In this document: in pieces, positions 1 through 37,980 of the stretch | How the letters are laid out: every line of letters starts with the position of its first letter | Numbering within the stretch: the stretch's first letter is position 1 | Virus record (IMG/VR): IMGVR_UViG_3300016474_000092 | Coordinates: 1-37,980 of that record | Length of the DNA stretch: 37,980 nucleotides | Source of the DNA: a virus | Reading direction: 5' to 3' (one strand) | The notes under the pieces: generated by a model | What the model saw: the letters and a program-made list of their open reading frames with translations, nothing else | What the model was told of the DNA's origin: nothing | Databases searched by the model: none | Position numbers and translations under genes: made by a program

Positions 1-548
1 TCCTCAAGATGGACAAGACCGGCCACTGGGTGTTTGGCGCTGACCAGACTGAGGCCGAAGACGACAGCCGCTGGGCGGTCAACCCTTTCAGCTTTGTCCA
101 CGGCTATATCGCGTGGGGCGATGGTGAAGTGCTGGCCGAGAAGATGGCGTCGGTGACTCAGCCGCTGCCGGAACTTGAAGCCGCGCCACCAAGCTCTAAA
201 AAGGGCTGGGAGCAGCAGGTCGGCCTGATGCTGAAGTGTTTGAGCGGTGAAGATGAAGGTCTGGAGTGCCGCTACACCACGACGTCAGTGGGCGGTAAAC
301 GCGCGGTGCAGGAACTGGCGGTAGCGATCGCGGCGCAGGTCGAGAAAGACCCGACCAAGCCGGTGCCGATCGTGACGTTGGGTAAAGACCACTACCAGCA
401 CAAGAGCTATGGCCGCATCTACACGCCGGTCTTCAAGGTCGTCGAGTGGGTGAGCATGGACGGCGAAGCTGACAAGGATGCCCAAGAATCGGACGCCCCC
501 GCTGCTGAAGGTGCTGAAGGCCCGCGTCGGCGCCGCCGCGCGGCCTGA
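1..548 (+). CDS. Replication-module protein of unknown function, 3' portion. The gene begins at 37853/37856 and crosses the window junction, about 217 aa in total.
   Basis: ORF 9..548 is in frame with ATG 37853 once the duplicated 22 nt are merged. It lies between the DUF2800-type nuclease and the DNA polymerase. Acidic C-terminus ending in RRRRRAA. No family recognised. Confidence 0.6.
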   Translation, partial: LKMDKTGHWVFGADQTEAEDDSRWAVNPFSFVHGYIAWGDGEVLAEKMASVTQPLPELEAAPPSSKKGWEQQVGLMLKCLSGEDEGLECRYTTTSVGGKRAVQELAVAIAAQVEKDPTKPVPIVTLGKDHYQHKSYGRIYTPVFKVVEWVSMDGEADKDAQESDAPAAEGAEGPRRRRRAA

Positions 549-586
549 TGGTGACGCCCAGCCGGAGGTGGCGTGAAACACCGGCT

Positions 587-653
587 GCAAGCGCGAGCTA
601 CTGTGCAGTGTCTCCTCCGCTCGTGAGCTTGCTGACAGCCCGGAAAGACGGGC
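587..653 (+). other. Two predicted RNA hairpins in the 134-nt spacer upstream of the DNA polymerase gene
   Basis: GCAAGCGCGAGC (587-598) pairs with GCTCGTGAGCTTGC (619-632), leaving a GA bulge. GCCCG-GAAAGA-CGGGC lies at 638-653. Confidence 0.3.
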
Positions 654-682
654 AATCCAATCCACTACAGTAGAGTAGACGA

Positions 683-2602
683 ATGATTCTTTGGTGTGAT
701 TTCGAGACGCGCTCCGAATGCGACCTGCTCGCACGCGGGGCGTACAACTACGCGATGGGCCTGAGCACGGACGTGCTCTGCATGGCGTATGCGTTCGATG
801 ATGAGGACGTGCAGCTCTGGACGCCTGACCAGCCGTTCCCCGAGCGCGTGCGGGCGCATAAGGGTCAGGTGCGTGCGCACAACGCCGCGTTTGAGCGCCT
901 GATCTTCTGGTATGTGTTGCACGTCAACTTTGAGCTTGAGCAGTTCTATTGCACCGCAGCACAAGCCCGGTCCAACTGTGCGCCTGGCTCGCTCGAGGAC
1001 GTGGGCCGGTTTGCTGGCGCGTCGATGAAGAAAGACCATCGTGGCGCGCAATTGGTCAGGAAGTGCTGCATTCCTCCGTTCAAGCACACGCCGCAGGACA
1101 TGCAGGACTTGTTCGAGTATTGCCGTCAAGACGTCCGCGCCATGCGGGCTGTATCGAAGGCCATGCGCGACCTGAGCGCCGATGAGCTGCGCGACTACCA
1201 TGTCAACGAGCGCATCAACGACCGAGGCGTGCTGGTCGATGTTGACCTGTGTCACGCGGCGATGAGATACAGCGAGGCCGAGCGCGTGGAAATCGAGGCG
1301 CGCGTTGTGGAATTGACCGAGGGCATGGTCACGAGCGTGCGCTCGCCTAAACTGCGTCAGTGGGTGCTGGACCGGCTGGGGCCGGAGGCCCGCAAGCTCG
1401 CGCGCTCGAAAGAGCGCGATTCCATTGACAAGACCGTGCGCGCCAATCTGTTGGCGCTCGCAGAGGAAAACCCAGATGAGATACCGCCCGCTGTTGCCGA
1501 GGTCATCCAGTGCGCCGACGACCTATGGGCGTCATCGACTGCGAAGTTTGGCCGCCTCGCATCGTTGGCTGATTCAGAAGATCAGAGAGTGCGAGGTGCA
1601 TTTGTTTTTGCTGGAGGCGCGGCGACAGGTCGAGCGTCAAGCTATGGCGCACAGGTCCACAACTTCCCTCGGCGCGCCGCCAAAAAACCCGTTGATCTTA
1701 GACACGCCCTCGTTCGAGGCCACAGCGTCGTTCCGGCGTTCGGACCGCGAGTCACCGACGTCCTGAAGTCGATGCTTCGCCCGGCGTTGGTTCCCGCGCC
1801 GGGTAAGTCATTTGTCGTCGCCGACTGGAGCGCGATCGAGGGCCGGGTCAACCCGTGGCTGGCGAACAGCGCCGCTGGCGAGCAGAAGCTCGACATCTTC
1901 CGCGAGCGCTTAGATCCGTACAAGGTCAACGCCGCCGCGACCTACGGCGTGGCGTATGAGGCAGTTACCGACGATCAGCGTCAGGTCGGCAAGGTGCAGG
2001 AGCTTGCGCTTGGGTTCGGCGGCTCGACCGGCGCGTTCAGTGCGATGGGTCGCGTCTACGGCGTGCGGTTCGATGAGCCGCAGGCGCGGCGAATCGTTGA
2101 CGCCTGGCGGCGGGCGAACCCGTGGGCCGTGGCCTTCTGGCAGGAATTGGAAAACGCTTACATGAGCGCGATGCGTCACCGTGGGCATGAGTTCAGCGCG
2201 GGGCGCGTGACCTACGTTTACGACGGTCAGCACCTCTGGTACATGCTGCCGTCGGGCCGTGTGCTTTGTTATCCGTACGCGCGCTTCGAGGGCGAGCATC
2301 TGACCTACGCCAAGGCGGCGTGGAAGCCTGCGGCTGATGCGACCGAATGGCCGCGTGCGCGCCTCTGGTCTGGGCTCGCGTGCGAGAACGTGACGCAGTC
2401 AACCGCGCACGATATTTTGAGAGCGGCGCTGCGGCAGGTGCCGGATGTCGTGCTGCATGTCCACGATGAAATCGTTGTCGAGACAGATGAGCCAGACCGT
2501 GCGAAGGCTGAGCTTGAGCGTATGATGACGACCCCACCAGCGTGGGCCGAAGGATTGCCGTTGGCCGTTGAGGCCAAGGTGATGGAGCGTTACGGAAAGT
2601 GA
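683..2602 (+). CDS. Family A DNA polymerase with 3'-5' exonuclease domain
   Basis: Exonuclease motifs CDFETRS, HNAAFERLIF and YCRQDVRAM. Polymerase motif A DWSAIEGRV, motif B RQVGKVQELALGFGGSTGAF, motif C HVHDEIVVE. ATG start. Confidence 0.93.
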   Translation: MILWCDFETRSECDLLARGAYNYAMGLSTDVLCMAYAFDDEDVQLWTPDQPFPERVRAHKGQVRAHNAAFERLIFWYVLHVNFELEQFYCTAAQARSNCAPGSLEDVGRFAGASMKKDHRGAQLVRKCCIPPFKHTPQDMQDLFEYCRQDVRAMRAVSKAMRDLSADELRDYHVNERINDRGVLVDVDLCHAAMRYSEAERVEIEARVVELTEGMVTSVRSPKLRQWVLDRLGPEARKLARSKERDSIDKTVRANLLALAEENPDEIPPAVAEVIQCADDLWASSTAKFGRLASLADSEDQRVRGAFVFAGGAATGRASSYGAQVHNFPRRAAKKPVDLRHALVRGHSVVPAFGPRVTDVLKSMLRPALVPAPGKSFVVADWSAIEGRVNPWLANSAAGEQKLDIFRERLDPYKVNAAATYGVAYEAVTDDQRQVGKVQELALGFGGSTGAFSAMGRVYGVRFDEPQARRIVDAWRRANPWAVAFWQELENAYMSAMRHRGHEFSAGRVTYVYDGQHLWYMLPSGRVLCYPYARFEGEHLTYAKAAWKPAADATEWPRARLWSGLACENVTQSTAHDILRAALRQVPDVVLHVHDEIVVETDEPDRAKAELERMMTTPPAWAEGLPLAVEAKVMERYGK

Positions 2603-2610
2603 AATAAAAA

Positions 2611-2631
2611 CGCCCGCGGGCAAGGCGGGCG
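2611..2631 (+). terminator. Intercistronic hairpin after the polymerase gene (weak terminator or attenuator)
   Basis: CGCCCGC-GGGCAAG-GCGGGCG preceded by an A-run. There is no clear U-tract downstream. Confidence 0.35.
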
Positions 2632-2653
2632 CTGACTACCAAGGAGAAATGCG

Positions 2654-4981
2654 TTGAACTTCGTTGATTATCTCACATCGTTGGCCGCCGAGGGCGAAAC
2701 CGTACTATTTGTGCGACAGAAGCCGCGCAAGGGCGGCGACGGGCAGTTGCAATATCACGCCGACGGGGCGATCAAGGCGTCATGGCCCGCGTATCTGCCC
2801 GAGCGAGCGCATACGTCTGAGGGCGCGTGGTACTGCAACACTGGGTCATTCATCATCGACCGCTTCACTGACGGCAAGCCTAGCGCTGGGGCCGCCTGTT
2901 GCGAGTACGTGATCTGTCTGGTGCTGGATGACGTTGGGACCGATAAAGCGCCGAGGGCGTCGCCCGTGCCGCCGACTTGGATCATGGAAACGTCCGAGGG
3001 TTGTTACCAGTGGGGCTATGCCTTTTCGGAACAGCCGACCAAAGGCGCGTACAGCGCCGCCATCCGCGCGATCACGCAAGCCGGCTACGGCGACACGGGC
3101 GCGATCAATCCGGTCAGGAACTTTCGCTTGCCGGGTAGCGTAAACCTGAAACCCGATAAGGGCGGCTTTCGCGCGCGTCTGGTCGAGTTTCATCCCGACC
3201 GCGAGTACACGCTCCCCGCGCTCTGCTCCGCGTTGGGCGTCGAGCCGGGGCCGGACGACACCGGCGGCGTGCGCCCGATCAGGTTGAGCGATGACGGGTC
3301 GGATGACGTGCTGGCGTGGTTGTCGGCGCAGGGACTTGTCACCGAGCGCCCGAACGCCGAGGGCTGGGCGGGTGTCGTATGCCCGAACGCGAGTGAGCAT
3401 AGCGACGGCTCGCCCGAGGGCCGTTACTTGGCCGCTAATCGCGCTTATTGTTGCTATCACTCGCACTGCGATGGCTGGGACAGCGCGCGCTTCCTGTCGT
3501 GGGTGGCCGATCAGGGCGGGCCGAAGCATACGCCAGGCTTGCGCGATGAGCTGCTGGCCGCCCGAATGGCCGAGGCGATGTCAAAGCTCACGCCGACCGA
3601 GGCGTTCCCCGACGCGGCGGCTGCAGTGGTGGCCGAGGTCGAGCGCCGCGAGGCGGGACGGGTCGAGCGTGAGGGTTGGTTTGAACGGTTTGCGTACCTT
3701 CACGCCGATGACGGTTACTTTGATCTGATCGAGCGTAAACAATATTCGCGCGGTAACTTCAATGCGATCTATCGGCATATCACTTGTTGGTCGGTGCACG
3801 CCGGGGCCAACGGCAAGAAGCGCCGCGTCGAGGCGTCGATTAGCTTTGACGAAAACCGTCAAGCGATGGGCGCGCGGGTGTTGCAGGGCGTGACCTACGC
3901 GCCGGGCGAAACGGTGCTTGTCGCAAAGTCAGGCGACGTTTACGCGAACCTTTGGCGCGACGCGAGGCCAATCGTCGAGGGCGAGGCCGACGTGCGCCCG
4001 TGGCTTGATCTGGTCGAGCGCCTGCTGCCCGAGGCGTCCGAGCGCGAATACTTGTTCGATTGGATGGCCTATAAGGTCCAACACCCCGAGGTCAAGATCA
4101 ATCATGGCGTGCTGCTAGGCGGTGCGCCGGGTATCGGAAAGGATACGACCTTCGAGCCGTTTTTGTATGCGGTCGGCGGGCCGTCGCGCGAGAATGTCGC
4201 GCTGATCAAGAATGAGGAACTCAATTCTCAATGGGGCTACTCGCTGATGAGCGAGGTGCTGGTCATCAACGAACTGCGCCAGGCCGACGCGTCCGATCGG
4301 CGCGCGCTCGAGAATCGGCTAAAACCCCTGCTAGCTGCGCCCCCGGAACTGATACCGGTTAACCGCAAGGGCTTGCACCCGTTCGATGCGTTGAACCGGT
4401 TGAGTGTGGTCGCATTCTCGAATGAGCGAATGGCGATCACGCTTCCATCGGACGATCGGCGCTGGTACGTGCTCTGGTCCGACGCGCGCCCGTTGACGAA
4501 GGTCGAGGGCGCAGCGATTTGGGACTGGTTCAAGGCCGGCGGGCGGGCCGCCGTGGCCGGTTGGCTGCGCTCGAGGGACGTCAGCGCGTTTGCGCCTGGT
4601 GGCGCGCCCCCGATGACCGAGGCGAAGGCCATCATGCTATCGGCGGGCCTGTCAGCGGTCGAATCGGCGCTAGTCGAGATGATGCGCGAGCGCCGGGGCG
4701 AATTCGCGTTAGGCGCGATTAAAGCCCCCTGGCAGGCGCTCGCGGATCGCCTACAGGCCCAGATGCCAGTCGGCACCAAATGCAACGTATACGCGCTGTT
4801 TCACGCGCTCCGCGAGGCGGGCTGGATTGACCTTGGACGGGTCAAGGCGACCCCGAACGGTAGCAAGGTCCACCTCTACTGTGCGCCTGACGTGCTCGAG
4901 GGTGTAGGGGGTAATCGCGCGGAGATTAAGCGGATGCTTGACAACGCGAGCGGGTCCATCGGTTTGCGAGCGGTGAAATGA
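2654..4981 (+). CDS. Primase-polymerase (AEP-type) fused to a D5/VirE-type P-loop helicase
   Basis: TTG start with AAGGAG at 2641-2646. N-terminal LVLDDVG, ETSEGCYQWGY and RNFRLPGSVN (AEP-like motifs). Zinc motif CPNASEHSD...CCYHSHC. Walker A GGAPGIGKDT and Walker B VLVINE. Confidence 0.88.
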   Translation: MNFVDYLTSLAAEGETVLFVRQKPRKGGDGQLQYHADGAIKASWPAYLPERAHTSEGAWYCNTGSFIIDRFTDGKPSAGAACCEYVICLVLDDVGTDKAPRASPVPPTWIMETSEGCYQWGYAFSEQPTKGAYSAAIRAITQAGYGDTGAINPVRNFRLPGSVNLKPDKGGFRARLVEFHPDREYTLPALCSALGVEPGPDDTGGVRPIRLSDDGSDDVLAWLSAQGLVTERPNAEGWAGVVCPNASEHSDGSPEGRYLAANRAYCCYHSHCDGWDSARFLSWVADQGGPKHTPGLRDELLAARMAEAMSKLTPTEAFPDAAAAVVAEVERREAGRVEREGWFERFAYLHADDGYFDLIERKQYSRGNFNAIYRHITCWSVHAGANGKKRRVEASISFDENRQAMGARVLQGVTYAPGETVLVAKSGDVYANLWRDARPIVEGEADVRPWLDLVERLLPEASEREYLFDWMAYKVQHPEVKINHGVLLGGAPGIGKDTTFEPFLYAVGGPSRENVALIKNEELNSQWGYSLMSEVLVINELRQADASDRRALENRLKPLLAAPPELIPVNRKGLHPFDALNRLSVVAFSNERMAITLPSDDRRWYVLWSDARPLTKVEGAAIWDWFKAGGRAAVAGWLRSRDVSAFAPGGAPPMTEAKAIMLSAGLSAVESALVEMMRERRGEFALGAIKAPWQALADRLQAQMPVGTKCNVYALFHALREAGWIDLGRVKATPNGSKVHLYCAPDVLEGVGGNRAEIKRMLDNASGSIGLRAVK

Positions 4982-5643
4982 CGCCCCTAGTACGCGAATT
5001 GTCGCGCATGGTCCCGACGCCCGAGGAGTCGGTCTGGTTCGACCTGGGCGAGATCGAGGGCGAGATCGTGCTGGACGTGGCGCCCGAGCGATTGCTGCAT
5101 TTACCGTTTGATGATATTGCAATCGTCGGCGTGGTCGAGGGAATCCGGTTTGCCGTCCGCGCGATGGCGGGCAATGAGTCGGTCACAATCGCCGGGTTTA
5201 GGTTCACGCGCGAGGCGCGAGACGATTTCGCGCCATTGACGATTATGGCAGACCCCGAGACGGGCGGATTGCGCGTTTACACGCGCGACAATCGACGAGT
5301 AACGGACCTTGATCGGATCGCGATCGCGATCCTAGATTGCCTGTTAACGCGCCTGGACGGGTCGAAGGCGATCGAGGGATATCGGGCCGAGGTTGCGCGG
5401 ACCTTTACCGCTCGGCGCCAGATGGCGCGCGGGAAAACGCCCGCGTATGCGTGGCGAACCGTAGATGTTACCGCACGCGTGCGGGCCGATCGCGGGCCGG
5501 CGGGCGGGTCACATGCGAGCCCGCGCGCCCATGAGCGCAGAGGGCATTGGCGGACCTTGCCAGCGGGCCGGATTTGGGTTCGCCCGTGCCGGGTCGGTGA
5601 TCCGGCGAGCGGGTCCGTGTTTCACGATTATCGGGTGAAATAA
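4978..5643 (+). CDS. Hypothetical protein (221 aa), last gene of the rightward replication operon
   Basis: ATGA overlap with the primase stop. Basic C-terminus with HERRGHWRTLPAGRIWV. No family recognised. Confidence 0.65.
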   Translation: MTPLVRELSRMVPTPEESVWFDLGEIEGEIVLDVAPERLLHLPFDDIAIVGVVEGIRFAVRAMAGNESVTIAGFRFTREARDDFAPLTIMADPETGGLRVYTRDNRRVTDLDRIAIAILDCLLTRLDGSKAIEGYRAEVARTFTARRQMARGKTPAYAWRTVDVTARVRADRGPAGGSHASPRAHERRGHWRTLPAGRIWVRPCRVGDPASGSVFHDYRVK

Positions 5644-5645
5644 AA

Positions 5646-5665
5646 AAGCCGGCACATGCCGGCTT
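5646..5665. terminator. Bidirectional rho-independent terminator between convergent operons
   Basis: AAGCCGGC-ACAT-GCCGGCTT with AAAAA upstream and GGTTT downstream. Lies between the + stop at 5643 and the - stop at 5685. Confidence 0.65.
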
Positions 5666-5684
5666 GGTTTGAGGGTTGATCGGA

Positions 5685-5747
5685 CTACAAGCGTAGGACG
5701 ATCGCAAGGATCGCGGCCGCGAGGGCAACCAAGGCGGCCGCGATCAC
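5685..5747 (-). CDS. Possible 20-aa hydrophobic peptide (MIAAALVALAAAILAIVLRL)
   Basis: The GTG start overlaps the TGA of the upstream gene (GTGA). The peptide is entirely hydrophobic. It is below the ORF-track cut-off. Confidence 0.3.
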   Translation of the reverse strand: MIAAALVALAAAILAIVLRL

Positions 5748-6001
5748 TGTTCCGGCCCGAAAATGGTTTCGATCAGGGCAATGCGATCCGCAAACGGCAT
5801 AGCGTCGAATTCGTCGCGCGTCATGGTGCCGAGCGGATCGACGTGATCGGTCCAGAGATCAAAGGATTGCGCGATTTGCGCGTACGAAAGTTTCGATCCG
5901 GCGGCATAAGTCTGTTCCGCTAGCGCCTGGGCGCGCTCGGCAGCGGCGCATGCGCGGTCGAATTCCGGCGTCCCGTCAATTCTCCAGTGTCGTGATCCCA
6001 T
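5744..6001 (-). CDS. Hypothetical protein (85 aa from ATG 6001; TTG 6013 is an alternative start)
   Basis: ORF-track entry 5744..6013. The internal ATG lies 1 nt after the TAA of the upstream peptide ORF (TAAAATG). Confidence 0.6.
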   Translation of the reverse strand: MGSRHWRIDGTPEFDRACAAAERAQALAEQTYAAGSKLSYAQIAQSFDLWTDHVDPLGTMTRDEFDAMPFADRIALIETIFGPEQ

Positions 6002-6002
6002 T

Positions 6003-6131
6003 TTATTTTCCAATCGTAAAAAGAGCGGCCACGAGGCCAGGCACTAGCGCGACGGCCGCGAGGCGATCGGGGAGCGCGAGCGCGGCACCGATCCCGGCGG
6101 CCATGAGGGTGAGGGCAAGAAGGGCGCGCAT
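6003..6131 (-). CDS. 42-aa membrane peptide (MRALLALTLMAAGIGAALALPDRLAAVALVPGLVAALFTIGK)
   Basis: Hand-translated. ATG lies 1 nt after the TGA of the upstream ORF (TGACATG). Two hydrophobic segments. Below the ORF-track cut-off. Confidence 0.5.
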   Translation of the reverse strand: MRALLALTLMAAGIGAALALPDRLAAVALVPGLVAALFTIGK

Positions 6132-6132
6132 G

Positions 6133-6285
6133 TCAGACTCCCATCAAAAGCTTTTTAAGAAAGGGCACAGCAAGCCCCGTGAGATTGGACAATTCGCGCA
6201 ATGTCATATTCGGGTTGTTGTCGTAAAGTCGCTTGATGTCATCAAGGGTTAGACCGTTGACGGATTTTTTGAGCGTGTAGGCCAT
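6133..6285 (-). CDS. 50-aa protein, possibly a small helix-turn-helix regulator (MAYTLKKSVNGLTLDDIKRLYDNNPNMTLRELSNLTGLAVPFLKKLLMGV)
   Basis: Hand-translated. GGAG lies 7 nt upstream of the ATG. The MTLRELSNLTGLAVPFLKKL segment looks like an HTH. Below the ORF-track cut-off. Confidence 0.5.
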   Translation of the reverse strand: MAYTLKKSVNGLTLDDIKRLYDNNPNMTLRELSNLTGLAVPFLKKLLMGV

Positions 6286-6299
6286 GGTGAGATCTCCGA

Positions 6300-6542
6300 T
6301 TAAGCTTGTGGGGCGCGCTCAAGTAGCGCGATCGTGCGAAGATCAGTAATCTCAATCCATCCACCGGGCCGATACCATCGGCCCGCGCACTCATGTGCTA
6401 ATTGCGTGCCGTAAAATCGCGCGCGCTCCGATAGCGTGGTGCCGGGACGATCGTTTAGGTGCTGGGGCTGAACCGAATAAACCGCGCGGTTTCCCGTTTC
6501 AGGGAATGTCACGATAAAGGTCGAATCTGATAATACGGGCAT
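6300..6542 (-). CDS. Hypothetical protein (80 aa)
   Basis: ATG lies 3 nt after the upstream TAA. The ORF fits the operon without overlapping its neighbours. Confidence 0.6.
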   Translation of the reverse strand: MPVLSDSTFIVTFPETGNRAVYSVQPQHLNDRPGTTLSERARFYGTQLAHECAGRWYRPGGWIEITDLRTIALLERAPQA

Positions 6543-6545
6543 GGT

Positions 6546-7277
6546 TTAGGCCCCTACAAAATGGCGCGCCATCGCGCCGTGAACAACGATAGAAACCGAA
6601 GCACGCGCCGCGTTATCGCCCGCGCCGTCGCATGCTTGGCAATCGATACATTGGCGCCGATTGCCACCCTCGGGCGATGCGGGGCAGGCGATCTCGCGCG
6701 CCGCTAAAGGTTGATCGGCCGTGCGCACGGTAAACGTGCGCCAGCCCATAGCGCGTGCAATGTCACGATCGCGTGCGCTATCGGCGCTCGCCATGACGAT
6801 ATCGCGCAGCTCTTGCGCAATCGCACGGCGCCACTGGTGCGAATAGCCGGTATGTCCGGCCGCGTGCGCGATGAGATCGATCCAATGAGCGGCCGGTATC
6901 GCGGCCGGATCGCCGTATGACCCGATGCGCACCACGCGATCGGCGAGCATACGCGCGCCGTCAATCGGGCTGACCAGCGGGTAAGCGCCGCGCGTCCAAG
7001 CGCCGAATATCGACGCGACGGATTGTCCGACGTTGACATAGCACGTGCGCTTGCGGCCGATCGCCGAATCGCCGCGATGCATGCAATCGCCGCAGATTGA
7101 CGCGTCTTCGCCGCTCGCAATCGCGTCTAGCGGGTGTTGATCGGCGCGCAATATATAGGTTTGCACCATGTCGCCAGTTTTGCTGTTATCGCTGCGCAGG
7201 ATTGCAATCCCGACAATTGGCGCGCCGTCAAGCATTGACGGGCCGTCATAGAAAACGAATCCGGTAGGTTTACTCAT
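6546..7277 (-). CDS. Conserved-looking Cys-rich protein of unknown function (243 aa)
   Basis: Motifs ICGDCMHRG, RTCYVNVGQ, GYSHQW and CPASPEGGNRRQCIDCQACDG. Strong GGAG ribosome-binding site. Confidence 0.7.
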   Translation of the reverse strand: MSKPTGFVFYDGPSMLDGAPIVGIAILRSDNSKTGDMVQTYILRADQHPLDAIASGEDASICGDCMHRGDSAIGRKRTCYVNVGQSVASIFGAWTRGAYPLVSPIDGARMLADRVVRIGSYGDPAAIPAAHWIDLIAHAAGHTGYSHQWRRAIAQELRDIVMASADSARDRDIARAMGWRTFTVRTADQPLAAREIACPASPEGGNRRQCIDCQACDGAGDNAARASVSIVVHGAMARHFVGA

Positions 7278-7300
7278 GTCAGTGTCTCCAGGGTGAGAAT

Positions 7301-7318
7301 GCGCGCCCGTAGGCGCGC
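7301..7318 (-). other. Intercistronic hairpin with a UACG tetraloop on the minus-strand RNA
   Basis: The minus-strand RNA reads GCGCGCC-UACG-GGCGCGC. It lies between the stop at 7329 and the start at 7277. Confidence 0.35.
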
Positions 7319-7328
7319 GGTTGGATGA

Positions 7329-7559
7329 TTAAATTTCAAGGTACTCATATCGGCCGGCGTCGTACTCGCGCAGCACAGCGTGCCCGATGTTGTGATCACA
7401 TTCGCAAGCCATAAGCGTGACAACACCGACAATCCCACGGGCGTCGTCCTCGAACATGACGCGCACGTCGGCGATTGGATCGTCGGGTAGCTGCGGTGCG
7501 TCGATGATCAGCACCTGCGGTGTGCCGTAGTTGCGGCCCGTCGTGTAGTGGTATTGCAT
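7329..7559 (-). CDS. Hypothetical protein (76 aa), first gene of the leftward operon
   Basis: ATG at 7559 is preceded by the same CCTGGAGACACTGAC cassette seen in front of the 7277 start. The ORF-track start at 7613 has no ribosome-binding site. Confidence 0.6.
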   Translation of the reverse strand: MQYHYTTGRNYGTPQVLIIDAPQLPDDPIADVRVMFEDDARGIVGVVTLMACECDHNIGHAVLREYDAGRYEYLEI

Positions 7560-7617
7560 GTCAGTGTCTCCAGGTTGATGCGATCGGCGATCGCATAAAC
7601 GACACTCTGCCACATAA

Positions 7618-7623
7618 TTTATA
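7618..7623 (-). promoter_or_regulatory. Candidate -10 element (TATAAA) of a leftward promoter
   Basis: The minus strand reads ATGGGTCATGTAAAAAGAGGGTTGCAATGCTATAAATTATG. An iteron overlaps the -35 position. A 15-bp palindrome at 7580-7594 lies in the predicted leader. Confidence 0.3.
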
Positions 7624-7774
7624 GCATTGCAACCCTCTTTTTACATGACCCATCAGCGTTTGCGACAAGTCTTATGGCAGATGCCCCTATTGTCATCATG
7701 GGGACCCCAGCGGGGTTATGCCATGGGTTATTGACGTGCGCCTGGTTTCATAGGGCAATGGGTCATATGGGTCA

Positions 7775-7840
7775 TTGTTTTGTTTGATACTGTTTAAATG
7801 ATTAAAAATACTGTATAGATATACAGTAGTAAAAATATGG
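7775..7840. other. Strongly AT-rich core of the control region (candidate DNA-unwinding element)
   Basis: The sequence TTGTTTTGTTTGATACTGTTTAAATGATTAAAAATACTGTATAGATATACAGTAGTAAAAATATGG is flanked by iterons in an otherwise GC-rich genome. Confidence 0.4.
7809..7828. promoter_or_regulatory. LexA (SOS) box-like palindrome TACTGTATAGATATACAGTA
   Basis: 19 of 20 positions match the beta/gamma-proteobacterial consensus TACTGTATATATATACAGTA (CTGT-N8-ACAG). Confidence 0.6.
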
Positions 7841-8072
7841 CGCGTAGACGGTACGCGCGCAAAACGTGGCGCCAAAAAAAATGGGGTGACCCATTGACCC
7901 ATTTGACCCATAAACCCCAGCCCCAGCCCCTTTTCCGCCCATTTTCCAGAACCGATTTCCGGTTTCAATGGTCATGACCCATTTGACCCATTGACCCGAT
8001 TCGCGTGTGATTTGAGCGCAAGCCTGCAACCTTGATGGCCATGACCCATGTGACCCATTGGCCGCATGCCTG

Positions 8073-8139
8073 GCTGGCGTGACGTGATAACGTAGCTGGC
8101 GTGACGTTATAACATCACATTGCGTGACGTGATAACGTA
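8073..8139. repeat. Three phased copies of GCGTGACGT(G/T)ATAAC(G/A)T with 22-bp periodicity
   Basis: Tandem 22-mers at 8073-8094 and 8095-8116, with a third core at 8122-8139. They end about 150 bp upstream of the small terminase start. Confidence 0.85.
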
Positions 8140-8151
8140 ACACCCGGCAGC

Positions 8152-8178
8152 TCGGAGCTGGTCGATCGGAGCCGGTCG
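8152..8178. repeat. Direct repeat TCGGAGC(T/C)GGTCG, two copies
   Basis: Copies at 8152-8164 and 8166-8178. Confidence 0.7.
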
Positions 8179-8253
8179 GCTGATAGCCCCCGGTGAGGGC
8201 CGGCGAAAGGTCCGGTCAAAAACGGAGGGGTCGCATAAATTTTTTCTTTTAGT

Positions 8254-8259
8254 TATAAT
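8254..8259 (+). promoter_or_regulatory. Candidate -10 element (perfect TATAAT) of the late/structural promoter
   Basis: AAATTTTTTCTTTTAGTTATAATGA lies 27 nt upstream of the small terminase ATG. The -35 element is poor and there is an AT-rich UP-like tract. Confidence 0.4.
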
Positions 8260-8285
8260 GACCTCACCACACATTCTGTTACGCC

Positions 8286-8726
8286 ATGACTTTCCAGTCA
8301 CTCCCGCTCACCGCGCGTACGCTGACCGCAACAGAGGCGCGTTTGCAGCGCATCTACGACGCTGCCAAGTTAGGTTTGAAAGGCGACGCGCTGGCGCTGA
8401 CAGCAGGCATGCTGCCCACCGAGTATCGGCGTCTGTGTCAGATGGACCCCATCGCAGAAATGGCAGAACTCAAAGGGCGCGCTGATGGTGAGAAAGAGCT
8501 GGCGACCGTTATGATGAACGCGGCGCTGGCAGGCGACTCCAAAGCGGCGCTTGAAGTGCTAAAGCATCGGCACGATTGGGTGGCTAAGCAGCAGGTGCAG
8601 ATCGACGTCGCGCAGCAGATCAGTATTATTAGTGCGCTAGAGCAGGCAGAGCAGCGCGTCATCGACGTGCAGGCCACCGAGAAACTGGAGCCATCACTTG
8701 CAGCAGCCACAGTACAGCGCGTCTGA
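8286..8726 (+). CDS. Terminase small subunit (putative)
   Basis: Lies immediately upstream of the large terminase and overlaps it. The segment AALAGDSKAALEVLKHRHDWV resembles the conserved small-terminase helix motif. 146 aa. Confidence 0.65.
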   Translation: MTFQSLPLTARTLTATEARLQRIYDAAKLGLKGDALALTAGMLPTEYRRLCQMDPIAEMAELKGRADGEKELATVMMNAALAGDSKAALEVLKHRHDWVAKQQVQIDVAQQISIISALEQAEQRVIDVQATEKLEPSLAAATVQRV

Positions 8727-10224
8727 CGAACAGCAGTTGATGGTGCGGCTCTGGCAGCCGCGCATCAAAGACGACCCAGAAGCGTTTGTTCTGTTTGTTT
8801 TTCCCTGGGGCCAGAAGGGCACGCCGCTGGAGCATTACTCAGGGCCGCGCAAATGGCAGCGCAAAATCCTGCGCGATCTGGCCCAGCACATAAAGCAGAA
8901 CAACGGACGCTTAGACTACGACGTCTTCCGGTTAGCGGTCGCGTCAGGTCGCGGGATCGGTAAGTCGGCGCTAGTGTCCTGGCTGGTGTTGTGGATGCTG
9001 ACGACAAGGATCGGCAGCACTACGATCGTGTCGGCTAACAGTGAGGCGCAGCTCCGGTCGATCACCTGGTCAGAGATTACTAAGTGGCTGGCGATGATGT
9101 TGAACAGCCATTGGTTCGAGATCAGCGCAACGCGTGTGACGCCTGCCAAGTGGCTGGCTGAGATTGTCGAGCGGGACTTGAAGAAAGGTACGCGCTTCTG
9201 GTCCATCGAGGGGCGCTTGTGGTCGGAAGAGAACCCGGACGCTTACGCGGGTCTGCACAACCTAGACGGCGTGCTGCTGATCTTTGATGAGGCGTCTGGT
9301 ATTCCAGACCCGATCTGGCAGGTGGCCGCAGGCTTCTTTACGGAAAACACGCCCCATCGGTTCTGGTGCGCGTTTAGCAACCCCCGGCGCAACCAGGGCT
9401 ACTTCTTTGAGTGCTTCAATAGCAAGCGCGACTTCTGGAAAACAGAGAACGTAGACGCCCGCGATGTCGAGGACACCGACAAGCAGATATACGAGCAGAT
9501 CATAGCTGAGTACGGCGAGGACAGCCCGCAGGCCAAGATTGAGGTGTACGGGGAGTTTCCGAGCGCGGGCGATGACCAGTTCATCGGGGCTAGTCTGGTG
9601 GACGCGGCGTTTGCCAGGCCCAAGCACAAGGACGAGACGGCACCGATTGTGATCGGTATTGACCCGGCAAGGTCAGGCGGTGACTCGACAGTCATCGCGG
9701 TGCGGCAGGGGCGGGACATCATCGCAATCAAGCGCTACCGGGGCGACGATACAATGACGACCGTAGGCCACGTCATTGACGCGATCGAGGAGTACAAGCC
9801 CACGCTGACGGTAATCGACGAAGGCGGGCTGGGCTACGGCATACTTGACCGGCTGGTAGAACAGCGGTATAAGGTGCGTGGGGTGAACTTTGGCTGGAAA
9901 GCCAAAAACCAGATCATGTGGGGCAACAAACGCGCTGAGTTGTGGGGCGCGTTGAAGAGTTGGTTAAAGACGGCTAGTATTACGCCTGACAGGCAACTGA
10001 AGGCGGATTTGACCGGGCCAAAGACCAAGCCTGACTCAAGCGGTACGATCTTCTTGGAGAGCAAGAAGGACATGAAAGCAAGGGGTCTAGCCTCTCCCGA
10101 CGCGGCGGACGCGATCGCCGTCACGTTCGCCTATCCGGTTGCCAGCCGTGAGCCCCGAGTTGCCCAGACCCGCAGAACCTTTAGCGACCGCGCCTCGGGC
10201 GCGACGAGCTGGATGGGGGCTTAG
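8698..10224 (+). CDS. Terminase large subunit
   Basis: Walker A-like GRGIGKSA, Walker B LLIFDEASG and nuclease motif IGIDPARSGGDSTV. TTG start with GGAG 7 nt upstream. ATG 8740 is an alternative start. Confidence 0.9.
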   Translation: MQQPQYSASDEQQLMVRLWQPRIKDDPEAFVLFVFPWGQKGTPLEHYSGPRKWQRKILRDLAQHIKQNNGRLDYDVFRLAVASGRGIGKSALVSWLVLWMLTTRIGSTTIVSANSEAQLRSITWSEITKWLAMMLNSHWFEISATRVTPAKWLAEIVERDLKKGTRFWSIEGRLWSEENPDAYAGLHNLDGVLLIFDEASGIPDPIWQVAAGFFTENTPHRFWCAFSNPRRNQGYFFECFNSKRDFWKTENVDARDVEDTDKQIYEQIIAEYGEDSPQAKIEVYGEFPSAGDDQFIGASLVDAAFARPKHKDETAPIVIGIDPARSGGDSTVIAVRQGRDIIAIKRYRGDDTMTTVGHVIDAIEEYKPTLTVIDEGGLGYGILDRLVEQRYKVRGVNFGWKAKNQIMWGNKRAELWGALKSWLKTASITPDRQLKADLTGPKTKPDSSGTIFLESKKDMKARGLASPDAADAIAVTFAYPVASREPRVAQTRRTFSDRASGATSWMGA

Positions 10225-10225
10225 C

Positions 10226-10639
10226 ATGCCAGGCGGACCAGCAGCAGGCTACGCAATCGGGCATTACGGCATTGGTATGCGCGATCCGTATAAATCAGAA
10301 GACGACTATTTTAAGAAAAACCCTCATGTAGCAGGTATGGCAGCGGAAGACGATAAAATCGTTATGAATCCGTACAGCCAACTGTCAGACAAAGAAAAAC
10401 AAGCGGTTATTCTTAACGAAGCCGCGCGTGTTCACATGCGCACTGGAATGGCAAAACCGCCTCGGTTTGCGTTGACGCCAGAACAAGAACGCGCGTTTGC
10501 GCAGTACAGTCAGAATCCCGAGGACCGTGCGGCCACTGTAGCGGCGCGTATACTTTCTGGCGACCCGTCAGCGCTAAAACCTACCCCTGAACAGATGGAG
10601 TATGTAAACTATCTGCGTACGTTTATGGGGGTGCGTTAG
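10226..10639 (+). CDS. Hypothetical protein (137 aa)
   Basis: ATG lies directly after the large terminase stop. The ORF-track start at 10139 would overlap the terminase by 86 nt. The region looks more AT-rich than its neighbours. Confidence 0.6.
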   Translation: MPGGPAAGYAIGHYGIGMRDPYKSEDDYFKKNPHVAGMAAEDDKIVMNPYSQLSDKEKQAVILNEAARVHMRTGMAKPPRFALTPEQERAFAQYSQNPEDRAATVAARILSGDPSALKPTPEQMEYVNYLRTFMGVR

Positions 10640-10902
10640 TGGCTACTAAGAAGTCAGTCAGCCTGGCAGTCGGACGCGGCGAGAAGCTGCCCGTGTCCAA
10701 GGGCGCGGGGCTGACCGCCAAGGGGCGAGCCAAGTACAACGCCGCGACCGGCAGCAATTTGAAGGCTCCCGCACCAAATCCCAAGACAGAAGCAGACAAA
10801 GGGCGTAAGGCGTCATTTTGTGCGCGTATGTCAGGGGTTGTCAAAAACGCCAAAGGCGACGCTGAGCGAGCCAAGGCGTCACTCAAACGGTGGAAGTGCT
10901 GA
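10639..10902 (+). CDS. Small basic protein (87 aa)
   Basis: GTG start overlaps the upstream TAG (TAGTG), with GGGGGTG upstream. Lys/Arg-rich, includes KASFCARMSG. Confidence 0.6.
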   Translation: MATKKSVSLAVGRGEKLPVSKGAGLTAKGRAKYNAATGSNLKAPAPNPKTEADKGRKASFCARMSGVVKNAKGDAERAKASLKRWKC

Positions 10903-10903
10903 C

Positions 10904-11056
10904 ATGGCGACTAAACCCGGTTTGTACGCTAATATTCATGCCAAACAGGCCCGCATCAAAGCCGGGTCTGGCGAAAAGATGCGAAAGCCAGGCTCACCCG
11001 GCGCGCCCACGGCCAAAGCCTTCCGTGAGTCGGCCAAAACGGCTAAAAAGAGGTAA
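10904..11056 (+). CDS. Small basic protein (50 aa)
   Basis: ATG lies 1 nt after the upstream stop. GLYANIHAKQARIKAGSGEKMRKPGSPGAP is a motif I recall from many phage small proteins. Confidence 0.6.
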   Translation: MATKPGLYANIHAKQARIKAGSGEKMRKPGSPGAPTAKAFRESAKTAKKR

Positions 11057-11058
11057 TC

Positions 11059-11205
11059 ATGCCCCTCGTCAAGTCACCCAGCAAAGCTGCATTCCGTAAG
11101 AACATCTCGGCGGAAGTTCGCGCTGGCAAGCCTGTTAAGCAAGCCGTAGCCATCGCGTACGCAACTAAGCGAGCGGCGGCTAAACCCCCAATGAAAAAGA
11201 AGTAA
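11059..11205 (+). CDS. Small basic protein (48 aa, MPLVKSPSKAAFRKNISAEVRAGKPVKQAVAIAYATKRAAAKPPMKKK)
   Basis: Hand-translated. AAGAGG ribosome-binding site. The TAATG junction joins it to the portal start. Below the ORF-track cut-off. Confidence 0.6.
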   Translation: MPLVKSPSKAAFRKNISAEVRAGKPVKQAVAIAYATKRAAAKPPMKKK

Positions 11206-13340
11206 TGGCTTACGACCCTACAGGTATGGCGGGCGCTGCTGAAGTAGCAGACGTCGGCGGCTACGAAGGCGACGCGCCTGACAAAACGAACGGGCATCGG
11301 CTGTCGCAGATGCGCGAGCGTTTTAAGGTCGCTGTCAGCGCGTACAGCGACACCCGCGAGGATCAGTTGGACGATCTGCGGTTTATGGCTGGATCGCCCG
11401 ACAACCACTATCAGTGGCCCGCAGACGTGCTGTCCACGCGCGGGTCGGTGCAAGGCCAGACGATCAACGCCCGGCCCTGCCTGACGATCAACAAGCTGCC
11501 ACAGCACGTGCGTCAGGTGACGAACGAACAGCGGCAAAACAGGCCGTCGCCTAACGTCATCCCAGCCGACGACAAAGCGGACATCGAGGTTGCTGAGATT
11601 TTTGACGGAATGATCCGTCATATCGAGTACATCTCGAATGCGGACGTGGCCTACGACACCGCCTGCGACAATCAAGTCACGCACGGCGAGGGTTACATTC
11701 GGATTCTGACCGAATACTGCGACGAAACGAGCTTCGATCAGGACATCAAAATCGGGCGCGTGCGGAACAGCTTTTCGGTCTACATGGACCCCACGATCCA
11801 AGACCCGTGCGGTGCAGATGCTGAGTGGTGTTTCATTACCGAAGATATCCTGAAGTCTGATTACGAGCGGCTGTACCCGAACGCCATGCCGGTCAGCTCG
11901 ATCATGACGCAAGGCGTGGGCGACCAGTCGCTGTCGCAGTGGCTAGGCGAGATGACGGTGAGGATTGCAGAATATTTCTACTGCGATTACAAGCCCGCAA
12001 CGCTCAATCTGTACCCGGACGGCACCACGACGTTCCAAGGCACCCCACAGGACAAAATGATGCGCCAAATGGGCCTAAAACCCAGCAGACAGCGCAAAGT
12101 CCAGCGAAAAAGCATTAAATGGTGCAAAACCAACGGGTACGAGATGATCGAAGAACGCGACTGGGCGGGGTCGTTTATCCCCGTCATTCGCGTGATCGGC
12201 AACGAATGGAACATCGAAGGCCAGCTTGAAATTTCAGGTTTGGTCAGGAATGCCAAAGATGCCCAGCGGATGTACAACTACTGGGTAAGCCAGGAAGCGG
12301 AAATGCTGGCGCTTGCGCCCAAAGCACCGTTTATTGGTTACGGCGGTCAGTTTGAAGGTTACGAAGAGAAATGGAAGACTGCCAATACGCAGAATTACCC
12401 GTATTTGGAGGTCAACCCTGACGTGACCGACGGTGCGGGCAACTTTCTGCCGCTACCGCAGCGCGCCCAACCGCCAATGGCCCAAACGGGCCTGATTCAG
12501 GCGAAAATGGGGGCCTCCGAGGACATCAAAGCGGCTACGGGGCAGTATAACGCTAGCCTTGGTATGACGTCCAACGAGCGGTCTGGACGGGCTATTCTGG
12601 CCCGTCAGCGTGAGGGTGACGTCGGAACGTACCACTACGTCGATAACTACGCCCGTGCGATCCGGTACGTAGGCCGTCAACTGGTCGATCTGATCCCCAA
12701 AATCTACGATACGCCTCGCATTGCGCGGATTATTCAGATTGATGGGCAGTCGGACATGGTGCGGCTTGACCCGAACCAGCCGGAACCCGTGCGGAAGATG
12801 GTGAACGAAGCTGGTGTCGTGGTGCAGAAGATTTACAACCCCGGCGTCGGCAAATACGACGTCAAGGTGACGGTCGGCCCGAGCTACCTGACCAAGCGTC
12901 AAGAGTCGATGGACGCAATGAGCCAGATTCTGCAAGGCAACCCGAACTTGTGGGCTGCGGCAGGCGATTTGTTCGTCAAGAACATGGACTGGCCGGGAGC
13001 GCAAGAGATGGCCGAGCGCCTGAAGAAGATGATCGACCCGAAATTGCTGCAAGACGAGGACGATCCTGCGCTACAGGCGGCCAATCAGCAAATCCAGGCT
13101 ATGCAGCAGCAGATGGAGCAGATGTACAACATGCTCCAGAACGCCAGCAAGTCGATGGAAGCGCAAAAATTGCGCATTGACGAGTACAATGCTGAAACCA
13201 AGCGTTTGCAGGCCATTCAGAGCGGCATGACGCCCGATCAGGTGCAGGATGTGGTCATGCAGACGTTGAAAGACGTGATGACGGCAGGCGATATGGTTAT
13301 GGCCCAACAGCAGATGGCGATGCAAGGAGTGCCACAGTGA
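11205..13340 (+). CDS. Portal protein (P22-like, with a Gln/Met-rich C-terminal coiled-coil barrel)
   Basis: 711 aa, positioned after the terminase genes. The C-terminal QAANQQIQAMQQQMEQMYNMLQ coiled coil resembles the P22 portal barrel. Confidence 0.85.
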   Translation: MAYDPTGMAGAAEVADVGGYEGDAPDKTNGHRLSQMRERFKVAVSAYSDTREDQLDDLRFMAGSPDNHYQWPADVLSTRGSVQGQTINARPCLTINKLPQHVRQVTNEQRQNRPSPNVIPADDKADIEVAEIFDGMIRHIEYISNADVAYDTACDNQVTHGEGYIRILTEYCDETSFDQDIKIGRVRNSFSVYMDPTIQDPCGADAEWCFITEDILKSDYERLYPNAMPVSSIMTQGVGDQSLSQWLGEMTVRIAEYFYCDYKPATLNLYPDGTTTFQGTPQDKMMRQMGLKPSRQRKVQRKSIKWCKTNGYEMIEERDWAGSFIPVIRVIGNEWNIEGQLEISGLVRNAKDAQRMYNYWVSQEAEMLALAPKAPFIGYGGQFEGYEEKWKTANTQNYPYLEVNPDVTDGAGNFLPLPQRAQPPMAQTGLIQAKMGASEDIKAATGQYNASLGMTSNERSGRAILARQREGDVGTYHYVDNYARAIRYVGRQLVDLIPKIYDTPRIARIIQIDGQSDMVRLDPNQPEPVRKMVNEAGVVVQKIYNPGVGKYDVKVTVGPSYLTKRQESMDAMSQILQGNPNLWAAAGDLFVKNMDWPGAQEMAERLKKMIDPKLLQDEDDPALQAANQQIQAMQQQMEQMYNMLQNASKSMEAQKLRIDEYNAETKRLQAIQSGMTPDQVQDVVMQTLKDVMTAGDMVMAQQQMAMQGVPQ

Positions 13341-13699
13341 GCTGCGCAGACTTTATTGGCACGCTTTTTCTTGCTCGAGATGTCACCCATTCGGTGCATC
13401 TCAACACGCGGTCTTACGCCAAACATGTTGCGTTAAACGAGTTTTACGACGGCATCGTCGATCTGGCCGACAAGTTTGCCGAAGCCTATCAAGGCCGCCA
13501 CGGCCTGATCGGGCCCATCTCGCTGATGAGCGCCAAGAAAAACAGCGACGTCATTGACTTTCTCAAAGACTCACTTGCCGACATTGAAGAGATGCGGTAC
13601 AAGGTCTGTGATAAGTCTGATACGCCGCTACAAAACATCATCGATGAGATCGTGGGGCAGTATCTCAAAACTTTGTACAAATTACGCTTCCTCGCATAA
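13337..13699 (+). CDS. Four-helix-bundle protein resembling Dps/ferritin (120 aa)
   Basis: GTG start overlaps the portal stop, with AGGAG 7 nt upstream. HSVHLNTRSYAKHVALNEFYD resembles the first-helix signature of Dps. Confidence 0.5.
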   Translation: MSCADFIGTLFLARDVTHSVHLNTRSYAKHVALNEFYDGIVDLADKFAEAYQGRHGLIGPISLMSAKKNSDVIDFLKDSLADIEEMRYKVCDKSDTPLQNIIDEIVGQYLKTLYKLRFLA

Positions 13700-13708
13700 G
13701 GACGCACG

Positions 13709-14011
13709 ATGGAACTGCTAAATCCTCTTGCCGATGGCAATTTTCCGGCGTATACCGCGTCCTATACGGGCACTGCGGGCAGCACAACAGCTTGGCCCGC
13801 GGGTCCGCAAGGCGTGGTGGTCTGGTCAACGACTGCTGCCTACGTAACCGTAGGCGAAGGCGTGACGGCTACGACCAGCTCGACGCCGATCCCGGCCAAC
13901 ACGCCGATTCCGTTCATCGTGCCGCAAGGCACTGGCGCACCGTGGCGAGTCAGTGCGATCCAGATCGGATCTGCTGGCACGGTCTACGCCAAACCGATCA
14001 ACATCCGATGA
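13709..14011 (+). CDS. Hypothetical virion-module protein (100 aa, Thr/Ala/Gly-rich)
   Basis: AGGA ribosome-binding site, ATG start, ATGA coupling to the next gene. Confidence 0.6.
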   Translation: MELLNPLADGNFPAYTASYTGTAGSTTAWPAGPQGVVVWSTTAAYVTVGEGVTATTSSTPIPANTPIPFIVPQGTGAPWRVSAIQIGSAGTVYAKPINIR

Positions 14012-14361
14012 GCTTTGGCATACCCGTCCGTAACGGCCTGGCGCTAGGGCTAGGCACTGTCATTGCATTGTCGTCGCAATTTGACCCTACGATTGTTGGC
14101 GAGGGTTGGATTGTCTTAGATAGCGCAGGCTCACCGTATATTGTTGACAACATTGTTCTCGACAGCTCGGGAACAGCCTACAATTTGATTAAGCCTGTGT
14201 TGAACAGCGCAGGTGTCGTGTATACAGTTTCCGACACGGTGCTGACAAGTAACGGATCGGCCTATCTGGTAAGCGACAACACAAGTACAAGCGATGGCAC
14301 ATCCTACTCATTGCTGACGGCTGTGCTCGATAGTTCCGCAACTCCGTACTATCCAATTTGA
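14008..14361 (+). CDS. Repeat protein (117 aa) with six copies of an L(D/N/T)S.G..Y.(V/L) unit; probably a fibre-associated protein
   Basis: ATGA overlap with the upstream stop. Repeat units are LDSAGSPYIV, LDSSGTAYNL, LNSAGVVYTV, LTSNGSAYLV, TSDGTSYSL and LDSSATPYYPI. Confidence 0.6.
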   Translation: MSFGIPVRNGLALGLGTVIALSSQFDPTIVGEGWIVLDSAGSPYIVDNIVLDSSGTAYNLIKPVLNSAGVVYTVSDTVLTSNGSAYLVSDNTSTSDGTSYSLLTAVLDSSATPYYPI

Positions 14362-14369
14362 GGTGCTAA

Positions 14370-15629
14370 ATGGCAGCTTATGAAGTCCTTCTGCTGAATA
14401 CAGCAGTCCCCCAGATTCAAGCCGCACAGTCGGGCGATACTTACGTTGTGCCGCGCGATATTGCGTTTTCCGCTGCGCTTACACTATCGGCAGGCACCGC
14501 GAACGGAGTGCCGTACCTGAACGGCAGCAAGGTGTTGACGACTGGCAGCGCGTTGCAGTTTGACGGAACCAACCTTGGGGTAGGGATAACGCCTGCGTAT
14601 GCGTTGGATGTACAAACCACTGCCGGTCGCTTCCAAGTGCAAAACTATGGCGCTGGCTCCGTCTTGCTCAATAGCAACGGAGCGATGGCGTATAAAGCCG
14701 CCACTACGGGGCATCAGTTTTTTAACGCATCTTCCCAAGCCATGACGCTAGATGCGTCGGGGAATCTGGGTATTGGGACAACAAATCCACAAGCAAGGTT
14801 AGAGATCGCTCAATCCGCGGACAACACAGACGGCCCAAAACTTCGCATTGCAAACAACGGCAACACGCTCTCAAACGGTCAGCTAATTGGCGGCATTGAC
14901 TTTTTTGACGGGGACGATTCTGGCGAAGGTGTTGGTGCGTATATTTATTCGTATACAACCGACTCTATAGGCCAAGCAGGGGGGCAAGACCTCCGGTTTG
15001 CCGCGGGCACCACCGAACGCGCCCGGATAACGTCGGGTGGGTATTTCAAGGCGAGTAATAACGGGACGTATAACGATGCTGCTGGTGCATACCATGAATT
15101 GCGTCAAACGGCAGATGGTGCTGCATTACGACTAAGCTCAACAAATGCGTCGCTAACCAACGTTGTTCAAGTTATTGCCGTTGACAGAAACACAACGAAC
15201 AACACGTTTTATGCTCTTTCGTATTACAACAGTGGCGCGGCAGCGTTTAAGTTGCTTATAGCCGACTCTGGCGACGTTACCAACACTAACGGCACCTACG
15301 GCACCATTTCTGACGCCAAGATGAAGACCGACATTGTGGACGCCGGTTCACAGTGGTCAGACATCAAAGCTCTGCGCTTCCGCAAGTTCAAGATGAAGAA
15401 CGACCCGTCTGGTCTTGTCCAGTTGGGTGTCGTGGCTCAGGAAGTAGAACTTACCTCGCCCGGTCTGGTGGATGAACACGCAGACAAAGACGCAGAAGGT
15501 AACGATCTCGGCACCACTACCAAGTCAGTCAAGACCTCTGTACTGCTGATGAAAGCCGCTGTTGCCCTGCAAGAAGCAATGGCCCGGATCGAACAACTGG
15601 AGGCGAAAGTCGCCGCAATGGGAGCCTAA
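14370..15629 (+). CDS. Tail fibre protein with a C-terminal intramolecular chaperone (peptidase S74-type) domain
   Basis: TISDAKMKTDIVD...LRFRKFKMK...QLGVVAQEVE...LEAKVAAM matches the auto-cleaving chaperone domain of endosialidase and L-shaped fibres. GAGGTG ribosome-binding site. Confidence 0.85.
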   Translation: MAAYEVLLLNTAVPQIQAAQSGDTYVVPRDIAFSAALTLSAGTANGVPYLNGSKVLTTGSALQFDGTNLGVGITPAYALDVQTTAGRFQVQNYGAGSVLLNSNGAMAYKAATTGHQFFNASSQAMTLDASGNLGIGTTNPQARLEIAQSADNTDGPKLRIANNGNTLSNGQLIGGIDFFDGDDSGEGVGAYIYSYTTDSIGQAGGQDLRFAAGTTERARITSGGYFKASNNGTYNDAAGAYHELRQTADGAALRLSSTNASLTNVVQVIAVDRNTTNNTFYALSYYNSGAAAFKLLIADSGDVTNTNGTYGTISDAKMKTDIVDAGSQWSDIKALRFRKFKMKNDPSGLVQLGVVAQEVELTSPGLVDEHADKDAEGNDLGTTTKSVKTSVLLMKAAVALQEAMARIEQLEAKVAAMGA

Positions 15630-15630
15630 G

Positions 15631-15942
15631 ATGAACTGGATTGTTGAATGGATGAACACCACCCCGACTTCTGCGGACCCTGCGGAAGCGGTCATCACGG
15701 TGGGGTGGCGCTGCACCGCCCAAGATGGCGACTACTCTGGCTCGGTCTACTCGACCTGCTCGCTGCCTCCTGCTGACCCGGCTAACTTTACGCCTTACAG
15801 CCAACTGACCCAAGACATCGTGCTGGGCTGGATTTGGGCAAACGGTGTGGACAAGGACGCAACCGAAGCGGCTGTGGCGCAGCAGATTGAAAACCAGAAG
15901 AATCCGCCGGTCATCCAGCCCGCGCTTCCCTGGGCAGCCTGA
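15631..15942 (+). CDS. Hypothetical protein (103 aa) downstream of the fibre gene
   Basis: ATG lies 1 nt after the fibre stop. The ORF-track start at 15562 overlaps the fibre gene. Confidence 0.6.
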   Translation: MNWIVEWMNTTPTSADPAEAVITVGWRCTAQDGDYSGSVYSTCSLPPADPANFTPYSQLTQDIVLGWIWANGVDKDATEAAVAQQIENQKNPPVIQPALPWAA

Positions 15943-15943
15943 C

Positions 15944-16102
15944 ATGCAAGAGTTTGAGATCAAGATCACGGTAGAAGAGGCCAACATCCTGGCGATGGGC
16001 CTCGGCAAACTACCGCTGGAAGTGTCTGTCGCACTCTGGCAGAAGCTGAAATCGCAGGTCGAGCAGCAGGTGCAGCCGCAAGCACCGCTTGACATGAACT
16101 AG
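15944..16102 (+). CDS. Hypothetical protein (52 aa)
   Basis: ATG lies 1 nt after the upstream stop. In frame with ORF-track entry 15845..16102. Confidence 0.5.
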   Translation: MQEFEIKITVEEANILAMGLGKLPLEVSVALWQKLKSQVEQQVQPQAPLDMN

Positions 16103-16105
16103 AAC

Positions 16106-16123
16106 TACTGTATAGATTTACAC
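16106..16123. promoter_or_regulatory. Second, imperfect copy of the SOS-box-like motif (TACTGTATAGATTTACAC)
   Basis: 16 of 18 positions are identical to 7809-7826. The architecture is CTGT-N8-ACAC. Confidence 0.4.
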
Positions 16124-16125
16124 CC

Positions 16126-16149
16126 GTACTGGTGCGGTTCACCAGGTAC
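16126..16149 (+). other. Stable hairpin in the 61-nt spacer before the scaffold gene
   Basis: GTACTGGTG-CGGTT-CACCAG(G)TAC, 9 bp with one bulge. Confidence 0.4.
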
Positions 16150-16163
16150 TCTAACGAGTAGAC

Positions 16164-16931
16164 ATGGAAAACACTCCTGAAGTTGTAGCGGATATCCTCG
16201 CGCCGGAACAGGCCGCAACGGCTGCGCCTGCCCCCGAAGTAGCAGCACCCGCGCCGGACGAGCAAACCACGATCAAGACGTTCACGCAAGAAGAAGTGGA
16301 CGCGCTGATTGGCAAACGGCTCGCAAGAGAACGTAGAACCTGGGAACGAGAGCGCACTAAGGCACCTGAGCTGCCCGCCGCCCCGGCCCCCGTCTCGCAG
16401 GAACAGTTTGAGTCTGTCGAAAAGTACGCCGAAGCACTGGCGGCTCAGAAGGCAGAACAACTTCTGCAACAACGGGAAATGGAGCGTCAGCAGACCGCAA
16501 TTCTGGAGTCGTATCACGACAAGGAAGAGCAGGCGCGGGACAAGTACGAAGACTTCGAGCAAGTTGCGTACAACCCAAGCCTGAAGATCACCACCGTGAT
16601 GGCCCAGACGATTCAGGCGTCGGATGTTGGACCGGATGTAGCTTACTACCTCGGGCTCAACCCCAAAGAAGCGGATCGCATCTCACGTCTACCGCCTATT
16701 TTGCAGGCTAAAGAAATTGGGAAGATTGAGGCTAAAGTGGCCTCGAGCCCACCCGTTAAGAAGCCGTCTAACGCCCCTGCACCGATTCAACCTGTCGCCG
16801 CTCGAGCATCAAGCGGACCGGCCTACGACACCACCGACCCGCGCTCGTTGAAAACAATGAGCACAAGCGAGTGGATCGCAGCCGAACGGCAACGCCAGAT
16901 TCGGGCGTGGGAAGCGAAAAACGGTAGGTAA
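16164..16931 (+). CDS. Scaffolding protein (DUF4355-like)
   Basis: FTQEEVDALIGKRLARERR signature. Acidic, coiled-coil-rich, and directly upstream of the coat gene. Confidence 0.75.
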   Translation: MENTPEVVADILAPEQAATAAPAPEVAAPAPDEQTTIKTFTQEEVDALIGKRLARERRTWERERTKAPELPAAPAPVSQEQFESVEKYAEALAAQKAEQLLQQREMERQQTAILESYHDKEEQARDKYEDFEQVAYNPSLKITTVMAQTIQASDVGPDVAYYLGLNPKEADRISRLPPILQAKEIGKIEAKVASSPPVKKPSNAPAPIQPVAARASSGPAYDTTDPRSLKTMSTSEWIAAERQRQIRAWEAKNGR

Positions 16932-16961
16932 TTTCTATCAACCAAAGGAGTTTAATAGATC

Positions 16962-17014
16962 ATGGCTAACTCAATCCTTACGATTGACATGATCACCAGG
17001 AAAGCACTCGAGAT
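16962..17014 (+). CDS. Major capsid protein, exon 1 (MANSILTIDMITRKALEI). The boundary is uncertain by a few nt.
   Basis: AAGGAG at 16945-16950. Coat-family N-terminus, with an in-frame TAA at 17019. Joined to 17776, the product is a 400-aa protein. Confidence 0.7.
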
Positions 17015-17775
17015 TAAATAATGGTCTCCTCTGGGGGCAACCCCAGTAGAAAAACTGTGTGAATTCGGTGGACGTCATGTATAATGATTGCATGAAAACA
17101 CCGAGCCAAGCCAAAAGTGAAGGTAATCATGATAGTGACAAAGCAGCAGAAGCGCGCGAGGCTAACCGCCAAGCCGCTGCTCGCTATCGTGAACGCAACC
17201 GTGAAGAAGTCAACCGACGCATGCGTGAATGGCGCGAGCAAAACCGTGAAAGAGCACGGGAGCTTTCGCGCGAATGGCGCAACCGAAAATTGGCAAACGC
17301 AAGTCCTGAAGAAGAAGCAGCTATTCGCGCTGCTGAAGCTGCAAAGACCAAGCGCAACCAAGATCGGCGACGCGACGAAGTATTTGCCGCTTATGGCGGG
17401 TACCGTTGCGCATGCTGCGGCGAAACTGAACGGATGTTTTTGTCGATCGACCACATCAACAATGATGGCAACGTCGAGCGTAAGTCTGGTGCGTATCGCA
17501 GCAGCGGCACAGCGTTCTATTTTTGGTTGTGTAAGCACAAGTTCCCGCCAGGCTATCAAGTGCTGTGCATGAACTGTCAGGTCGGTAAGCACAAAAACGG
17601 CGGCGTTTGCCCTCACCAGCGGAAGGTGTAACGACTATCCCGTAAGGGAGTACGGCCAAGCGGCCGGAAGCGCACAGCCCCTCGTAAGAGGGTGAAGAGA
17701 TAGTCTGCTCTGCATGGTGACATGCAGCAGCCCGAAAGGGCGGTCAAGGCGTAGCGAACCTTGGCGAACACATGG
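17015..17775 (+). mobile_element. Group I-like self-splicing intron carrying an HNH homing endonuclease ORF
   Basis: Candidate P1 pairs GAGAU|U with GGUCUC (17023-17028). Candidate P2-P5 and P8 follow in canonical order. Five GNRA-loop hairpins. UGAAGAGAUAGUC (17693-17705) resembles the conserved J8/7-P7 segment. The terminal base is G. Confidence 0.7.
17077..17631 (+). CDS. HNH endonuclease (intron-encoded)
   Basis: CACCGETERMFLSIDHINNDGN and LCMNCQVGKHKNG (HNH/zinc motifs). Basic coiled N-terminus. More AT-rich than the flanking sequence. ATG 17077 and ATG 17092 are both possible starts. Confidence 0.85.
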   Translation: MYNDCMKTPSQAKSEGNHDSDKAAEAREANRQAAARYRERNREEVNRRMREWREQNRERARELSREWRNRKLANASPEEEAAIRAAEAAKTKRNQDRRRDEVFAAYGGYRCACCGETERMFLSIDHINNDGNVERKSGAYRSSGTAFYFWLCKHKFPPGYQVLCMNCQVGKHKNGGVCPHQRKV

Positions 17776-18925
17776 CCTCGAGAACAATCTGGTGATCACG
17801 CGAAATGTCAATAGGCAATACGACGACTCGTTTGCTATTGAAGGCGCAAAAATTGGTTCCACGCTGCGTATCCGTCTTCCGGACCGCGCGCTGGTGACCG
17901 ATGGTGCTGCGCTTCAAGTGCAGGACGACCAGGAGCAGTACACCACCCTGACCGTATCAAGCCAGAAGCACATCGGCGTGAACTTCACGACCGCTGAGCT
18001 GACCATGCAGCTCGATGACTTCGCAGAGCGTGTGCTGAAACCTCGTATCAGCCAGCTTGCGGCCAGCATCGACGCGGACGTTGCGAACTCGTTCAAAAAC
18101 GTGTTCCAGTCGGTTGGCACCCCCGGCACCACGCCCGCGACCTCGCTCGTTCTGCTGCAAGCCCAGCAGAAACTGAACGAAGCCGCTGCGGTCATGAACC
18201 CCCGCTATGCGACCGTTAACCCGGCTGCTAACGCGGCGCTGGTCGAAGGCATGAAGGGCCTTTTCAACCCGACCTCCACCATCAGCCGTCAGTTTAAAAA
18301 CGGCATGATGGGCGAAGGCATCCTCGGGCTTGATGAAGTCAACATGTCGCAGTCGATCAAGCAGTTCACGACTGGCACCCGGACCGGTTCGCACACTGTG
18401 ACGACCACCGTGACCTCGCAAGGCGCGACCACCATCGCCATCACCGGCACTGGCTCGCAGACGATCAAGCAAGGTGACGTGTTCACCATCGCTGGCGTCT
18501 ACGCTGTCAACCCGCAGACCCGCGAATCGACTGGCTCGCTTCAGCAGTTCGTTGCGACCGCCGATGCGACCGCCTCCGGCGGCGCGTACACGGTCAGCGT
18601 GAGCCCGGCGATCTACACCGCCAGCCAAGCCCTCGCAACCGTTGATTCGTTCCCGCAGGCCAGCGCGGCTGTGACGTTCCTGGGCAGCGCAAGCACCCAG
18701 TACCCGCAGAACCTCGTGTACCACCGCGATGCGATCTCGTTTGCGACCGCCGACCTGCTGATGCCGCAAGGCGTGGACATGGCCTCGCGCCAGGTTCACA
18801 ACGGCATTTCGATGCGTATTGTTCGTCAATACGACATCAATAATGATCGTCTGCCATGTCGCATCGATGTACTTTATGGCTACTCGGTCATTCGTCCGCA
18901 AATGGCTGTGCGCCTCTGGGGCTGA
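17776..18925 (+). CDS. Major capsid protein, exon 2 (P22-coat-like). An ORF finder would call 17714..18925.
   Basis: LENNLVITRNVNRQYDDSFAIEGAKIGSTLRIRLPDR onward matches my memory of P22-coat-family proteins. Positioned after the scaffold gene. Confidence 0.85.
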
Positions 18926-18932
18926 TAGGGTT

Positions 18933-18950
18933 AGGGGGCTTCGGCCCCCT
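18933..18950 (+). terminator. Hairpin AGGGGGC-TTCG-GCCCCCT after the coat gene (partial terminator)
   Basis: 7-bp GC stem with a UUCG loop, followed by TCCAACATATTTTTG. Confidence 0.5.
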
Positions 18951-18978
18951 TCCAACATATTTTTGAAAGGATTGAATC

Positions 18979-19386
18979 ATGGCTCTTCCTAATGGTGCAG
19001 GTGGCTATCAGATTGGTGATGGCAATCGCAGCGAAACCCAGATGAGCGCGTGCAGCGTTCCGCAAACCGCAACGTCTACGGCCACGCTGACTGCCGCTCA
19101 AATTTTGGGTGGCATGCTGTACGCCAACCCCTCAACTTCGGCTGCGACGTACACGCTTCCGACTGCAGCAGCGATTGATTCGGCGCTTCCCAGCGCGACG
19201 ACCGGCAGTTCGTTTGACCTGGCGATCATCAACGTGGGTACGTCGTCCGGCGCAGTAACGCTGTCGATGGGGACGGGCATCACCGACGGCGGCAACGCTG
19301 CAGTAGCCGTGGCGGTGACCTCAAGCGCGCTCTTCCGCTTTCTCAAGACTGCGGATGGCGCGTACACGGTCTACAAAGTAGCCTAA
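18979..19386 (+). CDS. Hypothetical virion protein (135 aa), possibly a head decoration or fibre-like protein
   Basis: AAAGGA ribosome-binding site. Ala/Thr/Ser-rich beta-type sequence ending in TADGAYTVYKVA. Confidence 0.6.
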   Translation: MALPNGAGGYQIGDGNRSETQMSACSVPQTATSTATLTAAQILGGMLYANPSTSAATYTLPTAAAIDSALPSATTGSSFDLAIINVGTSSGAVTLSMGTGITDGGNAAVAVAVTSSALFRFLKTADGAYTVYKVA

Positions 19387-19398
19387 AGGAGTTACGTC

Positions 19399-19758
19399 AT
19401 GCCGAACAATAAACCGGTTGGCGTGGCGTACTCCGACCCGTCACTCACGTCGTTTTATCTCAACGCTCCGGTCACCAAGACTGCCAGCTTTACGCTGGGC
19501 GACGAGGAAAACTACGTGATTTGTAATGGTTCCGCTGCCAACGTCTCCGTGACGTTGCCCAGCGGCTCTGCTTACATCGGTCGGACCGTCACGATTAAAA
19601 ATCTGTCTGGCACCTACACGGTGATTTCGGCGTCCTCGAACGTCAAACCGCTGAACTCTGGCACTGCTGGCACGGCTATTTTGGCCGCGACTGCAGGCAA
19701 GTTTGCGACGCTGGTTTGCGAAGACGGGACCAACTGGGTCATTATGGCGGCTGCCTAA
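19399..19758 (+). CDS. Hypothetical virion protein (119 aa), with composition similar to the preceding protein
   Basis: AAGGAG ribosome-binding site. Ends in CEDGTNWVIMAAA. Confidence 0.6.
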   Translation: MPNNKPVGVAYSDPSLTSFYLNAPVTKTASFTLGDEENYVICNGSAANVSVTLPSGSAYIGRTVTIKNLSGTYTVISASSNVKPLNSGTAGTAILAATAGKFATLVCEDGTNWVIMAAA

Positions 19759-19763
19759 ACGGA

Positions 19764-19781
19764 CGGGGGCTTCGGCCCCCG
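19764..19781 (+). terminator. Hairpin CGGGGGC-TTCG-GCCCCCG, a second copy of the GGGGGCTTCGGCCCCC core
   Basis: The 16-nt core is identical to that at 18934-18949. Confidence 0.4.
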
Positions 19782-19787
19782 ACTTCT

Positions 19788-19982
19788 ATGCCTATCATCT
19801 ATCTGAGACACCCGGTTCACGGCGAAAAGGTTGCTATAGCGGACCTAGAAGCCGAATATGATGAACAAAACGGCTGGACGCGCTATACTCCCGGCGAACC
19901 ACAGCCAGAGCCGGCATCGGCGCCGGTAAACGAGCTGCGGCCCCGCCGTCGTCGGGAGCAAAGTAATGCAGGCGTACTATGA
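19788..19982 (+). CDS. Hypothetical protein (64 aa)
   Basis: In-frame ATG within ORF-track entry 19716..19982, placed just after the hairpin. Confidence 0.45.
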   Translation: MPIIYLRHPVHGEKVAIADLEAEYDEQNGWTRYTPGEPQPEPASAPVNELRPRRRREQSNAGVL

Positions 19983-21786
19983 CGTCGTTGTAAATTCTGG
20001 CGGCAACCCCGTCAACGGTGCCAGCGTTTTTGTCTACGACGCGGCAGGCACGTTAGCTACAATTTATCAATCTACCGCGCCTATAGTTGAGACGGTTCTC
20101 ACTAGCAACGGCACGCCGTACTATCTTTCACAAGACCTTGTAACTCCACAGGTCAACCCTATCACCACCGGCGCAGATGGGCGGTACATTTTCTTTGCCG
20201 AAAACGGCGTCTACACGGTTGTCATCACCGCTAACGGATACAACTCCAGAACATTTAGCGTAGCCCTGTATGACACTACCACGCGGCCCAGCCCGACGTA
20301 CAGTGTTGTCGTAACGCCTCCTAACGATGCTGTAAATGTATCGGCCATCGGGGCAAACGTAGGAACGACGGACGGCGATCTGGCTTTATATCCAAAAGGA
20401 ACTGGAGCCGTACTAGGGCAAGTTCCTACATCTACAGCGAGCGGTGGTAACAAGCGTGGAGCAAGCGCTGTTGATTGGCAATTGTCGCGTCTTTATGCGG
20501 CTGAAGTTGCTAGTGGTTTAAGAAGCGTTATCGCTGGCGGTCACAGCAACAAAGCATCAAACGATTACGCTGCGGTTGGTGGCGGAACGACAAACTATGC
20601 TACCGGAACGTACTCTGTAATTTCCGGTGGATTAGGGAACATTGCGAGCGGATCGTATTCGTCTGTTATTGGTGGTAGTGGAAATCTGGCTAGTGGTATA
20701 ACATCAGCTATCGGTGGTGGAGAGAACAACCAATCAACGAACTTTGATTCTACTGTCGCTGGTGGCTCTACCAATCAAGCTACCGGCATTGCGTCCACAG
20801 TAGGTGGTGGGAGTGGCAATCAAGCCACTGGCAATCAGTCAACGGTTGCTGGTGGATCGAGTAATCTTGCGACAAACTCCCAGGCAACGATTGGTGGTGG
20901 ACGGTTTAATGCTGCCTCTGGGCAATATGCCACTATTGCTGGTGGTGAAGAAATTACAGCGTCTGGCAACTACTCGTTTGTTGGTAGTGGTCAATTAAAT
21001 TCAGTTACTGCTACGCATGGCGCTATTGGTGGCGGGCAACAAAATTCTGTTTCTTCGGCTTATGCTGGTGTGCATAGTGGTCTGACAAACACTGCTTCCG
21101 GTTCTAAGGCGTTTGTTGGAGGTGGTGAGTCTAATACAGCATCTGCTGGTTACACTGCGATAACTGGTGGTTATACGAACGCTGCATCAGGTTTGTATGC
21201 GTCTGTCATTGGTGGTTCTACTAATACAGCATCTGGTGCGAGTTCTGTTGTCGCAGGTGGATCGTCCAATACAGCAAGTGGTGTTGCATCTGCGATTCTT
21301 GGTGGCATATACGGCACAACCAAAAGCATCACTGGTTATGCGGTAATTCCTGCGTCCAATAGTCCGATTGAAGCCAAGGCCGGTGTAAGTCAGTCTGGTG
21401 TGTTAGTTCTTGGCGTGCAAACGACTGATGCCACATCGACAAAACTTCGAAGCAATACAAGTGTTGCTAGCACAACGAATCAGTTAGTGCTCGCTGACAA
21501 TTCAGCGATTACGGTAAGTGGCAACGTCGTCGCAACTAAAACCGGTGGTGGTGACACTGCTGGATGGGTGTTTACTGCGACTGCTAAACGTGGAGCAAAT
21601 GCCGCGTCAACTACGCTGATTGCAAGTAACATCACTGAAGTTGGCAAGGATGCGGGAGCAAGTGCTTGGGCTATAGACGTTGATGTTGATACTACGAACG
21701 GTGCCTTGTATGTTTCTGTTACGGGTCAAGCATCAACAACAATTCGTTGGGTAGCGACGCTGTATGCTTCCGAGGTTGGCTATTAA
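19966..21786 (+). CDS. Tail fibre/adhesin with about 17 tandem 14-16-residue GG..N.A.G..S.V. repeats
   Basis: GGGAG ribosome-binding site. N-terminal VVNSGGNPVNGASVFVYD beta-sandwich-like domain. The long repeat array resembles trimeric-autotransporter head repeats. Visibly more AT-rich. Confidence 0.75.
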   Translation: MQAYYDVVVNSGGNPVNGASVFVYDAAGTLATIYQSTAPIVETVLTSNGTPYYLSQDLVTPQVNPITTGADGRYIFFAENGVYTVVITANGYNSRTFSVALYDTTTRPSPTYSVVVTPPNDAVNVSAIGANVGTTDGDLALYPKGTGAVLGQVPTSTASGGNKRGASAVDWQLSRLYAAEVASGLRSVIAGGHSNKASNDYAAVGGGTTNYATGTYSVISGGLGNIASGSYSSVIGGSGNLASGITSAIGGGENNQSTNFDSTVAGGSTNQATGIASTVGGGSGNQATGNQSTVAGGSSNLATNSQATIGGGRFNAASGQYATIAGGEEITASGNYSFVGSGQLNSVTATHGAIGGGQQNSVSSAYAGVHSGLTNTASGSKAFVGGGESNTASAGYTAITGGYTNAASGLYASVIGGSTNTASGASSVVAGGSSNTASGVASAILGGIYGTTKSITGYAVIPASNSPIEAKAGVSQSGVLVLGVQTTDATSTKLRSNTSVASTTNQLVLADNSAITVSGNVVATKTGGGDTAGWVFTATAKRGANAASTTLIASNITEVGKDAGASAWAIDVDVDTTNGALYVSVTGQASTTIRWVATLYASEVGY

Positions 21787-21795
21787 GGACATGTT

Positions 21796-22533
21796 ATGAC
21801 CGTTCTCACGCTAAGCGGCAATCAAGTATCAGCAGGCGACATCATCAACGGCTCCCTGCGCTTGCTCGGCGTGCTAGCCGAAGGTGAGACGCCTTCTGCA
21901 GAGACTTCTGCCGATGCGCTGTTAGCCATGAATCAGATGATTGAGTCGTGGAACACCGAACGGCTATCAATTTTTTCGACGCAAGACCAGGTGTTCAGTT
22001 GGCCTGCTACGGTTATCAGCCGAACTATTGGGCCGACGGGCGACTTTGTTGGCAACCGCCCAGTTTTGGTTGACGATGCGACGTACTTCAAAGACCCATC
22101 TACCGGCGTCTCATATGGCATCAAGATCATCAACCAGCAGCAATACGATGGCATTGCGCTGAAGACTGTGCGGAGTACCTATCCGCAGGTCATGTGGATC
22201 AACATGACCTACCCGGACATTGAGGTGTATATCTATCCAGTACCTACGCGGATTCTGGAGTTTCACTTCATCTCGGTGGAAGAGCTGTCGCAGCCCACTA
22301 ATTTAACGACCGTGTTGGCGTTTCCGCCAGGCTACTTGCGAGCGTTCCGGTACAACTTGGCTTGCGAGCTTGCGCCTGAGTTTGGCGTCGAGCCTTCGCG
22401 CCAGGTGCAGCGGATTGCCATGACGTCGAAGCGTAATCTGAAGCGCATCAACAATCCTGACGATCTGATGTCAATCCCGTACAGCATTGTCGGAACGCGG
22501 CAACGCTACAACATATTTGCCGGTAACTACTAA
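21796..22533 (+). CDS. Head-completion/adaptor protein (P22 gp4-like)
   Basis: The N-terminal GDIINGSLRLLGV...ALLAMNQMIESW and the segment AFRYNLACELAPEFG parallel P22 gp4 (LVRAALRKLGV...LEAMMAEW, VFHNLACRIAPDY). Confidence 0.7.
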   Translation: MTVLTLSGNQVSAGDIINGSLRLLGVLAEGETPSAETSADALLAMNQMIESWNTERLSIFSTQDQVFSWPATVISRTIGPTGDFVGNRPVLVDDATYFKDPSTGVSYGIKIINQQQYDGIALKTVRSTYPQVMWINMTYPDIEVYIYPVPTRILEFHFISVEELSQPTNLTTVLAFPPGYLRAFRYNLACELAPEFGVEPSRQVQRIAMTSKRNLKRINNPDDLMSIPYSIVGTRQRYNIFAGNY

Positions 22534-22535
22534 GT

Positions 22536-24041
22536 ATGAAGACGCCCATACTTGGCGCTTTTTACGTTGCCCGCAGCGTCAACGCGGCCAACGATCGCTG
22601 CGTGAATCTGTTTCCCGAGCTGGTGGCAGAAGGAGGCAAGGAGCCCGCGTACTTACAACGCGCGCCAGGGTTGAAGCTGATAACGCCTACCGTAAGTGGT
22701 ACGCCTACCTCACCGTTGAGCGACGGCCCAGTTCGAGGATTGCACGTCTACAAAGACAAACTTTACGTAGTGACCGCGCAAGCGCCTGCTACGCTGCCGT
22801 ATCCTCAAACGCAACTGTGGGAGTTAGACGCAAATTACGCCGCGACATTGCGCGGTACGGTCAGTTCTAACGTCGGCACCAACCCGGTAACGATGTCGGA
22901 CAACGGCACGCAGATGTTCATCTCGTTTAGCAACACTGCGGGCACGTCATACATTTACAACAACAGCACCACGGCGTTTGCGCAGATCACTGACGTTGAC
23001 TTTCCTGGCGCGTCATCGGTAGGGTTCATTGACGGCTACTTTGTGTTTAGCGAGCCCAACAGTCAAAAGCTCTGGGTGACCGCGCTGCTAGACGGCACGT
23101 CAGTTGACCCGCTGGATTTTGCCAGCGCGGAAGGCGCGCCCGACAACATTCTTGCCGTGTTGGTGAGCAACCGCGAGATTTGGGTGTTCGGCACTACGAC
23201 CACTGAAGTTTGGTACAACGCGGGCGGCCCGGATTTTCCGCTCGAGCGCATCGCAGGCGCGTTTAACGAACTAGGCTGTGTGGCCCGATTTTCCCCGACT
23301 AAACTTGCCAATCGTGTGTTTTGGCTGGGCCGCAACGCGGAAGGCCAAGGCATCGTCTATGTGTCAAACGGCTACATCGGCACGCGCATCAGCACGCACG
23401 CTGTAGAGTCTGTCATTCAAAGCTACAGCACAATCGACGACGCCATCGGCATGGCGTATCAACAAGACGGCCATCAGTTTTACATCTTGACGTTCCCCAC
23501 TGCAGGCGCAACTTGGGTCTACGACCTCGCCACAGGGCGCTGGCACGAGCGGGCAGCCTGGGCTAACGCGGCGTTTACTCGGCACCGCGCCAACTGCATG
23601 GTGTCGTTCAACGGCAAGATTATCGTGGGCGACTTCATCAACGGCAAGCTGTACGAGCTGGATCTCAGCACTTACACCGACGACAGCGAACCGCAGCGAT
23701 GGCTGCGGTCATGGCGAGCTTTGCCGACAGGCGAAAACAAACTAAAACGCACCGCGCAGCATTCGTTGCAGTTGGACTGCGAGGCGGGCGTAGGCTTGGT
23801 GACTGGGCAAGGTAGCAACCCGCAGGTCATGTTGCGATGGTCGGATGATGGCGGTCACACTTGGTCAAACGAACACTGGCGTTCGCTCGGCCAGATTGGT
23901 GAGACTGGCAAGCGCGTCATTTGGCGGCGACTTGGCATGACTACCAAGCTGCGCGACCGCGTGTACGAAATCTCTATGACCGATCCGGTCAAGATTGCCA
24001 TCATGGGCGCTGAGCTAGAAGCGAGCGCAACCAATGCCTAA
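22536..24041 (+). CDS. Tail hub / packaged-DNA stabilisation protein (P22 gp10-like)
   Basis: 501 aa, following the gp4-like gene. The C-terminal GKRVIWRRLGMTTKLRDRVYEISMTDPVKIAIMGAELE parallels the end of P22 gp10. Confidence 0.65.
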   Translation: MKTPILGAFYVARSVNAANDRCVNLFPELVAEGGKEPAYLQRAPGLKLITPTVSGTPTSPLSDGPVRGLHVYKDKLYVVTAQAPATLPYPQTQLWELDANYAATLRGTVSSNVGTNPVTMSDNGTQMFISFSNTAGTSYIYNNSTTAFAQITDVDFPGASSVGFIDGYFVFSEPNSQKLWVTALLDGTSVDPLDFASAEGAPDNILAVLVSNREIWVFGTTTTEVWYNAGGPDFPLERIAGAFNELGCVARFSPTKLANRVFWLGRNAEGQGIVYVSNGYIGTRISTHAVESVIQSYSTIDDAIGMAYQQDGHQFYILTFPTAGATWVYDLATGRWHERAAWANAAFTRHRANCMVSFNGKIIVGDFINGKLYELDLSTYTDDSEPQRWLRSWRALPTGENKLKRTAQHSLQLDCEAGVGLVTGQGSNPQVMLRWSDDGGHTWSNEHWRSLGQIGETGKRVIWRRLGMTTKLRDRVYEISMTDPVKIAIMGAELEASATNA

Positions 24042-24591
24042 CCCAATACCGTTCCGCATTCCGGCGCAGCGGGTGCCTTTCATAGAGGAAGGCACCGACA
24101 ACCTGGTGTCGCGCGAATGGTATCGGTATCTAAACCGCAAACCTCGCTTTGGGTCGTTTTACGACACTACTATACAAACCGCCGCCGCTATTAGCACTGC
24201 ATACGCGGTGACGTTTAACACTACGGTGACGTCGTTTGCTATTAATCGAGGCACCCCATCGTCGCGCATCTATGTGCCTGACACATCCGTCTATGATGTG
24301 CAGTTCTCGTTGCAAGTTGACAAGACTTCCGGCGGCGCAGGATTGATTTATGTCTGGTCGCGTATCGACGGCGTTGATGTGCCTGATTCCGCCAGCCGGG
24401 CTCGCATCAAAGACAATAACGATGAAACCGTATTGGCATGGAATTTCATGCTTGACATGCAAGGCGGCAGTTATTTTGAGCTAATGTGGGCGGTAGACTC
24501 CACATCCATTCAACTGTTAGCCGAGCCCGCAACGGCTTTTTGCCCCGCCATTCCATCGGCTATTTTGACCGTATCCGAGGTATCGATATGA
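24034..24591 (+). CDS. Tail-associated protein with a jelly-roll (C1q/TNF-like) C-terminal domain; role uncertain
   Basis: Overlaps the gp10-like stop. YDVQFSLQVDK...WSRIDGVDV...GSYFELMW is a pattern seen in fibre-knob domains. Confidence 0.45.
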   Translation: MPNPIPFRIPAQRVPFIEEGTDNLVSREWYRYLNRKPRFGSFYDTTIQTAAAISTAYAVTFNTTVTSFAINRGTPSSRIYVPDTSVYDVQFSLQVDKTSGGAGLIYVWSRIDGVDVPDSASRARIKDNNDETVLAWNFMLDMQGGSYFELMWAVDSTSIQLLAEPATAFCPAIPSAILTVSEVSI

Positions 24592-26132
24592 GCGCGTCAC
24601 TGTCTTCTGTACCTAAACTTCAGTTCTTTGACGCCAACGGCAATCCGCTTGTAGGCGGCAAGCTGTACACCTATGCGGCTGGCACGACCACGCCGCTGGC
24701 GACCTACACGGACTCTAGCGCCGGGACGCCCAACACAAACCCAATCATTCTTAACTCGCGCGGCGAAGCGAATGTTTGGCTCGCCAGCACTACATACAAG
24801 TTTGTGTTGAAGACGTCAGCCGACGTAGAAATATGGACTGTTGACAACATCAGTAACGCAATCAACACGTCACAGATTCTTGCGTCAGGCGGCAGCGCTT
24901 CTGACCCCCCGTACACGTTTGCCACTGACAACGACACCGGCATGTATTTGGCCGCCGTGGGCCAACTGGGCTTGACCGTCAACGGCACACCTGTGTTGCG
25001 TTCGACACCTACCGTCATGACCATCGGCCAATCCGGCGGCTCAAATGACGTGGACGTTACGCTGTACGGCGATTTAGCTCAGACCGGCAACGTCACCCAA
25101 ACGGGCAATGTTACCCAGACCGGCAATTATGGGTTAACCGGAAACCTTACGGTTAGCGGCAGCCAATCTGCTACTAGCTATAACGGAGGTCAGCTAGCCG
25201 GGCAACGCAATCGCATCATTAACGGTGCAATGAAGTTGAACCAGCGTAGCTCAAGCTCTTACACCATTACGGCGGCGGCAGCGCTACGGTACACACTCGA
25301 TAGATGGTACGCCTATTGCACGGGCGCAAATACGTCCGTGACGCAGTTTACCAGCGGGGCTGAAAATCGCTTCCGCATTACAGGCGCTGCGTCTAACACT
25401 GGCGTAGGGATTGGGCAACGTATTGAAGCTGCTAACAGCATGGACTTAGCAGGTAAGACTTGCACGTTATCCTGCAAGTTGTCATCGTCATCGCTGACTT
25501 CAATTACGTGGACTGCGTATTACGCTAACACTGCGGATACGTTTGGCACGTTGGCCTCACCAACCAGAACTCAGATTGCGACTGGCACGTTCACAATCAC
25601 ATCAACTGAAGCCAGTTACAACACCCAAATCTCAGTTCCCGCCGCTGCAACAACTGGGATTGAAATTGTGTTTACCGGAGGCGCGCTACTAGCCACGCAA
25701 ACGCTTACGCTGGGCGACGTTCAATTTGAAGCAGGCTCGGTAGCCACGCCGTTTGAAGTTAGGCTGATCGCCAGCGAAGAGTTAGAGTGCCAACGGTATT
25801 ATCAAAATAGCAAAACGCGCGGGTATGCAGTTGGATCTACAGGCAATTCGGTCGGGCAAGTTTGGGAAACAATTTACGCATCCAGCACTACGTCTTACAC
25901 CGGCGTAAGCATTAGATTTTTACGAAGAATGCGCACGACGCCTACGATGGTGCTAGTGGATTCGGGTGGCGGCGGCAGCCCAAATTCGGTGTCAGTTGGG
26001 CTAACTACTTACACTGTATCCGTTACGGCATCGGATATTGGATTCCAATTTAGTTCAATCGCCGCGACCGGATTGACTACAGGTACTGCGGCGACTATTT
26101 ATTTTGACTACTCTGCCGACGCTGAGCTATGA
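24588..26132 (+). CDS. Tail fibre/tailspike (514 aa)
   Basis: ATGA coupling. The N-terminal KLQFFDANGNPLVGGKLYTYAAGTTTPLATYTD is typical of a phage fibre N-domain. Contains QTGNVT hexapeptide repeats. Confidence 0.75.
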   Translation: MSASLSSVPKLQFFDANGNPLVGGKLYTYAAGTTTPLATYTDSSAGTPNTNPIILNSRGEANVWLASTTYKFVLKTSADVEIWTVDNISNAINTSQILASGGSASDPPYTFATDNDTGMYLAAVGQLGLTVNGTPVLRSTPTVMTIGQSGGSNDVDVTLYGDLAQTGNVTQTGNVTQTGNYGLTGNLTVSGSQSATSYNGGQLAGQRNRIINGAMKLNQRSSSSYTITAAAALRYTLDRWYAYCTGANTSVTQFTSGAENRFRITGAASNTGVGIGQRIEAANSMDLAGKTCTLSCKLSSSSLTSITWTAYYANTADTFGTLASPTRTQIATGTFTITSTEASYNTQISVPAAATTGIEIVFTGGALLATQTLTLGDVQFEAGSVATPFEVRLIASEELECQRYYQNSKTRGYAVGSTGNSVGQVWETIYASSTTSYTGVSIRFLRRMRTTPTMVLVDSGGGGSPNSVSVGLTTYTVSVTASDIGFQFSSIAATGLTTGTAATIYFDYSADAEL

Positions 26133-26566
26133 CCATCGCTGACCACATCCGGCGGCTGGACTTACCTGCGGCGGCGGCCAACTGGCTGTTGGACGTATGG
26201 CAGGCGTTTCAGTTGCTGGATGATGTGGTAGACCAAGACAAGCCAATCGAGCGCAAAGATTTGGATGTTGGAATCTATCGCCTTCTGGTACGATTGCCAG
26301 CTAATCCTTTCTATCTAGCCCATGCGGAAGCGCTGTCTACTATGCTCTCAAGCGCTGTATTGCGATGGAAGGCGTCAGACGATGCAGAGCGAGCAAGCCG
26401 CGCTGATGAGCGTTCGTTTGTCTGGCGCGCGGGTTACTACGACATCATGCTTGAAGTTGTCAGACTTTGCCACGGTGCCGAAACGGCCCTAGCCGCCGCC
26501 CGCGACGTCCTGTCGCTGTACGGCGAGAACTTTGCGGATTACCGCCAGGAGTTTCCAAATGCCTGA
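26129..26566 (+). CDS. All-alpha hypothetical protein (145 aa) with a DDVVDQD motif
   Basis: ATGA coupling to the fibre gene. No family recognised. Confidence 0.55.
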   Translation: MTIADHIRRLDLPAAAANWLLDVWQAFQLLDDVVDQDKPIERKDLDVGIYRLLVRLPANPFYLAHAEALSTMLSSAVLRWKASDDAERASRADERSFVWRAGYYDIMLEVVRLCHGAETALAAARDVLSLYGENFADYRQEFPNA

Positions 26567-27365
26567 ACCAATAGCCGCAATTGCTGGCGGATCTCTTCTT
26601 AGTGGCCTGCTTGGTGCAGAAGCCTCCCGTGACGCGGCCAGCACGCAAGCCGCTGCAACCCGTGAGGGATTAGAAGCGCAAGAGCGCATGTTTAACCGCC
26701 AGCTCGAACTGCAGGAGCCATACCGGCAGTCAGGGATTGAAGCGCAAAACATGCTTATGCAACAACTGCGCGGGTTTCAGCCTTACCAAGCGTCTGCCGG
26801 ACTATCGCCTGCTGAATTGGCGTCCCAACGGTTTGAGTTTCAAGCCGATCCCGGCTATGCGTTCCGGTTGGCAGAGGGCATGAAAGCGCTTGAGCAAAGT
26901 GCTGCGGCGCGGGGTAATCTGCTATCAGGCACAACCGGCAAAAATCTGCAACGGTACGGGCAAAATCTTGCGTCGCAAGAATACTCAAACGCTTTCAATC
27001 GTTTTCAAGCTGAACGTGCGGCGCGGGCTGGACTCGGCGCTCAAGAGTACGGTCAGTTTGCAGGCGAGCGCAGTGCGCGCCTGCTGCCGCTCATGCAGGC
27101 TGCTGCCGCCGGCCAAGGGCTTACGTCCAACATTGCAGGCCAGATGGCAGGGCTGGGCGCGGCGCAAGCAGGCGCAGCCGGTCAGATCGGCGCAGCGCAG
27201 GCGGCAGGCCAGATGGGCGTGGCGAACGCGCTCGCGGGCGGCATTGGTCAAGCTGGCAACCTGTACATGCAACAGCAGATGCTTAACGCACTGCAGCGAC
27301 CCGCGTACACGCCTGCGCCCATGTCGTATGGTTACGCCAGTCAGTACGGCCAAGGCATGCTGTAA
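26559..27365 (+). CDS. Internal virion/ejection protein (in the position of P22 gp7)
   Basis: ATG at 26559 overlaps the upstream stop. Ala/Gln/Gly-rich. First of three consecutive large genes of low sequence complexity. Confidence 0.5.
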   Translation: MPEPIAAIAGGSLLSGLLGAEASRDAASTQAAATREGLEAQERMFNRQLELQEPYRQSGIEAQNMLMQQLRGFQPYQASAGLSPAELASQRFEFQADPGYAFRLAEGMKALEQSAAARGNLLSGTTGKNLQRYGQNLASQEYSNAFNRFQAERAARAGLGAQEYGQFAGERSARLLPLMQAAAAGQGLTSNIAGQMAGLGAAQAGAAGQIGAAQAAGQMGVANALAGGIGQAGNLYMQQQMLNALQRPAYTPAPMSYGYASQYGQGML

Positions 27366-27374
27366 GGAGACATC

Positions 27375-28904
27375 ATGGCTACGATTCCGCAAATTGCGAT
27401 GGGGTTCCGGCAGCCGGAGGTCGCCTCGCCGTTGAACATGATGGCGCAAGTCAGTCAGATTCAAGCGGCGCAAGACGCTAACGCTTTGCGTCAGTTTCAG
27501 ATGCAGCAGGCGTTGCGGCAACAAGAGCAAGAGAACGCCTTAGCTGCAATGCCATATAGTACGCTGGCCGCTACGCCGCAAGAGGCGTTACGGTACGGCG
27601 CACCTGGGCGGCAATTGTATGAGTCGCTTCTTAAAGGCTCAAAAGAAAAACGCGAAGCGGAGCTTGCTGAAGCGCGCATAGCAGGCGAAAACATTAAGAC
27701 CGCAAGAGCAAGTTTGGGCGGTGTTTCTGACCAATCTACGTTTGACGCATGGCGCGCAAACACAGTAAAGCTACTGCCCGGTCTTGCTGGCGCACTCCCT
27801 ACCGCCTACTCGCCTGAAGCAGTCCGCAAACTTGCGTTGGACGCAGATAAGCTCTACGAAAATGTCACGTCCACACTGAACCTTGGTCGGGTGCAAACAG
27901 TAGTCCAAACACCTAAATACGGTGGTGGTTTGACCCGCCCTGTGGGGACGTTTGCAGAGACGCCCACTGAGTTGGATGTGGCCCGTACTGCGCAGGCGCA
28001 AGCAGCGGCGGGCGCATCGCGCGCGCAAGCGCAGCGCGACCGAGTGCCGATGTCCGTGCAAGAGTTTGAAGCGTACCGCCGTATGACGCCAAAGGAACAG
28101 GCGGCATTTACAGCGTTTCAAGCAACTAAACGCCCGCAAACTACCATTCAAATGCCGCCGGGTGAAAAGGCTGAGGAAGTTAAACGCGGCGAGAAGTTTG
28201 TTAAGCAGGAAATTGATGTAGGCAACGCTGCGGCTGCGGCACGCAAATCGTTAGCCGGCATACAGTCGGCGCAAGACGTAATAAGTAAGGGTTTTGACAC
28301 TGGTTTTCTTACCGAAACTAAGGCAAAAGCTGCATCAGTGTTGGCCGCGCTTGGCGTTGCCGACGCAGATAAGTACGCCACCGATTCACAAAAGTTTTTG
28401 CAGGCTGTTACGGAACGCGCATTGGCGGCGCAGACCGAACAAAAAGGCGTGCAGACTAACCAAGACTACGAGCGAATTGCTCAATCTGGCGCGCGCATGG
28501 GCAACACTAAAGCCGCCAACGAGTTTATTCTTGACGTAGCGCGTGCGCAGGCCGAACGTGCGATTGCACACGATAAGTTTTACCGCGATTGGCTGCGCGA
28601 CCCAGAGAACAAAAATTCTTTGCGCGGCGCTGAAGACGCTTGGCTAGAGTCAGAAGGCAACAAATCTATCTTTGAAAGCCCGCGCCTAAAAAAGTACGGT
28701 GTGCTTGAATCTGAGCGTATGCAGACGACGCCAGCGCCTCAAGGTCCGGTCGTGGGCGGACGGTCCGCTACGCCGCGCGGCACCGCACCGTCGGCAGCGC
28801 CAGCGATGTCCGCTGAACAACGCGCCGCTGCGCTAGAGTGGGCGCGAGCTAACCCGAACGATCCTCGAACAGCAGCAGTGTTAGAGCGACTGGGGGTACG
28901 GTAA
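27375..28904 (+). CDS. Internal virion/ejection protein (in the position of P22 gp20)
   Basis: AAGGAG ribosome-binding site. 509 aa, Ala/Gln-rich. Confidence 0.5.
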   Translation: MATIPQIAMGFRQPEVASPLNMMAQVSQIQAAQDANALRQFQMQQALRQQEQENALAAMPYSTLAATPQEALRYGAPGRQLYESLLKGSKEKREAELAEARIAGENIKTARASLGGVSDQSTFDAWRANTVKLLPGLAGALPTAYSPEAVRKLALDADKLYENVTSTLNLGRVQTVVQTPKYGGGLTRPVGTFAETPTELDVARTAQAQAAAGASRAQAQRDRVPMSVQEFEAYRRMTPKEQAAFTAFQATKRPQTTIQMPPGEKAEEVKRGEKFVKQEIDVGNAAAAARKSLAGIQSAQDVISKGFDTGFLTETKAKAASVLAALGVADADKYATDSQKFLQAVTERALAAQTEQKGVQTNQDYERIAQSGARMGNTKAANEFILDVARAQAERAIAHDKFYRDWLRDPENKNSLRGAEDAWLESEGNKSIFESPRLKKYGVLESERMQTTPAPQGPVVGGRSATPRGTAPSAAPAMSAEQRAAALEWARANPNDPRTAAVLERLGVR

Positions 28905-31231
28905 TGGCTGCATTTGACCCCGATGCGTTTTTGCGCAACACAGCCCCTGCGGCTTTTGACCCAGATGCATTTCTACGTAGCACTGCACCGGCTGACCAGC
29001 AGCCCGTCTACGCAGACATTCCATACACATCTGCGCCGGTAGTGCCCACGACCCGTGAGCGCCCGCTGTCGGAGCTATCCGCACGTGAAATGATCATGGG
29101 CGCGATTGAAACGCCTGTGGCGCTAGCCGCCACGATCGCAGGCGCGCCGCTGTCCATTTTGACATCTCGCGCTACGCCAGAAGTCAAAGCCGCTGTACGC
29201 CCGTTTCAGTATGAGCCTAAGTCAGAGCTTGCCCAACGCGCACTATCAGCCATCGGTGGAGCAGCAGAAGCTACCAAGCTACCGCCATACATGCCGGCTA
29301 GCGGCCCAATAATGGGCGCGCAAGCTGCAGCAGGCGAAGCAGGTATTGCACGCGCCGCGCGGGCAGGTCGAATCGCGGAAGAGCGATCAGCAGAGTCGTA
29401 TGCACGAGCGCCGATGATTGAGGCGGCGCAAGAGGCCAATCGGCTGGGCATTGCGCTTAACCCAGCCGCCTCTAATCCAACGCTGTCCAATCGGCTAAAA
29501 GTTCAGCTTGCCAACAACCCCCAGTTAAACGCGCAGCTTTCCAAACAAAACGAATTAAAGTGGAGCGACATTGGTAAGCGGGAGCTTGGGATTGACCCGC
29601 GTGAGCAATTGACCGGCAAGACGTATGAGGCCGCGCGAGAGCGCATTGCAGCGCCTTATCGTGAAGTTGAGCAGATTGGGCAGCTAATGCCTGATGACGC
29701 GGTGACCGCGCGAATCCGCGCCGTTCGACCGCCCGACGTTATTGGTGGCGGCGACGCTGCGGCGGCGGTGGCTAAACTAATTGATGAGGCGCTAACCGAT
29801 ATAGACAAAGGTCTGACCAGTAAAAAAGCCTTAGATAGTATTAAACAAATGCGCAACGAAGCGCAGGACATCTATCGCGGCGATAAGCTGACGCCGGTTG
29901 AACGGGCCACCGCCGACGCTAAAATTGGCATTGCCAACGCGCTTGAGCAGTTGGTGGACATGAACGTCAAAGACCCGACGTTGTTGGACCGCTTCCGCGA
30001 AGCGCGCACATTGCTTGCAAAAAGCTACGCATATGAGAAAGCAACTGATTTAGCTACAGGACGCGTTGACCCGGTTGCCATCGCAAAAATGGTCGCCAAA
30101 GATGACGCCATGACGGGCGACATAGCGTCTATCGGGCGAATTGCGGCAAACTTTCCTGAAGTGTCTAGTGCCAAACCATCTTCGTTTCTTCAGAAAGCAG
30201 TCCCTGTTGTCACTCGGTCGGGCATGGGCGGCACGTTAGGGTATGTCGTAGGCGCGGCCACAGGCTTACCACCCAGCCTTATGGCAGCGACCGGCGCTGC
30301 TGCGGGAGAGCTAGGTGGCCGGTACATGGCAAAACGCATCGGCACGCCTGAGTTTCAAGCGCGCAGTGCGGTGCCGACTGACTTTCGCATTCCGATGCCG
30401 CCGTCTCCGACTGCGCCGGTTTCAGCCCCGGCTCCGACGCCTAACCTGCCCGTGCCATACGACTGGCGCCAGGCTGTGCAAACGCCGGATGAGTATTACG
30501 TCCCCAATTTTGTGTTTGGCCGACCAACGCCCGACGTTCGCGTACAAGCGCCTGAGAACAAGCTGTTGCCGCCGCCGAGCGCAGCGTCCACGATGGAGGC
30601 TATCGCGCAACGCCGCGCGTATGATCTTGAGCTTGAGCGATTCAAAGCGCAGCAGGCTGAACAACAGGCAGCCGCGCAAGCCGCTGCTGCGCGCCGCCCC
30701 GCAGGCGAAGGTATGCCGCTGGAGCTTGACCCGGTAACGGGGCGTTTACGGCCCGCTAGCGCTGGTCTGCGCGGCGCAACGCCAGAGACGTTTGCAGACT
30801 ACGGCACGAATCTAAACGCGGCGGTGGCAAAAATTCAGGCTGGCGCACGCCCGACATTGACGGCTGAAGAAAAAATTGCTTGGGACAAACGTAAGGTCGA
30901 TTTAGCCGAGCTAGACCCTGGCCTTAAAAAGCTGTCCGACGCGGCGATTGTAGAAAAAGCGATGGACCGCGACTGGGCGGCAGACGCAATTCGCAAAGCT
31001 CGTGAAAAGGCAGCGGCGTTTGAGCAGATCGCGCAGCGCTCACGTGATCGGCAAGCGGTCATGGAAGCACAAGCGAACCGAGAGCGGATGCTGGACTTGG
31101 CCGAACAATTGACTGAGCAATTGCGTGAGGCGCGGCCTGTTCGCAAAGGCAGCCAAGGCCGTAAGACAATGGAATTTAAGCGCAACCAGCTTGCGCCCAA
31201 ACCAGAGAACAAACTCATCGAGGGTGAGTAA
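28904..31231 (+). CDS. Internal virion/ejection protein (in the position of P22 gp16)
   Basis: TAATG coupling. 775 aa. Tandem AAFDPDAFLR(N/S)TAP duplication at the N-terminus. Confidence 0.5.
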   Translation: MAAFDPDAFLRNTAPAAFDPDAFLRSTAPADQQPVYADIPYTSAPVVPTTRERPLSELSAREMIMGAIETPVALAATIAGAPLSILTSRATPEVKAAVRPFQYEPKSELAQRALSAIGGAAEATKLPPYMPASGPIMGAQAAAGEAGIARAARAGRIAEERSAESYARAPMIEAAQEANRLGIALNPAASNPTLSNRLKVQLANNPQLNAQLSKQNELKWSDIGKRELGIDPREQLTGKTYEAARERIAAPYREVEQIGQLMPDDAVTARIRAVRPPDVIGGGDAAAAVAKLIDEALTDIDKGLTSKKALDSIKQMRNEAQDIYRGDKLTPVERATADAKIGIANALEQLVDMNVKDPTLLDRFREARTLLAKSYAYEKATDLATGRVDPVAIAKMVAKDDAMTGDIASIGRIAANFPEVSSAKPSSFLQKAVPVVTRSGMGGTLGYVVGAATGLPPSLMAATGAAAGELGGRYMAKRIGTPEFQARSAVPTDFRIPMPPSPTAPVSAPAPTPNLPVPYDWRQAVQTPDEYYVPNFVFGRPTPDVRVQAPENKLLPPPSAASTMEAIAQRRAYDLELERFKAQQAEQQAAAQAAAARRPAGEGMPLELDPVTGRLRPASAGLRGATPETFADYGTNLNAAVAKIQAGARPTLTAEEKIAWDKRKVDLAELDPGLKKLSDAAIVEKAMDRDWAADAIRKAREKAAAFEQIAQRSRDRQAVMEAQANRERMLDLAEQLTEQLREARPVRKGSQGRKTMEFKRNQLAPKPENKLIEGE

Positions 31232-31398
31232 TGGCATCAATCAACGACGTGGAGGTTCGCTTGTCAACGCATGAGGCCGTGTGCGCGGAACGCTGGACTG
31301 AGACAATCCTACGCATCAAGAGGATTGAGCACATCTTGATCGGCGCAGCCGGGGCGATTATTTTGCTGCTGTTGGGGATCGTTCTAAAGGTACATTGA
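31231..31398 (+). CDS. 55-aa protein with a C-terminal transmembrane helix
   Basis: Hand-translated: MASINDVEVRLSTHEAVCAERWTETILRIKRIEHILIGAAGAIILLLLGIVLKVH. TAATG and TGATG coupling on either side. Below the ORF-track cut-off. Confidence 0.55.
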   Translation: MASINDVEVRLSTHEAVCAERWTETILRIKRIEHILIGAAGAIILLLLGIVLKVH

Positions 31399-31907
31399 TG
31401 CTGGACCCAATCAGTCTGTTGGCGACTGCGACTGCCGTCTTCAACGGGCTGAAGAAGGCGGTCGAGCTGGGCCGTGAAGCCGAGGATGTCTTTGGTCAGC
31501 TCGGCAAGTGGGCAAGCGCCGTTTCTGATCTGCAGGAGTGGATGAACGGCCAGCAAAGCATCAAGCCCCCGCTCTTTGGCCGCATCGTGTTTGCGCGGTC
31601 GGCTACCGCCGAGGCGTTTGACGAGTACGCAGCCCAGGTCAAGATCCGCGAGATGGAGAAGACGCTGTACAACTGGTTCCATTACGGGCCGTTGCAGCAC
31701 CTTGGCCGGGATGGCTACGTCGAGTTCACGCAAATGCGGCGGCGCATCAAAGAGCAGCGCGAGAAGATGATCTACGAACAACTCAGGCGGCGCAAACGGT
31801 TCATCAAGAACGCCTCAGACGCGGGTCTGATCGCTGTTGTGGTCGGCACAGGCGGCATCATTCTTTTCCACATCATCGACTTCATGGTCGTGCGGTGGCC
31901 GAAATGA
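31398..31907 (+). CDS. Membrane-anchored protein (169 aa, C-terminal transmembrane helix)
   Basis: ATG 31398. Hydrophobic GLIAVVVGTGGIILFHIIDFMVV near the C-terminus. Confidence 0.6.
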   Translation: MLDPISLLATATAVFNGLKKAVELGREAEDVFGQLGKWASAVSDLQEWMNGQQSIKPPLFGRIVFARSATAEAFDEYAAQVKIREMEKTLYNWFHYGPLQHLGRDGYVEFTQMRRRIKEQREKMIYEQLRRRKRFIKNASDAGLIAVVVGTGGIILFHIIDFMVVRWPK

Positions 31908-31978
31908 ACTACATCTTTGGCATTGTCGTCTTGCTGATTGCGGTCTTGATGCTTGCTCTTGCGGAGGTTAGCCACTGA
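31904..31978 (+). CDS. Possible 24-aa transmembrane peptide (MNYIFGIVVLLIAVLMLALAEVSH)
   Basis: ATGA and TGATG coupling on either side. Below the ORF-track cut-off. Confidence 0.4.
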   Translation: MNYIFGIVVLLIAVLMLALAEVSH

Positions 31979-32463
31979 TGCTCCCCATCGTCGCTGGTAT
32001 CGTCTCAACGCTCATTCAAAACAACCTGCCCAAGGTCGCGCAAGCGGTTGTGGACAAGGGGCTTGACTACGTTCAAGAGAAGACAGGCGTTGAATTGAAG
32101 CCTGATATGTCAGCCGAGGACATCACGCGCCTGCGCGAGCGCGCGATGCAGCACGAAGAGTTTATGGTCGAGCAGGCGAACAAGAACACCGCCGACGCGC
32201 GGGCCATGCAGATCGCGGCGCTCATCAACGGCAATGGCATTAGCCGGTCGTTTGTTTATGTGCTGGCGACCTTCTGGTCGATCGTCGCAGCGGGCTACAT
32301 CTTCTTGATTACGATGGTAAAGATTCCGGCTGACAACGTGCGCTTCGCCGACACGGTGTTGGGGTTCATATTAGCCACAGTCGTGGCAACCATCCTCAAC
32401 TTCTTCTTCGGCTCGAGCGCCGGGTCTAAGGCCAAGCAGGAAACCATCGAGAGCAAAAAATGA
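31978..32463 (+). CDS. Holin (GTA-type 3-TM holin-like)
   Basis: Immediately upstream of the endolysin and overlapping it. Long soluble N-terminal part, then hydrophobic helices FVYVLATFWSIVAAGYIFLITMV and VLGFILATVVATILNFFFG. Confidence 0.6.
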   Translation: MLPIVAGIVSTLIQNNLPKVAQAVVDKGLDYVQEKTGVELKPDMSAEDITRLRERAMQHEEFMVEQANKNTADARAMQIAALINGNGISRSFVYVLATFWSIVAAGYIFLITMVKIPADNVRFADTVLGFILATVVATILNFFFGSSAGSKAKQETIESKK

Positions 32464-32978
32464 AAGAGAACTGGGACGCCGCGCTAGCTGCCGTGCTGCA
32501 CCACGAGGGCGGTTTTGTTGCGCATCCGCTTGACCCAGGCGGCATCACCAACCTCGGATGCACCAAGACAACCTGGGAGCGCTGGTGCGGGCGCCCAGTG
32601 GACGAGGACGAGATGCGTGCGCTGACGCCAGCAGACGTAGCTCCGCTTTACAAGGAGCGTTACTGGGACAAGGTGAAGGCTGACGAGCTGCCCGCCGGGC
32701 TGGACTACGTGGTCTTCGATACCGCGATCAACAGCGGCCCAGGCCGGGCGGTCAAGCTCTTACAAGAGGCGATCGGCACCACGCCGGACGGCGCGATCGG
32801 CCCGCTCACGTTGCGAGCCGTCGCGGCCATGCCAGCGGCAGATGTCATCAACAAGTTCCAAGACAATCGTCTTGTCTATCTTCAGTCGCTACCCACTTGG
32901 CCCACGTTTGGTCGGGGCTGGGCGAGGCGCGTCGAAGAAGGTCGGGCTGCGGCGTTACGGATGTCTCAATCAGCTTAG
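32460..32978 (+). CDS. Endolysin: glycoside hydrolase family 108 domain plus a PG_binding_3 domain
   Basis: HHEGGFVAHPLDPGGITNLG catalytic signature. C-terminal YLQSLPTWPTFGRGWARRV. Confidence 0.9.
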   Translation: MKENWDAALAAVLHHEGGFVAHPLDPGGITNLGCTKTTWERWCGRPVDEDEMRALTPADVAPLYKERYWDKVKADELPAGLDYVVFDTAINSGPGRAVKLLQEAIGTTPDGAIGPLTLRAVAAMPAADVINKFQDNRLVYLQSLPTWPTFGRGWARRVEEGRAAALRMSQSA

Positions 32979-33168
32979 TGATATACCACTGCGCTTTGCG
33001 CAAATCCTCGACGCCGTTCTTCTGTTTCCAGCGCCACAGATACTTGATGGCGTTGGCCGTACAGACGGCGTCCAGCCCTTCCAGTCCTGCGGTCGCTGAC
33101 GCCAGCGCGTCAATGCACTCCACACCACCGCGTGTGTAGTGCGGCGGGTGGTTCACCATGTCTACCAT
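32848..33168 (-). CDS. DUF3310-family protein
   Basis: HPPHYTRGGVECIDAL and NAIKYLWRWKQKNGVEDLRKAQWY. The ORF runs 131 nt into the convergent endolysin gene. Confidence 0.8.
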   Translation of the reverse strand: MVDMVNHPPHYTRGGVECIDALASATAGLEGLDAVCTANAIKYLWRWKQKNGVEDLRKAQWYITKLIETSVTPQPDLLRRASPSPDQTWAKWVATEDRQDDCLGTC

Positions 33169-33183
33169 TTTGCTTCCCCCAGC

Positions 33184-33591
33184 TCAGTCATCATATCCGC
33201 GTGCGTGCGGGTAGGAGTTGACCATCGGTCGATTGTAGGTGCCTCGCCGTGGATCAAGCGGCTGTACCGGCTCGAGGAAGTCTTCGGGGACAGGCTCGGC
33301 GGGCCAGAGGTTACGGACGGGTCGGCGGGGCTCGACGACTGGCTCAACGACGGGCTCAACGACGGGCTCGACGACGGGCTCGACGACGGGAAAGGCCATT
33401 TCGGGAACGGCCACGGGACGGGCGTACCAGGTGTTGTGTTGGGTGTGCGCGATTTTGCCTGCTTGCTCGAGTTCATTCAGTGCTCGCCTGACAGTAGAGC
33501 GGGAATACATGAAGTAGTCCGCGATTTGTTTAGATGATTGCGGCGTCTTGCGGTTGCGCAGATATCTTTCAATCTTGTCCGCCGCCGCCAT
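33184..33591 (-). CDS. Winged-helix DNA-binding protein with a (PVVE)x5 repeat (135 aa from ATG 33591)
   Basis: KQIADYFMYSRSTVRRALNELEQAGKI is wHTH-like. GAGGGG ribosome-binding site. The 12-nt x5 repeat lies at 33329-33388. Confidence 0.65.
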   Translation of the reverse strand: MAAADKIERYLRNRKTPQSSKQIADYFMYSRSTVRRALNELEQAGKIAHTQHNTWYARPVAVPEMAFPVVEPVVEPVVEPVVEPVVEPRRPVRNLWPAEPVPEDFLEPVQPLDPRRGTYNRPMVNSYPHARGYDD

Positions 33592-33757
33592 GACGCCCCT
33601 CGCTTTGGATGCCGATCTGATGGCGCAGCATGCGCGCTTCCACGACCGTAGCGGCGCAGATGTCTCGAGCACGTCCCATGTCGTTGTCCATGATGGCTTG
33701 CCAAATCTCGTCCACCATGCGCTTCAAATTCAGATAGCCTTCGCTGTAATCAACCAC
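33569..33757 (-). CDS. Hypothetical protein (62 aa)
   Basis: GTG start with GGAGGTG 4 nt upstream. In frame with ORF-track entry 33569..33808. Confidence 0.5.
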   Translation of the reverse strand: MVDYSEGYLNLKRMVDEIWQAIMDNDMGRARDICAATVVEARMLRHQIGIQSEGRHGGGGQD

Positions 33758-33893
33758 GTCCCACCTCCGATATGCGTGTTGGTTGCTGGGCGCGCGCCCA
33801 CTTCTCATGGTACTCCGGCAGTTCCGACGGCGGCGTCCAGCCGTACCGTCGCCACGTCTTCTGGACGTCTGTTGCGACGCCCAAGACGTACAT
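33750..33893 (-). CDS. Hypothetical protein (47 aa, MYVLGVATDVQKTWRRYGWTPPSELPEYHEKW...)
   Basis: The ATG overlaps the upstream TGA (TGATG). In frame with ORF-track entry 33750..34022. Confidence 0.45.
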   Translation of the reverse strand: MYVLGVATDVQKTWRRYGWTPPSELPEYHEKWARAQQPTRISEVGRG

Positions 33894-34075
33894 CACGTCG
33901 TCGCTCTCTTCAGAAGGTCCAGCCGTTCGCGGGTAGTGCGTAACGCTGCCGCTCGCATGTGCATCCGCTCGATCAGCGAGACGCGCCGTTGACCCTTGAG
34001 TTCCGCTTCGATCAGGTTCCATAGTTCCTCCTCGGTTAAAGTGTTAAGCCTTCGTTGAAGTTCGCGCCAATTCAC
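33893..34075 (-). CDS. Hypothetical protein (60 aa)
   Basis: GTG start with GGAG 7 nt upstream. In frame with ORF-track entry 33893..34105. Confidence 0.5.
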   Translation of the reverse strand: MNWRELQRRLNTLTEEELWNLIEAELKGQRRVSLIERMHMRAAALRTTRERLDLLKRATT

Positions 34076-34202
34076 ATCGTTTCTCCAGTTTTGCAATCTC
34101 CGCAAGCACCCGATTGAGCGCGCGCTGGGCGGCGTTAAACTCCCGCTGCCGTATGCGCGCCTCTGACCGGGCGGCCTTTAACTTCTCATTCCATCGGTTC
34201 AT
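34044..34202 (-). CDS. Possible 52-aa coiled-coil protein (MNRWNEKLKAARSEARIRQREFNAAQRALNRVLAEIAKLEKRCELARTSTKA)
   Basis: ATGA overlap with the helicase stop. Below the ORF-track cut-off. Overlaps the next gene by 32 nt. Confidence 0.4.
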   Translation of the reverse strand: MNRWNEKLKAARSEARIRQREFNAAQRALNRVLAEIAKLEKRCELARTSTKA

Positions 34203-35488
34203 TTCAGCGCCTCCAGTGCCAGTTGCGCAAGCTCTCGCTTGTCATGCAACGCTTTGAAAATCGTCACGTCGATGGTGTCTTGGGTCTGTAGCACATAGTT
34301 CCAGACCTCACGCGCCTGCCCGCCACGGTGCAGCCGCCCGACCGCCTGCTCGTAGAGTTCCAGCGACCATGGCAGCGACATCCAGACCATGCGCGATTGG
34401 CCTTGCAGGTTGAGCCCATGCCCCGCAGAGGCTGGGTGGACCGCCAGCATCTCGATCTGACCGGCGTTCCAGCGCAGGATGCTGTCGTCGTTGTCGAGCG
34501 TCTGCAGGCGTGGAAAACGCGCCTTGAGCGCGGCCAGCTCGGCCTTGTACTGATACCAGACCAGCATCGGCGCGCGTTGGTTCTCGCTGTGCAGGTCGTC
34601 GATCGCGTCCAGCTTGTGCGATGACGTCCAGATCGTCTGTCTGTTGGTGTCGTAGACAAACCCCGCGGCCAGTTGCTGCAGCTTGCTCGTGACCGCTGCG
34701 GCGTTAGCGGCGATGACTTCAGCGTCGGGGTAGATCAGCGCCATCTCGCGCTTCATCGCGCGGTAGTCATCCATCGGCATGGTCAGGTCGATGGTCACTG
34801 TGTTGAGCGGCGGCAGCCGGTCGCGGTACTCGCCCGGCTCGAGCACATACGTCCACGGGCGAATGCGCTGCATGACGTGATCGAGTGAGTTAGGCAGCGC
34901 CACGTAGTCGCCGTAGTCACGATTTACGCAGTGGAAGTATTGTTGCAGAAACGCGCCTTTGCTGCGGCCCAGCATGCGCTGGTCAACGATCTTGCACTGA
35001 CCGAAGACGTCTTCCAAGCCGTTACTGGTGAAGCTACCCGTCAGCCCCCACCGGATTTGCATGGGGTCGATGACGGTCGAGAGCGCCTTGAAGCGTTTGC
35101 CGCTGGGATTCTTGAGCCGCGTCAGTTCATCAAACACCACGGCGTCGAAGTTCATGTCCTGCTCGGCGAGCCACTGCAGGTTGTCGTAGTTGGTGACCAC
35201 CACCTGCGTGTTGCCGTGAAGCGCCGCCAAGCGCCGCGCAGGCGAGCCGACCGCGACCGCGACCTTGAGCTTGGGCGCCCACTTCGCCGCTTCTGTCGGC
35301 CAGACCGACTGCGCAACGCGTAGCGGCGCAAGCACCAGAAAGCGCGAGGCGTAACAGTCGGTCAGCATGGCTTGCATGGCCGTCAGCGTGATCGCGGTTT
35401 TACCTGCGCCGACTGGCGCGAGCACCATCGCGCGGTCGTTCGCGTACAAGAAGTCAGCGGCTTCGTCTTGATACGGGCGTAGGTTCAT
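34199..35488 (-). CDS. SNF2/superfamily-2 helicase
   Basis: RPYQDEA, motif I LAPVGAGKT, motif II VVFDELTRLKN, motif VI QAVGRLHRGGQ. ATG 35488 with a GAGG ribosome-binding site. The ORF-track start at 35536 is less likely. Confidence 0.9.
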   Translation of the reverse strand: MNLRPYQDEAADFLYANDRAMVLAPVGAGKTAITLTAMQAMLTDCYASRFLVLAPLRVAQSVWPTEAAKWAPKLKVAVAVGSPARRLAALHGNTQVVVTNYDNLQWLAEQDMNFDAVVFDELTRLKNPSGKRFKALSTVIDPMQIRWGLTGSFTSNGLEDVFGQCKIVDQRMLGRSKGAFLQQYFHCVNRDYGDYVALPNSLDHVMQRIRPWTYVLEPGEYRDRLPPLNTVTIDLTMPMDDYRAMKREMALIYPDAEVIAANAAAVTSKLQQLAAGFVYDTNRQTIWTSSHKLDAIDDLHSENQRAPMLVWYQYKAELAALKARFPRLQTLDNDDSILRWNAGQIEMLAVHPASAGHGLNLQGQSRMVWMSLPWSLELYEQAVGRLHRGGQAREVWNYVLQTQDTIDVTIFKALHDKRELAQLALEALK

Positions 35489-35618
35489 TCTCAGCCTCAA
35501 GTTCACGCAGGTCCATCGCCACGTCAGCCACGCCATGCCAGTCGCACCGCGCGATCATGACGTGCAGGTACTCGATCAAGATGCGCCGTTGCGTTTCGTA
35601 ATCGCCGTAGTCAGTCAT
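35454..35618 (-). CDS. Possible 54-aa protein (MTDYGDYETQRRILIEYLHVMIARCDWHGVADVAMDLRELEAENEPTPVSRRSR)
   Basis: ATGA overlap with the upstream stop. Below the ORF-track cut-off. Overlaps the helicase start by 35 nt. Confidence 0.45.
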   Translation of the reverse strand: MTDYGDYETQRRILIEYLHVMIARCDWHGVADVAMDLRELEAENEPTPVSRRSR

Positions 35619-35896
35619 GTGTTCTTCTCCTTCAGCTTGGCCTCGATTTCTCGCACCAGACCGAGAAACCCAATCGTCGCTGCGCCACCAAGGCTGTATT
35701 GCGTTGAGTCAAAACCGAAATGCTGCATGGCTCTTTGGATCGGGGCTTTGACATCCTCATCCGTCAGCCCTTTCCACTGGCGCTTGGTGCGTAGCTCGTC
35801 GATCTCTTCCTGCATCCGAGCTTGGATCATTCCATCGCTCACGATGCCGTCATGATCTGGATGCTCTTCGCACCGTTGTTGCCACGTTTTAATCAT
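35615..35896 (-). CDS. Hypothetical protein (93 aa)
   Basis: ATGA coupling to the upstream gene. ORF-track entry. Confidence 0.6.
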   Translation of the reverse strand: MIKTWQQRCEEHPDHDGIVSDGMIQARMQEEIDELRTKRQWKGLTDEDVKAPIQRAMQHFGFDSTQYSLGGAATIGFLGLVREIEAKLKEKNT

Positions 35897-36078
35897 GTAC
35901 CCCTCCTAATCTCTGCGACATAGCACCCAGCGTGATAGACGATGTTTGGCGCGTCTGACCTATATTGCTGTCCCACTACAAACCTGCCGTCGCACCGAAA
36001 GCAACGCATCGGCCTGTACGACGTGACACAGAGGCACTCATTGCGCGGTAAACAGCAGCGATCACATCGGTCGGTCAT
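35893..36078 (-). CDS. Cys-rich zinc-finger-like small protein (61 aa)
   Basis: CDRCC...C.C...CFRCDG...HAGC pattern. Confidence 0.55.
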   Translation of the reverse strand: MTDRCDRCCLPRNECLCVTSYRPMRCFRCDGRFVVGQQYRSDAPNIVYHAGCYVAEIRRGT

Positions 36079-36109
36079 GCTCTCAGCGCCTGTTTCATTA
36101 CATCAAGGC

Positions 36110-36235
36110 TCATCGCTTCCCCCATACCCGCCGCAGCGTCAGCCCGTCCATAAATGCACGCTTAAACCGCGTCTCCGGTGCCCAGATGATGTAGCCGCAA
36201 CCCAGACCGCAGAGCCATGCAACAAGGATGCTCAT
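36110..36235 (-). CDS. 41-aa membrane protein (MSILVAWLCGLGCGYIIWAPE...)
   Basis: The internal ATG overlaps the upstream TGA (ATGA). Hydrophobic N-terminus. Confidence 0.45.
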   Translation of the reverse strand: MSILVAWLCGLGCGYIIWAPETRFKRAFMDGLTLRRVWGKR

Positions 36236-36405
36236 TTCTTTTCCACTTGTTCGATTGCGTTTAGCACCGCCGTTGTGCGATGGAGCACCCACTTAGTATG
36301 CTGCGCCCACTCGCGTTGTTCCGGTGTAACGATATGCGGCGCAAATAGTTTGGCCGCTTGCGCTAAGCACACCGCAGCGTTTCGTAGCAGTTTTACTTCG
36401 TTCAT
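36232..36405 (-). CDS. Hypothetical protein (57 aa)
   Basis: ATG 36405 with AAGGGGGTGAG upstream. ATGA overlap with the VRR-NUC stop. Confidence 0.55.
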   Translation of the reverse strand: MNEVKLLRNAAVCLAQAAKLFAPHIVTPEQREWAQHTKWVLHRTTAVLNAIEQVEKK

Positions 36406-36677
36406 CTCACCCCCTTGATAAACGTATCGACATCCTCTACATCCCAAAGCGTCATGTAGTTCTGACCCAGCTTCAGCATGTCGCGCTTGAAGAGTTCCTG
36501 CAGCGTGGACATGCGGCCACCAACCTTCTTAACCTCAACGAACCACACCACGCCGCCTGGCAGCACGACCAGCCGGTCGGCCACGCCACGATGCGCTGGG
36601 CTGACAAACTTGTACGCGATGCCGCCGATGTCCTTGACCCGACGCACCAAATACCTCTCAATATCGCGTTCTAAAAT
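36402..36677 (-). CDS. VRR-NUC domain nuclease. Start uncertain: ATT 36677, TTG 36650 or GTG 36647.
   Basis: GVADRLVVLPGG and WFVEVKK (PD-(D/E)XK core). The in-frame upstream codons encode LERDIERYL, which resembles the conserved VRR-NUC N-terminal helix. Confidence 0.75.
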   Translation of the reverse strand: MLERDIERYLVRRVKDIGGIAYKFVSPAHRGVADRLVVLPGGVVWFVEVKKVGGRMSTLQELFKRDMLKLGQNYMTLWDVEDVDTFIKGVR

Positions 36678-36712
36678 TTTTCATCTCCCGAAGATTTACA
36701 AAGTTTAGACTG

Positions 36713-36741
36713 TTGCAAACTTCAAAGCAAGTGTGTACCAT
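36713..36741 (+). promoter_or_regulatory. Candidate sigma70-type promoter for the rightward replication operon (TTGCAA-17 nt-TACCAT)
   Basis: Hexamers at 36713-36718 and 36736-36741. GGAG ribosome-binding site at 36764-36767, ATG at 36774. Confidence 0.45.
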
Positions 36742-36773
36742 CTGGTTTCGCAAGTCAACTACAGGAGAATCCA

Positions 36774-37844
36774 ATGCACTCGAAAGTCGTCGGCGGCTCG
36801 ACCGCAGAGCGCGTCATCAACTGCCCAGGCAGCGTGGCGCTGGCCGCGCAGATGCCGCCGCAGGAAGAGAACGAGGCCATGCGCGAAGGCACGCGCCGGC
36901 ATGAGCTGATCGCAGAGGTGCTGAACGACAAGCTCGACTCGCGCTCGATCGACGACGAGAAGGTGCTGGACGCACTGGACATCTTCGACATGAAGTTCGA
37001 CCCCACGTCCAAGGCGCTGTTCGACGTCGAGCGCCGCGTAACCTTCCCGTGGGACGCCAGCATCTTTGGCACTGCGGACGTCATCGGCGCGCTCGACAAA
37101 GAGACGGCCTTCGTGATGGATTTCAAGTTCGGCGACAACTATCAAGTCGAGGCGGTCGGAAACGCGCAGATGCTGTTCTACGCCGCTGCTGCCTATGAGA
37201 GCCGCCACTGGGCGTTTCGGGAGCGCGAGTGGGTTGAGCTGGTCATCATTCAGCCGCCTTTCATCCGACGCGACCGCGTGCATGTGGATGACCTGCGCGA
37301 GTTCAGCGCCGACCTGCAGCGTGCGGTCAAGGCAGCGCAAGAGCCTGACGCGCCGCTCGTTGAGGGCGGTCACTGCCGTTTCTGCCCAGCAAAAGCCATC
37401 TGCCCGCTGAAGACCGGCGCTGCCGAGCGGACGATCCGCGTGCAGATCGACAAGATCGGCCCTGAGAACATCGGTCATTGGATGGACGTGGCCCAAAACC
37501 TTGAAGACTGGGCTACCGACGTGCGCAAACTGACGCAGAAGGCGCTTGAGGCTGGCGTGCCGGTGCCGGGCTGGAAGCTCGTGAACAAGCGCGCTCAGCG
37601 GTCGTGGATTGATGAGAAAGCAGCGCAGGCGGCGCTGACCGCGCTCGCGCCTGACGTGAGCTTTACAGAACTCGTGTCGCCCGCGCAGGCCGAGAAGGCG
37701 TTGAAAGCGAAGAAGTTAAAGCTACCCGACGATCTGACCGTCGCGGTATCATCCGGGTTGACCATTGCGGAGGAGGCAGACAGCCGACCCGCAGCGGTCA
37801 CAATCGGGACGACGCTCGTGTCGGCCCTTTCTAAACTAGCGTAA
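36774..37844 (+). CDS. DUF2800-type PD-(D/E)XK (Cas4/RecB-like) nuclease
   Basis: N-terminal GSTAERVINCPGS, VMDFKFG, NAQMLFYA, and the C-terminal Cys cluster GGHCRFCPAKAICP. Confidence 0.85.
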   Translation: MHSKVVGGSTAERVINCPGSVALAAQMPPQEENEAMREGTRRHELIAEVLNDKLDSRSIDDEKVLDALDIFDMKFDPTSKALFDVERRVTFPWDASIFGTADVIGALDKETAFVMDFKFGDNYQVEAVGNAQMLFYAAAAYESRHWAFREREWVELVIIQPPFIRRDRVHVDDLREFSADLQRAVKAAQEPDAPLVEGGHCRFCPAKAICPLKTGAAERTIRVQIDKIGPENIGHWMDVAQNLEDWATDVRKLTQKALEAGVPVPGWKLVNKRAQRSWIDEKAAQAALTALAPDVSFTELVSPAQAEKALKAKKLKLPDDLTVAVSSGLTIAEEADSRPAAVTIGTTLVSALSKLA

Positions 37845-37852
37845 AGGTGAAA

Positions 37853-37980
37853 ATGATGTCTAATCTCGTAAAGTTTGCTCAAGCAGGTCTTCCCAGCGTC
37901 CAAACCCTCTCGACCGCGCTGCGGTCATTGGAAAGCGTTGCGCCCGCGCAGTCTGCCATCCTCAAGATGGACAAGACCGG
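37853..37980 (+). CDS. 5' portion of the junction-spanning replication-module gene (continues at base 23 of the window)
   Basis: ATGATG at 37853-37858 with AAGGTGA upstream. Reads MMSNLVKFAQAGLPSVQTLSTALRSLESVAPAQSAILKMDKTG, in frame with ORF 9..548. Confidence 0.6.
   Translation, partial: MMSNLVKFAQAGLPSVQTLSTALRSLESVAPAQSAILKMDKT
37959..37980. repeat. 22-nt duplicate of bases 1-22 (circular closure or assembly overlap)
   Basis: TCCTCAAGATGGACAAGACCGG occurs at both ends of the window. Confidence 0.95.

Follow-up and report, generated by a model that had tools for sequence, protein, structure and literature searches.

The window, the whole 37,980-nt stretch of IMG/VR record IMGVR_UViG_3300016474_000092, holds a field of repeated octamers that is probably the replication origin of the phage, with the octamers as iterons and a self-loading primase-helicase, encoded at 2654–4981, as the protein that would be loaded there. 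A first-pass annotation of the sequence had already read the field as iterons with an unwinding element. Comparison with related phages favours that reading, with corrections to the initiator, to the candidate binders and to the role of the AT-rich core. The origin type, a self-loading SF3 helicase with iterons, is most likely one already known, by analogy with phage P4 and the SaPIs; what is proposed here is a concrete origin-initiator pair for a large group of freshwater phages, in which neither had been assigned before.

In the proposed mechanism, the 775-aa primase-helicase would recognise the octamer TGACCCAT through a predicted winged-helix domain at its C-terminus. With boxes on both sides of the core, pointing outward from it, helicase rings would assemble at both sides and the core (7778–7837) would melt. 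The primase domain of the same protein would then prime DNA synthesis, and the phage DNA polymerase A (683–2602) would take over after priming. We infer binding of the boxes by the protein, the winged helix as their reader and initiation at the field.

An octamer field around an AT-rich core

The window resembles the complete genome of a podovirus-type phage. Besides DNA polymerase A, searches of Pfam and PHROG identified a DUF2800 nuclease, an SNF2 helicase, a putative TerS, TerL and structural genes. No close DNA relative was found among deposited phages by megablast; in a protein search, the nearest deposited phage was MW202483.1, an uncultured 'Podoviridae sp.' from Manatee Spring whose primase-helicase is 47% identical. 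IMG/VR holds more than 500 related contigs of uncultivated freshwater phages, and the relatives used here are the best 80 IMG/VR matches per query, of about 500. The nearest relatives in genome bins are short phage-sized contigs, mostly in Burkholderiales MAGs, and no prophage copy integrated in a chromosome was found among the close relatives in these bins. Judging from the MAG bins, the hosts are probably Burkholderiales.

Counted on both strands of the 37,980 nt, the exact octamer TGACCCAT occurs ten times, eight times on the + strand (starts at 7646, 7887, 7895, 7904, 7975, 7984, 8042 and 8051) and twice on the − strand (7758 and 7767). All copies are confined to the 413 nt between 7646 and 8058, with none in the remainder of the window. 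The chance expectation for the window is 0.61, and ten copies were reached in none of 100 shuffles. The first-pass annotation had listed the same ten perfect copies in the same orientations and had proposed a genome-wide count as a check; both the list and the implied enrichment held. Outside the field, 25 copies with one mismatch were found; with 21.5 expected for the whole window, this is the chance level. The field is thus a single locus with more than six identical repeats of the short (5–8 bp) kind, namely ten octamers.

The copies are grouped. A solitary iteron (7646–7653, + strand) lies about 110 nt to the left of an inverted pair (7758–7774, − strand), in which two octamers are 9 bp apart and oriented opposite to the arrays on the right. 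These comprise a triplet at 7887–7911 (starts 7887, 7895 and 7904), a doublet at 7975–7999 (7975 and 7984) extended by the degenerate copy TGACCCGA at 7992, and a further doublet at 8042–8058 (8042 and 8051), all on the + strand. Within the doublets and triplets the spacing is 8–9 bp, as had been claimed. Two of the three degenerate copies in the annotation also stood: TAACCCAT at 7723–7730 on the − strand, with one mismatch in a mismatch scan, and the copy at 7992, with two mismatches to TGACCCAT. The third, at 7968 (aATGGTCAT), is not a simple mismatch copy, being a relative of TGACCCAT in reverse orientation with one base deleted.

The non-coding region around the field is longer than the 670 bp first given for it, since the distance from the start of the leftward gene (7559) to the putative TerS gene (8286) is 726 nt. 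Open reading frames inside the field are only 38–41% identical in close relatives whose flanking proteins are 83–93% identical, so they are not conserved as proteins. This, together with the variable spacing of the arrays, led us to reject the idea that the field encodes a small protein; the 46-aa ORF at 7837–7977, in particular, is broken after three codons in one relative (L063). A search for known RNA families gave sub-threshold microRNA matches only, and a GC hairpin followed by a T-run before TerS, whose fold was not significant (z-score −0.65), was dismissed as a structured terminator.

Arrays of 7–11 bp repeats, direct and inverted, are typical of plasmid centromeres (parC, the omega-protein heptads), and the boxes might on that ground be a centromere-like partition site, or the array of a ribbon-helix-helix protein, in a plasmid-like prophage. 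We regard this as highly improbable: the non-structural genes that were scanned include nothing like ParA, ParB or ParR and neither an integrase nor a repressor, covariation with the boxes was seen for none of the small genes, and the closest relatives in genome bins lie on short phage-sized contigs, not on chromosomes or plasmids.

The origin reading draws further on the segment between the inverted pair and the right-hand arrays. The AT-rich core proposed as the DNA unwinding element (7778–7837) has 18% GC, against 57.7% for the genome, and is the least stable 60 nt of the window. Its nearest-neighbour dG is −62.8, compared with a mean of −91.2 (sd 5.8) over 60-nt windows of the whole sequence, a deviation of about 4.9 sd. 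The core described in the annotation is therefore real and stronger than described, being the minimum of stability genome-wide. It is flanked by the − strand pair on its left and the + strand arrays on its right, and the iterons on its two sides are accordingly of opposite orientation. In most relatives, the stretch that separates the left pair from the right arrays is likewise AT-rich (27–46% GC), and its sequence differs among core types.

Upstream of TerS, the relatives fall into two groups, one with 6–14 TGACCCAT boxes and one with none, which carries TACCCCAC(G) instead; loci with TGACCCAT are referred to as class A and those with TACCCCAC as class B. Both groups have the same layout of a solitary box, an inverted pair, an AT-rich spacer and direct doublets or triplets. 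In both motif classes the solitary box lies at about −640 from the TerS start, the inverted pair at about −530/−520 and the direct doublets and triplets at about −430 to −170, with inter-array spacing that varies among relatives.

A wider sample contained at least 11 octamer classes, located 1.2–3.7 kb downstream of the primase-helicase gene: TGACCCAT, TACCCCAC, T(A/G)CCCCAA, TGTCCACA, TGACTCAC, TGACCCAC, TGACCCAA, TGACTTAC, TTGGCAAT, TGTAGCCAT and TGACAATT. The boxes of the window start about 2.7 kb after the primase-helicase gene and do not follow it immediately, as they do in SaPIs and PICIs. For the two main classes the interval between gene and boxes is 1.8–3.3 kb in the relatives and is filled with mosaic cargo genes common to both classes; no ORF family that is class-specific or universal was found between the primase-helicase gene and the boxes.

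Covariation of octamer type with the primase-helicase

The proposed initiator is a protein of 775 aa (2654–4981, + strand) with an N-terminal primase-like part, an SF3 helicase and a C-terminal domain, that is, an SF3 helicase fused to a primase. It matches DUF5906 (6e-10) and, through its N-terminal part, phage DNA primase profiles (PHROG DNA primase, 5e-29); a match of the N-terminus to RepB_primase is weak and below the Pfam cut-off. The protein is also similar to PDB chains 6k9c and 6k9e, named 'Primase' by their depositors. Walker A (GAPGIGKDT, aa 490–498), Walker B (VLVINE, aa 535–540) and motif C (AFSN, aa 587–590) were read from the translation, and on the basis of its sequence the central part is an SF3 helicase.

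The C-terminal domain (aa 666–769; 4649–4960, + strand), which is proposed to read the iterons, was modelled by AlphaFold2 with a pLDDT of 91. The order of its elements, H-strand-H-H-strand-strand, is that of a winged helix. In a Foldseek search of the PDB the top matches were winged-helix DNA binders, among them Bacillus subtilis RTP, PadR, LmrR and MarR, at E ≥ 0.046 and TM of about 0.4, none of them a significant structural match. No Pfam or PDB sequence match covers the region. The model thus suggests the winged-helix fold class for this domain.

Class A and class B primase-helicases are separated by 118 fixed differences, all of them in aa 326–775 and none in aa 1–325. The segment that switches with the iteron type (3629–4978, + strand) therefore spans the SF3 helicase and the C-terminal domain. 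Identity between classes is at most 70% in the helicase part (aa 326–609) and at most 53% in the C-terminal part (aa 610–775), compared with at least 85% and at least 72%, respectively, within classes. The primase N-terminus (aa 1–325) reaches up to 99% identity between classes (within-class median 96%), and TerS has a median of 97% and a maximum of 100% between classes (within-class median 99%). The octamer, TGACCCAT or TACCCCAC, agreed with the class of the primase-helicase in 50 of the 51 loci. When all non-structural ORFs, those outside the structural region at 10.3–31.2 kb, were compared in two class-A and five class-B long contigs, the primase-helicase was the sole gene to separate the classes. 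The annotation had held that no initiator could be assigned from sequence; the covariation of the octamer type with the helicase and C-terminal half of the 2654–4981 product now singles out a candidate.

The association extends to the wider sample, where clusters of C-terminal domains at 85% identity are nearly pure for octamer class. One-base changes of the motif do exist inside a single such cluster, whose domains are at least 85% identical. Helix 3 and the wing of the predicted fold have residues that differ by motif class, K-C-x-V-Y...R...DLGRVK in class A and R-V-P-V-S...A...DCGMCH in class B. One helix-3 residue follows the core of the motif across clades, being R with TGAC-core motifs, TGACTTAC excepted, A or S with T(A/G)CCCCA motifs, and K with TGTCCACA, TTGGCAAT and TGACTTAC. 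A distant phage (L078, TerS 68% identical) has retained TGACCCAT together with class-A-like helix-3 and wing residues. Taken together, these pairings form an unusually rich natural specificity series, in which at least 11 octamer variants go with variants of one small predicted winged-helix domain; such a series could be used for decoding how SF3-helicase initiators read DNA and for building orthogonal origin/initiator pairs.

One locus of the 51 is discordant: L072 (IMG/VR contig IMGVR_UViG_3300044911_001532) pairs a class-B primase-helicase with 11 TGACCCAT boxes. A second winged-helix gene was not found there. Compared with L073, from another sample, L072 is 99.3% identical rightwards of L072:5057 and 88% identical leftwards. 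The junction, near L072:5060, falls inside shared cargo sequence, which fits either a natural recombinant or a metagenome assembly chimera.

Because the helicase and C-terminal block switches as one unit, covariation points to this block as a whole and does not separate the reading domain from the helicase. The two matched pieces are not adjacent, one being the helicase/C-terminal half of the gene and the other a cassette of roughly 0.45 kb, and the pattern is one of modular exchange. They stay matched while the DNA between and around them recombines, which argues for a functional coupling of the helicase/C-terminal allele to the octamer type and not for mere linkage.

The same comparisons bear on other proteins that might read the boxes. 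Short repeats arrayed beside the terminase genes often serve as terminase recognition sites, and the field lies directly upstream of the putative TerS and TerL genes, so that the boxes could be conceived as a packaging site (pac or cosB-like) bound by the TerS encoded just downstream. A protein that reads the boxes should change with them, however, and TerS does not: it has no class-discriminating column and can be 100% identical between phages with different octamers. TerS was for this reason rejected as the binder, and a packaging site is very unlikely.

Reading by a host protein, whether DnaA, another host initiator or a nucleoid protein, would require no phage-encoded binder. The DnaA-box consensus is TTATCCACA, and one octamer class, TGTCCACA, is a single base away from it when read as TTGTCCACA. 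No DnaA box was found in the field, and the octamer changes between otherwise near-identical phages (TerS up to 100%) and tracks a phage gene, which leaves a host reader scarcely probable.

The two candidate binders named in the annotation did not survive the comparison either. The 50-aa HTH-like ORF at 6133–6285 is missing from most relatives that have 9–14 TGACCCAT boxes, and the winged-helix protein at 33184–33672 has only two detectable relatives (46–47% identity) and does not separate the motif classes. We also rejected the leftward-operon proteins (76, 54, 243, 80 and 50 aa) and the 221-, 84- and 100-aa ORFs, all missing from most TGACCCAT loci. Searches of the small neighbouring proteins against NCBIfam, Pfam and PHROGs gave no informative matches. 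The primase-helicase remains the preferred reader.

A LexA box and promoter-like elements in the core

The core also contains a LexA (SOS) box, TACTGTATAGATATACAGTA, at 7809–7828, a perfect CTGT-N8-ACAG palindrome with an AT spacer. CTGT-N8-ACAG would be expected 0.41 times in the window and is found twice; the other match, at 11332, has a GC-rich spacer. Among 45 related loci examined, 27 carry a LexA box in the core, in both motif classes, and the exact LexA consensus TACTGTATATATATACAGTA is present in many class-B loci. The other 18 have none, so the box is optional; their AT-rich cores are unrelated to the boxed ones. By its sequence it is a LexA box of the Beta/Gammaproteobacterial type, and in these phages it is an add-on. 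No cargo gene whose presence tracks that of the box was found among the cargo genes of the relatives.

Several promoter-like elements accompany the box. A TTGATA-17-AATACT site, a consensus-level match, overlaps it, and a −10-like TAT(A)GG lies just to its right in most core types; a LexA-controlled rightward transcript over the right-hand iterons is plausible on this basis. Between the core and the first right array (7840–7884), a GC-rich hairpin at 7840–7858 is followed by a GGCGCC-A8 tract at 7868–7881. The segment is terminator-like on the − strand, and its GGCGCC-A8-TG portion is kept in most class-A cores. At the left end of the field, an extended −10 (TGcTATAAA, 7618–7626, − strand) is the basis for a putative promoter of the leftward operon, whose −35 position is covered by the 7646 box. 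With a box over this promoter-like −35, the initiator may also affect transcription.

These elements would fit a transcriptional switch, in which the boxes would be operators of divergent leftward and rightward (late) promoters, bound by a dedicated phage regulator or by the primase-helicase in the role of a repressor or activator only. The field does lie between divergent operons, the core combines the LexA box with promoter-like hexamers, the −10-like element recurs to the right of the box in most core types, and the 7646 box overlies the leftward −35. We nevertheless judge the switch unlikely as the function of the boxes. No regulator gene is conserved with them, the proteins of the leftward operon being missing from most TGACCCAT loci; no class-specific family of cargo ORFs exists; the 33184–33672 protein is neither conserved nor class-discriminating; and the sole protein that covaries with the boxes is an enzyme of replication. 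In binding the origin, the initiator may also regulate transcription as a by-product, which would be compatible with the field as an origin. A multi-operator control region had been offered as the other reading of the field in the annotation. That idea gains from the LexA box and the promoter-like elements in the core, with the amendment that the repressor would be the host's and not the phage's. The non-structural genes of the phage that were scanned include neither a repressor nor an integrase gene.

Together, the LexA box and the promoter-like elements suggest host SOS control of transcription through or beside the origin. A more far-reaching version, which we consider rather unlikely, is that host LexA sits inside the unwinding element, and that SOS induction would gate either origin melting or an origin-activating transcription in the phages that carry the box. 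It would be in line with the position of the box in the least stable 60 nt of the window and with its recurrence in both iteron classes; since no cargo gene tracks the box, its target may be something constant, such as the origin or the rightward transcript. If true, a replication switch controlled by a host repressor, in the manner of a carrier state or a 'wait for damage' strategy, would be built into an SF3-helicase origin.

Relation to known initiators and origins

Satellite phage P4 offers one parallel. In its alpha protein a primase and an SF3 helicase are joined to a winged helix at the C-terminus, which binds the origin repeats (PMC2777425, PMC4234260), and in the P4 record the gene product has 777 aa. 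The record also contains 11 exact copies of the 8-bp 'ori type 1' repeat TGTTCACC, arranged in doublets and triplets 9–11 bp apart in both orientations, much like the ten octamers at 8–9 bp spacing in both orientations and the primase-helicase of about 775 aa, with a predicted C-terminal winged helix, described here. No sequence similarity to P4 alpha was found (BLASTP best E 0.46), and an hhalign comparison of the C-terminal alignment with the final 140 residues of P4 alpha gave no match, so that the resemblance is, by analogy, one of function and architecture, with no sequence homology detected. The two systems differ in that P4 alpha has a primase of the bacterial DnaG type (PMC2777425), whereas here the match is a weak one to RepB_primase, and in that P4 needs two repeat regions, ori and crr, whereas the window has one field with a single AT-rich core.

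A further parallel lies in the origins of SaPIs and PICIs. The SaPI Rep and PriRep proteins are self-loading SF3 helicases with a C-terminal winged-helix domain that reads 6–12 iterons, and in the SaPI ori these surround an AT-rich centre, two or more per side and in opposite directions (PMC9371898). E. coli PICIs are organised alike, and their Pri-Rep exists in allelic variants (PMC6092414). The phages described here share the SF3 initiator, the short iterons, two or more on each side of an AT-rich centre and oppositely oriented, and the allelic variation of initiator and ori, the winged helix being predicted in their case. Unlike the iterons of SaPIs, which are penta- or hexanucleotides immediately downstream of rep, those described here are octamers behind variable cargo genes, and they belong to a complete phage that encodes its own DNA polymerase A, not to a satellite. 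Many members, unlike SaPIs, also have a LexA box in the AT-rich centre, and it is solely for this box in the unwinding element that a clear precedent is lacking.

The archaeal plasmid pRN1 encodes ORF904, with a primase of the prim-pol type, an SF3 helicase and a C-terminal winged helix, for which autonomous origin recognition has been proposed (PMC2777425). The order of primase, SF3 helicase and C-terminal winged helix is the same here, again with a winged helix that is predicted. For pRN1, no iterons or cognate site could be identified (PMC2777425, PMC4234260), whereas in these phages the candidate site is explicit.

The octamer field also invites comparison with more classical origins. In iteron plasmids, and in lambdoid phages with O and ori-lambda, repeated initiator sites lie beside an AT-rich region, and the specificities of initiator and origin covary among relatives. 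A review is available (PMC4980987). In them a separate Rep or O protein recruits the host helicase and the iterons are about 17–22 bp long, whereas in these phages the helicase-primase would itself be the initiator and its sites would be of 8 bp.

Octamer class and the primase-helicase C-terminal region

Across clades, the class of octamer in the iteron field is tracked by residues in the predicted helix 3 and wing of the primase-helicase, the proposed initiator (aa 712-745, encoded at 4790-4890 of the window). In the predicted helix 3 this position holds R, K, or A/S, and the predicted wing reads either DLGRVK or DCGMCH. The sole discordant locus is L072 (IMGVR_UViG_3300044911_001532), in which a class-B primase-helicase is accompanied by 11 TGACCCAT boxes. 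Comparison of L072 with the related locus L073 placed a junction at about position 5060 of L072. The contig is either a recombinant that arose naturally or a chimera produced during assembly. In addition, the primase-helicases of L300 (octamer TGACTCAC) and L313 (octamer TGACCCAC) are identical over the compared stretch from helix 2 to the wing.

Among the more distant relatives (L263-L310), the commonest iteron class is (T)TGTCCACA, exemplified by L264 (2860-3358, downstream of its primase-helicase gene). This class is one base off the DnaA-box consensus, TTATCCACA. The GenBank entry MW202483.1 contains eight GTTTACAT octamers at 10317-10578, compared with 0.39 expected, all in a single orientation. 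These octamers underlie two CDSs annotated as ‘hypothetical protein’ (10314-10511 and 10545-10697), which may be mis-calls over an iteron field.

Elements in the AT-rich core and upstream of TerS

The AT-rich core of the window carries at its centre a perfect LexA/SOS box, TACTGTATAGATATACAGTA (7809-7828). The box is found at the same position in 27 of 45 relatives, with both iteron classes represented; the remainder have AT-rich sequence of an unrelated kind in its place. In L056, which represents one class-B core type, the position is occupied by a different palindrome, GTAAGTACTTAC, for which L046 has an imperfect counterpart, GTAAATACTTAC.

Between the iterons and the putative small terminase gene TerS, three tandem units of 22 nt each, containing GTGACGT(G/T)ATAAC, span 8073-8139. 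The middle unit forms a 16/18 palindrome, GTGACGTTATAACATCAC, that from its sequence looks like an operator. The motif is present in 32 of the related loci fetched, from both iteron classes, and in other relatives the units are replaced by tandem arrays of GC-rich heptamers or octamers; L044 and L014 provide examples, with (GGCGGGC)n or (CTGACGG)n. Directly upstream of the TerS start, a GC-rich hairpin is followed by a T-run and then by TAGTTATAAT (8187-8262), an arrangement that phages of either iteron class retain and that may represent a terminator with the late promoter behind it. The RNA fold of this hairpin segment was no better than that of shuffled sequences (z -0.65).

Cargo slot and other promoter-like regions

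The primase-helicase gene is separated from the iteron field by a hypervariable cargo slot of 1.8-3.3 kb (4982-7559 in the window, with equivalents in L001-L080). Most relatives lack the majority of the window's cargo-slot genes and have different small genes there instead. The slot includes the gene for a 243-aa Cys-rich protein (6546-7277, phrog_2554) that is widespread, occurring in many other phage contigs (L081-L160).

Ahead of the leftward operon, the minus strand carries a promoter-like extended -10 element, TGcTATAAA (7618-7626), and the presumed 5' leader contains a 13-nt inverted repeat (7574-7586/7588-7600). Within the divergent region ahead of the DUF2800 gene, 36649-36773 ranks second in the genome for AT-richness. 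This stretch, which is probably the early promoter region, contains a promoter-like site, TTGCAA-17-TACCAT, together with an AAGTTT...AAACTT inverted repeat.

Follow-up and report, generated by a model that had tools for sequence, protein, structure and literature searches.

A near-consensus LexA box in the iteron-flanked, AT-rich core of an uncultured podophage genome

A closed podophage genome and its central intergenic region

The stretch of DNA analysed here (37,980 nucleotides, referred to as the window) is the complete genome, 38 kb in size and closed into a circle, of an uncultured podophage whose virion module is P22-like. Among its products are PolA and a fused primase-helicase (2654..4981, + strand) in which Pfam and PHROGs matches, together with a weak PDB primase match, identify a RepB_primase-like N-terminus and a DUF5906 helicase. 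Searches of the main called ORFs against Pfam, PHROGs and NCBIfam detected no integrase, recombinase, CI-type repressor, excisionase or partition gene. The original prediction that this genome lacks recognisable lysogeny genes is thus borne out for the closed genome, with the reservation that several small ORFs without assigned function remain. The ORFs scanned showed neither an S24 nor a LexA-like domain, and tRNA and Rfam scans of the window returned no matches. Nucleotide relatives among cultured phages were not found. Among named genomes the uncultured DSL-LC05 is nearest; it does not carry the LexA box described below and has a different layout. Relatives are present only as free contigs of ~36-41 kb, never flanked by host DNA, and a lytic and an episomal lifestyle therefore both fit. 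Close relatives are binned mostly with metagenome-assembled genomes (MAGs) of freshwater Burkholderiales (for example Rhodoferax, Fluviibacter and Rhodocyclaceae). The host is inferred from this binning of relatives only, and some bins are clearly wrong.

The feature of interest lies in a 726-bp intergenic region (7560-8285) between two divergent operons. The leftward accessory operon (5744..7559, - strand) was delineated by gene calls and encodes proteins of 76, 243, 80, 50, 42 and 85 aa. The last product (85 aa) gives an AcrF31-like match, and searches of PDB and NCBIfam for the function of the 243-aa protein (phrog_2554) were without match. Gene content of this operon is hypervariable between relatives, and the operon possesses its own extended -10 (TGCTATAAAT, 7617-7626). 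On the other side, terS (8286-8726) and terL (8698-10224) form the start of the late operon (8286..10224, + strand), with a consensus -10 belonging to terS itself (TATAAT, 8254-8259) located 26 bp upstream of the start codon.

The interior of the intergenic region is marked by its composition. A 64-bp AT-rich core (7776..7839, no strand assigned) has a GC content of 20% vs 58% for the genome and represents a putative DNA-unwinding element and promoter region. Directly to the right of the core, a GC-rich hairpin followed by a T-run resembles a terminator on the - strand (7840..7858). Iterons surround the core, with two inverted copies of TGACCCAT on the left and 7-8 direct copies on the right. 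The left pair, ATGACCCATATGACCCAT on the - strand (7753..7775), forms inverted repeats I1-I3 with the right-hand arrays, which belong to direct repeat family D1 and are organised on the + strand as three TGACCCAT copies in cluster 1 (7880..7916), followed by cluster 2 (7968..7996) and cluster 3 (8035..8063). An isolated iteron copy, CATGACCCAT of direct repeat family D3, is located near the leftward promoter (7644..7653, + strand).

A LexA box of near-consensus sequence and its conservation

The AT-rich core contains a LexA (SOS) box of the CTGT-N8-ACAG type, assigned by consensus match, matrix score and conservation. The sequence TACTGTATAGATATACAGTA at 7809-7828 (no strand assigned) matches 19/20 positions of the 20-bp LexA consensus TACTGTATATATATACAGTA, with a single mismatch (G, position 10), intact CTGT and ACAG arms and the spacer ATAGATAT. 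No other site in the whole window comes within three mismatches of the consensus, and a site of this quality was present in 0/100 dinucleotide-preserving shuffles of the window. The claim of a near-consensus box at this position consequently holds. Scoring with a LexA weight matrix, a check suggested together with the original prediction, gave 29.5 bits. The matrix was built on published E. coli SOS boxes and is approximate. Its training sites score 13.8-29.9 bits (median 20.5) while the best score per Markov-1 random genome (n=200) has a mean of 11.0 bits and a maximum of 19.3 bits. The box falls inside the training range and above the random-genome background, and its strength is that of the best chromosomal SOS boxes.

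Further candidate sites in the window were considered and set aside. The loose pattern CTGT-N8-ACAG is observed twice vs 0.41 expected. Its second occurrence (11332) has a GC-rich spacer, lies within the portal gene and was taken as chance or coding. A site at 22223 (19.2 bits) was rejected as a secondary LexA site, being a coding coincidence that encodes EVYIYP; across 80 relatives its synonymous positions drift and CTGT/CCAG is not kept. No LexA box is present at 36650-36774, where the divergent promoters of the replication operons lie. An extra LexA half-site, TACTGT (7788..7793, + strand), is found 21 bp upstream of the box and is a member of direct repeat D6. In the phage family, ACTGT/ACAGT half-sites flanking the box number 13 vs 2.8 expected, the control for this count being weak.

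In most beta- and gamma-proteobacteria the SOS box takes the form CTGT-N8-ACAG (PMC3323433, PMC6595937). The proposal of a beta- or gamma-proteobacterial host is in line with this published box type and with the Burkholderiales binning, and the box may be usable as a host-range marker for hosts whose LexA recognises CTGT-N8-ACAG.

The box is selectively conserved and enriched in this podophage family. Among 15 non-redundant lineages it shows 86% pairwise identity vs 28-33% for each of the flanking 20-nt windows. The CTGT and ACAG arms show no variation (2.0 bits), all differences falling in the spacer and the outer bases, a pattern that fits LexA's known information profile. The iteron words vary by lineage (TGACCCAT, TACCCCA, TAGGTCA, GTAGCCAT, TGACAAT, TGACACAT and CATGACACACA) while the box stays constant. 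Since the box does not follow these phage-specific words, it looks as the site of a host factor should. Its position is likewise restricted, lying 778-910 bp upstream of terL in 20/21 box-bearing relatives (889 bp in the window) and at 1427 bp in the remaining one. The perfect 20-mer occurs at 80 loci among 2.9 million IMG/VR contigs, and 55 of these loci belong to the family, including members with a GC content of 0.38-0.47 and a TerS only 35-50% identical. Ten of the 21 box-bearing relatives carry perfect boxes. In addition, the lineage represented by L102/L103 possesses, over its terS promoter, a further box of the LexA type (20.8 and 25.3 bits), which indicates that LexA control of lytic functions has been selected in the family. 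This terS-proximal box is restricted to one lineage in 93.

The box is absent from 40/61 relatives, including the very close L090 (TerL 90% identical), in which the same core is retained. With roughly two thirds of relatives lacking it, the box represents an accessory operator, an optional add-on and not core machinery. Box-less relatives carry different palindromes at its place and, on this comparative basis, the operator at the core appears to be interchangeable. The same palindromes raise the question of whether the box is a LexA site at all. The position may simply favour palindromes, origins commonly hold AT-rich palindromes, and the element could be the target of a phage protein or of a host protein other than LexA or be a structural part of an origin, its resemblance to the consensus being coincidental. 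We consider this very unlikely, as the match extends over the full 20-position consensus, for which the chance expectation is ~0, and as invariant and variable positions are distributed as in LexA sites. Iterons, which are phage-specific, change between lineages and the box does not, and no conserved phage protein co-occurring with the box was found.

A role without any function in cis is similarly hard to credit. As a decoy, the site on the replicating genome would titrate LexA, and infection would de-repress the host SOS regulon to the advantage of the phage. A perfect, highest-affinity consensus would be favoured under such selection, as seen in the 10/21 perfect boxes and the 55 family loci, and there is one site per genome, tied to no single gene. 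A decoy would however not need a fixed place in the center of the AT-rich core, several sites would work better than one, the second box of L102/L103 sits exactly on a promoter, and no precedent for a phage decoy of this kind was found in the literature searched.

The putative origin and the promoters overlapping the box

The iteron-flanked AT-rich core looks like a phage replication origin. Gene calls and repeat families confirm that the box lies between the divergent operons and amid the iterons, as had been proposed. Iterons are present on both sides of an AT-rich center in opposite orientation in every lineage examined, and the AT-rich core between inverted iterons is found in all lineages, box-bearing or box-less. 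The origin assignment is indirect and inferred from this layout and from covariation between iterons and the primase. The fused primase-helicase is a candidate for the origin-binding initiator, there being no data on binding of an initiator to the iterons. When clusters of its C-terminus are compared with iteron words, 18/19 loci of the largest cluster agree and most others are consistent, with shared ancestry as a confounding factor. One exception, L095, combines G-type iterons with a T-type primase C-terminus. A structure predicted for the C-terminal domain from a single sequence was unusable (pLDDT 39.8). Four lineages carry DnaA-box-like iterons (TTGTCCACA/TTATCCACA) in 5-12 copies restricted to the putative origin region. 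TerS was rejected as the iteron (pac) binder, the L090 TerS being virtually identical to that of the TACCCCA lineage while L090 iterons are TGACCCAT.

P4 alpha and its ori/crr offer a comparison for an origin served by a self-loading primase-helicase. The origins of SaPIs contain six to twelve short iterons split around a central AT-rich region in opposite directions, and recognition of these iterons rests with the winged-helix domain at the C-terminus of the Rep helicase, which in SaPI5 is fused to a primase (PMC9371898). The window is similar in that inverted and direct iterons surround a core of 20% GC and in that it encodes a fused primase-helicase, the C-terminus of which may follow the iteron word. 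In contrast, SaPI origins are found directly downstream of rep while 2.6 kb of accessory genes intervene in the window. No LexA site has been described for SaPI/P4-type origins, and initiator-iteron binding in the window is only inferred, with L095 as the one exception.

Promoters are predicted on both strands of the core. A consensus scan and a promoter PWM (score 9.5) identified a rightward sigma-70 promoter, TTGATA-N17-AATACT (7784..7812, + strand), with a -10 that overlaps the left edge of the box, and the PWM (score 9.2) identified a leftward sigma-70 promoter, TTTACT-N17-TATTTT (7805..7833, - strand), with a spacer filled by the box. Both are predictions only. Applied across 22 lineages, the PWM yielded candidates on both strands at the box and favoured neither direction. 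The transcription target of a core promoter is not evident because both flanking operons have their own promoters (TGCTATAAAT at 7617-7626 and TATAAT at 8254-8259). Distances from the box are 249 bp to the first leftward gene and 457 bp to terS.

If transcription from the core runs rightward only, the box would be the operator of a promoter reading through the right iterons into terS-terL and the late operon, and LexA would mainly gate packaging and late genes instead of replication. The top-scoring promoter in the window is indeed the rightward one, with its -10 on the box edge, and most lineages possess a rightward -10 at box offsets -2, 0, 5-9 or 13. That a terminator or attenuator separates the box from terS was considered and rejected. 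The conserved GC-rich element at 8187-8249 has neither a significant fold (z = -0.07) nor covariation, and is therefore taken as a DNA-level motif, which leaves read-through possible. The second box of L102/L103 lies directly on the terS-proximal promoter, and this family thereby resembles operon I of the SaPIs, in which host LexA directly controls a packaging operon containing terS (PMC3152322, citing Ubeda 2007). That operon is a precedent for LexA-regulated terS, and the box of the window is the nearest operator-like site upstream of its own terS. SaPIs differ in being integrated satellites of Gram-positive hosts with their own Stl repressor and another LexA motif, and operon I differs from the window, where 457 bp separate the box from terS and the -10 of terS is unregulated. 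With that -10 in place, late genes would escape a block at the core. In the L086 group the terS -10 is TGCTATAAT and carries no LexA box, a 457-nt leader packed with iterons would be unusual, and the terS-proximal box is found in a single lineage of 93. Exclusively rightward control is thus a reading we regard as unlikely without dismissing it.

Leftward transcription alone appears improbable to a greater degree. The box would then control a promoter feeding the hypervariable accessory operon (7559->5744), and anti-defence or accessory functions would become SOS-dependent. Leftward promoters whose spacer is the box are predicted both for the window and for the L086/L088 groups, the - strand often carries TATAAT- or TATAAA-like hexamers immediately to the right of the box, and the distant locus L080 carries a LexA-like box, AACTGTATAAAAACACAGGA, 25 nt upstream of a gene pair that includes a homologue of the 243-aa protein. 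However, the accessory operon has its own conserved extended -10 at ~50 nt from its first gene, and box presence does not correlate with any given gene of this operon; a search among relatives for an accessory-operon gene tracking either box presence or iteron type found none. Two - strand terminator-like hairpins just upstream of the box would oppose entry from further right, although not a start at the box itself.

Proposed control of the phage by host LexA

On balance we think, though without great assurance, that the box is a functional, high-affinity operator for host LexA within an iteron-type origin, and that origin firing, origin-embedded transcription or both depend on the SOS response. 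The suggestion that LexA gates a promoter or the origin receives strong comparative support from the conserved box, its enrichment in the family and the second box of L102/L103. LexA binding, the identity of the region as an origin and the effect of binding are inferred, no binding or expression data being available. The host SOS response probably helps to time phage replication or particle production.

In the mechanism we propose, a LexA dimer would sit on the AT-rich core in the undamaged cell. There it could occlude the sigma-70 promoter or promoters whose -10 or spacer overlaps the box, hinder melting of the core by the self-loading primase-helicase of the phage, or do both. Origin firing and origin-driven transcription would be held back for as long as LexA remained bound. 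External damage or infection itself may then provide the trigger for the SOS response, in which RecA* would stimulate LexA self-cleavage, and cleavage would free the core and allow lytic development to go ahead.

A more far-reaching interpretation remains tentative and is, in our estimation, rather doubtful. It holds that a large, abundant and seemingly strictly lytic family of podophages of freshwater Betaproteobacteria uses host LexA as its only 'repressor', that one perfect SOS box, located where a self-loading-helicase origin melts, licenses replication, and that the terS-promoter box of one lineage extends this control to packaging. Tailed phages of Gram-negative hosts would thereby possess a latent or carrier state that is non-integrating and SOS-inducible, and this would be the first case of LexA acting directly at a viral replication origin.

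Phage development is linked to SOS by a LexA box of the gamma-proteobacterial type in coliphage 186 (tum), the Gifsy phages, N15 (antC) and CTXphi (PrstA). All of these phages carry a repressor of their own (CI or RstR), LexA acting either on the gene for an antirepressor or jointly with the repressor. Unlike them, the window has no recognisable repressor and no antirepressor beside the box. In the Bacillus thuringiensis tectivirus GIL01, which has no CI-type repressor of its own, host LexA bound to promoter SOS boxes restrains lytic development, and the prophage is extrachromosomal without obvious plasmid modules (PMC4551915, PMC6182141, PMC11511902). The window is alike in that repressor, integrase and partition genes all went undetected and that its central control region contains a strong LexA box. 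In other respects the two differ. GIL01 is linear and protein-primed, infects a Gram-positive host and uses a GAAC-type LexA motif while the window represents a tailed podophage with a probable betaproteobacterial host and a CTGT-N8-ACAG box. GIL01 possesses several dinBoxes at promoter P1, whereas the window carries a single full box and one half-site inside an iteron-flanked core. GIL01 also relies on the co-factor gp7, which stabilises LexA, and on the LexA-like activator gp6. No analogue was identified in the window, and gp7-like proteins would be too small and divergent to be recognisable in these scans. Finally, lysogeny is held by LexA in GIL01 but has not been demonstrated for the phage described here. 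Co-option of LexA by mobile elements is already known from GIL01 and SaPI operon I, and a box embedded in an origin would add to it. The literature searched contained no earlier case of a LexA site lying within a phage origin and nothing relevant on LexA boxes in virulent phages.

Genomic prediction of lifestyle rests on detecting an integrase or repressor, and phages like that of the window are scored as virulent. Should host LexA keep their origin or late promoter closed, many of the environmental phages labelled 'lytic' could remain silent and burst once DNA is damaged, for example upon UV exposure in lakes. Freshwater models of pseudolysogeny, induction and virus-host dynamics would then change, and LexA co-option would reach from the promoters of temperate phages to the replication origin. 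Relatives with and without the box whose control regions are otherwise nearly identical, such as the window and L090, constitute a natural experimental series.

The LexA box and its intergenic surroundings

The sequence derives from a metagenome contig (ENA ERZ27292627) and is also present in SRR6423809. Its first 22 nt recur as its last 22 nt and its ends are joined without a break in an independently permuted contig, and it therefore represents a closed genome of about 37.96 kb. A rightward replication operon (+) wraps around the window ends and encodes a DUF2800/PD-(D/E)XK exonuclease (36774-37844), a 217-aa protein, PolA (683-2602) and a fused primase-helicase (2654-4981). One leftward operon (-) runs from about 36650 to 34199 and ends with an SNF2 helicase gene, while a leftward accessory operon (-, 7559 to 5744) comprises six small genes, the last encoding an AcrF31-like protein. 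The long late operon (+, 8286 to 33943) contains terS, terL and genes for a P22-type portal, scaffold, major head, adaptor, gp10-like, tail fibre and ejection proteins and a GH108 endolysin. The predicted absence of integrase, CI-like repressor and excisionase genes was borne out by all scans, none of which detected a serine recombinase, any CI/Cro-type repressor, an S24 peptidase or ParAB either, with several small ORFs remaining unassigned. tRNA and Rfam scans of the window gave no match. An HNH endonuclease ORF is located between the scaffold and major head genes (17059-17770). A stretch of about 150 bp at 17615-17770 shows 77-82% identity to parts of T4-like Salmonella/Escherichia phages and of a Xanthomonas phage that carry annotations as homing endonucleases or as td/nrd genes with introns. 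Sequence similarity suggests a mobile endonuclease cassette or intron remnant at 17059-17770, where Rfam detected no intron.

The box at 7809-7828, TACTGTATAGATATACAGTA, has one mismatch to the 20-bp LexA consensus, and no other site in the 37,980-bp window comes within three mismatches of it. No such site was found in any of 100 dinucleotide-preserving shuffles. We scored the box with an approximate, symmetrised LexA matrix built from 26 E. coli SOS boxes described in the literature. The box reaches 29.5 bits, compared with 13.8-29.9 bits (median 20.5) for the training sites; the top scores of 200 Markov-1 random genomes average 11.0 bits and do not exceed 19.3. Its strength is that of the best chromosomal SOS boxes and chance is excluded as its origin. 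Sequence, consensus scan, shuffles and matrix thus all confirm the near-consensus site of the original prediction. CTGT-N8-ACAG occurs twice in the window (0.41 expected). The second copy (11332) has a GC-rich spacer, lies within the portal gene and was discarded. Upstream of the scaffold gene, TTGACA-N16-TATAGA (16089-16125) includes TACTGTATAGAT, a full match to the left 12 nt of the main box. The right half of this site has no ACAG, the score is 15.5 bits, and the element is possibly an internal promoter that carries a LexA half-site.

The box is located in a 64-bp core (7776-7839) with a GC content of 20% (genome 58%), inside a 726-bp intergenic region (7560-8285). Iterons map to both sides, in agreement with the predicted position between iterons and between the divergent leftward and late operons. 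Two inverted copies of TGACCCAT are found on the left (7753-7775), 7-8 direct copies form three clusters on the right (7880-7916, 7968-7996 and 8035-8063) and a further copy lies at 7644-7653. Terminator-like hairpins with T-runs (-, 7840-7858 and 7880-7895) just right of the core and a weak minus-strand promoter (7968-7941) could together delimit a short antisense or non-coding RNA that covers the iterons on the right. Just upstream of terS, nearly all family loci contain a conserved motif in the same place whatever their iteron type (8187-8249, +; ...AGGGCCGGCG-N8-10-CCGGTCAAAAACGGAGGGGTCGCAyAAATTTTTTaTTTTTT). RNA-fold signal (z = -0.07) and covariation are both absent from this motif, ruling out its GC-rich element as a structured terminator, and read-through from the core is therefore possible. 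The motif may serve as an activator site of the late promoter or as a signal for packaging or terminal repeats.

Conservation and replacement of the box among relatives

Of 61 relatives anchored on TerL whose upstream sequence is long enough, 21 have the box (20-mer with at most three mismatches), which is perfect in 10 of these. The other 40 contain no 20-mer nearer to the consensus than seven mismatches. Its distance upstream of terL is 778-910 bp in 20 of the 21 (889 bp in the window) and 1427 bp in one. Across 15 non-redundant lineages anchored on the box, pairwise identity is 86% within it but drops to 28-33% in the 20-nt windows on either side. CTGT and ACAG do not vary (2.0 bits) and changes are confined to the spacer and outer bases, a pattern that matches the information profile of LexA sites. 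The iteron word varies by lineage (TGACCCAT, TACCCCA, TAGGTCA/TAGCCTA, GTAGCCATG, TGACAAT, TGACACAT, CATGACACACA and others), every word forming inverted arrays around the AT-rich core. A constant box amid co-evolving phage-specific sites is what a host-factor site should look like. The perfect 20-mer is confined to 86 stretches (80 loci) in a set of 2.9 million viral contigs. Family members account for 55 of the 80, including some with a GC content of 0.38-0.47 and TerS only 35-50% identical, and the box is always located a few hundred bp upstream of terS. A matrix scan of 1.1 Mb of family loci returned 77 matches of at least 16 bits, 70 of which are the core box.

Close relatives, among them L090, L095 and L096 (TerL 90% identical, TGACCCAT iterons), retain the core and lack the box. 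Other loci carry alternative palindromes at the box position (ATGTTATAACGTAACAT in L101/L105, AGTATATAAGCATATACT in L122) or GTTATAAC repeats (L112). A palindrome unrelated to LexA is a rival reading of the box itself; other palindromes do occupy its position elsewhere, and the reading has to be set against the LexA-type profile of the box-bearing lineages. Because different palindromes are found at this position, the core seems to be a regulated site with interchangeable operators, the LexA box being one module among several. At 8077-8139 the window contains three copies of GCGTGACGTGATAACGTA, whose GATAACGTAAC core resembles the GTTATAACGTAACAT palindromes at the box position of the box-less L101, L105 and L112. 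Other lineages have unrelated short tandem repeats there (GGCTGAC, GGCGGGCT), and the window repeats may mark where a second, as yet unidentified regulator acts.

No nucleotide-level relative of the window was found among 50,697 deposited phages. The nearest named genomes by TerL are the uncultured lake phage DSL-LC05 (68%) and the Ralstonia podophages DU_RP_II, RpY1 and C22 (47%). IMG/VR contains at least 599 TerL relatives, the complete ones being 36-41 kb. In 185,579 species genomes, close relatives (TerL 62-89% identity) occur only as short free contigs without flanking host DNA, mostly binned with Burkholderiales MAGs (Rhodoferax, Fluviibacter, Rhodocyclaceae, Burkholderiaceae); a few bins are implausible. 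According to the literature, LexA of most beta- and gamma-proteobacteria, Comamonadaceae among them, uses the CTGT-N8-ACAG motif (PMC3323433, PMC6595937). The beta/gamma-proteobacterial host originally inferred is therefore consistent with independent evidence but not proven.

The putative origin and its candidate iteron reader

SaPI and P4 origins are the closest analogues in DNA architecture. SaPI origins contain 6-12 short iterons, split equally between the two sides of an AT-rich centre and in opposite orientations (PMC9371898), and the window matches this layout. We infer that the intergenic region is the replication origin, probably with embedded promoters. The SaPI iterons are recognised by a self-loading Rep helicase through its C-terminal winged-helix domain; in SaPI5 this helicase is fused to the primase (PMC9371898). 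The best candidate reader in the family, judged from sequence comparison, is the primase-helicase. Clusters of its C-terminal ~115 residues follow the iteron word, with TACCCCA in 18 of 19 loci of the largest cluster and mostly one word in each other multi-member cluster (L144 mixed, L107/L109 less clear). This association is confounded by shared ancestry. A clear exception is L095 (IMGVR_UViG_3300044911_001532), which has 15 TGACCC-type (G-type) iterons and a T-type primase C-terminus 100% identical to that of the TACCCCA lineage; either L095 is a chimeric assembly or the C-terminus is not the reader. A winged helix in this domain remains an analogy only, because single-sequence structure prediction was unusable (pLDDT 39.8). 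TerS was rejected as iteron binder, L090 combining TGACCCAT iterons with a TerS virtually identical to that of TACCCCA lineages. Upstream of terS, four lineages (L136, L137, L144 and L151) have DnaA-box-like iterons (TTGTCCACA/TTATCCACA), with 5-12 intergenic copies per locus arranged as inverted sets and hardly any in the rest of the locus. Recruitment of host DnaA by some members of the family is therefore possible.

Possible LexA control and the accessory operon

The existence, strength and position of the box, its selective conservation and its enrichment in the family are observed directly. From these we infer that the AT-rich centre of an origin/control region contains a functional LexA operator of high affinity; binding, origin identity and consequence are all inferences. 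LexA bound to the box would occlude overlapping promoters and/or hinder melting of the core by the primase-helicase, and origin firing and origin-driven transcription would be held until LexA cleavage. Two predicted sigma-70-like promoters overlap the box: TTGATA-N17-AATACT (7784-7812, +) at its left edge and TTTACT-N17-TATTTT (7833-7805, -) with the box as spacer. In 22 lineages, promoter scoring finds a -10 or a spacer coinciding with the box on each strand, which leaves the direction unresolved. A purely rightward operator for the late operon and a purely leftward one for the accessory operon are both rivals, each with an overlapping promoter in its favour and, against it, the operon's own -10 close to the first gene (TATAAT, 8254-8259, +, and TGCTATAAAT, 7617-7626, -, respectively). 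A mere LexA decoy, a further rival, could draw on the strength of the box and has to be weighed against its fixed position in the AT-rich core.

One lineage alone, represented by L102 and L103, possesses a second LexA-type box (5552-5571 and 5540-5559; TGCTGTACAAATACCCAGTA, 20.8 bits, and AACTGTACAAATATCCAGTA, 25.3 bits) 35-55 nt before the start codon of terS; the corresponding position in other lineages carries an unregulated TGCTATAAT. The other 91 of 93 loci with a terS start have no terS-proximal LexA box. On comparative grounds, the family would therefore have come under selection for direct LexA control of a packaging/late promoter at least once. Flanking ACTGT/ACAGT half-sites are about 4-fold enriched in the family (window copy at 7788-7793), which is only suggestive because the control was not composition-matched. 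Overall, the comparative evidence supports the finding well, and its mechanism is resolved only in part.

The closest analogue in logic is GIL01, which lacks its own repressor, has its lytic genes held by LexA and persists as an extrachromosomal prophage without plasmid modules (PMC4551915, PMC6182141, PMC11511902). GIL01 differs from the window in virus type, host, LexA motif, box number and its dedicated co-factors. Several boxes on a replication-gene promoter, as in GIL01, are absent here: the promoter region of the replication operons (36650-36774) contains no LexA box. The closest analogue for LexA control of terS is SaPI operon I, a terS operon under LexA regulation (PMC3152322), and the terS-promoter box of L102/L103 echoes it. 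We found no paper joining a LexA box with a phage iteron origin. LexA-linked antirepressor modules (186 tum, Gifsy, N15) and CTXphi differ from the window because a phage repressor is present. We rate the finding as a variation on known LexA co-option and not a new principle. It would bear on calling lytic versus temperate lifestyles in uncultured phages, and box-plus and box-minus relatives offer a natural series for experiments.

The leftward operon (5744-7559) is hypervariable among relatives and resembles an accessory or anti-defence gene island. Its last gene (5744-6013, -) matches Pfam AcrF31 (anti-CRISPR, E = 7e-8), and a 221-aa protein 3' of the primase (4978-5643, +) has a weak precomputed AcrVA2-like match. 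Type I-F CRISPR systems are present in beta- and gamma-proteobacteria, which would fit the host inference. The 76-aa first gene occurs in just one other locus, and the gene for a 243-aa Cys-rich protein (6546-7277, -; phrog_2554, function unknown) is scattered among lineages. The latter protein has no match in PDB or NCBIfam and has homologues of 45-50% identity in Caulobacter, Mycobacterium, Gordonia, Roseobacter, Klebsiella and Microcystis phages. A distant phage, L080, carries LexA-like boxes AACTGTATAAAAACACAGGA and TACTGTATAAAACCACAGTA at 5785-5804 and 4729-4748, the first located 25 nt upstream of a small gene, itself followed by the gene for the L080 homologue of the 243-aa protein.
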